DNA of 62,266 bases, filler included, from Rhabdomonas costata (lineage: Eukaryota), in assembly GCA_019059605.1 (NCBI GenBank). It is 29 parts of 29 records of this genome, joined end to end, with 100 filler letters (N's around TTAATTAATTAA, not from the genome) between each part and the next. Parts side by side here need not be neighbours in the genome. Positions count along the whole stretch, not along the records: positions 45,170 to 47,218 come from JAHMHO010006084.1; 28 more parts are not named here. One strand, written 5' to 3'. Made by a program: the position numbers and the translations under genes. Each line of letters opens with the position of its first letter. Within the stretch, counting starts at the first letter, position 1. This document shows, piece after piece, positions 1 to 62,266 of the stretch. Below the pieces are notes generated by a model. The model did not search any database, had not been told where the DNA came from, and worked only from the letters and a program-made list of their open reading frames with translations.

Positions 1-599
1 TGTGTTGGGCGCCACACTGGCTGGGGCCTTTCTCGTGGAAACGACTCTCGGAGCTTTTTTATCGGATGGCATTAGTTTTGAGCTTCACTGGGTTCAGTGA
101 CGCAGGAATGCAAGCGCTTGTGACTTGTCGTTTCTTCCCCAATATGTGCTCTGGTGCGTCTGCGAGCACTTTCGAATCCCGTTGGCTGTAGGATAAGGGC
201 TCTGATTTCTCACATGCTCGATGGTCCACTTGTCGCTCCGCGCACTGGGTCTGTCTTTACGTGGGTTCGTTCTTCCTTCGGGTGCACAAAGGGACACCGT
301 TGGAATTTGCATGCTAACCCGTGCCAGCATCGTGCAGCGACAAGGAGGACCCCGCCGACCTGGAGCTCGTCACCTCCGACCAAGCGTTGCCTGAAGTCCT
401 GTAGGTCAGGGCTTCCCACCCCCTGCAACCCGATTCCAATGCGCGGGAACGGACGCCGAGAATGAGAATGCGATTGAGGGGTGAAAATAGGTAAAACGGT
501 GTGCATGTACGATATGAGAACTGTGGAATGAGGTATGGTCTGGAATAAGTGTCGGCAGGATTCTAGGAGGACGGTACCCGGACCAATTGAAACTGTATG

Positions 600-1360
600 T
601 GCATAGACAGGCACAGGCGAATAATTCGACGCAGATTGCGAGCCCTGTTGGGATTGGATGAAGACGCACGAAGGTTCGAAAGTGTGGGAAAGACGGCGTA
701 GTTATCGATGAATGGCGTCCCGCAGTCCTTACTAAAGTCCACCTGCAACTGCAGGGGATGCATCACTGACGCGTCCACGGCCACGTCCACCCCGAGGAAC
801 CCGAGGAAGAGGAAATCCCCGGGCTGCTGCCTGGCCTGATCAACGCCATGTTCCCAAAGGCAGGTGAAGCCCGCCGCTTCCGCAACGTGCACCAGGGCCG
901 GCTAATCTCTTTGCGCAGAACTGTGTGTGGGGGCCCACATGTGACCCCAGAGCTCGTAAAACTCGTATGAGGGTGGGCAATGGGAGGCTTGGCTATGACG
1001 GAGCTAAGAAAAAGCGAATTATTAGCCATTTTTTTTCTGTCTGATGGGGTTTTTTTCGAATCAAGCTTTGTCAAGAATGTAAAAATATTCATAAAATTTT
1101 AGAACGTTTTAAAGCGCACGTACTCACCCTTGCCATGGTCGACACACGACAGCAGCAGACCATGAAAGACCATGAAAGCGTGGCTCCCCCCAACAAACCC
1201 GTTGAATTGGAAGACAACCTCTTCTGGAAAGCCTTAGAGCACCTGAGACCGTGCCTCCCCTGGACATCAGCCCGCAGAGAAGATCCGCAGGCGGGGCAAA
1301 CGAACATCCCAGGACACCAGGCGAAGCCGAGAGGCTGTCATCCTAAAGCCCTGTTGTTTC
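600..1360 (-). mobile_element. Degenerate CRE/SLACS-like non-LTR retrotransposon 3' part (CCHC finger + restriction-like endonuclease)
   Basis: Minus-strand translation with frameshifts: FRMTASRLRL..CPACGSSLRADVQGRHGLRCS-[insert]-GVTCGPPHTVLRKEIS..AEAAGFTCLWEHG..QQPGDFLFLGFLGVDVAVDASVMHP; matches the CCHC + RH + PxD..D pattern of RLE elements. Confidence 0.7.
954..1240. mobile_element. 287-bp insertion (including one TSD copy) with a 5-bp target-site duplication AGAGC
   Basis: AGAGC at 949-953 and 1236-1240; removing the insert rejoins GLRCS-GVTCGPPH in frame on the minus strand. Confidence 0.6.
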
Positions 1361-1888
1361 CCCAACTGCCTTATCGCTCTGTGGGTGTTCGAATCAGTCT
1401 TTTTCCACACGTTCAGTGTGGAGCAAACAAACACAAAGGGGAGCTCCCAACGCTGCGTTCGGTGCATGGTTCTATGCGTGCCGGGGGTGATGGGTTGCCT
1501 GCTGATTAGTTGGATTGCAGTCCATATGTGATCCAATTTTCCACTGGACAGAGTACACAGCTTGCCCTGGGCACGTTGAGCTTTCCAAAAGCGCTCTACA
1601 AAACAAAAAAGTAGGGAAACAAAACAGTGGTCTTTTGCTGAAACCCCACATGAACCGGCTTTTTCGGCTAGGCGGTTTGCGCTTTTGTTTTCTTTTCCTT
1701 TTACCATTTTCCCTTTTGGCTGTTGTGTGGAAGTTTTTTCCATTTGATTTCCGTTTATGTTGGTTTATCCAAAGCATCACGCATATTAAATGCACTTGCA
1801 CTTGACAGAAATGCTTCCGTAAGTGCACATATTTGTCTGACAGAAATGGTGGTTTGGTGGGTTTAGGTTGGGTTGGTCGTAGGCGGGT

Positions 1889-2050
1889 TGGGCACTTGCT
1901 AAACATGTGACACAACATTCACGTTGGCCGGTAGATACGGGTGCTTCCCCTGCCCCCGTTTGAAAGAAAAGCTCCAAGGGACGTTTCCACGAGAAAAAGC
2001 CGCAGCCCCCCAACGGAGGAGTGTGGAGTCACATGTTTAGCAAGTGCCCA
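1889..2050. repeat. 23-bp perfect inverted repeat at contig end
   Basis: TGGGCACTTGCTAAACATGTGAC (1889-1911) and its reverse complement at 2028-2050. Confidence 0.85.
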
Positions 2051-2053
2051 CCC

Positions 2054-2153
2054 NNNNNNNNNNNNNNNNNNNNNNNNNNNNNNNNNNNNNNNNNNNNTTA
2101 ATTAATTAANNNNNNNNNNNNNNNNNNNNNNNNNNNNNNNNNNNNNNNNNNNN
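2054..2153. other. Artificial contig spacer (44 N + TTAATTAATTAA + 44 N); recurs about every 2.15 kb, 28 times
   Basis: Identical linker with stops in all six frames between near-equal-length contigs; neighbouring contigs are therefore unlinked. Confidence 0.97.
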
Positions 2154-2759
2154 GTGGTGGGTGTGTTTGGGGGGGGGTTTGTGTGTTTGTCGGGTTTTGC
2201 CGCGTGTGCGTGTGGCTTTCTGTATGCGTGTGTGCGTGTGCGCGTGTGTGTAAGAGAGTAGAGAGAAAGAGGGCAGTATTACCCAACTGCAAACAGGGGT
2301 AAGGCACTGGATGAAGCATCAGGGAAAAAGACATTTGGGGTGTACATTTTTTGAGAGATTTTTTTTTAACTTCAAAACATCACAGATGAGTTCTCGTGGA
2401 ATTCTTGCAGTAGCAGGAATCAGCACAAACAAAAACAGGGTGTACATTACGGGAGCTGTGAATATCCACGTTCAGCCCCACCACACACATATTATTTCAC
2501 GCCGGCACCCTTCCATCTGGAGCGTTGCATTAGTAACGTGTCCTGCCCCACACAGACAACGACATGCAAATACAAACAGTCATCATGGAGGGAAAAACAA
2601 ACAAAAGAAAAGCATGATTCCATAGGAGGTCTACGAAACATTGCCATGCAAGCCAAGATTCGTGCGAAGCCCCGGTGGTGAAGTCAGATACGGCACAGGC
2701 CTTACCGCGGCCTTACAGCAACGACACGACGGCAACAGCAAAGCATCCACACCCTCCTG

Positions 2760-3909
2760 TGCAGACGACGCGCACGTTAACGCCAAGGCTCACTGCGGCG
2801 CTGCGCAGCTCCTGCGCCGCCTCCACACAGTGCAGCCCGTGGTCCGATCGCGCACAGCGGACGTTCCAGTATGCCAGCACCTTGTCCCCAATGAAGGGGC
2901 TCGAGAGCCCACCACGGGAGTGGATAACCTGAATGCAGTTAATGGTGTCACAGCGCGAAGGCAACCAGAGAAGAAGAGAGAACTTTGAAAGGTGAGTGGC
3001 AGACCCTCTGTTGCACCTCGGCGCATTCAAACTCAAGCGAAAGGGGCTAAGAGAGGCTGTCACTTCAGCCCTCATGTTGAACCAGGCCTCTCCAAGGGTT
3101 TATGGAAAGTGAGCGCGGGCATGTTCAACACAGGATGCCTTAGGGGCGCACCTGACTGGCGGCCTGAACAACGGAGGTGTGGGTGGAGATCAGTGTAGTC
3201 TCGTCCGCAACCAGCGAGTGGAACGCCTCGATGTCCATTTGTAGCACAGACACGGGGCGGTTGCTCAGGGCCCCCACATGCCGCGCCACCACAGATCTGC
3301 GGCGATGGGTGCCCGCCGCGGAGTGCCTGGGGGAGCCCCCGCAGCTGCTTCCGCCACCGCCGACCCTTGCAGAGTGAGGCTTGTCAACAATCGAAGACGT
3401 TACGCAGAGCTGTGCCGTGGAGGTCCGTGCGTCTCCAGGGACGCCAGGCATCACGACGATGTCCTGGCTCGCTTCGGGGCTCCGAGGCTTGCGGGGCTCT
3501 ACCATCTCGTCCTCAACAACGTCCCCGTCGTAGTTGGGCTCATCGGCACCAAGTCCCAGAACAGCCTCGGGAAGGAAAGCGCGAAACTCCTGAGAACGTG
3601 ACAACAACGCTGTCAAAAAAGACTGCAGTGACCTTTTCCCGGATCAATAAATACAGCAGAGAGCAGGCCACACCCTCAGCTTCTCCACCATCGTCCCAAA
3701 GTGCGCCTGGATGTCCGAGATCTCCTTGAAGCGGCTGGGCCTCTGCTGCACCGCGTCCAGGTTCATCTCCGCGACCTGCCCCATCTGGTCGCTCAGCCGC
3801 ATCAGCGGCGACGCCACAGCATACGAGATCAGTAGCCCCGCGCCGAAGGCCAGCACCGCCACCGCGATGACGGTGTAGATCAGCATCCGCTGCACCGCAG
3901 CGTTGATGT
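2760..3909 (-). CDS. Membrane-anchored HAMP + class III nucleotidyl cyclase-like protein (partial; exons 3909-3674, 3589-3152, 2928-~2760)
   Basis: TM helix then HAMP (ASPLMRLSDQM..EISDIQAHFGTMVEKLR-EFRAFLP); cyclase-like motifs VSVLQMDIEAF and FIGDKVLAYWN; in-phase GT-AG introns; 3' exons unresolved. Confidence 0.75.
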
Positions 3910-4769
3910 CTGCGAGGGGAGAGATGGTGTGAGAGAATTGCAGGGGGAGACAGAAAGAGCAAGGGCACGTGCTACATCCCTTGGGGCTGGTAAAGGCACT
4001 GCAGAAGAAAATGCCTGTGACACATGGGAAGCAGGGCGAAGACTGGAGTTGCTGCTGATGGCAAGTAGCTTGGGACCCGTAACTCCCGCATCAAGGAGAG
4101 CTAAACACCAAAACCCAAAATACTTATCCATCCACAGAAAAGAACGATGTGGTACTTTATTCTGTGGGTCTGGTTTGGGATGTGGTTTGGGATTTCCACC
4201 ACAACANNNNNNNNNNNNNNNNNNNNNNNNNNNNNNNNNNNNNNNNNNNNTTAATTAATTAANNNNNNNNNNNNNNNNNNNNNNNNNNNNNNNNNNNNNN
4301 NNNNNNGGTGTTTTGTGTGTTTCAAAATCGACTGTGATCTGAAGGTCCCGCTCAGGGCACGGGACTGGTTGCTGCGGCTGCCGCGTTCGCGGCTGAAACG
4401 TGAGTCTCGTCTGCAGGGCGGCGACTCGTTTGTTTGATTAAATAATTGATTAATTGGTTGGTTGATTGATTGATTGCGTGTCTCTGTCGGTTGGCGGTTG
4501 GAGGATACGACGACCCGACGAAGGAAAGAGAGGCGGATCGCCTCGAAAATGTGGAAGGGAAAAGACGAACGGAGGGTTGACCTCTGTGTCTGCACCTTTC
4601 GTGTGTCTGGTTCGGGGACAGAAACTGGCCGCTCGTGAGGCTTTGCTACAATTTTGTCATCCGCAGGCTTGTTTCTACTAATGATGTCCCCTTTTGCTCT
4701 TTGCTTCGGGTGACGAAAGAGCATGCACCACAGAAAAAGAGTCCCAAAGCTCTCCTTAACGCGTCATGG

Positions 4770-5240
4770 ACTGGCTTGGTATTCCGATGGAACGAAGGAT
4801 GCAGCGATGCTGCGCCAACCGCCTTACTCATCCTTTACAGCACTCCAGCTGCTGCCAGCCTCGACAGCTCGCTTTACCCTGGTGCTGTGGAACCCAAGGC
4901 ACATATCGGCATGATCCCACGCAGTCCCCAACAAACCACAGCTGCCTTCACACAAATTGCGTCGCTTCCAGCAACACTTCGGAGCAGCCACGCTGCAATC
5001 TGCTGCTTAGGTAAGAAACTCCTTGCACGATGTTGTGGGCAGCTCGAGCGCGGAAGGCGCGCCGGCCCGGGAGGTCGTAAATGCAGGTCACAGCGGAGTT
5101 TACACCGAGTTGTTCGAGCAGTTGTTCGAACACCAAGTCCTTGTCTCCGTTTGTGTCTCGAAGAGAAGTTCGACACAAAAGAGCTCCGCGCACCACCCTC
5201 TCCAGTCTTTCGTAGAACTATGTCAAACCCCAGACTCATT
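4770..5240 (+). mobile_element. Degenerate CRE-like non-LTR retroelement fragment (post-RT region)
   Basis: Reverse complement is homologous to 28430-28600 (shared gctggcagca-ctggagtgctg); the + frame has VVRTPSP..EKFDTKELRA, resembling the YLLRTxPP..FD..LR motif. Confidence 0.5.
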
Positions 5241-5283
5241 CGATGACATTCTTGTCGCCAGCCTTTTCATCTCTTTTCAAACA

Positions 5284-6214
5284 ATGTCGCGATCTACTGA
5301 GACGAAAATTGTTCTAATTGGTGCAGAAGGTCGTTTGTGTTTGTTGAAAAGTTTCATTTTGCTGCTTTTGCTCTTGTTGTTTTCTGAAACTTTTTTTGCA
5401 GGCGTTGGAAAGACCTCCCTTGTGCACCAGCTCATTTTTGGGGACATCACTGCTCCACTTGGTACTATGACGGGCTCTTTCAGGCTTGGTATGTGCCCAC
5501 TTGAAACCTTTTAGGAGTTCTGTGTGTGAATGTGTGTGATGACACCGTTGGAAACGTTTATAGCAAGCGGTGAAATTGTTTGATCCAATGTGAAACTTCC
5601 CCACCCTCTGCACCCGCTCTGCGGGGCTCTGCAAGAATACTATTGCCCTTTAGCTCAGCATTGGGCGACAACAGAAGATGAAAAAGCAACACAAAAAGCA
5701 ACCCGGAGGAAGACGCCATTTTCGACTCCTGTTCAGATAATTGGGTGACCTCCGCTTGAAAACAGACCTTTTCCTACGTAATCACAAACTGCCTGGCTAC
5801 TTGTGGGATTTCAATGGGGCGAGCTTCAAGCAGTGAAACATTTTTTCAGCATCATTGCGCCAATACACGGAATCTCAGCGGCATCTCTTTGTCTTCTGGC
5901 ATCTGAACATGGGAACGTGAACTGTGTCAAGGGGCTCCATGCTGGAATTAGGTTCCTGGCCGAGAGGGAGGAAGTGTAATAAACACAACAACAGGCTTGA
6001 TCTTTTTTCTGGCGCCATTAAGCGCCTTCCAAGCCATCTAAGCCAATGGCTTCTCCCACACGCCCACGCCCACGCACAAACAGGAGCAACGCCAGTCACG
6101 GTGAAGTTCATTGAGATTCCCGGGAGTGAACTGGCCAAAGGCAACATCCTGAGGGCCAGAGTTCACTGCCGGACTGCAGCAGCCGTTGTTTTCGTCTATG
6201 ACGTTAGTCGTGAG
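5284..6214 (+). CDS. Divergent Ras/Rab-superfamily small GTPase (5' part; exons 5284-5329, 5402-5488, 6084-6214)
   Basis: MSRSTETKIVLIGAEGVGKT P-loop; VKFIEIPG at the G3 position; AAAVVFVYDVS; in-phase GT-AG introns. Confidence 0.8.
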
Positions 6215-6528
6215 GTTTGCTTTTCTAATTTGGTTGTGTTTCTAATTTAACGTGCTTGCACGCTTGTGTCTTCCTCCGTTTTGTTGCGATGTGCACACCG
6301 CAAAGGCACATACTACTTGCAATGAGCGGCAAAGAAGTTAATCCAAATCCCCCCAACANNNNNNNNNNNNNNNNNNNNNNNNNNNNNNNNNNNNNNNNNN
6401 NNTTAATTAATTAANNNNNNNNNNNNNNNNNNNNNNNNNNNNNNNNNNNNNNNNNNNNGTTTGTTGTTGACGGTGTGCCAGCATTCCTTGGTAAGCATGC
6501 ACTGTCTAATTCGTCTTGACCCCTTCAG

Positions 6529-7080
6529 GGCAACGCCGAGGCCCAGTCCTCCGCTCGGACGGCAGTGATGCACGTTGCCACGACATGCGGATACCACAGC
6601 ACCCGCGCAGTCCCGCAGCTGTACTCCGAGCTCGGGGCGGCGGGACTCAAGCCCACCCTGCGCACCTCCGCCGTAGTTGCCAGGTACACATTGGCCCCTG
6701 TGTTATTGCAGCGACTTATTCGACCCCAAGGACCCGCCACGCACGGTTCGGGAGGCCTGCTGTATATACCAAAGACCCCAGGCCTGTTTCAGCCCTTTTT
6801 TCATCAGTTGTTGGACGATTTTGTCATTAATAGGCTACAAGTTGCCCGTTTTCAGATGTGCCATTCAGAGTCACACAAGCCTTGTCCATCTGAAGCCCAT
6901 TGCCCATTATTTCTTTCCCAAGCCAGCTGCAGCCGTGAATTATGATACCGTTTCCTCTGGGATAATTTTTGCATGAACGAGGGGTGCTGTTGTATGCGCA
7001 GGAGCCTCCTTCTCCTGAAGCAATACGACGCCCTGGAGAGCTATTTGCAAGCTCTGCGTCATTCCCTGGGCAGCCTACCG
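6529..7080 (+). CDS. Two exons (6529-6683, 7002-~7080) of an unknown helical, possibly PPR-like protein
   Basis: In-phase AG/GT borders; LYSELGAAGLKPTLRTSAVVAR-SLLLLKQYDALESYLQ resembles a PPR motif. Confidence 0.4.
6722..6801 (+). repeat. Dispersed ~85-bp intronic repeat, copy 1 (copy 2 at 52609-52695)
   Basis: Shared gaccccaagg..tcgggaggcctg(c/t)tgtatatac(c/a)aaagaccccagg..agccc-ttttt in two unlinked contigs. Confidence 0.8.
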
Positions 7081-7172
7081 TTCATCTTTTCTGTGCTGGA
7101 GATTGACATGTATGCATGGGGGTTTGCCAGTTTGCGAACCAAAATAAAATGCCCTGGGTTTCATCTTGACGC

Positions 7173-7738
7173 CAGGGTTGTGAAAAAAAACCTGGTTGGT
7201 TAAAGTCAATGGTTATATCCGTGGTTATAATCAAGCCCTCCGGCTGGAAAAAACTGGTTATTTCGTTTGCTCCGCTTGGCGTTATTTTCTCGTCTGAAAA
7301 CTTTCAACTGCCCAGGGGAAAGAAAGAAGCAACCGCGAAAGAAGCAAGCGACACGAATGTGCAGCGCATAGCCGAAAGGCAGCGCTCAGTAGGTTTCTAT
7401 TATGCGCGGAGAGGGCGGCAGGGCAGCAGATATATAACGAGAGTGGTCGGATTGTTGCAGTGGATCTTGCGAACTCCAAAGGGGTCGGAGGTCTCGTTGC
7501 TTGAAGCACCGGTGGGTCAGCAAGCAGGTGCGGGCTTGGGTGTCGTGCAGCGGGTCAGCCAGGCTTGTTTGTGAGACTTGACCCGACGTTGTTGACCTCT
7601 GGTTTCCCTTATCTCGGAAGAGCGTCCTCAAAGGAAAAGAGTTATAGCCAAAAAACAGTTTTTGTTTATTAAAAAAAAAGCCGGTAAAATAACGGCTTGT
7701 TGCTTGTAGGGAAAAACCAGGTTTTTTTCACAGCCCTA
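7173..7738. mobile_element. MITE-like element with ~25-bp terminal inverted repeats (hAT-like CAGGG..CCCTA ends)
   Basis: cagggttgtgaaaaaaaacctggtt versus aaccaggtttttttcacagcccta; subterminal short repeats; no clear TSD. Confidence 0.65.
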
Positions 7739-9022
7739 CACGAAATAATGCGGCGCCATTGCACGCACGCATCACACCAAGATGCTGCCGTGGAGGAAAA
7801 TTTTTCGTGCACCGTAGGTTTCCCAATTTGGGAGACTTTTGGTAAAACGCCAAATCTTTGACCTGCGCACCGTGAGACATCCAGGTCAAACCCCACACTA
7901 ACGGTGTCTCACTGTCTAACCGAGTTGGGGTTGAGTTGGTGCTCTGCGAACGTTATCCAGCGCCCAATACCATTTTTTCTGGGCCTTTGAGCTTGTGGTT
8001 GGCGGGGTGTGTTGTTACGCACTCCGCTCGACGCAGACTAGCAAAGGAGAGCAGAAACAGTCGGCAAATGTTCTGCCCTTTTGGTGAATGGGCCCAACCA
8101 TATTAACAACATTTTTTCCCTTTCCCCAATTTCGAAGAGGAGTCTGCTTTTTTGCGGCGTTGGACATTGCTGCCTCTCTTTCTTTTTGCTTCAGGGTGGG
8201 TCTGTTGCTATAATGCTAGCTCTTCTGGCGGCGCAGAGATGCAGCCCTTTTGGAACTGCGAGGTTCCTTCTTGTTGCAGGTGTCACGGCATTGATTTTCG
8301 TGTTTTTCACGACCGCACCTTTCTCCCTGCTGCACAGACAAATCTAAAAGCTGTGACACAACATCGGACGCAGGACGCAGTGCGTTGTACTGCGCGATCC
8401 TATCCATCGCTTACATTGAGCAATTACCGTTGCCAATTTATTTCACAATAATGGGGAATGACAAAAACGATGGCCGATGGCGCACGAAGGCGTTTCCATA
8501 ACCCACACACNNNNNNNNNNNNNNNNNNNNNNNNNNNNNNNNNNNNNNNNNNNNTTAATTAATTAANNNNNNNNNNNNNNNNNNNNNNNNNNNNNNNNNN
8601 NNNNNNNNNNTTGTGGGGTGGAGCAACTTGCTTCACACCACAACGACTGTAGCGGAGGGAATCAGGGACTGCGCGGAGACCAAAAAGAAAAGACCATGAT
8701 TTTGCATGGACCTGGGAGAGCGGGTGCAAAGGAGGCGACGAATGAAGCAAGAATTTCGATGAAGGGTTCAATCCAACTCATCCCACTGGAGGAGGTGCAC
8801 AGGGTATGGCGGAACACCTTTACGTGGGGCTGAGAATTTCGTTGCGCGGGAACATTTTGGCTTATGACAGGCTGGGTCCTGAGGATCAGGGTCAGGATGG
8901 GTCCTGAGAATGTCCTATATGGGGCAGCTGTGGCTTAATTTTCTCCAAAACTCTCTTCATCTCCCCCCAAAAAGGCGTTCTCTGGCACATGAGATCAAGT
9001 GAGGGGACGGTGACTGGGATAC

Positions 9023-10142
9023 CCCCGAGCAGGGCAGGTTGAGCATCGCCGTGGGGCAAGGGCTGGTGCAGGAGGGGCCGTAGTAGCCCGACTGGCATTT
9101 GTCGCAAGCCTGTCCAGTCCAGAACCTACAGAACCCAAACCCTTGCCAAGCACCCACGAACGAAAACGCCCGTCACCTGATATGCTTCTCTCCCCTCCCA
9201 AGTTTTCAAAAACGAATGCGCTGAATAGAGGCCTACGCCTTTATTCACAAAACCACACCACTTTCAGTCACACATACACACACAAGCGCATCGGGGTCTT
9301 CTTCAGGGGGAAAGGGCAAGATATAAAAAAGTCACGTGTCAAGTCGAAACGCGAGGTAAAGTGTAAGTGTGCAGTTCAACAGGTAGGAGTTGAATAGCAA
9401 AGCGTCGGTGCGCCCGAAAAGGACAGAAGATAATATTGGAGATGCTGTGAACAGGTTGAAATGCACTTTTTTCTTTGCATCGTCTGAAGTGTATGCCACA
9501 GCTGCATTGTACGCATTTCGGGGATGTTCGCATATCCGCAGGGAAGTTGGGCACACCCCAGAGTGGAGTCGGAGTTGCACACGCAGGTCGCGGTGGTGGT
9601 TTCACAGCTGCCATGACCGCACACCGTCGCCGTCAGTCCAGAGACGGGGCAAACCAGCTCGCACGCCAGTCCTCCGTACTAAACACCCATACACACCCAC
9701 ACCCACACACTCATACACACAGCGGGAGGAGGGAGACACGCGGAGGGGGGGAGGCACAGCCATGCAAATACTGAAGAGAGAGATTAATGCACCTGTAACC
9801 GAACATGTTGGCCAAAAACAGTCGAACAATGAGGTCAAGGGTTGCAGACAGGAGCAGTCCCGTTAGCAGCATGCGATCTATAAATATAGTAAAACAATGC
9901 GGGAAATTCAACGGAGGAAACCCACACGAAGGGTCTGGACTTAAGAGGCAGGAAAAAGTGGAAGTGGCGCTTAAGTCGAACATGAGAACGAAGCAAACAA
10001 CAGAAAATTCGGATGGCGCACGGTACCTTCAGGGAGGCGGTGGAGTTGCAGGTGCACTTCCCGGTTACCGAATCGCAGACCCCGCGGTTGGAGCACGGGG
10101 AGGAGGCTCCTCCGGGGCACACCTGCGTACAGGTCGCTCGCC
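9023..10142 (-). CDS. EGF/laminin-EGF-like repeat extracellular protein (exons 10142-10027, 9678-9557, 9125-9023)
   Basis: CPGGASSPCSNRGVCDSVTGKCTC, CGHGSCETTTATCVC, GFWTGQACDKCQSGYYGPSC; GT-AG borders. Confidence 0.85.
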
Positions 10143-24049: not shown

Positions 24050-25163
24050 TGCCGTTGCATTTCAGGCGGCGAAGGGCACCGAGGAGCTGGTGGTGCACTT
24101 GGACGGCGTAGGTCAGAGCTTGGGTGGGAAGCTGAGACCGGCGGCACACCGCCTGCCGCTCTGCGTCGCTGCCCATGCAAACAACAAAAGACTCACGCAA
24201 CATGACAAGGAGGGGCACGTCAACAGAAAACTCTTGCTAAAAGATCATCATCGAGCTTCTTCGTCAAGTACGGGAGAAGCAAAATGCCTTTTTCATTGGA
24301 TATCGGCATAGCCACTCTCCAGACCTCACTCTTGTAGAGCCAGTCGCTAAGGTGCTATGACTTTTCTGCGTTAGCAAATACGTTCCTTCGCACCAACAAA
24401 CACCAGCGACAAACCAGAGTAACCCCAAAAAGAGAAGGGACTTGCGACCATTCCCGAATATTCAGGTCCTGTCCTGCCCAAGGGTGAGCAGAGTGATGAG
24501 TTAGCAGGTGCAGAAAGCCATCTTTCGGATGCTGACGCTCCTAGGCATGGCCAATATCTTGCCACGGCAACCTTGGAGCGGCGCAGTACTCCAGGAACAC
24601 GTCGCGCAGAGTGAAGTGATCCCCCAGAGGATTCATGTTCGGGAATGTCATGTTGCACCTCTTCGAGACCTCAGAGTCAACCATGACCACAATCGCAGCA
24701 ACATCCGCTGAAAGTGGAAGGCATGTCACACGCATTCATAATACTTCTCCATTTTGGCATTTCTAACCATGGCACAAAAGTCGACAGAAACCAAGCAGTC
24801 ACACCTCGGCACCCAAGCAGAGTGAAGGGGGGGAGAGGGGAGATACATCGAGGTACACCATCAGCAAACTTTACATAAAAAAGCAAGTTTTGGGGGTTTG
24901 CCCATAACCTCAGAGGAGCACGAATGGTGATTGCTGGGGTCCTAGTTTAAGCCTAGTTTAAGTTAAGGTTTAGGGGAAACACTCATCAACACCATTAGCA
25001 GGGAACCGAATTAAGCATTCCACGCAACCCAAAAACGGAGATGAGGAACCTGTGCAGCAGAGGGATTGAGATCTAAGCAGAGCAGCACCGAGCTCCGGCT
25101 TCAGAGGAAGGCGGCTGATACACCGCCCCAAGCTCGTCAGCGTACCTTGCTGCGTGATCGCAC
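24050..25163 (-). CDS. DEAH-box RNA helicase HA2/C-terminal region (exons 25163-25050, 24707-24572, 24168-~24050)
   Basis: GAITQQGTLTSLGRCISRLPLKPELGAALL..C..VAAIV..GDHFTL; in-phase introns. Confidence 0.7.
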
Positions 25164-27258
25164 CTGCGTTGAAGACCATGAAACGCAGACAGAACATAGT
25201 TGATGGGAAAGAGGGTGCATACGCAAAGCCCGTAGAGGACTGACAGAGGGAGGCTCCAACGCGATAGTCCACGAAATGGTTATGGTGCAAAACAGGTGCC
25301 GATGTGAGGAACCTCTGAGCGTGCAGAAGAACCCTGGCTGCTCAACAACATTAAATGAAGGGCATTCGTCATAAGTAACCACAAACCACGAACGCAAAAG
25401 TGGCAAAGTGCAAGAACTGGCCAAGTTGTGTGTGGAGTCCCTTGCCATTGGATAGACCCCTGCCTCCAATAAATCACCATCAAAGCAAAAAAAATTTTAA
25501 TCCCCTATTTGGATTTTGGATTTGGATTTTTCTTGTGAATTTCTGCCTCATGCCAAGTTTTCCCGAATTTCTGGCGAATATGCAAACAGATAAACCCGCG
25601 AGAAAGGCAGTTACAATGGCGCCCAACCGCTCGCTTTTTGGAGACGAATTGCAGAGATGATGAAGCCACTCCCTGGGGGACACCCACACCTAAGCTGAGC
25701 AGAGTTTCCAGCCCACCACTCAACANNNNNNNNNNNNNNNNNNNNNNNNNNNNNNNNNNNNNNNNNNNNTTAATTAATTAANNNNNNNNNNNNNNNNNNN
25801 NNNNNNNNNNNNNNNNNNNNNNNNNTTCAGTATATATTAAAATAGAGCGGAATTGTTTACGTCCAAGCGGGTTTGTGAAAGTGGTCTGTTGAATGTAGTA
25901 AGAAAAAGGAGTAAGAAAAAGGTTTGATCGAGGCATTGATTAGGCGTTCGAGTATGCGGAGGCTGAACATGCTCCTAATGTTCTCCCTCCTGTTGTTTTG
26001 TCTCAACAAATCAATGGCATAGTTAAAGTACATGGCAAATTTGTGGAATGATTTTAATAAGGTCGAGATCGAAATTTGAATTTTAATCCTTGAATTTTAA
26101 TCGGCAGGCCAAGCAGTTAGTAAATGGTATAGAGAACGATGCCACCAGCGATCAAAGAGAGACAGAAAGCAGAAACAAGGCCATCAAAACACATCAAAGA
26201 ATGAAAGAGGTGGGGCCAATGTAGCAAGGGGGATGCACTTTGGAGAGGCGGGGGGAACAGCTGGGAGCTCTGAACGACATCCTGCCAAAAAGCACCGGAA
26301 ACAGTGACAAAATTTACAGCTGGTGGAATGACAGTCCAGAGCCTCAAGGAGACGCACACCCGCACCGCACTGACATCTTCGGTGCCTCAGGTATTCCAGG
26401 TGCGGCCACTCCCTCGCGATTTCCTGCCTGAGTAGTGTTAGTCTGTGTGTGTGGGGCAGTGAATATCTCAGCACTCTTTTACGAGCACCACGCGAGAGGT
26501 GTGGACAAAGGGTGGGTGTGGAGGATGCATTGATAAATCAACCATCCCCATTCCGTCTCTTTCTTCGGACAAAACAAACATGAACCATCAAAAAAAGAAA
26601 GCAATGGGCACCCGTGGCAATCACTGAAGCCACAGCGAGAAGGAGAGAGGCCCCCTTTTGAGGAGGCGTTCTTCTTCCACGAGCCTCTGCAATTCCACGG
26701 CATTCACTGGGGGAGCATACTGTACAAGCAGGGATAGATAGAGAATAAAATACAAACCCAACCCGCACGGGTCGGGGATGGGGGTGTCGTGCACACAAGT
26801 TGAGATGGGGGTAACTTCGCTTGACAAACAGACGTCATACAATCACATCATACATACAACGAGTACGCTCAATGAGGGTGCATGTGCTACTGCATCCATG
26901 AGATGGGAACACAACTTTACCCTTCGTCAAGTTCTTCCTCAATGTGTACGTGTAGCAGGTGGTGGGTTTGAGTGTGGGTGTGGGTGTGGTGTCCGCGAGG
27001 AAAGCGTACAAATACGGCTTGTGAGGTCGCGACTTTCACTACTGCTCTTAAAATGTAGAGAGGGGCCAATCCAGTCACAGCAATAAAGCGGACACAAAAG
27101 GCCACAGCAGGCTCTGACCTCCGCGCCCGCGGTCTCTGATGCACAGATTTCCCCCCCAGTGAAGCCCAGACGCGCTGCAAAAAGAAAACGGAACCAATTT
27201 GGAAAAAGGAAGTGCCGGCCAGACCTGCACCTTCACAGCACAATGCACAGTGAAGAAG

Positions 27259-27443
27259 GGCGTTGAGAGTGAGGGAGGTGGTGGCTGCCACGGAGGAAGC
27301 GACGCAGGTGAGGATCCAAGAGGCTGCTCGGGCAACCGAGCTGCAGCGCGCCGGGGAGGAGGCGCAGAGCCTGATGCGCGCTAAGGACGCCTTCTTTGCG
27401 GTGATGTCGCACGAGATGCGCACCCCGCTTTCCGCCGTTCTGG
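27259..27443 (+). CDS. Histidine kinase HisKA (H-box) exon
   Basis: Coiled coil then [22 protein letters not shown] followed by a GT donor; 5' acceptor unclear. Confidence 0.75.
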
Positions 27444-27680
27444 GTGTGCCCTTTGATCTGTTGACAAATCGGGAAGCTTTTTCCTCTCTCGCAAGGTGAT
27501 TTTTATTCACGGTGGGCATCTGGCTCGGTGACCCCGGAGGTCCTGGTTGAAGCCCCGACAGGCATTCTCCTTTAAGTTTCCAGTCTTCGGGGGGCATATG
27601 CCCCAGACTGTGTACTGGGACTGTTCTGCTCGAAGCGGACGGTTGTCCCTGCAGTTGACGCGTGAACATGCGACCGTGTG

Positions 27681-27867
27681 GGTATTCCATCTCTCTCGAG
27701 CCTGTATGCCTCCCGTGGATCCGGAAAAAACCGTGAGGGAGCTGTATGGGTGCGAACTCAGATATTCGTTGGGTAGCGCCACTGCAATCTGCGAAATTGG
27801 ATTGCCGTGCCTCACGGTTTTTTCCGGATCCACGGGAGGCATACAGGCTCGAGAGAGATGGAATACC
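27681..27867. repeat. 58-bp perfect inverted repeat with 71-nt loop
   Basis: 27681-27738 is the reverse complement of 27810-27867. Confidence 0.9.
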
Positions 27868-28099
27868 AAAACAACCNNNNNNNNNNNNNNNNNNNNNNNN
27901 NNNNNNNNNNNNNNNNNNNNTTAATTAATTAANNNNNNNNNNNNNNNNNNNNNNNNNNNNNNNNNNNNNNNNNNNNGGGGGTGGGTTTCGGTTGTTGTGT
28001 TTGGAGACAGCAGCAGAAGCAGAAGCAGCAGTACCGCCGCAGTTCCGGCATTATTGGTGGCGTGGGTTGCCACGGGTGGTGCAGTCTCCGCTAGGAGTC

Positions 28100-29400
28100 G
28101 GGGCTGAAGAATGCTTGCTTTGCGGGTCGCGGCAGCATGGCTGCTGTGAGTGCCCGCAACGCAGCAGGCCTGGGATCGGCGCCCGGGTTTTCCTCGGTCG
28201 GGCTAAGGACCCAGGAACCCCCGGGGTGCGGAGAGTGTAGTCCTGTGCTCACAGCCCGGGGTGCTCATATCCACTATTCCAGTATATACGATGCTGAGGC
28301 AGCTGCGCGTGGAGGTGAGGGCGGAGCTGATGGGCCTGCCCTTTGTTCGGCGGGCACCCTTACCTTGGAGGCGACTGCGGTTTGCTGGGACACCCTTCGC
28401 TGAGGCAATTCTTTCCCCAGCAACCATCCCTTGGGATCCTGTGGGACCCTGCCGATGTGGGACTTTGCCGACATGGGTTCCCCGGTCCCAAGGTCACGCC
28501 TATGTCAAGCTGGCAGCAACTGGAGTGCTGCAAACGGTTGAGAGAAGTGGCTGACGCTGTGTCTCTGCAATGTCGAACTTTTCCTTCGCTGCAGTGGATG
28601 GCAATTCCAGGAGAGGGCAGCGCGGTTTTTCGTTTTTTGCGGGCTTTCCTGAGGAGCGAGCTCAGAAGGGTGCTGCGGCTGTGTCGGAACCGACACTGCG
28701 GACCCTTGCGCCGGTGCTCAAGCAGCGGGAGCGCTGCTCATAGAGAGGTCTGGGCGGGTGGAATGGTGCTGGTGCGGGTGGACCGCAGTACGGGCTCGCG
28801 GTACTGCCACGTGGACGCTCCTTCCTCATGTGGCGACCCGCTGTACTCTCGTCGCAAGAGGGATTCCTTCCTGGCAGCGGTGGGTGGTGCTGGACAAAGG
28901 GTTGGCCGAACACCCACTGGTGGGTCGGATCGGCCGCAGTGCTACTGGAAGCAGAAGAGCCTCATCTCTTCTGTCGGAGAACCTCTGGAGAAACTGCGGC
29001 TGATAGTCAAGCACCCTCGTCGGACAGCTCTGAAGAGGGTTGCGAGTGCGCTGGCTGTGCTTGTGGCAGAAGCCCGAAAACTGATACAGCAGCGACAGGA
29101 ACATCTGCCCATGTGGCAGCTGCAGGCAGGCAGTGCAGAGTGGCTGAAGCGGGTCAGCCCTACCAAGTGATGGTGGGGCTCCGAGGAGCAGGACGTGGCG
29201 GACTGCTTCCTGAACACTCCTCGGGAAGCGGTGCTGGAGGCAGTGGGTTACTGGCTTCAGACCAGCCGCAGGGTTTCGCCACAGCAATGGGACGGATCCC
29301 GCCATCTACCTTCCCCAACCCAATCAGGCGCGCACACGCAAAAAAGGAAGCGAGGCAAGCAGGAGCCCTTCCATTAGCGAAAGTGTTGACCAGGGTTTGC
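28100..29400 (-). mobile_element. Degenerate CRE/SLACS-like reverse transcriptase region
   Basis: VNTFANGRAP..FFACARLIGLGKVDGGIRPIAV (RT domains 1-2), QEGIPL (QGDPL-like) and RSCLS downstream; many frameshifts. Confidence 0.75.
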
Positions 29401-29545
29401 TGCACTTGGGCCCATATTTAGCCATGTTCAGCAGTATTTAACCTGAATAAAAGTACCAACATTTTTTGAATTACTATTCCTCAAACCAGCGTAAACCAGG
29501 ACACGGTCAGGTACTTTTCGCTATCGTTCCGGAGGGTACCGAGCC

Positions 29546-29762
29546 CGTGCATAGTGCCCACTATTCATGAATAGTGGCACTATCCACGAATCCGCGAAAG
29601 CTTTGGATAGTACCCACTGCACAGAATTGCGTAGTTGGTACTATCCAAAGCTTTCACGTGTATAGTGCGCACTATACAAATTCAGGGTTGTGCAATACCC
29701 ATATTCGAATCTTGTGTGGTGGGGATTATGCAAACAGCCAGAGCATATAGTGCCCACTGCAC
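29546..29762. repeat. Cluster of adjacent hairpins sharing an ATAGT(G/A)C core
   Basis: Hairpins at 29546-29588 and 29593-29658; perfect 20-bp palindrome TGTATAGTGCGCACTATACA at 29659-29678; extra half copy near 29747. Confidence 0.85.
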
Positions 29763-30181
29763 GTTTAAACGGCAGTAAAACTGAGGACCTTCCCGCACAG
29801 GCGGCGTACCAAGAAAGCACTAAACTGTTTGCAAGAGGGCGATAAACGTTTCCACACACTTCCAATAAACGGGTCTGACAGCAGTGTAAGACCTGGAAAG
29901 GAAAACCAATGTTCACAATCCACCTCCCACACCCACAACACAAACATAACTAAACCGAAAAGGCGACCAACCTGACATACGGCAGGAACGTTTCACGTGA
30001 TAATTCGACAAAAACACANNNNNNNNNNNNNNNNNNNNNNNNNNNNNNNNNNNNNNNNNNNNTTAATTAATTAANNNNNNNNNNNNNNNNNNNNNNNNNN
30101 NNNNNNNNNNNNNNNNNNGGGTTTGTTGTGATCAACTCTCACGAGTGAGGGGACGGCAGGGGAACACACCATTAGACTGAC

Positions 30182-32017
30182 CCCTCTATCCTCGGCCTCT
30201 CTGCGCAGCTGCCCCTCCACAGCCATGAGAGCCGCGAGCTGGGCCAACGCCTCGCCCTGCAGGCCCGCTGCGACGCTCACGGCCTCGAGAACCATTCCCT
30301 ATTAACCACAAACAACATCCTTGAGCAAGACACATTACCAAAAAAAAACAAATCTGCGGTGATGGCCTTCGCGCGCAGAATTTTTTTTTCAAAGAATCCT
30401 GATCTAGGGGTTCCGCCACAGTATAAACTTTCTCCCATCCCGAGATTTTGCGAATCGATCGCTCCGCATAGGTAGCGTTCGCTAGACAACGAAGGTGCAG
30501 GGGAATTTCGGGAAATTCGCCAGTGAATACTACTCACGGCATGAATAATGCCGCTACACAAAACAGAACACCATTCACCGGACCTGAGATGGCGATGCGG
30601 GATTGTGGTTACCCACATGACCGTGGGAATGAAACTCACGATTGCAGACGAGAGAGAGCCGAAAAAAAGAAGGGGCATACCGCGGCCTGCACGGCTGCCT
30701 GGCGGTGGACGGCCTCCTCGCGATGGAGCTGGGCCAGGGCATGGGCGTGGGCGCGGCTCACGCGCTCCTCTTCCCAAAGGCTGCCCCACCACGCGGAGGC
30801 AGAGTCCAGGAGGCGCTTCCGTTGCGCGGCCTCCTGCGAAACCTGCATACACCGGGCCCACCGGTGACGAACACCCCTCCCGCTCACATATTATTGGCAG
30901 TGTCACCTAAAAACCAATTCACCTAAAAACAACACGCCCTCAGGTTTGTCTGGGTTCACATTTTTGACGTGTCGCGGAGCACATATTCACATAACCGAAA
31001 ACAGTAGAGCATGGGAAAGAGACGGACCAAGGCGGCGGTTTTGAGCTGCAGCGCTTGGGAGGCGGCCTCTAGGCGGGCAGTCTCGAGAAGGGCTGTCCGG
31101 CGCAAAGGGAGAATAAAATCGAGCGGGTCCAAATGCGAAGGGTGATGTCGCAGTGTCGCAATTCGAATTGGTCATGAAAAAACTCAGATCGCATTTATGC
31201 ATAAAAGGAAATGAACTGTGCTTGTGATTGTCCTGCGGCCACCTGCGGACATATCACAATTCATCCTTTGGAAATGCTGGCGCAAGCACAAACACAATTC
31301 AACATTTTACCGACACAGCCTTGCGCTGAAAAGGACCAGCGGCGAGGCAGCCGCTCAGCTTCTCCAATAGCATCAGTTGAAAACTTTATAGAACAGACAG
31401 AGCAACGAATTCGACCACCGGTACAAAGCTTCGTCGGCGAGGGGGGGGGGGGCGCCGGGCGGAACATCATTTTTAAAAGTGACAGGAGTGCCAAGGCGTG
31501 AGGATGGGCAAAGAGGATGTGGTGGCAACACGGCTCCTGTCGGTCACGTTCATCACCTAACATTCCCAAGGAAGTTCAGGGAGGAAGCCCAGGCCATACC
31601 TGAGTGCTGCGCCTGCTGCTCTTCCAGCAGAGCCTGCCGGGCCACCTCCTCTCGCCCGCAAATCATCACCCGCCGTATCCACGCCCTCGCTGCAATGGCA
31701 GTGGAGGCTCTTGTGGCATAACAGCGGCCCTCCAGTTCCGCCCTGCGATGTGTGAGCATGCTTGTGTTGAGAGCATAGAGATCTGGCTGATGCGGAGTGA
31801 TGAGGCCACGTTTGGATTGTCTTTTTGTCTTGTCAGCGCTAGTGAGCTGCGGTGTGACCGGTGTCTGCTGGCGGGTGGCCGGCATTTACCACACGACCCG
31901 AAATATCCAGTCCAAGCACCCGAGAAGGTGGCAAAGATACCTCTGCAGGTCTCCAAGCCCTTTCCAGTAGTCGTGCTCCACCGCACTGCGGCACCGTCCC
32001 TCGTCGACTTCAACGCC
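30182..32017 (-). CDS. Coiled-coil (E/R/A-rich) protein, four internal exons
   Basis: Exons such as VSQEAAQRKRLL..EEAVHRQAAVQAA and REEVARQALLEEQQAQ with AG/GT borders. Confidence 0.55.
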
Positions 32018-34445
32018 CTGTAGCCACAAACCGCCATTTTTGGCGACAAAAACGGAAGCAGCAAATGACGGGGAGAAAACACAACCAGCAAAGAGATAAT
32101 GTAAGGTACCGAGGATGGGAGGAGCAACCACCAATACCGTGGTACTTCGCACATATACGACCAAAACCCNNNNNNNNNNNNNNNNNNNNNNNNNNNNNNN
32201 NNNNNNNNNNNNNTTAATTAATTAANNNNNNNNNNNNNNNNNNNNNNNNNNNNNNNNNNNNNNNNNNNNTTGCAGGAAATGCTTCCTCTTGTGGCGTGCT
32301 TTCCGGCTTTTGAGGGGTTGCGTTTTCGCCTCAAGCTGCGGAGTGTGGTTTTGTTGGTCTGGTGTTCCTGCAAACTGAGTGCAGAACGACTCGGTGCGCA
32401 TACCCACACTCGGCGTCCATGTTAACCGTTCTCCGCTGGTTTGGGGAGGTGGGGCAGAGCTGGAGGCGACGAGGGATGGTGATTCCCTTACGTTCCGTGT
32501 CCTCGGTGCTTTTCCTTCTCCTTGTGCTCTTCCGTTGCAGTGGTGGTGTGTAGAGTGAGTTCTCTTCTTCAAATGAGTAGAGAGGTGAGTCCACCTAGGA
32601 AGCACAAAAACCTTCAAACCAAATCCGAAACACCCGCGAAATCCGGTGGTTTTTTTCGACGAAGGGTGGCATTGTGCCATTTTGGCCTTCTCTCCGAAGC
32701 TTGGAGTGTATATTTATTTACAGTTCACCCAAGAGAGAAGTGAAGCCGAGAAGGCCTTTCTGCGTGCTGTCTTCCGTGACTTTGGCCTCCCCCTTTGCAC
32801 GAACCGAAAGCTCGGAGCGTGTGTTGGTCCTCTTTCTCTTCTCTGTACCTGTGTACATATGCAATCATTCTTCCTCCTAACAAACAAACAAACAAACACT
32901 TTAGCAATCTGCCTGTGACTCCTCCGCATCCCCGCACACACACATTCACCTGCACACCACACATACTTCTTCAGCTTTCTCTTTCACACCCTCACTCCCA
33001 CTTCCGTGCCTGCGTCTTTCTGCAGAGAGACAAGGGTTGGTGTGGCTCGAGAGAAGCCTTCTGTTGACCCCGTGGGGTCACGTGTTGGCTCGGTGTCCCT
33101 TGTGCTGGGTTGTGTTGTTGCTTCGCGTGGCCTGCCTTCGTCGCCAGAAAATGGGTTGTTAGTGAGCGAGCCAGAGGCGTAGCCTGCGCCCTGCGGGCTT
33201 GCCTTTGACCTTGCTTTAACTTTCACTCCTTTTCTCGTGACGTTTTTTGGGTCCACCGCGTTGCTGCCCTCCATACCTTTGCATGAGTGCCCGATTGTCT
33301 GCCCCTCCAGGCCGGCAACCCCAAGGCGGTTCTTCGCACTTGGACACGGTGGTCTGCTCCTGCGTTCCCTGGGGCACCTGCAGAGTGCCCATTCCTTCTC
33401 CCCTGACAACCCTTTGCGTTGGGACGGTGTTCTCTTCTGGACCCGGAACGACGGCCAGGGACGAAGGGGGGAGGGGGCCTCTTGGGCCTGTCTTCTGTTT
33501 CCTCTCCCAGTGGACTTTTGGGGTTCTCTTCGGAGCTGCCGTAGGTTTCCCTTTCCGCTTTGCTTTGGAAGTCCGGTCAGCGGGATGTCGCTCCATTCCC
33601 TTTGCCCCCTCCTATTGTTGGGGAGACCCCTCCTGTGGATGAAACCACCACCTCCTTTTTCGGGAAATGAGCTGGAAACTCACCATAGCCTCGGGGTCAC
33701 CGCCACCCGCCCACCCGACAGGCCTACAAACCAACAAACAGTGCTTGTGGTGCCAGCACTTGCAGCTGTGCTCATGCGCTGTGGTGGCTCTTTGGCCTCC
33801 TTTTGAGTGTGATGCCGTTTTTTCTCCCTTCTCGGGTTCTGCCTTTGCATCTGGAGTGTGGTGGGGAACGGGGAGCCCAGCTGGTGCTCGGTCCTCCCGT
33901 CTGCGCGACTGCCTGGATCCTCTCTCTCGCCCTCCCCCCACCGTGAGCTGGTGGTCCTCCTCCTGCACTGTGTACATTTTCCCGGATTCCTTTGATGAGA
34001 ACGCACTCCTCTCCTCCGCTCTCTCTATCCCTTCCCTCTCTACTCCCTGCAGCCTATTCTCGCGCATAAACACACTGCTTCGTCGGCTATACAGGTATAC
34101 CCATGCTGGTCAAAGTTAGCTGAGCACCGAGCAAGGAGGTTAGGTGTGAGGCCGGCCTCCCTGGGAAATAAGGAACGTCCCTCCACAGCCCGCCCCTGCC
34201 CCCTCTCTCGCGTGCTGTTGTTGGTGTTTCACTTGTTTGTTTGTTCTCGTTTCCCCTTTCCTTTTCTCTTTCTCTCTCCTCTCTTCCCCTTTTTTCTTTG
34301 CCCTTTTGCCGGGCGTTTGNNNNNNNNNNNNNNNNNNNNNNNNNNNNNNNNNNNNNNNNNNNNTTAATTAATTAANNNNNNNNNNNNNNNNNNNNNNNNN
34401 NNNNNNNNNNNNNNNNNNNTGTTGGTGTGTTTGGGGGGGTGGTAC

Positions 34446-35612
34446 CAGAAACTCCTTCAGGTCAGCGCAGGATTTCGTTATTCGGGTCTTGCAGTCGTGG
34501 ATCTGAGCCTGGGCCTCATCAATGCAGTTCCGCTGCGATTGGGAAAGTTTCACGCGAGTGCGATAGTATTTTCAGATTTGATGCTGAGATACCAAATTCC
34601 ATTCACAATCCTTCGGCTTTCTGCACTAAAGAATTCGGATCGGTGGTGACCGGAGGGAGCGCGGCTAGCGACCCATCTCTCAACATTGGGTGATAAGGAT
34701 CAGTGCAAGTATTGCCTGTAATTTCAAAAATTCAATACCTCTACCGACAGCTTGGCCCCAACTCCGAAGGGGCTGCACCCACCCCATATAAACAACAGCT
34801 CCCCCGAAAAAAAATCCCAAGCACCACCTGCTGTTTCAACTTAGCCTCGTCGGCACCCTCGGAGGTGAACTTCTGCAACCGAGCGGTCTGCCAAAGACAG
34901 CACAGAGACTAAGCCACCGCTTTCTACCACCAATTGGCAATGCAGCCCACTATCACACAGAATTTGCTACTGTATCCTTGAATCAACGTTTCCCCCCAAA
35001 GACTTCGCGACAAAACAGTCGAGGAGGGCATTACCCCTGCCAAAAAACGAAAGGAAAGAAAATTGGACACGGACCTCTTGAGCGACCTCCTTCTGAGCGG
35101 CTTCCAAATCTTTAATGTTTCTGCGAAGAAAAAGAAACGCTGGGGGCGATAAAGGTCGCAACGACAAGAGTGACAAGACACCTGGACACCTAGACTTCTG
35201 AGTAATGAAGCCATGGTAGTGATGAGAATATAGTCATCCACCCACTTGGGAGAAGCATGGCCCCACATTCTTTGGAGCACAATTATAGACATAAACAAGA
35301 AGAGAGCGGGGAGGAGCGAGAGCGGGTGGCAGACGGAGAGACGAGAGGAGAAGAGAGGAGAGAGAGAGGGAGAAAACCAGGCAGACAGAGGAAAACAGGC
35401 ACAGATGGATTACGGATACGGATGGGGAAAGTGCGGAGAATGATGCTGTTGTGTACAGTTTACACTGCATTGGCTGCACACAACGTGTGAAAACAACTTG
35501 TGGACTCAACAATTGGAGAGGAGACTCGCTCAGCTCAGCAGACGAAGGGTACTGAGCACAACCTCTTCAGACTCCCGCTCTTGATCTTGAGCTGCTTCTG
35601 GGCTTGAGACAT
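34446..35612 (-). CDS. TBCA: Tubulin-binding cofactor A (exons 35612-35563, 35120-35075, 34887-34828, 34532-34446; 3' end missing)
   Basis: Spliced MSQAQKQLKIKSGSLKRNIKDLEAAQKEVAQETARLQKFTSEGADEAKLKQQRNCIDEAQAQIHDCKTRITKSCADLKEFL fits the TBCA/Rbl2 pattern; all introns in phase. Confidence 0.88.
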
Positions 35613-36581
35613 GGTCTAATTGATGTGCAACGATCGAAGGTAAAGGCTCCGTGTGAATAGGCAAAGCCTTATCTGGGAAAAGCTGCAGAAAGCAAAGATC
35701 CTTCCTTACTGTGTAGCACGCAGGTGCGGGAGCGATCTACAGCGCCAGTAACCCCCGGTTTCCGTCCAGCAATTTTCCGCCGCCATGAGAGGATAAACGA
35801 TTCCACGGGTTCAGTCTCGGGATAGTTACTTATTTATGCATGCACAACCAAAGCCGAACCGAATATTGCTTCCAGTTGTCGGCCAATCGCGGTTGTGCCT
35901 TTTTTTTTTTTTGTGATTTTCCACCATCCTTGCAACCCCATTACTGTTCATCTTTGCCGTTCTTCATGGTGGTAGAAATTTCCGCGATCAGATCTCTAAG
36001 CATCTAAACTGGTCAAAAACACATAGACAACATAAAGGTTAACCACAAGGGGCACAAAGGTTTTTCAAGAGCTCTTTCAAGTTCTCCCAAACACATCTGA
36101 TGTAACTCGTTTCGGATATAGGAGAACACCTTTTATAAGATCTTTTGTGGCTTCCAAAACAGTTCGCATTGATCAGCATCCTCGCGCGACAACAACAAAA
36201 TAATTACCCGGCAACTTTCATTAGAAGTGCACTGTATAATGGATCCCAGCATAGCCGTACAAAACCGTCACAACCGTCACAACCCGGTCTCTCAATGCAC
36301 AGGCACTTGGGAACACGAACACTCACGCACAAACACTCCCACACAGACACTGTTCAAGGGAATTGCACGCACACGCGCCGCGCACATTGTACAGGCGTAT
36401 AGCTCCGGAACTTCTGGCGGATGCCTCAAAAACAAGTTCAGGATAAGAGGGCGGTACAACCACACAGACNNNNNNNNNNNNNNNNNNNNNNNNNNNNNNN
36501 NNNNNNNNNNNNNTTAATTAATTAANNNNNNNNNNNNNNNNNNNNNNNNNNNNNNNNNNNNNNNNNNNNGGTTGTGTGTAA

Positions 36582-38619
36582 GATTTCGCCGCCACCTCCA
36601 CGGCTCTGCTGGCCCGCGCTGGGATTTGCTCCCTGTGGAGTGCTGTGGATGATGGTCAAGAAGAAGAGGCATTGGAAAGAATCAGATGTATTGCCGGGGA
36701 AGACGCAGAGAGTGATCTCTTTGATGAAACTGACCTGAATGACTTCGATGCCACGAAATTGAACTACCTTGCGCCTTTTGGAGAAGTTCCGGAACCCGTG
36801 ATGCCTCAAGCGGACCTGGGATACAAGTTCACGTACCCTCTTTTCCGAGATGGATGTGATCCAGGCGTGGAAATGCGCATCACTCGAATTATTTGGATTG
36901 CATCGAAGGAACATCATGAGCTTTATTTGCGTCGCATAACTAACCTGATGCGGAGCAAGAGAATCCTGGTCGAAAAAGTTTATGGTACGGAACAGTTCAG
37001 GCAGAGGCTGAAGACGCGTGAGCCTCCAGTGAACTTCGTGATTTCCAGCTTGTTTGTCACTCACGAAGACCACGCGGTGAGCGCCGATGGCCACGTCGAG
37101 GACAGTGGGCATAAGGCCATTGCCGAAGCCAGTCGCCTTTTGAAAGAAGACAAGACTCTGTCCTTTCGCATTGTTTGCGCACCGATGACTGCCATCGGCT
37201 CCCGAGAGCGGTCCACCTTGTACTCCGAAGGGGCTCACATGGTTTCCTTTAACCTCCATGCTCTGGAGCTTGATGAAGTGATGGAGAAGCTTGCGTTCGT
37301 GCAGCGCTATGGCAACCAGCTTCTAAACATCGTCCGACTGCGGACGACGGAGCTTAAAAAAATTCAGTTTGAAAACGGTGTCCGGACGCGCGAGACAGCG
37401 CTCGAGCAGCCCCCGGGCGATCATGGCGGGGAACACGCTTGGAAAGCCACGGTGCTGGTGAAGAAGATTTTGGAAACAGGAGTGGGTGTTAACTACGCAC
37501 CTCGCGCATGGGCTCCTTTACATCACGCTGCCAAGAAAAAGAAGTTCAACACGGAGTTGGTTCGCGCTTTGCTCAGTGCACAGGGGGTTGATGTCGAGGT
37601 CCGAAGCCGATACACCTTTGGAAATGTGCCGAAAGGCTCGACCCCATTAATGGTTGCCGTGGAGTACGGAAATGAGAAAGCCGTGGATCTTCTTCTCGAA
37701 TTTGGAGCTTCACCAGTCACCCCCGCTGACTTGTCAGCGGACGGCACTGTTGTTTCTTGTGACCTGCCCGCTGCCCAGGCACAGGAGACCACTCGCGCAG
37801 ACGAGGAGCCCTCACCCAGCCCCCCCGTTGGAGAAGCGGGCACTTTGAAAGGAAGGGTTGCATCTTCGGGAATGACACCAATTGAGCTGGCTTTTCGGAA
37901 GAAAAACGATGCATCCGACCAGGACAAACAGAAGTTCCGCTGTATCTACCAGAAGCTGCAGAAGGCTGCGAACGGAGAGGGTGTGTCCGCGAAAGCTTCT
38001 GTCCCCCGCGACCATCCGGTGTTGACTCACCCTCTCCTGACTGTGTTATGGATATCAACCTCGCCGAGATTGTCGCCTGATACGTATGAGGACCGGAGAT
38101 CTCTGGAAGAAGTGGGCTCCCTCTGCATCCGCACTATGACGATTCCCGAGTGGGCCGAGCAGGCCAATGAGGAAGGAGCAGGTCCTGAGCTTGCGAAAAA
38201 GCTCACGAAATACTTGGAGACTCAGTTTGCGGCCTACACTCATGATTTGGACGAACTCGATCGAGACACGCATGAAGTTGTGGAGCCTCTTGCATGGCTG
38301 CAGGTTGTCGTGTTTGAGCTTTTGAATGTGAAACACTTGGAACTTTGGGAGCAATGTGTGAAGATGCTTCACGAGAGGATACTCGAACGCCGAGGGGCGA
38401 AGGGTGCGCCCTGGCTGAAGTTCATCACGTATGCTAAGCTTGGTGGGTTTGTGGTGACTACGGATGTGAAGGAGAAGGTCTCCTCCGATTTCTATTTTCA
38501 CGATCAAAAGAAGAATTCTGTTCTGTTCTGTACCCGAGTTCGGGTGTCATTGGAGAAAGTCCCTGAAACGCAAACCGAGCTGCCGAAATCCAAGTACCCT
38601 TTGATGCACGTTATCACAA
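36582..38619 (+). CDS. Long uninterrupted ORF (>670 aa) with ankyrin repeats flanked by alpha/beta domains; open at the 3' contig end
   Basis: APLHHAA..ELVRALL..GVDVE and GSTPLMVAVEYGNEKAVDLLLEFGA are ankyrin repeats; no stop over 2 kb. Confidence 0.85.
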
Positions 38620-38926
38620 NNNNNNNNNNNNNNNNNNNNNNNNNNNNNNNNNNNNNNNNNNNNTTAATTAATTAANNNNNNNNNNNNNNNNNNNNNNNNN
38701 NNNNNNNNNNNNNNNNNNNTGTTGGGTGGTGCGTTGCAGTGCAACCCTTGCGGTAAGGTGGGTGGAAAGCCTTGTGCCAACTTCTCTCTCCCGATTTTTG
38801 TGCAGACCTCCACCTCTTCCTCCTCCTCCTTTTTTGTAATTTGGGTTTCTTTTCTTTTTTTTCCTTTTCTTTCCCTTCTTGTCCATCCCACACACCCCTT
38901 CGGGTTGCACCATGCAGCCGTTTGTG

Positions 38927-40204
38927 ATGAGCTCCGCCTCGCCCGCGGCCGCGGCCGCACCGTCGCAGCGGTATCGTCGGCTGGAAGCCGTGGGGGAGGG
39001 TGTCTACGGGGTGGTCTACAAGGCCCAGGACACTGTCGCTGGGACCATCGTGGCCGTGAAGAAAGTATGCCTTGTCCCCTTAATGCCTTAGCACATTTTC
39101 CGGCCTGTGCAGGGAAACGCCCATGTATACGGACCTCTGCAAGAGTCCGTCTTCTGTCGGTCTGTACTCGTGCGGATGCCTCGGCTGGGATGCCTCGCGA
39201 ACTCCATTGGGTCGTCTCTGTGCCTTCGAATCTAGCCAAATTTTTGACCTGTTCTTTGCCCTTCCCCCCTTCTGGGTCCCTCTGAACGAGGCCGGAGCTC
39301 GATTGGTTGGACCTTACTTGGAACCGAAGATGGGATGGATGTCACGCCTACTGTGGTAACTGAGCTGCATCTCGTGGCACGACAGTTCTTCGAGCCATGC
39401 TTCTCCTTGATAAAGTGATCTGCTGCTGCCTTCCTCCTTTCTGGCTTCTGGTCGCATCTCTGTACATAATTCTTATCTTTAGAGCTCCGTACCCCACCCC
39501 CCGCCCACCACTACCACCTACCACCGATGTTCTGTTGCTTGGCGAAATGCCCTACTTCCCACGTTTGCGGTGTGTTCGTCCGTTCATGTGATGATGGTGC
39601 TGGTGAGTGCCATCCGGCGTGGGTGGGTCTGTGCAGATCTTACTGGACACGGACGAAGGGGTCCCGGCGACCGCCCTTCGTGAGATCAGCATTCTCACGG
39701 AGCTCGACCACCCGTATCGCAATCCCATCCCCCCTACTTTTGAAAATGCAATGCAATTTGGGTGGCACCAATGCGTTTGCGATTCGCAGGGATCGTCCTG
39801 TCTTCAGGGTTTTCACGGCCTTGTCCTTGGTCATAATATGCTTCGGCATTTCAATGGAGGGCTGTATCGGTTTCTATGCCCATACACTGCTTGACTTCTA
39901 ACATCATATATGCATGGCAGGGCTTAAGAGAAGCGTCAATGGAGTTTGTGTCATACCTCTCGACAGTTGTGTGAAGTGCCCTGTGCGTGGGCGATGCAGG
40001 GGAGTAGTCAAGCTGCTGGACGTAGACTTTGTTCGAGGACGGCTGTTTGTGGTGATGGAATGGATGGAGATGGATCTCAAGCGGGTGCTGACCCGGCAGC
40101 AGGCGCTGCCCCCCAACGTGGTGCGCGACTACCTCCGGCAGCTTCTGGAGGGGCTGTGGTTCTGTCACACCCATGGCATCATCCACCGCGACATCAAGCC
40201 CCAG
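38927..40204 (+). CDS. Cyclin-dependent kinase (cdc2-related), 5' part (exons 38927-39064, 39637-39713, 40000-40204)
   Basis: GEGVYGVV, VAVKK, EGVPATALREIS, HRDIKPQ; in-phase introns. Confidence 0.92.
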
Positions 40205-41213
40205 GTCGGCCACCGGGTTGGTTTGGTTCAGTTCCATTGGACTTTTTCTATAGGTACAGCTCTTGTCGTACACATTTGTTACAGCTCAAACGTTCCCTAG
40301 CCGGCCCTGACACCCAAACCCTGAGACCCAACCCTCAAACCCTGACCCTCATCTCCCCCCCGCTGAGCCATAACCCTGATGCTCCAGAGCACCTCACACC
40401 TGGGGGCACAAATACCAACCACTGTAAGGTGGGACCTGTGGTGTACCTGATAGTGGGCTTGGTATGCGATCAGGGGTCATCATCATTGAACTATCCATGA
40501 CAACCTGACTTGCTGAAAGGACGGTTGCTTTCTATGTCGAGCTCTTCACTTTAAAGTGTACTCTTTGAAGCGAGTTTCACATTGTACTGGACTCTATAGT
40601 GGAAAACGCATTGTAAAAATCCAGCTCTTTTCGTTTTTCTTTTCTTTTCTTTTCTTTTTCCTCACAACACTCGGTGCTTTCTGACGCGACATGATATTGT
40701 CCGCGGTTTCGAAATCTGAGGTTTTGTGGTTTCTGTTCGGCATTGCCTTCCAACCGTCCCCAACCCCACNNNNNNNNNNNNNNNNNNNNNNNNNNNNNNN
40801 NNNNNNNNNNNNNTTAATTAATTAANNNNNNNNNNNNNNNNNNNNNNNNNNNNNNNNNNNNNNNNNNNNGTGGTGGTGTGAGAGAGTTTTTGGGGTTGGA
40901 AAGCGGGAGCTCCTGCAAGAGACTGGAACGCGGAAGATCCGGGGCGGAAGGCGTTTCTTTGCTTTTATCTTTATTGTTGGGTGGGCTTTGCTCGTGGTAC
41001 CGGATGATTAGCATTTTCCACTCCGTTGTTTGACGCTCTATGAACACACCAAGGATATGACTCTGTTTCAGCCTGGTTTTTGGTTTTTGTTGTTTGGGTG
41101 CGGTGTTGCCTGGTTCGCGGTGAGCGTCCGGACGGGGAACTGAACGCAGTTTGAGGTTGTCAATTTACGGGTTCATGTTTGCTGTTTTCGCCCTATGCCT
41201 TCCTTGGGTTTAG

Positions 41214-42102
41214 TTGTGATCGCCAAGGCCAAGGGCTGCGAGGTTTGGGACTGCGAGGGCAAAAAGTACTACGACTTTCTGAGTGCCTACTCGGCTGTTA
41301 ACCAGGTCAGCACTCTTTAGTGGAGAATCTATCGGGCTTAATTAGGTTTTCGGGCTTTTTCTCTGGTTCTTGCCCATAAGGCCCAGGAACTTTTAGTGGT
41401 TTATCCATCGTCGCTGGTTCATGATCCTCTAATGGTTGCGGGAATCTGTTTTTCGTTGGCACAGGGTCATTGCCACCCCAAAATTATTGATGCTCTGAAG
41501 AAGCAGGCAGACATTTGCACCCTGACCAGTCGTGCTTTCTACAACAACGTTCTGGGGGAGTTCGAAGAGTACATCACCAAGTTGCTGGGCTACGACAAGG
41601 TGGTTATGCCTACTCTGGTCAGAGCAGTTTAGATGGGTTCTTTGTCTTCAAACGGACCATGCGTTTGTTTTACACTTCAGGTTCTCCCTATGAACACCGG
41701 AGCGGAAGCGTGTGAGTCCGCTTTCAAGCTTGCTCGTCGATGGGGGTACGATGTCAAGAAAGTGCCAAAAGATCAGGTGCTACTGCGCTCTCGTCATGCC
41801 TTTGTTTTTTTTGAAGGTATGGTGTGTGCATGCTCGTATGTTGAGTTGTGCTCGCGCAGGCCCGCATTGTGGTGGCGGAGAACAACTTTCACGGAAGGAC
41901 GATTGCCATGATCTCCCTTTCGAACGACCCCGATAGCTACGGTGGGTACGGCCCCCTGGTGCAAGGCATTGACCGCGTTCCATATGACAACATCGAGGCC
42001 ATGGAGAAGGCCACTCAGGACCCTAACGTTGTGGCCGTGATGATTGAGCCCATCCAAGGGGAAGCTGGGGTGTACGTTCCGTCCCCTGGATACCTTCAGA
42101 AG
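41214..42102 (+). CDS. OAT: Ornithine aminotransferase (internal exons 41214-41305, 41465-41599, 41681-41776, 41860-42102)
   Basis: [52 protein letters not shown]. Confidence 0.95.
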
Positions 42103-43020
42103 GTCGGTGTGATTACAGCGGTTTTTCATTGCACACATGGGTTCACATGGGACAAAGGAAGTTTTTCCGTAACGCCTGGGCTTTTGACGACCAAGAGACT
42201 AAAAAAGCTCAATAATAATTCCCCCATGAATTTCAGTCTTCTATGTCCACGCGAATACACGAATAATACTAACAAGTGGTAAATCGAGTTGGAGTGAACA
42301 AAAAAAACAACAGATAAATGGCATTTCGGTGGATCTTATGACATTTGAGCGGGCGCACGCGGCTTCAACCAGTTACTATTTTTTTTCGGGGGGGGGGGGT
42401 GTCTGAGAAATTCTTGGAGCAAGATAACATTAAACAGCTGCTGAAAGGCAAACTCACTGGCTAGAAAATAGCGACTGAGCTGCACCCCAGGGCTTTGCCC
42501 TCGAAGCCTTTGGTATTCAGTGGTTGCCAATAAAATAAATAAAATAAATTGGGCAATTCGCTCTGGATTGTCGAGCTTTTTGACGATTTTGTGTCCAGGA
42601 AGCTGCGGTTACGTTTGTTGAATGGCCCCCTTTTTATGGTGCCGCTGTAAAATTTAACAGCAATGCTGTAAAAATTCAAAAAATGTAAAAAAAAAATTGT
42701 TGCGGTCGGTGTTGTTGCAGTCAAAAATGTAAAAGTTTTATAGCGGTGCTATAAGAATTTTAATGCGACGGTATAACATTTTTCCAAAATTTCAAAAAAT
42801 GTCAAAGTCTCTTGCACCACCATAAAAATTATGAGATTTTTTCCGAGCCCGTATAATAGGGGCGCTGAAATTTTAATTACTAAAATAAATTTGAAAACTT
42901 TTATAGCGAAGAGTTTATTTNNNNNNNNNNNNNNNNNNNNNNNNNNNNNNNNNNNNNNNNNNNNTTAATTAATTAANNNNNNNNNNNNNNNNNNNNNNNN
43001 NNNNNNNNNNNNNNNNNNNN

Positions 43021-44890
43021 GAGCGAAGAAGAACTCCTGCAGGCTAAGATGGGTGAAGGAGACCAGGGCGTGCATCTCTCGGAGGCGGCCCATCCGCAAG
43101 GGGGCACACAGCAGCAGGGAATCGATCAGCTCCCTCTCTTTCTCCGGCCGGGGGGGTGGGAGGCCAGCCTCCATCCGAGAGCGAAAGATCTCCCTGACCT
43201 TCCCCATGGACTGGTGGGTGGTTCGGCTGACGCACAGCTGCATCGCCATCTCCTCGCAGGAGCGGAACACAAGGGGCACCACAGGGACGTCAAGGAACAC
43301 GTCCCCCGCCCCGGAATCCTTCAACCGGGCTTCCCACTCCCGCCTCACTTGGGCCTCAATCACAATCCGGTACACCTCGCCCCGGTTCAGGGCCTACACG
43401 AAAACAAATCGCTTCAAAAAAGAGCCCTATGCCACCCAGAAGACACCAAATCATTCCTGAGCACATCGCCGAGAAAACTCAAACAAAGGAAAAAAATACC
43501 GGCGATGGTCACTTCACTGTTCCCCTGTGGGTAGTGAATTCGCTTCATTAAAGGGCACAAATGAGGCGAGAAAAATGGGCAATAAGCACGTCGACAGTGA
43601 AAGTCCAAAATCGTCCTTCACCAACAGGCCCAAGTACCTTATGCAAACCAGTACTGCATGCGGCCCACACTTTTTTCTCCCGGTCAGTGAGTCCACACGA
43701 CGGAATTTCGACGGTGATGTTCTGCGGCGGAACCCGATGCCCGTCGATGCCGCTCGTGCGCACCCATGCAACATTGTTGCTTTATATGGGGTTAGGTTTG
43801 CGGTACACGCTCCCATCTGATTTCCAGGATGTCTGGATGCAGCCCAAGAACCTGTGAGAGTGGGCCACACACCCTCATTCGATCACGTGTCCTTCCTCAC
43901 TGGACGGGAGAAAAAAGTGGGGGTCGCATATTGTGCTGATTCTTCACTGTTCAGATGGAGGTCCAACAAAAGAAGTCCTGATATTTCTGGGGTGCACGGG
44001 GTACTTCCAAACAAGACCCACAAAAACGTAGGGACTACCTGATACCGCGGCTCCTCAAGCTTCTGCAGCAACCCTTTCACGGGCTCCCTCGGAGTTTCCT
44101 TCTGCGCTTCTTGCTGCACGCCATCGCTTGGCAGGTCCCGAGGTGTTTGCCTCTCCAGCTTCGGCGAGGTATCCTTAGATAAATCCTGCGGAGCTGGCTC
44201 CCTCACCTGCTGGGGGACGTTCTGGAGAAGGTCCTGCGGTGGCGGTGGCGGGGCATCCTTTGGGAGGTCTTGTGGTTTCTCCGCCTTCAGCATCATCACG
44301 GCAGAGCACAGCATCGATCCCAGTACTGGAATCCGACTGAGCTCACGAAGCTCGGGGATGGCCCAGATCCGGGCCACGAGCTGCCCTCCTCTCTTCTGCC
44401 CCAACTCAGCGGCGCGCCTACGCTCCTGCTCGTCGTGGTTCCGAACGACGTCTCGGCGCCCCCTCATCATTCCTTCAAAGACCACACTGGGACTCCTCTC
44501 CTCCACGGGGACCTTGGCGAACCGCAGGCCCTCCCTCACCATCTCCGTGGCCTCCCTGGCATGCCGAGCCTTCAGCTTTGTCTTTCGCGTGGCAGCCTCA
44601 AACTCTGCCCGGGCGACGGAGGAGCATACCAACTGCCGGAAATCCTCCTCTGTGAAGGGCACCACCCAGTGCTCGGAGACGTCTGCGCGCTGCCCAAGGA
44701 CAGAACCCGCGGTGTGAACGGCGTCGGGGCGAGAGGTGACCACGACACATCGTAGGGCAGGCCCCAGCAGCGCCGAGAGCAGACTGACCAGCCCTCCACT
44801 CCCCACCACACCGGCGCGCACTGCAGGGACGACCTCGTCCCAGGAGTCACAGATCATCACGATGCTCTGCCACTCAGAGGCAGCAAAGTC
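43021..44890 (-). CDS. NACHT/STAND NTPase (exons 44890-44039, 43393-43021; partial)
   Basis: Walker B VMICDSWDEV, sensor VVVTSRP, LSRIPVL, winged-helix FTHLSLQEFFFA. Confidence 0.88.
43649..43938. mobile_element. MITE-like element in the NACHT intron
   Basis: 34-bp imperfect inverted repeat at 43658-43691 / 43896-43929, loosely extendable to CAG..CTG ends. Confidence 0.65.
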
Positions 44891-45170
44891 CTGACATTGA
44901 GATAAGCAAACGGCTCCCCAAACGGCTCAATGAAACAGACGTATCCAAAAAATCCACAAACGCGAAAGAATGATACGGTAACCCAGTTATAGAATACAGC
45001 AGAAAAAGGAAAAAAAAATAGAAACAAAAATGGGAAGTCTGTCCGCTGATAGAAACATTGCGTATGAGTNNNNNNNNNNNNNNNNNNNNNNNNNNNNNNN
45101 NNNNNNNNNNNNNTTAATTAATTAANNNNNNNNNNNNNNNNNNNNNNNNNNNNNNNNNNNNNNNNNNNNT

Positions 45171-45559
45171 GTGTTGGTGACATCTTGCATTGACCTGTTT
45201 TCAACAGAGAGGCATCATCAGGTACAGCGGTATTTTACAGTGGATGAGTGGGATACAGAGGCATTGGGACATAATGCTTTTGATTTTGTGTGGAGTCCAG
45301 ATGTGTGCCTGTACCCAACCCGCCGTGGAGCGTAATCGCTCACGTGCTGGCAAAAGCATGTCGGGAGAAATCTCGGCTTATGCTGGTGACTCCAGAGTTG
45401 CCAGATGCACCGTGGTACTCGACTCTGAATGAGCTGACGGTGCGAAGCCAGCGTTGGAATGGAAGGTTGTACCTTGATTTCACAGGACGTTCGAGGTCAA
45501 AGCCCAGCTGGGCTACGCTCTTTTATTATGCGGTGGGAAGATATGTGGAAGGAGTGTAG
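45171..45559 (+). pseudogene. Dam-like (DIRS-type) N6-adenine methyltransferase domain with one frameshift near 45313
   Basis: IDLFST..YFT..ALGHNAFDFVW..LY[fs]NPPWSVIAHVLAKACREKSRLMLVTPELPDAPWYSTL. Confidence 0.8.
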
Positions 45560-45929
45560 TCAGTGGGTTTCCACACAGGTGGGTTAGGTGGGTTTTCCAC
45601 AAGTTGGTAAGTGGTGTAGACGTAGTTAGGACGATCCATGGACTTTTGTCTTTGTCTTTGTGTTTGCATTCTTTGGCAAAATAGGCAAAATATCCAGAGA
45701 GGAGTACCATTTACAGACTCCAGATTTAGGTTTTGGTTGGAAGGTGGTGGAATGTGAGGAGGGAGTGGAACATCTCCCCCTCGGGTGCCAGCTCCAAATT
45801 TCTCCAGTGATCTCCACAGTTACCGACCCTGAGTACCATTCCACCAGTGTTGGAGGATCATGCCATGGTGACGTATGTGATGGAGGTGGTTGAACAAATT
45901 GAGGGATCGGTTCTGATTTCATAACGGGA

Positions 45930-47200
45930 TAATATCGAGTGGTTGTTAAATGAGGTTCTGAGGAGAAAGCTTGTTTCCAGAGAGTTGTTGTACCAACTTC
46001 AAGAGACGAGGCAGTGGGTGAAGTACACCCATCGATCCCCGAATCCCCCTCCACATCCACCAGTTGCAGATACGTTGGGAGAGATTTTGCGACAGATGAA
46101 GATGAGTAGTGGACCTTTAGTGGACCTCCAAGATGAGGTAATGCACAGCAAGGGACGGAAACCACAATGGCAGTGGTGGAAAGAGCCACGCTATCGACTT
46201 CCGCAGAGAGTGCAGTTCACAAGGCGAATGGAGAAGGACTCCAATTGAGTTGTTTTGTGCAAATTGTCGGTAAATTAGGTACCATGCCGATTAAGTTGTT
46301 TTTGGGAGTGATTCAGACGGCAATTCCAGTGGTACTTGGCTATCAGTTTTTGACGAGGCTACAGCCACAGATTGACTGGAAGCGTAGGTGTGTCAATGTA
46401 TGGAGAGGCGGAAGGATTTACGACATTCAGGCGCTACCAGCAGTGGATTATTTCAGAATGTTGTTCCAAACAACAGGGATGATGGAATCCGAGCCGTAGG
46501 AAGTTGTTCCAGAGCTTCCACATATCTCTCAAGTGCGGAAATGGTCTGTGCTGTGCCCCCATGGTTCCAGATAGCAGAGTAGCAGGGGGGGATGGGAGCG
46601 ACACCCCAATGGATGTCTGGATGTTGTTTGGTTGCAGAAAGAAGCGAGCCTATTGTGGTGACCGTTACAAGGGGTGCGGAGTCTCTTCCAGAGTTGATTC
46701 CAGATGGTGCTATTTCCTCATTGGAGGTGGAAGAGGTCACTCCGACTAAGCAGGACCAGCGAGCCATAGCTAGGGATTAGGAGCCTAAGTGGGATGTCAA
46801 AATGAAGTTGCGAGATTCGACGTGGACCACAGCATTTGTGGCCTCACTTGTGCGGTGTTACCAACACCTCCAGAAATCGAGAAGTTAAACCAAGAATTTG
46901 CGCACATCTTTCCAGCGTCAGTTTCCGGAGGGTTACACACTTCGAGGAGTACGGACCACAGGATTGATTTGAATCCTGACAGCAAGCCAGCCCAGAGGCT
47001 GTACAGAATGTCCCCGGCGGAAGATGAAGAATTTCTGAAGCAACTGAAGAGTCTCCAGGAACTTGGTTTTATAGAGCCAGCAACCTCGCCTTACTGCGCA
47101 GGTGTGCTGTTCGTTCCAAAGTACAACGGTAAGTTGCGGTTGTGCGTGGATTACAGACCGTTGAATGCTATCACTGTTACAGATGCGTATCATTCAACGG
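45930..47200 (+). mobile_element. Ty3/gypsy pol remnant: aspartic protease + start of reverse transcriptase
   Basis: ANG..VVLGYQFL..PQIDW (protease C-terminal half); EFAHIFP..DHRIDL..YRMSPAE..GFIEPATSPY..VLFVPKYNGKLRLCVDYRPLNAIT (gypsy RT). Confidence 0.92.
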
Positions 47201-49285
47201 TCTGTAATCCACCCACACNNNNNNNNNNNNNNNNNNNNNNNNNNNNNNNNNNNNNNNNNNNNTTAATTAATTAANNNNNNNNNNNNNNNNNNNNNNNNNN
47301 NNNNNNNNNNNNNNNNNNGTGTTGTTTTCTCTTGAGAGTACCTCACCTGCGTCTCTCTAGCTATACTCAGATGTTTACGCACTTCACGTTTTGTGTTTGG
47401 TTTTGGTCTCCCTGTTTTGACCCGGGGAAAGGAACTCCATTCCTCCATCCCCAGGAAATGAGGCATTTTCGATAGTTCCAAAGGCTGGTTGACGTATTGC
47501 GTATTGCGATGTGTGTGATGCGATAGATAGTGAATTTCAAGTTGTTATGCGTTTATCATACATCATTTTTTCTACGAAAGGTGTTCACTGCCTCTCTCTC
47601 TCTTTCTTGCTCCTGCTTCCTCTAACTCTAATTTCCTTCGGAAACTTTTGTTTTCTCTCTGCAAGCACAAGAGAACAGCACAGAAAGCACGTCCATGGGA
47701 ATACAGAAGGCGTCAAGCCAGCGTTCAAAGTGACCAAGGTTTTCGCACATCGCAGACAACGAATTATGGCGGGCGGGCGGGCACCAAAAAAAAGGCAAAA
47801 ATAAACAATGTGCTGCAGAAAACATCAGACAATATATTGGGTGCTTGGGTTTTGGCACGTCCCGCAGGGTCCGGGGGGGGGATTCCAGAAATTCTTTCCG
47901 AAGGCACGGAAACTAGCAGATTATTGAAAAGCTCAGCGCCCTCATAACCTGGCAAACGAAGTACGCCCGCCGTGTACGCTGCTCTGGGGGGGGGGGGGGG
48001 GGTTGTCGAACCCCGGTTTGGGCCCCAATCCCACCCCTCTTTCCTCTGCTATGTCCACAGCTATGTCCGATGGCTAAGTAGGAAAAGACGACCCGTGGAC
48101 ATACGAAATCCGGACTCCCTTGTTTTGGGAAGACTGAGGCAATATGTTCCCTGGTCTCCAACTGGGGCATGCCCTGGATGCCTTGTTTGATTTTTTCGCG
48201 CGGGGGGCCTAGGGTGAAAGTGAAAAAAGGGAAGAAAAAACCCAACCCATTCCGCGCTTCCTGCAATTATAATTGAAACTCTCCAAAAATAAAACTCTTC
48301 AATGTTCAGAGGCTGCATTCCCTTAATGCTTCAGGATGGGAACGCCAGCAGAGAGCGGTGTGCGCGGTGTTCTCCATGCCTTCCATACCTGGCACCCCAC
48401 GGGGGAGGGGCGAGGGGGTTACGGGTTTTTATCTGGATGGTCGTGCCGCTATGACACGATACTTTGATATCTTTCCTTCTGACTGACGTATGACACAACG
48501 GATGCTTTACACAAACAGACTGTGAAAGAGGATGAGGGTGGGAGGTGAGAAGATAACCCTCAAAATGTGAACCCCCAGAGCCATTCGACATGGCGGTTCG
48601 GTTCCTTCCGCACGGAAGGAACACGCAGCCCATTTCGGATGGTGGCGGCCTTTCGTAAATGAATGCGTTGTGCATGGGAAAGTCTCTCAGAATTTCGCGC
48701 TTCCCTTGCTTTCAGCGGGTTGGCTCGTTTCCTTTGCAAAGTGACTCAAAATTGTCGTCTTGCTCTCCTTCGGAGTAATATCGGATTCCCTTTCTTCCCT
48801 CTGCTCGCAGGACAAGCGTGCCCGATTTTTTAACAGCTCTCCGTGCGTAGCCTCTGGTCCTTACCCTCTCTCTCTTTGCTTTGCTATCTAAAATCCCCTG
48901 TGTGGCTTGCTCTGGGAATCTAGGCATGCTTGTCGCACATCTTATCATCGCACTCTGTGCCGTTGCTGAGGCTGCCTGGAGGCTGAGCTGTTGGGCTTGT
49001 GCCCGGCAAACCCAGAAAGCGGATCCCCCTGGATCCCAAAACGAGGCCACCTTCGGACGGCCCTCGAATGCAACCCCCGCGTCCTTCGGCCTCTCTGTGG
49101 CGACCACCCCGCGGATCTCACTGAGGGGCCTGGAGAGCGGGATCGATCCCAGCCACGGCAGCAGTGAAGCCCACGGAAGTCCCCCCCGCACCACATTGTC
49201 TCGGCTGGTTCCTTGGGCTTGCCGTGCTCTTGGGTTCCCCTCTAGCCGGGTTCCGCTCAGCCTTCTGGTGCATCTGCTTGTGTGC

Positions 49286-49363
49286 GGGACCGTCTCCGTG
49301 TCTTACCTCTTCCCTTGCGAGGGGGCCGGCGCCAGGGAAGAGGTAAGACACGGAGACGGTCCC
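49286..49363. repeat. 30-bp perfect inverted repeat at contig end
   Basis: 49286-49315 is the reverse complement of 49334-49363. Confidence 0.9.
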
Positions 49364-49467
49364 ACCANNNNNNNNNNNNNNNNNNNNNNNNNNNNNNNNN
49401 NNNNNNNNNNNTTAATTAATTAANNNNNNNNNNNNNNNNNNNNNNNNNNNNNNNNNNNNNNNNNNNN

Positions 49468-49866
49468 TACTTGTTTTACTACTGGGCTCATGACTCGGCT
49501 GGACAACGTGCTGTGAATATGCTAGGGTTGGGGGACCACACTGTCGCTGAGTGGAGCCAGAGGCTCAGGTTATGTGTGGCAAATGCTGAGAAGGTGCGCG
49601 AAAAGCGCTTGGGTGGGAAGGGGATGGTTGTGGAATGCGACGAATGTGAAGTTGGAAGGGCTCAGAAGGGTCTACATGGTCCAAAAAGACCATGTAGACC
49701 CTTTTGACAAAAAGACTGTTAAGGGTGATGTTTGGGGCGCCCTCTGCCGAGATACAGGTCACCTTATATTGGAGGTGTTCGACAAGTGGCAAAAGGGCGA
49801 CGATATCGAACGCCGCTTCGGACCCCCAAGTGTGGATGATGCGGAGGAGCTGTGCCTGACTTATAT
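49468..49866 (+). mobile_element. Merlin/ISXO2 (IS1595-like) DDE transposase fragment
   Basis: HTVAEW..LR..LGGKGMVVECDECEVG..G[fs]KKTVKGDVWGALCRDTG matches the GGxGxxVExDE..WxxG..RxT pattern. Confidence 0.75.
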
Positions 49867-51617
49867 GGGCCTCTTTTTTCCTTCCAGGCTGTTTGACCAT
49901 TCATCCGTTCGGATGTATTGCGTGCATGTGAGTCGGTTGAAAGGGGGGGGGGACCTTCCTGGGCGGCTTGCAATGCACAACGGTCTAGCAGGGGTTGTAT
50001 ACGAGGAGTTCTCAACCTCCCCAAAAAAATTTCAGGCAAACCTCGCCTTCCGTAAGTATCCAGAAAGTGGCGGGAAGGCAACACATTAAAAATCTGGTGG
50101 ATAAGGGAGACAGCCAAGGAGTGGTCTAAGCGGTGAGAGGACAGAAGGATGGGCAGAAGGTCCATTGGAAACAGCCCTCCGCTCTATGTCCACTTACGTA
50201 ACGGATAGGTCAACTACTGCGGGCAAGTTCCTGGAAAGAGAAAGAAGGCGCTTGGGGGATGGGGCTGACACAATTGCTAGGGAAAGGGACTGTGCTTCTA
50301 CATTTCAAACATCTTTCGCCCTTCCGCCGTGGCACACTCCTGCTCCCCTCCTCGGACCATTTCTCACTGTAAACCTTCCCCGACACACATCCGACCCGAC
50401 GGCCGGAACGCTTTTCAAACGAATCCCTCGCCTGCCCCGTCCATTGTGTCCTGCCTGTTTTTCTTTTGTGCCTAGAGCCCAAACAGGACACCTTAGTAAA
50501 TCTTCACATCTCAAAAGTCACAAACCTCTCTTTGACTTTTGGGATGGTGAGTGAGTGGGTAGGTGGGTGTAGGAGTGTAGGCCAACGAGTGAGTGAGTCA
50601 GTGGGAGTGCAGGCAACAACATGGAATGGATGGAAGCCATTGGGTGACATTGGCATCGGTTTAGGTGACCTCCAGAGATACCCAGGGACAGAACAAGGAA
50701 TAGAAGGAGGCTGGAAAACTTACAATGTGCCATGTGCTACGATATTGAAAGTGTACGGCAAAAGGGCCAACGGCTTTCCATGTGCTGCACAGTTAGGATC
50801 CGAGGGAAGTTCAGGGACTTCACGCGAAAGTGCGAACGGCATGTGACAACAGCAACTTTGAGGACAGGCGAAAAAGCCCATCTGGAGAGCAGCTTCCTCT
50901 GTAAGTATCTCTCTGCGTTATCATCAAATGCAATAGGGGAACATGCCCGACCCGGGAGGGGGGGGGCGACAAGATCTCTGTCTCCATCTCACTCCAGTGC
51001 ATGAAGCGCATCGAAACGGAAACCGGAGTTGGAACACTTTCAAAATCAAAAACACGTTTTTGGGTGTGCTACTGGCGTTACTTCCCTTAAGCGAGAATAT
51101 GGCCACTCTCCTCAAAAGAAAGCCTCTGCTTTCCTTCCGTGCAGCTACGTTAAACAGTATAGAGCCCAACTGAAGGTTTGCGTTCGAGGCAGTGGTTGGT
51201 GGGCGATAAAGATCGCGAGCGAGCGAGAGAAGGTCGCAATGATCGGGCAACAAACTATACCCAAAACGGCCAATACAGGGGGAGGGGCGTTCGATTCATA
51301 GCCTTTCTTGCAATCGATGGAATCTTTGAACGAGAAGCCCAGTGGCTGATTTAAAAACCCCTTAAAGAACACAGCACCAGAGCGCCAGACTAGCAATCCA
51401 TTCAGCTCTTCCCCCGAGCCCTCCGGTAAAAATATTAGGCTTAACTGCACTAATGTCCTACCTTTGGGATAAGGTATTTTTCTCGCAGGGGGTTAGGGTG
51501 CCATGCACGTACGGGAGNNNNNNNNNNNNNNNNNNNNNNNNNNNNNNNNNNNNNNNNNNNNTTAATTAATTAANNNNNNNNNNNNNNNNNNNNNNNNNNN
51601 NNNNNNNNNNNNNNNNN

Positions 51618-53666
51618 GGTGGGGGGTGTATTTGCGACCGCGGCGACTCTCGCTGTCACAGCGGCAGGCATCGCCACTGTGGTGGCTGCCGTCGTGCTCC
51701 TTGGGAATCCTCACAGACATGGGGACATAGGGCGAGATCGTGGTTCCCGCGTCTTCAACGAAACGGTGTCCTCGCTAGCTGGTGCCCGTGTGTTTGAAAG
51801 GAATAATGTTAGCAAGGTGCAGCTCAGCGCTTCCCCGGCACCTGCCATAGAAATGGAGCTGCTTTGCCGGAGCTTTGGGGATGCTACTCAGGGGCAGTGG
51901 AAAGGCTCGGTATGGGTTCCCAGGAACTGTCGGCTGCTGGACGGCGAACAGGTTGCTATGCGTATGCACAGAAAGAGACTTGGGAAAGGCATGAGATAGG
52001 GGTTCAGCGCGGTGGCCCCGAAAGTTTCAAACCCAACGCGAAGGAACCCAGCTTCGTGCCTTTTCTGCATATTCTTGTTTTCGAAAACTGTGCTCTCCCT
52101 CCCGCGCCTACTTTCTCTGTTTTCCAGAATTTAAATCAACACACAGAGTTTCTCTGATTCTCTGCACAACATCTAGCCCTGAATAAAAAAGTCAGGTGAA
52201 GGTAATCAGAAATGCTCCTGATTACCTTCACCTGACTTTTTTCATTGTTCTTCGGTGTTGTGCCGGACTTGGACACCCAATGTTTCCGTGGAACCGTATT
52301 CTCCTTGCTCCAACAACCGCAACAGGTACTGGCGCAGAACCGGGGCAAGACCTTCTTGTTTGTGGGAGACAGCACTATGGGGCTTCTGGTCAATGCTCGT
52401 GGGGGCCCTGCCCGGGTGCACTGTTACAATGTTAGGGTTGGCCAAGGTGTGTGTGTGTGTGTGTTTCGTTCTGTAACCGGCACGTCATTGTTGTTTCTGT
52501 TCGGCTGGTGCCACTGAACAGGATCTGGCGCTCATCGGCGGTGTGCTTCATGCTTGTGTTGCATGGGCTTTCCCCGGTTGGTGTGCTTGCTCTGTAAACC
52601 ACCGTCATGACCCCAAGGGCCCGCGCACGCTGCGCCTCGGGAGGCCTGTTGTATATACAAAAGACCCCAGGTCTGCTTCGGCTTAGCCCCTTTTTGCTTT
52701 TGCTCCCATCGTCGTGATAGTGTGTGACGTTCCCGCTGGGTTCGGTCCAGGTTTTTCGGGGCATCCCTTCATTTTCTCTCTCATACAAAGGCTGTGGAGA
52801 GGCAGCGTCCTTCTACAATCTCAGCAACCCCTCAGAGCCCACGCTGTGCTCGACGTGCTCCCCCAAGGACACCTCACCAGCGTGCGCGGGCCTGCCCCGG
52901 GTGGACATCCACAACCCAGCAGCACTGAATCTCACGGGCTGCCGGTAAGTATTTTGCTTCCAGCTGCAGCAGCAGGCCAAATCCGTTCATACCGTACATT
53001 TGTCAGGGAGGCAACTTCTCCTGTTGTGTCTCACCAAAAAAAAAATACTCTTGGAAGAGTATTGTGATTCTTTTCGAAAGGACTAAAGCAACAACTCCGT
53101 TTTCTTGACCAGAAGAGCTATGAGTCCGAAATTTGCAAGTTTTTTTCGGAGGTTGTTTTGTCAGTTTTGCGCGACGCTGCAACAGGTGCTACAACTGTAA
53201 GTGCGGTGCCGTGCGCAAGGCATGCACACAGCAGCTTGTTCTGGAGTACCTTCCGCTGATGTACGGCAAGGATTACGCCCTCGCTGCGCCGGGAAGCGGA
53301 ACCACCCAGGAGACCCTATTCCGTCACTACCTCCCCACCCGTAGGCCAGACTGGGTGTTCTGGAATGTTGGGCTGCACGAGGCGAGCTACGGGATGACGT
53401 TCAATGCCGCTCGGTACCGGGCGAACCTCCAGTGGCTCGCCCACCTGGTCGACAATGCCACCAGGTCGTGCACTCCAGCTTCTGCAGCACAGGACTTGAC
53501 GGGTGGAAGAATACCATCGGGAATGAAGACGCCTTCCAGCCGGGCTGCCTTTATTCTGACCTCCATCCCGCTTGCACAGCTGCAACCCCGGAAGTACCGA
53601 AAGGTCACCCGGGCGCAGTATGTGCGAACGATGAACACGATTGCTGCAGGGGTGCTCACCCACACA
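51618..53666 (+). CDS. PC-esterase/SGNH-like type II membrane protein (multi-exon, partial)
   Basis: N-terminal TM helix, GQW..WVPRNC, FLFVGDST, PDWVFWNVGLHE..Y..NL. Confidence 0.8.
52164..52263. repeat. Intronic hairpin with 25-bp perfect arms (52185-52209 / 52218-52242)
   Basis: aaaaaagtcaggtgaaggtaatcag versus ctgattaccttcacctgactttttt, with an imperfect outer extension. Confidence 0.9.
52609..52695 (+). repeat. Dispersed intronic repeat, copy 2
   Basis: Homologous to 6722-6801. Confidence 0.8.
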
Positions 53667-53775
53667 NNNNNNNNNNNNNNNNNNNNNNNNNNNNNNNNNN
53701 NNNNNNNNNNTTAATTAATTAANNNNNNNNNNNNNNNNNNNNNNNNNNNNNNNNNNNNNNNNNNNNTGTGTGGTG

Positions 53776-53788
53776 TGGTAGCAGAGGA
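53776..53788 (+). promoter_or_regulatory. Candidate primer-binding site complementary to the initiator tRNA-Met 3' end
   Basis: TGGTAGCAGAGGA about 400 bp upstream of the gag ATG; lies next to a possibly primer-derived contig start. Confidence 0.5.
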
Positions 53789-54189
53789 ATAAGTCGAGAA
53801 AGCGCTGTGCCGCACGAGTAGGACAGGTCAGTATTGGAGTACCACGCATTACTTTGTGGCACGTGGTAACAGAGGAAGTGCACGACCAAATTTGGGCAGA
53901 GTGTGCAGTGAAGGAATCCAGTGACACGTGGTGCAGATTGAGCCCAGGGTGCACCAGGAAAAGATCCAATTTCGAGTTTCAGATCCGGGTCTTTGAGTGT
54001 GGTAGCAGCGAGGCCAGAAGGGCCTGTGTGGAATAACCATCTACATGGTGCGGGCAAGTTTCAGAGTTCGGCACCAGGCGACAGATTCCACAGAGTTCAG
54101 GGGACGGTTGATTTCAGAGAGGTCGAGTTCATCTCATTCCACCCACCTGAGTGGATGTCAGCCCAATTCCAGAGGTGTGTTCCGATTTG

Positions 54190-55622
54190 ATGTCAGGAAA
54201 TCCGCCACCTCCAAAGCCGAGCGCAGCCCCCGCACCACAGATGGAGCAGACTTTTCTAACCCAAATGGTATCCTTTTTCCAGAGCATGGAGCAGCAAGAG
54301 CGGGCCAATCACGATCTTACACAGGAGTTGCTGCGGAGAGTGGTGGCTGGACCCTCAGCGGAATGTTTACAAAATGGAGGATGTTAGCCAGCTTCCACAG
54401 TTCCAGAGGCGCTGGGAGCATTGCGGAAATTGCAGGAGAAAGACACAGAGTTACAGAAGTACGATGGGAACCCAGCTAATTTCCTACCGTGGCTTGTGTC
54501 GGTAGAAGAGCTGAAGGACTTTCGCAGACTTCCAGATCAAGTTGCGATCACTTATGCCACAGGCGCCTTGGGTGCACATTCCAGAGGAATTGTTGCGCCA
54601 GGTCAAGTCTTTACAGACTGGAAAGAGTCTGTAGAAACGTTGAAGAGGCGGCTGTGTGCACAGACGTGGGACTAAAACGTAGTGTGGAGGTTGGATCAAT
54701 TGAAGATGTCGGACGGGATTTCCAATTCTACCATAAGCAGTTTGTGAACGGGATGAATCTGTTGAAGTGGACGAAGTTTGATAACGAAACTCTTTTACAG
54801 TATCTGTTTTCCAGAGATTTGGAAGGGGAAATCCATGCCAAAGTGATGGCAAAGAATCCACGGACCTTTACAGAGGCAATGGATAAGGCCTGGGAGTATT
54901 TCAGAAAGCCAAGACAACCTCCACGGGTGATTGTGGCGGTTCCAGAGGGCAATGTTTAGAGAGGAATCGCGGCGTGGGGTGCGGCAATGGATTTAGATGC
55001 CACACGTTATGTGTACACTCCTTTCTCGTGGAGTACGGCCTTTCTAACCTCTACAGAGAGAAATGTCAGCGGTGCACCTTCCACAGTTTTCAGAGGTATG
55101 GTTAACGTAAGTGCGGTGCAGAGAAGTGCAAATTTGTTCGAAATGGCGACACAGCCAACGTTAGCTGCCACAGTTCCTGCGAGTTCTGTAATGTTTTCCG
55201 CCCCTCCACGGCCACAATTTAATGCGACGCGTACGCCTTCTCGAGAGAGGAGGGTGACTCCATCCAGAAGAATGTTGGCGTTCAGAGGTCGAGGATACGT
55301 GGGAAGAGGAGTCCGAGGTTACAGATCACCTTCACTCTTCACCCTTCACCGTCTAGAAGCGGTAAACTCAGACTTCCCTCGTTTCCCAGTAAGGTAAATG
55401 TCTCCCCGCCTCGACCACCAACCCCGACTTCCACAGATAGCAGGCAGCATTCACCTTTTCCGAGTTCAGGTTTGGAGAACGCGAAGCCGCATGTCCCTTC
55501 AAGAGTTTGTATGTATTGTGGAAGTAAGAGCCACTTTTATAGGGATTGTGAATTGGCTAAAACGGAGTTGGTTCATAGAAGTGTGCCGAAGTGGTCAGCT
55601 GGAGAATTTCAGAAGAGTGTAG
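54190..55622 (+). mobile_element. Degenerate Ty3/gypsy gag
   Basis: KYDGNPANFLPWL, NPRTFTEAM, MDLDA, zinc knuckle CMYCGSKSHFYRDC (55508-55549); several stops and frameshifts. Confidence 0.85.
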
Positions 55623-56127
55623 ATCAGCCAAACTAGAGGGGGCATGAGACAGGGCCGCTCCCGCCACACCAAAGAGGCCCACTTCGTCCACAGTCAGGAC
55701 GCGAGCCAGTTTTGTGCAGAGAGCTCCAGGCAAATTCCCGCTAAGAATTTTGCAGAGACCACCAGAGCCTGTGCTCAGATCAACCAGAGTTGATCAGGTT
55801 GAGCAGACCCCAACCCNNNNNNNNNNNNNNNNNNNNNNNNNNNNNNNNNNNNNNNNNNNNTTAATTAATTAANNNNNNNNNNNNNNNNNNNNNNNNNNNN
55901 NNNNNNNNNNNNNNNNTGAAACTCGTTGTCCTTGAAGGATCACTAACCCACCAATCACGGAAACCTTTGGCCAACCGGAGGCGAGGCGCTTCACGACCTA
56001 CAGCATCAAACGTCCATTAGCCTATCATTCACGTGCTCTTTCAAAGATACTACGAGGCCCCCGAAACGGAAGCCGAAGCGGCTCGTAAACAACTATCAAT
56101 GCATGTGTGGGCGGCCCGCGACCATAC

Positions 56128-56427
56128 CTCGGTCTTGATGTCCTCAATCTCCTGCAGAAGCGACTGAGAAAGCCCGAAGTCCTCGTCGGTGTCCCCCAAA
56201 AGCTTCGCCTTGCGGGCCAAGTAGTTCGCAATGGCCAGGCTCTGAGCCAGCAGGAGGTTGCCGTCCTGCATGATCGGCAGCTGCCCAAACGGGCAGGTCG
56301 CCTTCAGGTCCCCTGGCCACTCTGTGATTCCAATGGTCTTGAAGGTGAAGTCCAGCCCGCCCACTCGTGCGACCAGCACGGGAAGGACCCTGCCGCGCAC
56401 GGGGTAGTAGGTGATCTGGATGGGCAT
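56128..56427 (-). CDS. Glutathione S-transferase, exon 1 (100 aa)
   Basis: MPIQITYYPVRGR..CPFGQLPIMQDG..LAQSLAIANYLA; ends GAG|GTATGG. Confidence 0.93.
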
Positions 56428-57296
56428 TGTTGGCGGCTGCACAAAAAGTTTTTTTTGCTTGTTGCTGAAGCAGGGGAAATGGCAGAAAGCAGCGAAAAGG
56501 CCCCCCTTCGTAGACACCGTCAGGCTTTTCAAGTGCTGAAGGTGGTCATACTACTTGTGGGCTTCTGGTAGCTCAGGATCGGGGTCATATACTGCAATTA
56601 CAGGTGTACCACCATAGCACGGAAAATGGAAACAAGTGGTTAACAAAAGATTATCTTCGGACTTGTCTTGGAATAACTACCAACATACTTTCCCAACCCA
56701 ACCACAATCAAACGTCATCTAGTGCCATCAACGACCATCTCAGGGTTTCCAAACAGATCCTGCAAATATATCTCTGGTCGACAGAACATTTCCAACTCTA
56801 AAAAGCTTACTTCACAGTCGCCTACTATTTCCTTGCCGATTCACAACCGAAAGGCAAAGCTCTGGGAGCAAAGAAGCACCGCTTTGCCACACTTCAGCAC
56901 AAACTCGGCGAGATGAAGTGATGCAAATGCATCGCAGAAAAGATTCAGCGAGAAAATGGTGCAGCCACTTCACGAGCAAGGCTCTGAAGTCAGCAACGCC
57001 ACTTCCCACATTTGGACCAGAAGGAGAAGGGGGGGGGGGCACACCACGGTCCCGAGGTGGCCCCCAGCGAACGCACGACCCAATGAGAGCGGTACCCAAG
57101 TCAAACAACCCCAAATAACTGCACACAACGGAACAGATTCCACAACGCACCCAGAAAGCTTCGGGGCGCCTGAGCAGCCTCCTGATCCCTTAGCACCCAA
57201 TCCTATATTCGACCCCAGCCTCGAGCCAACTCATCGCCTTTGCCTCTTCAAAACAAACACGGCATCGTCAAAGCATATAGCCCCTCGCTTCCCGCC

Positions 57297-57614
57297 TTAC
57301 TGGGGCTTCACGTATACTGGCTTCAGCGGCTTCACGTCCTTCTCCAGGAACTCCTGGACCTTAGGGAGGGCCAGCACCCTTTGGTAGAACGCCTTCAGCT
57401 TGGGAAAGTTGTCCAGCATCTCCGGAAGGATATCCAAGTAGAAGTGGAACTGCAGGAACACCCCCAGCTCCCCCACCGTCAGCACAGAGGTGAACTTGTC
57501 CCCCTTCACGAGCTTCTCCAGGTTTCCCAGGTGGAGCGGCAGCTTCTCCTTCACAAAGGCGTCGTACCCCGGCTTCTTCTCCGGGGCGCGGAAGGTGGAG
57601 ATGGCATCCCGTCC
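57297..57614 (-). CDS. Glutathione S-transferase, exon 2 (105 aa + stop)
   Basis: CAG|GGA acceptor in phase with exon 1; LTVGEL..LDNFPKLKAFYQRVLALPKVQEFL is a GST C-terminal domain. Confidence 0.9.
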   Translation of the reverse strand, partial: GRDAISTFRAPEKKPGYDAFVKEKLPLHLGNLEKLVKGDKFTSVLTVGELGVFLQFHFYLDILPEMLDNFPKLKAFYQRVLALPKVQEFLEKDVKPLKPVYVKPQ

Positions 57615-58963
57615 CTGTTTAGGTTCGCCGTCATTGGATTAGCGATTTCTGTATTTCCGCAGGCCCTGTGCTCGCCCCAGTCCGCCTTTGCTGCTCCGTG
57701 GCCTCTATTCCACCCTTCTTCTGCCTGGGATCATTCTTTTCTTACCAAAAAGAGCCCGACCGCGGCGCCGTCCCTGGCACTCTTCGTTAGGGCACCTGCT
57801 ATCGGGACACGCAGACACAAAGTAGGGGGCAACTTTATGAAACTCGTTGTCCTTGAAGGATCACTAACCCACCAATCACGGAAACCTTTGGCCAACCGGA
57901 GGCGAGGCGCTTCACGACCTACAGCATCAAACGTCCATTAGCCTATCATTCACGTGCTCTTTCANNNNNNNNNNNNNNNNNNNNNNNNNNNNNNNNNNNN
58001 NNNNNNNNTTAATTAATTAANNNNNNNNNNNNNNNNNNNNNNNNNNNNNNNNNNNNNNNNNNNNGGTAAAGGACAACACCTTTGTTTGCAGGTACCTCAC
58101 TCTTTTGCTTGCGTGTGACAGAGATGTCAACATTTCACGATCGCAAAAGAAAACGAAAAAAAAACGGGCGATTTTCGGCTATATGCACCCTACCCTTCTA
58201 CTCCGGCCATGTACATCCCCCTCCCCGGCATGAGGGCGGAAAAGAAAGAAACGAAAGATCCAGGTCCCAAAAAACGCAAAGGTCGTTTATATAATTGTGA
58301 AAAATGACGTAAATTTTTTTCGATGTGAAAGATGATGAGGTTGAATCATTCGACCTGTGGCTGCTGGTGGGGTTTTGGAGGGTCGAGTCAAGCGGGCAAA
58401 ATGGTTTTTGTCATCTCCGCCCATTTTGGTGGTGAAAATAGTGTGCTGTTCATGCAACATACCACATCTGGTGTCTTTTGGTGTGGTAAAGAATCTCAGT
58501 TCACGGTTCACCTGCTATTTCATTGATAACATATGCTACGTAGTTACAGTGTAGTGCTTGACGTTGATGTCCTGTGTCCTGTAAAGGAAGGGTATGAAGG
58601 GCATTGTACTCTGTGACCAATTGCGGGGCAGCGCATTTGTTGTCTTTTTTCCCTCGGTTTTGCTATTCCCGGAAAACGTAAAAGAGAATTTCCCCAATCC
58701 AGGTTTCTGCTGTTGTGTCAGCCTTGTTTGCCCCAATGTGAGCCGCATATGTGCCGCATTTTGTATAAAAGTGGGCTGGCTCCTTGCGTGGTGCCCCTCT
58801 GACCCGTGTGCGCCCGGGGCGGAGCGATGTGTGGCATCAACGAATTAGGGTAAGGTATGGGTTCCGTTTCGTGGGACAAGCTCCCTAGCCCGGTTCGAAG
58901 CGTGCGGGCTCGCCGCTCGAGGATGTTGGAATACTCTCTCGGAGGGTGGGTGGCTTGTCTCAG

Positions 58964-60032
58964 GGCGGCTGCGGGGGACTGTGATGTGAAAGAAACTTGC
59001 GACGGCACCTCAGTGGACTGTCCTCAGGACTCCTTGATGAGGGTGGACACCGTTTGCAGGTGGCATTTTTGCTGCACCCTGCACCTGTTTTTTTTTTTTT
59101 CGGGTTTCCGCGCTATTGGGGACGGCTGCTGCGAATTGAAGCAGCAAGCCCCGAAGCTAAACCGTTATTGTATGTCTCCACGCACGTTTATTGCGTTTCA
59201 AGCCGCAGCCCGTTGCGCTTTCTTCAGACCAGCCGCTGGGCTGTGCGATCTGAAAGAGACCTGCACAGGTGCTGACGCCCAGTGCCCTGTTGACCTGATC
59301 AAGACCAACGGTACCGTGTGCAGGGCCATCGCCGGAGGCTGCGACCTGTCGGAGGTAGTCCTCTGCACAGAAGCCCGTGGAAACAGCTTCCTTCCCGTTT
59401 TCCTACTTCCGCGTTGGCTTCTCAACCTTAAGCGGCAGCTTTGTTTCTGCAGAAGAGCGCGGGATATGCAAACTTTTCAACAGCAATGAAACACCCCCAG
59501 CTGCCTCGCCCTTTCTTTTTCCTTTATTCGTTCCGTGGGTGGGTACAGGTCTGTGACGGAAACTCCACCAGCTGTCCGGCGGACTCTTTCCACGCTGCGG
59601 GAAGCGTCTGCCGCCAAATGGATGGATTGTGCGACATCGCTGAGGTGTAACCTGCACGAAAAACGTTGTTGGATAGAATCTGGCGTACGGCTTCATAGGA
59701 ACCTTCCCCCCTTCCCCCTCCTGCTCACCTCTGTGGCGGTTGTATTTGGAAGAGAGAGGGAGAGCGAGAGAGAGGGCGAGAGAGAGAGAGAGAGCGGCAG
59801 ATAGGACCGATAGTGTTGCCCTGCTATCCTGGTTGTCAAAAGAAGAACCAGGGTTCCAGGGTTAGAGGAACGCTCCGTTGCAACGGCAGGCACAGCTGTG
59901 CGTGTGCGCATCCCCGTTGCTGTTTCGATGGCTTTGCGAACCCTCGCACTGCTTGCCTCCATTCAGAATTGCACAGGCCTCTCTGCGGCTTGCCCGGACG
60001 ATGTGTGGCAACCCGAGAACCACGTTTGCCGG
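58964..60032 (+). CDS. Tandem disintegrin-like cysteine-repeat protein (exons 58964-59059, 59228-59354, 59549-59644, 59967-60032)
   Basis: Four ~32-aa units of CRxxxGxCDxxExCxGxxxxCPxD; in-phase introns. Confidence 0.85.
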
Positions 60033-60779
60033 GTATGCTACCCCCTCCCCCCATCTTCAAATTCTCGCTTTGGTCATCCCTTCCCAGTATATCCAAACCC
60101 TATCCCACCCACANNNNNNNNNNNNNNNNNNNNNNNNNNNNNNNNNNNNNNNNNNNNTTAATTAATTAANNNNNNNNNNNNNNNNNNNNNNNNNNNNNNN
60201 NNNNNNNNNNNNNGGTTGTTGGGTGCTAAGGTTGCTTTGGCCACATGGTCTCCTTGCTCTGTGCCTGCCTTTTGCAGCTGACTTCAAGTCGTACTTTTCC
60301 ACACTGGAAAACTTTGGGATGGAGCAGATGCCCACGCAGCTCGAGGAGATGCTCACTGGGTTCCGGGCTGCCGGGTGCGGATGCTTGCGTCCTTCGTTCA
60401 GTCATCGCTGAAACGAAACGTTCCACGCTGCCAACCGGTCTCAGGGACTTTTTTCGTGCGAGGATTTTCAGCCTGTTGTGCCTGTTGTAGAGGGACGGTT
60501 ATCTTCACCTTGCAGCACCCACTGCTATCGAGTTGGGTAGTTCATGACTGCCTCATCAATCACCCATATTCATGGAAGGTGAGTGCCCGCCCAAAAACCT
60601 GAAGGTGGGAGTTCAAACTTAATCCACTCTGGCGCCCACATAAAGAACTCATGGTTTGACTGATGATGCCTGGATTACGGTCACAAGCGCATCCCATATG
60701 AACCAGATGACTCCCAGTACATTAGATTCCTTTGGTCCTTCACCGCTTTTTTCTTTTTTCTTAGCCCGGAGCGGCTGAC

Positions 60780-61340
60780 TTTTGGGGAGTTCATGGTCCT
60801 GATGTGTCACATCGCGCAGTGGTGACAGTCCGCAGCACGTGAGGTTGTATCCTTGGGTGCGCCCGCCCCCATGTATAGGCAGTTCGACAGTCGGCTCACT
60901 CTGTATTGTTGCATGAGTGTTGGTGTTTTTCACGTATTGCATTTTGCTGTTGCATGAAATTCGACCCAGCGATGAGGGCACAGCCCAATGGTTGCCGTTC
61001 GATTTGGATCTTCCACTGTGGATTCACCGCGCCATTGTGCGGACAGAATCTGGAGACGTGCAAAGACTTTGGACGAAGCTGTCAAGTCCCTTGAATTTCT
61101 TTGGACACTTGTGAAATGCTGCGTGGCCGTGAGGTAAGGAACCATTGACATCGCTGGCGATGTGAGGCTTTGGGTGGAAATTTCCACGGTATTTGGGTGC
61201 CTTTTTTATCGTCTGTACTCTTATTCGCGTTTCATCGAACCATAATGTGTTCCTGACAAGCCTGGACTTTGTCAGATCCCTTTGTCGGCACGGCATTGGA
61301 TTAGACCCATTTTTAAAGCGGTTTCTACGTACCAAAACGG
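60780..61340 (-). mobile_element. Possible degenerate pogo/Tc1-like DDE transposase remnant
   Basis: NTLWFDETRI resembles the first-Asp motif; IHGGGRT resembles IPGGxT; heavily disrupted. Confidence 0.3.
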
Positions 61341-62266
61341 CAGTTGATTACTTCAGTTTATTACAAATACTTGCGCCGGTGCCTGGCGGTGCCGTTTTAC
61401 GTACGAGTTCAGCGCAACGGGCCCGGATCCGCCCGCAGGCCGGTTAGGAACCAGGTGAAACTGAACCGCAGGACTGACTACAGGACAAAGTTCCAGCAGT
61501 CCAAAACTTCTCGTGCAAAAAGGCTTCTCAAAGGGAAATGTGGCGTGCTATCCAGACAAATAGACCAACCGAGAGAAAGCACGGGAACCATGGAAATACG
61601 CAAGGAAGAGCAGAGACGCAATAAGGGCACATTTTCGGTGGCAAAGCGTGGTACGGGAAACCGCCCAAGAGGAAATACCGCAGGTATTGCTCGCGCCGTG
61701 GAAAAAAAACACCGCCCGAGGGCAACGGTGCACACAAACAGCCCCTTTCCCGCTTTTGAGTGCGCGTAAAGCCCAAAATTGGGTTTTCTCGATTGGTGTT
61801 TGCGTTCCCCTTGTGCCGTTTGCCGGTCAACGCTTTTTACATTGCCCCTTTAACGCGGTTTGCTTGAAATTTTGGCTTTCCCTCGTTTTTTCCGCATTCC
61901 CAACTCAATTTGGCTGTTTTTAGGCCGAAGGTTTTATTCCGATCATATTTTGTGGGGCCTCGGGAAAAAATGTTGGCCGATGAACGCCGTTTATTACCCA
62001 ACAGCGCCGGTTGAGGAGCAGGCCTTGTGTAACGGATTAGGACCTCAGCGGGTGAACGGCACACCGCCTCAGAGGATTTGGCGGGGGGTGACCCGAAGAA
62101 AGATTAACAATCCAAATCTAATTTGGTTTCAGGACAAATCAACACACACACACATGGCGCCTTGGCGCGGTGTGCTGGGGCGTGTCCTTGTGCTGCTTGT
62201 TCTGCACACCTGTTGGTTTTTTGGCGCGTTCACGGTGCTGCTGTTCGTGCTGGACGACACGACGGG

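Follow-up and report, generated by a model that had tools for sequence, protein, structure and literature searches.

Ty3/gypsy retrotransposons that encode a DAM derived from DIRS elements have been described as DAM-LTR elements by Fernandez-Moreno et al. (bioRxiv, May 2026, 10.64898/2026.05.21.726589), whose preprint names chlorophyte, chloro-ochrophyte, ichthyosporean, Pyropia and Euglena lineages. In DIRS1-like elements, pol is ordered RT-RNase H-MT and a tyrosine recombinase is encoded (PMC3266345). Gypsy elements carrying an adenine-methyltransferase-like domain being already in print according to that preprint, the fragment analysed here mainly adds one more host and one more clade.

The fragment belongs to a stretch of 62,266 nucleotides from Rhabdomonas costata (assembly GCA_019059605.1), hereafter the window, in which 29 contigs of about 2050 bp each are joined through N/TTAATTAATTAA linkers. 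A DAM-type domain, a protease (PR) remnant and the start of a reverse transcriptase (RT) are all confined to a single contig, and no second copy of these features was found among the window's 29 contigs. As in the DAM-LTR elements of the preprint, gypsy-type PR and RT sequences occur with a DAM of the eukaryotic transposable element type bearing an Asn-Pro-Pro-aromatic motif, and the relatives of the contig copy named P0095 and L011 below have their DAM within pol. The contig differs in that it is fragmentary and dead, in that its nearest relatives are metagenomic sequences, and in that its DAM precedes PR, an order absent from the preprint's main text, where the word "Protease" occurs 0 times. 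With DIRS1-like elements it shares a domain of the same "MT" superfamily, found there at the C-terminal end of pol (PMC3266345). DIRS elements, however, have neither protease nor DDE integrase, whereas the DAM of the contig neighbours a gypsy PR-RT, and no tyrosine recombinase was found on the contig.

DAM, protease and RT remnants on the contig

The features of the contig are listed in Table 1. The contig start falls inside the DAM domain, of which profile positions 34-156 out of 170 are covered and the N-terminal 30 or so are lost; nothing upstream of DAM is therefore visible. The first piece is 60% identical to the metagenomic protein P0001 over 48 aa (tblastn). The second is read in a different frame, and the catalytic Asn-Pro-Pro-aromatic motif, intact as NPPW, is reached only by reading through the single-base deletion, at a codon where the aligned relatives have an Ala (LYANPPW). 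The IDLF, AF..W and NPPW motifs reported by the initial annotation were thus all recovered in the two frames it implied (45171-45314 and 45317-45556).

Table 1 Features of the R. costata contig, in positions along the window
Feature	Position	Strand	Evidence
Contig, 2049 bp, from a fragmented assembly	45170..47218	.	Artificial linkers on both sides (N runs, linker boundaries)
DAM-type methyltransferase-like domain, first piece (CIDLF ... NAFDFVW ... VCLY)	45171..45314	+	ORF reading, profile, tblastn
Frame break just 5' of NPPW, two bases remaining of a codon (1-bp deletion)	45315..45316	+	Direct reading
DAM, second piece: NPPW (45317-45328), LMLVTPELPDAPWY, LYLD...KPSW, last residues ...AVGRYVEGV	45317..45556	+	Search, alignment, profile
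TAG stop, 8 residues past the conserved DAM end, where the ORFs of relatives also end	45557..45559	+	ORFs, alignment
Spacer (about 600 bp) without assignable homology	45560..46154	.	Pfam, tblastn, stop counts
Retropepsin remnant, C-terminal two thirds (...IPVVLGYQFLTRLQPQIDW...)	46155..46448	+	BLAST to P0095 and P0092
PR-RT linker region, third frame	46625..46819	+	tblastn with P0092 residues 61-115 and P0093 residues 66-100; ORF pieces
Pre-RT region, then the ~25 N-terminal residues of a Ty3/gypsy RT (…KLRLCVDYRPLNAITV…)	46819..47190	+	Similarity to P0091-P0093 and P0095
Terminal fold-back	47146..47212	.	22-bp perfect inverted arms, 47146-47167 and 47191-47212

Searched against 1.84 billion representatives, the 91-aa second piece retrieved 84 proteins with E-values of at most 1e-3 (best 5.6e-20), 14 of them at or below 1e-10, the best matches being short metagenomic ORFs with 47-58% identity. 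Read through with an X at the break, the domain has 54.7% identity to P0001 across 128 aa and scores 176 bits against a profile of its clade, a profile of 30 rows of which the contig's own 91-aa piece is one. No Pfam domain, PF05869 included, matched any of the six read-through frames or seven ORFs, apart from a chance-level FAF match; among 28 relatives scanned with Pfam, PF05869 was listed at E-values of at most 0.01 in 14 and exceeded the gathering score of 28.1 bits in 3 (P0063, P0077 and P0080). Searching the PDB by sequence with the DAM profile gave only a chance-level match to DUF4827 (E-value 0.015), and a word-index search, which is a weak search, found no longer protein resembling the DAM piece. 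By its similarity to these relatives and its catalytic motif, the domain belongs to the DAM type borne by eukaryotic transposable elements, the "MT" of DIRS, related to PF05869. Its assignment to a DIRS-type adenine-methyltransferase-like family, proposed initially, agrees with the 84 relatives.

Downstream, the PR remnant is 34% identical to residues 232-329 of P0095 (E-value 1e-15) and 63% identical to residues 1-59 of P0092. No frame holds an intact D[ST]G active site, a stop or frame change sitting just upstream of the remnant; in the BLAST alignment, the DSGA of P0095 aligns across the stop before 46137. The peptide LSTSAES was dropped as a candidate degenerate active site, since in that alignment the active site lies farther 5'. 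Between PR and RT the frame changes at least twice. The pre-RT region and RT start are 70% identical to P0091-P0093 (E-value 8e-49) and 62% to P0095, in all of which RVT_1 starts at the corresponding place and is accompanied by RT_RNaseH (with rve and SH3_Tf2-1 in addition in some), and the PR-RT ORF matches 73 relatives. Judged from the pre-RT region and the 25 or so RT residues present, the RT start is of gypsy type. RT goes no further on this contig: the last 30 or so bases are the reverse complement of its own RT sequence, and this fold-back is an artefact that truncates RT. The retropepsin remnant and gypsy RT start reported initially are present, while the gap before PR, first given as about 400 bp, measures about 600 bp from the DAM stop to the beginning of PR homology.

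The spacer yielded no Pfam match and no similarity to residues 1-231 of P0095. No LTR, PPT, PBS or target-site duplication was identified within it, and Rfam and tRNA scans of the window pointed to no primer-binding site. The + frame leading into PR contains 4 stops in the spacer, versus 8.5 ± 3.0 in shuffled sequences; the fewest stops over the six frames are 3, and 19% of the shuffles reach 3 or fewer in their lowest frame. A coding role for the spacer was rejected on these ordinary stop counts, as was a 196-aa minus-strand ORF (45629-46216) as a gene, this ORF being at chance level (P = 0.058; Atlas scores of at most 0.82). The spacer may correspond to the LTR/UTR of an upstream copy, to the decayed pre-PR region of a downstream copy, or to both.

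Position of DAM in related elements

The closest full-length relative of the PR-RT ORF is P0095, a 1763-aa metagenome protein from ENA. It carries PR at residues 209-316, RT at 540-699, then RNase H, integrase (IN) and SH3 (1285-1349), and finally, after a linker, a DAM at residues 1608-1763, that is at its very C-terminus. This DAM scores 193 bits with the profile of the contig's DAM clade and is 44% identical to the contig DAM. P0095 is thus similar to the contig in all three domains and differs from it in being intact and colinear, the contig DAM preceding PR. The metagenome locus L011, ordered RT-RH-IN-DAM, unites both halves on a single DNA molecule: P0091, the nearest relative of the contig RT, is matched at 59-75% identity by its RT, RNase H and IN N-terminus, and its DAM half, which follows them, is 58-61% identical to P0001-P0004, the nearest relatives of the contig DAM. 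L011 lacks the IN core and what follows it up to the middle of DAM, and in another relative, P0056, PR is joined to DAM; derivatives of this kind, rearranged or with deletions, are common in the P0091/P0001 family.

In a tree of 59 DAM sequences, the contig DAM groups with P0001, P0004 and P0006 (support 0.977) inside a clade of 17 sequences (support 0.974), these values being local supports computed by FastTree from some 130 aligned positions. The only member of known architecture in this clade is P0095, in which DAM follows IN, and the DIRS-linked DAMs fall elsewhere. The 28 Pfam-scanned relatives have integrase or SH3 ahead of DAM in 6 cases, RT/RNase H in 3 and PR in 1, with PR or RT behind DAM in no case; over all 90 DAM relatives, PR or RT was likewise never found downstream. 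In 73 of 81 relatives the ORF ends within 25 residues past DAM (8 residues in the contig copy), a count to which short contigs contribute many of the ORFs, so that some C-terminal ends may be contig ends and not stops. In the clade nearest to the contig copy, these comparisons suggest that DAM forms the C-terminal end of Pol, after the integrase. Chromoviruses carry a chromodomain at the C-terminal end of Pol, after the integrase.

Metagenome contigs were also scanned with a degenerate DNA pattern, giving 13 loci, 8 of which match the DAM profile. Leaving out L006 (12 bits), the remaining 7 are DIRS elements in three cases, a gypsy deletion derivative and an isolated remnant in one case each, and stand-alone ORFs of NPPF type in two, and none of these 7 has PR-RT downstream of DAM. 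The DIRS elements (L002, L004 and L014) are ordered RT-RH-DAM with a tyrosine recombinase downstream. Scans of viral and genome contigs with P0005, P0095, P0001 and P0091 returned only L001, which is spurious, and L015, a DAM-less gypsy contig in a bacterial MAG.

A Dam ahead of PR does occur in a distant gypsy lineage. P0131, a 1434-aa protein representing an ENA 90%-identity cluster of 36 members, encodes in one ORF a Pfam Dam (residues 150-246; 37.6 bits, above the 28.1 cut-off), PR (349-433), then RT, RNase H and IN. It has the Dam-PR-RT order that the initial annotation had inferred for the contig, and its RT start is 57% identical to that of the contig over 79 aa. Its Dam, by contrast, is of a distant type with an NAPF motif (hhalign probability 37% and 14% identity against the contig's DAM clade), is not matched by the profile of that clade and shares an open frame with PR, about 100 residues ahead of it. 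By analogy with P0131, a Dam position ahead of PR would be viable in gypsy elements.

Origin of the DAM-to-PR order

On the contig, DAM and gypsy pol parts of the same family lie on the same strand, in an order reverse to that of P0095 and L011 and separated by a stop and the 600-bp spacer. The reading we favour, with a probability of roughly 55%, is that the contig consists of two dead fragments of one Ty3/gypsy DAM-LTR family and holds the junction of two copies. This family would be represented by P0091, L011 and P0001 and more distantly by P0095, the Pol of its intact members running PR-RT-RNase H-integrase-SH3, followed by a long linker and a C-terminal DAM. The left part of the contig would then be the 3' end of one pol, made of DAM and its natural stop, and the right part, past some 600 bp, the 5' portion of another, made of PR-RT. 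The two could have met through nesting of one element into or beside the other, or in a tandem pair having lost LTR and gag by deletion; DAM would then not have lain between the gag and PR of one and the same element. This reading is favoured because the nearest relatives of both halves place DAM after the integrase, because the contig ORF stops where those of the 73 relatives end, because PR or RT follows DAM in no relative, because the spacer is too short to hold an LTR, a gag and a pre-PR region of 208 residues as in P0095, and because rearranged derivatives such as L011 and P0056 are common. Against it, the fragments share strand, family, closeness and a similar decay, as the parts of a single rearranged element would; the spacer holds none of the LTR, PPT, PBS or target-site duplication signals; and P0131 attests a gypsy lineage with Dam ahead of PR in one ORF.

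The same arrangement could come from an assembly or amplification chimera, a DAM 3' end and a PR-RT 5' part from different loci of one repeat family having been joined by a chimeric read or by the assembler, in which case the order would carry no information on the genomic arrangement. The uniform 2-kb size of the contigs indicates a very fragmented, low-quality assembly, and inverted duplications ending at most 10 bases from the 3' end are present in 4 of the 29 contigs, including this one with its 22-bp perfect arms; chimeric molecules therefore got into the assembly. These artefacts, however, are inverted joins at contig ends, whereas DAM-to-PR is a direct, same-strand, internal join, and the spacer showed no breakpoint signature in the form of a repeat or microhomology. 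We consider a chimera unlikely. About as unlikely to us is a genuine single element in which DAM closes an upstream ORF, either gag-DAM or an ORF of its own, right before PR-RT. P0131, the short spacing and equal decay of the two same-strand parts and the few stops in the frame leading into PR would fit it, but the P0131 Dam is only distantly related, the stop stands at the customary ORF end of the family, the closest relatives of both halves carry DAM after IN, 0 of 90 clade members have PR or RT behind DAM, the low stop count is not significant given the shuffles, and a word-index search, again a weak one, found no longer protein with the PR ORF. That the contig stems from an undescribed rearranged DAM-LTR member of the P0091/P0001 family, with a DAM ORF (gag-DAM, or DAM and then pol) ending directly upstream of PR-RT, seems improbable to us; were it true, DAM would have moved a second, independent time to the 5' side of pol, in parallel with P0131, and the domain would work in both polyprotein positions. 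Far less probable still is a DIRS element that ends in the DAM piece and lies beside an unrelated gypsy fragment. DIRS1-like pol (RT-RH-MT; PMC3266345) is where this type of domain first became known, and 3 of the 13 metagenome loci are DIRS elements, yet the contig DAM belongs to the integrase-linked clade of P0095 and L011, apart from the DIRS-linked DAMs, it is followed by no tyrosine-recombinase ORF, and the DIRS loci show a degenerate YPPT where it has NPPW.

Under the preferred junction of two copies, the initial proposal holds in so far as an LTR-retrotransposon family carries an adenine-methyltransferase-like domain, P0095 and L011 being gypsy pols with DAM, and the attribution of the domain to Ty3/gypsy and not to DIRS is upheld by the P0095 clade and the L011 link. 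The position between gag and protease is not supported: the DAM frame stops at the usual ORF end, P0095 and L011 carry DAM after the integrase, PR or RT follows it in 0 of 90 relatives, and there is no gag on the contig. The remark that MTase-protease-RT is no standard gypsy order agrees with the nearest relatives and has an exception in the distant P0131. What the comparison yields is a C-terminal DAM after the integrase in the nearest clade and a distant Dam ahead of the protease in P0131. If the position of DAM varies within pol, this bears on when it acts relative to proteolytic processing, and on whether it does so in the particle or at integration; a short and decayed contig, taken from an assembly in which chimeric ends are visible, cannot decide this question.

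Predicted fold and function

The contig copy does nothing now, and the view that it is pseudogenised stands: its DAM is frameshifted once, its PR lacks an intact active site, and the reading frame changes at least twice from PR to RT. The function of its DAM family is an inference, and the only published model is the unproven one of the preprint on DAM-LTR elements, in which DAM would deposit 6mA on the cDNA or on a new insertion, or would recruit the host AMT1, to keep chromatin permissive; in that preprint, DAMs of DIRS, DAM-LTR and adintovirus origin added no 6mA in dam- E. coli (10.64898/2026.05.21.726589). For P0001, the closest relative of the contig DAM, a structure model was obtained with a pLDDT of 90.0 and a pTM of 0.86. 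No Dam structure was among the PDB matches listed for this model. For P0001, a relative, and not for the broken contig copy, the predicted fold is that of a class I SAM-methyltransferase acting on adenine N6: Foldseek gave 15 PDB matches with E-values of at most 1e-3 and TM-scores of up to 0.61, the top ones being KsgA/Dim1 and the cap-specific adenosine N6-methyltransferase PCIF1.

The methyltransferase-like and retropepsin-RT pieces

The 29 contigs of the 62,266-base window (2042-2055 bp each, linked by N runs and the TTAATTAATTAA linker) represent more than one locus. The adenine-methyltransferase-like (DAM) domain and the fragment with retropepsin (PR) and reverse transcriptase (RT) lie together on one contig of 2049 bp. 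No second copy of it was found by BLASTN and TBLASTX in the other 28, and the DAM-PR junction was judged by comparison with relatives from outside the window.

Coordinates of the features (window positions unless residues are indicated)
Feature	Position	Description
Contig with DAM and PR-RT	45170-47218	
DAM, first piece	45171-45314	...VLVTSCIDLF...NAFDFVWSPDVCLY; one frame, from the contig's first base
DAM, frame break	45315-45316	next codon one base short
DAM, second piece	45317 to TAG	NPPWSVIAHVL...LMLVTPELPDAPWY...LYLDFTGRSRSKPSWATLFYYAVGRYVEGV
DAM, stop codon	45557-45559	TAG
Retropepsin remnant	46155-46448	34% identity to P0095 (E 1e-15), 63% to P0092
PR-RT linker	46625-46819	frame differs from that of PR remnant
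Pre-RT region and first ~25 RT residues	46819-47190	70% to P0091-P0093 (E about 1e-48), 62% to P0095
Fold-back arms	47146-47167 and 47191-47212	perfect, inverted, 22 bp each
Fold-back-ended contigs	1-2053, 25826-27876, 45170-47218, 47319-49367	
P0095 domains (residues)	209-316, 540-699, 1285-1349, 1608-1763	PR, RT, SH3, DAM; RNase H and integrase between RT and SH3
P0131 domains (residues)	150-246, 349-433	Pfam Dam, PR; then RT, RNase H, integrase
Decayed gag	54480-55633 (+)	contig 53767-55816; three frames
Ankyrin-repeat ORF	36582-38618 (+)	679 aa, open over whole contig
Protein kinase	39902-40297	host-like fragment
Class-III aminotransferase	41845-42279	host-like fragment

The second DAM piece (91 aa) gave 84 protein matches at E<=1e-3 in a search of 1.84 billion representatives, 14 of them at <=1e-10 and the best at 5.6e-20. 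When the break is bridged with an X, the domain shares 54.7% identity over 128 residues with its closest relative, protein P0001. It spans positions 34-156 of the 170-position clade profile, so the contig start removes only the first ~30 domain positions together with all upstream sequence. Pfam did not recognise the contig's copy; among the 28 relatives scanned, PF05869 (Dam) reached E<=0.01 in 14 and exceeded the gathering score in 3. A structure model of P0001 (pLDDT 90.0, pTM 0.86) matched class I SAM methyltransferases acting on adenine N6 (15 at E<=1e-3, TM up to 0.61), the best being KsgA/Dim1 and the cap-specific adenosine methyltransferase PCIF1. The term used in the initial annotation, 'Dam-like N6-adenine methyltransferase domain', is therefore apt for fold and motif. 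Methyltransferase activity of the whole DAM family is unproven; dam- E. coli expressing DAM showed no added 6mA, according to the text of a preprint (10.64898/2026.05.21.726589).

Downstream, three pieces were placed by tblastn with relatives. In the alignment with P0095, the active-site triplet of its protease falls across a stop just before 46137, and no intact triplet was found in any frame of the contig. The features first noticed on this contig are real, and the domain assignment was right. The gap between DAM and PR, put at 400 bp, is about 600 bp, counted from the DAM stop codon to where PR similarity starts. This spacer yielded no homolog by tblastn with relatives and no Pfam match, and its stop-codon counts are ordinary. 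A 196-aa minus-strand ORF within it is at chance level.

Position of the DAM domain in related elements

The PR-RT ORF search returned 73 proteins, of which P0095 (1763 aa) is the closest full-length one. Its C-terminal end is a DAM of the contig DAM's clade (193 bits). The contig halves are tied to one family by the metagenome locus L011, which carries counterparts of both on one DNA molecule. Its RT, RNase H (RH) and integrase (IN) N-terminus share 59-75% identity with P0091, to which the contig RT is most similar; past an internal deletion comes a DAM half with 58-61% identity to P0001-P0004, which the contig DAM resembles most. A DAM tree was built from 59 domains, picked by coverage from 99 profile hits; L010 and L011, which are partial, and P0131, which does not match the profile, were omitted. 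The contig copy grouped with P0001, P0004 and P0006 (support 0.977) in a 17-member clade (support 0.974), in which P0095 alone has a known architecture. Outside this clade lie the DAMs that occur with DIRS-type RT/RNase H.

Before the DAM, Pfam detected integrase or SH3 in 6 of the 28 scanned relatives, DIRS-type RT/RNase H in 3 and protease in 1. The ORF ends <=25 residues past the DAM in 73 of the 81 relatives with the domain's C-terminal end, some ORFs being cut by contig ends; the stop of the contig copy lies 8 residues past it. Using BLASTP with P0095 and P0131, no PR- or RT-like segment was found after the DAM in any of 90 DAM-clade proteins. The gag-DAM-PR architecture proposed in the initial annotation is not supported for the contig's family.

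The element type is most likely a gypsy DAM-LTR and not DIRS. The standard order in DIRS1 pol is given as RT-RNase H-MT (PMC3266345), and in the DIRS loci L002, L004 and L014 a tyrosine recombinase comes after RT-RH-DAM, and YPPT stands where the contig has NPPW. The kind is already described: DAM in non-DIRS LTR elements ('DAM-LTRs') was first reported in the above preprint (May 2026), whose text counts 10,030 DAM proteins in eukaryotes, roughly half of them linked to retrotransposons, and infers at least 4 DIRS to Ty3/gypsy transfers. DAM is proposed there to mark cDNA or to recruit AMT1, so that insertions are kept in 6mA-permissive chromatin. Full-text literature searches retrieved no other description. 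The word 'protease' does not occur in the main text of the preprint, and where DAM lies with respect to PR in its lineages may be given only in its figures.

Derivatives with deletions occur commonly among the relatives. One is L011 (1401 bp), an internally deleted gypsy DAM-LTR whose RT, RNase H and integrase zinc-finger region lead straight into the second half of DAM, without integrase core, SH3, linker and first DAM half. P0056, a 361-aa ORF matching the DAM piece, joins an intact-looking retropepsin (DSGAT, 25-108) to a DAM (ANPPW) ~90 residues on, with no RT between them, and is probably another such derivative. Stand-alone ORFs in L012 (194-1042, minus strand; AT-rich) and L007 (3-329, plus strand) encode a DAM-like domain, YANPPF...LVTPTWTDAPWY, on contigs without retroelement genes and may be virus-type DAMs. 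L015 (JANYER010000361.1), a contig of 4 kb assigned to a bacterial (Granulicella) MAG, carries a eukaryote-type gypsy pol from PR through SH3, 38% identical to P0095 and without DAM; probably, eukaryotic DNA has contaminated the bin.

Origin of the DAM-PR junction

By sequence similarity, both contig halves belong to one gypsy family with the order PR-RT-RH-IN-DAM, which the contig reverses, DAM coming first. Most likely, and most economically, two decayed copies meet on the contig: one element would have inserted into a second one or next to it, or a tandem pair would later have undergone a deletion. A clean tandem pair is ruled out, since the spacer is too short to accommodate an LTR, gag and a ~200-residue pre-PR region as in P0095. 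A serious alternative is that the join is an artefact. The contig's final ~30 bases repeat, in reverse complement, the RT sequence just before them, and 4 of the 29 contigs, this one included, end in inverted duplications whose perfect arms measure 22-58 bp, <=10 bases from the 3' end; such fold-backs are a recurrent artefact of assembly or library. Chimeric molecules therefore entered the assembly; however, the chimeric joins seen are inverted and terminal, whereas the DAM-PR join is direct and internal.

Owing to protein P0131, another match of the PR-RT ORF, the reading of the contig as a single element with DAM before PR retains roughly one chance in six. Exactly this order exists in a distant gypsy lineage with a different DAM: P0131 (1434 aa; ENA metagenome; 90%-identity cluster of 36 members) is a gypsy polyprotein in one ORF, with Dam (37.6 bits, above the gathering score; motif NAPF) between the N-terminus and PR. 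However, this Dam is only remotely related to the contig clade (hhalign probability 37%, 14% identity), so P0131 is not evidence for the contig's family. From a decayed 2-kb contig of a chimera-prone assembly, the gag-DAM-PR architecture cannot be established. The P0131 architecture, whose Dam-before-PR order is not mentioned in the available text of the preprint, is a more promising lead than the contig's junction.

Other features in the window

The decayed retrotransposon gag matches Ty3_capsid weakly, below the cut-off (E 0.0036), and has a CCHC knuckle (CMYCGSKSHFYRDC) in translation; neither at the nucleotide level nor by TBLASTX does it resemble the contig with DAM and PR-RT. The ankyrin-repeat ORF (Pfam Ank, E 8e-11) is a host gene fragment, and host-like kinase and aminotransferase fragments were also detected.
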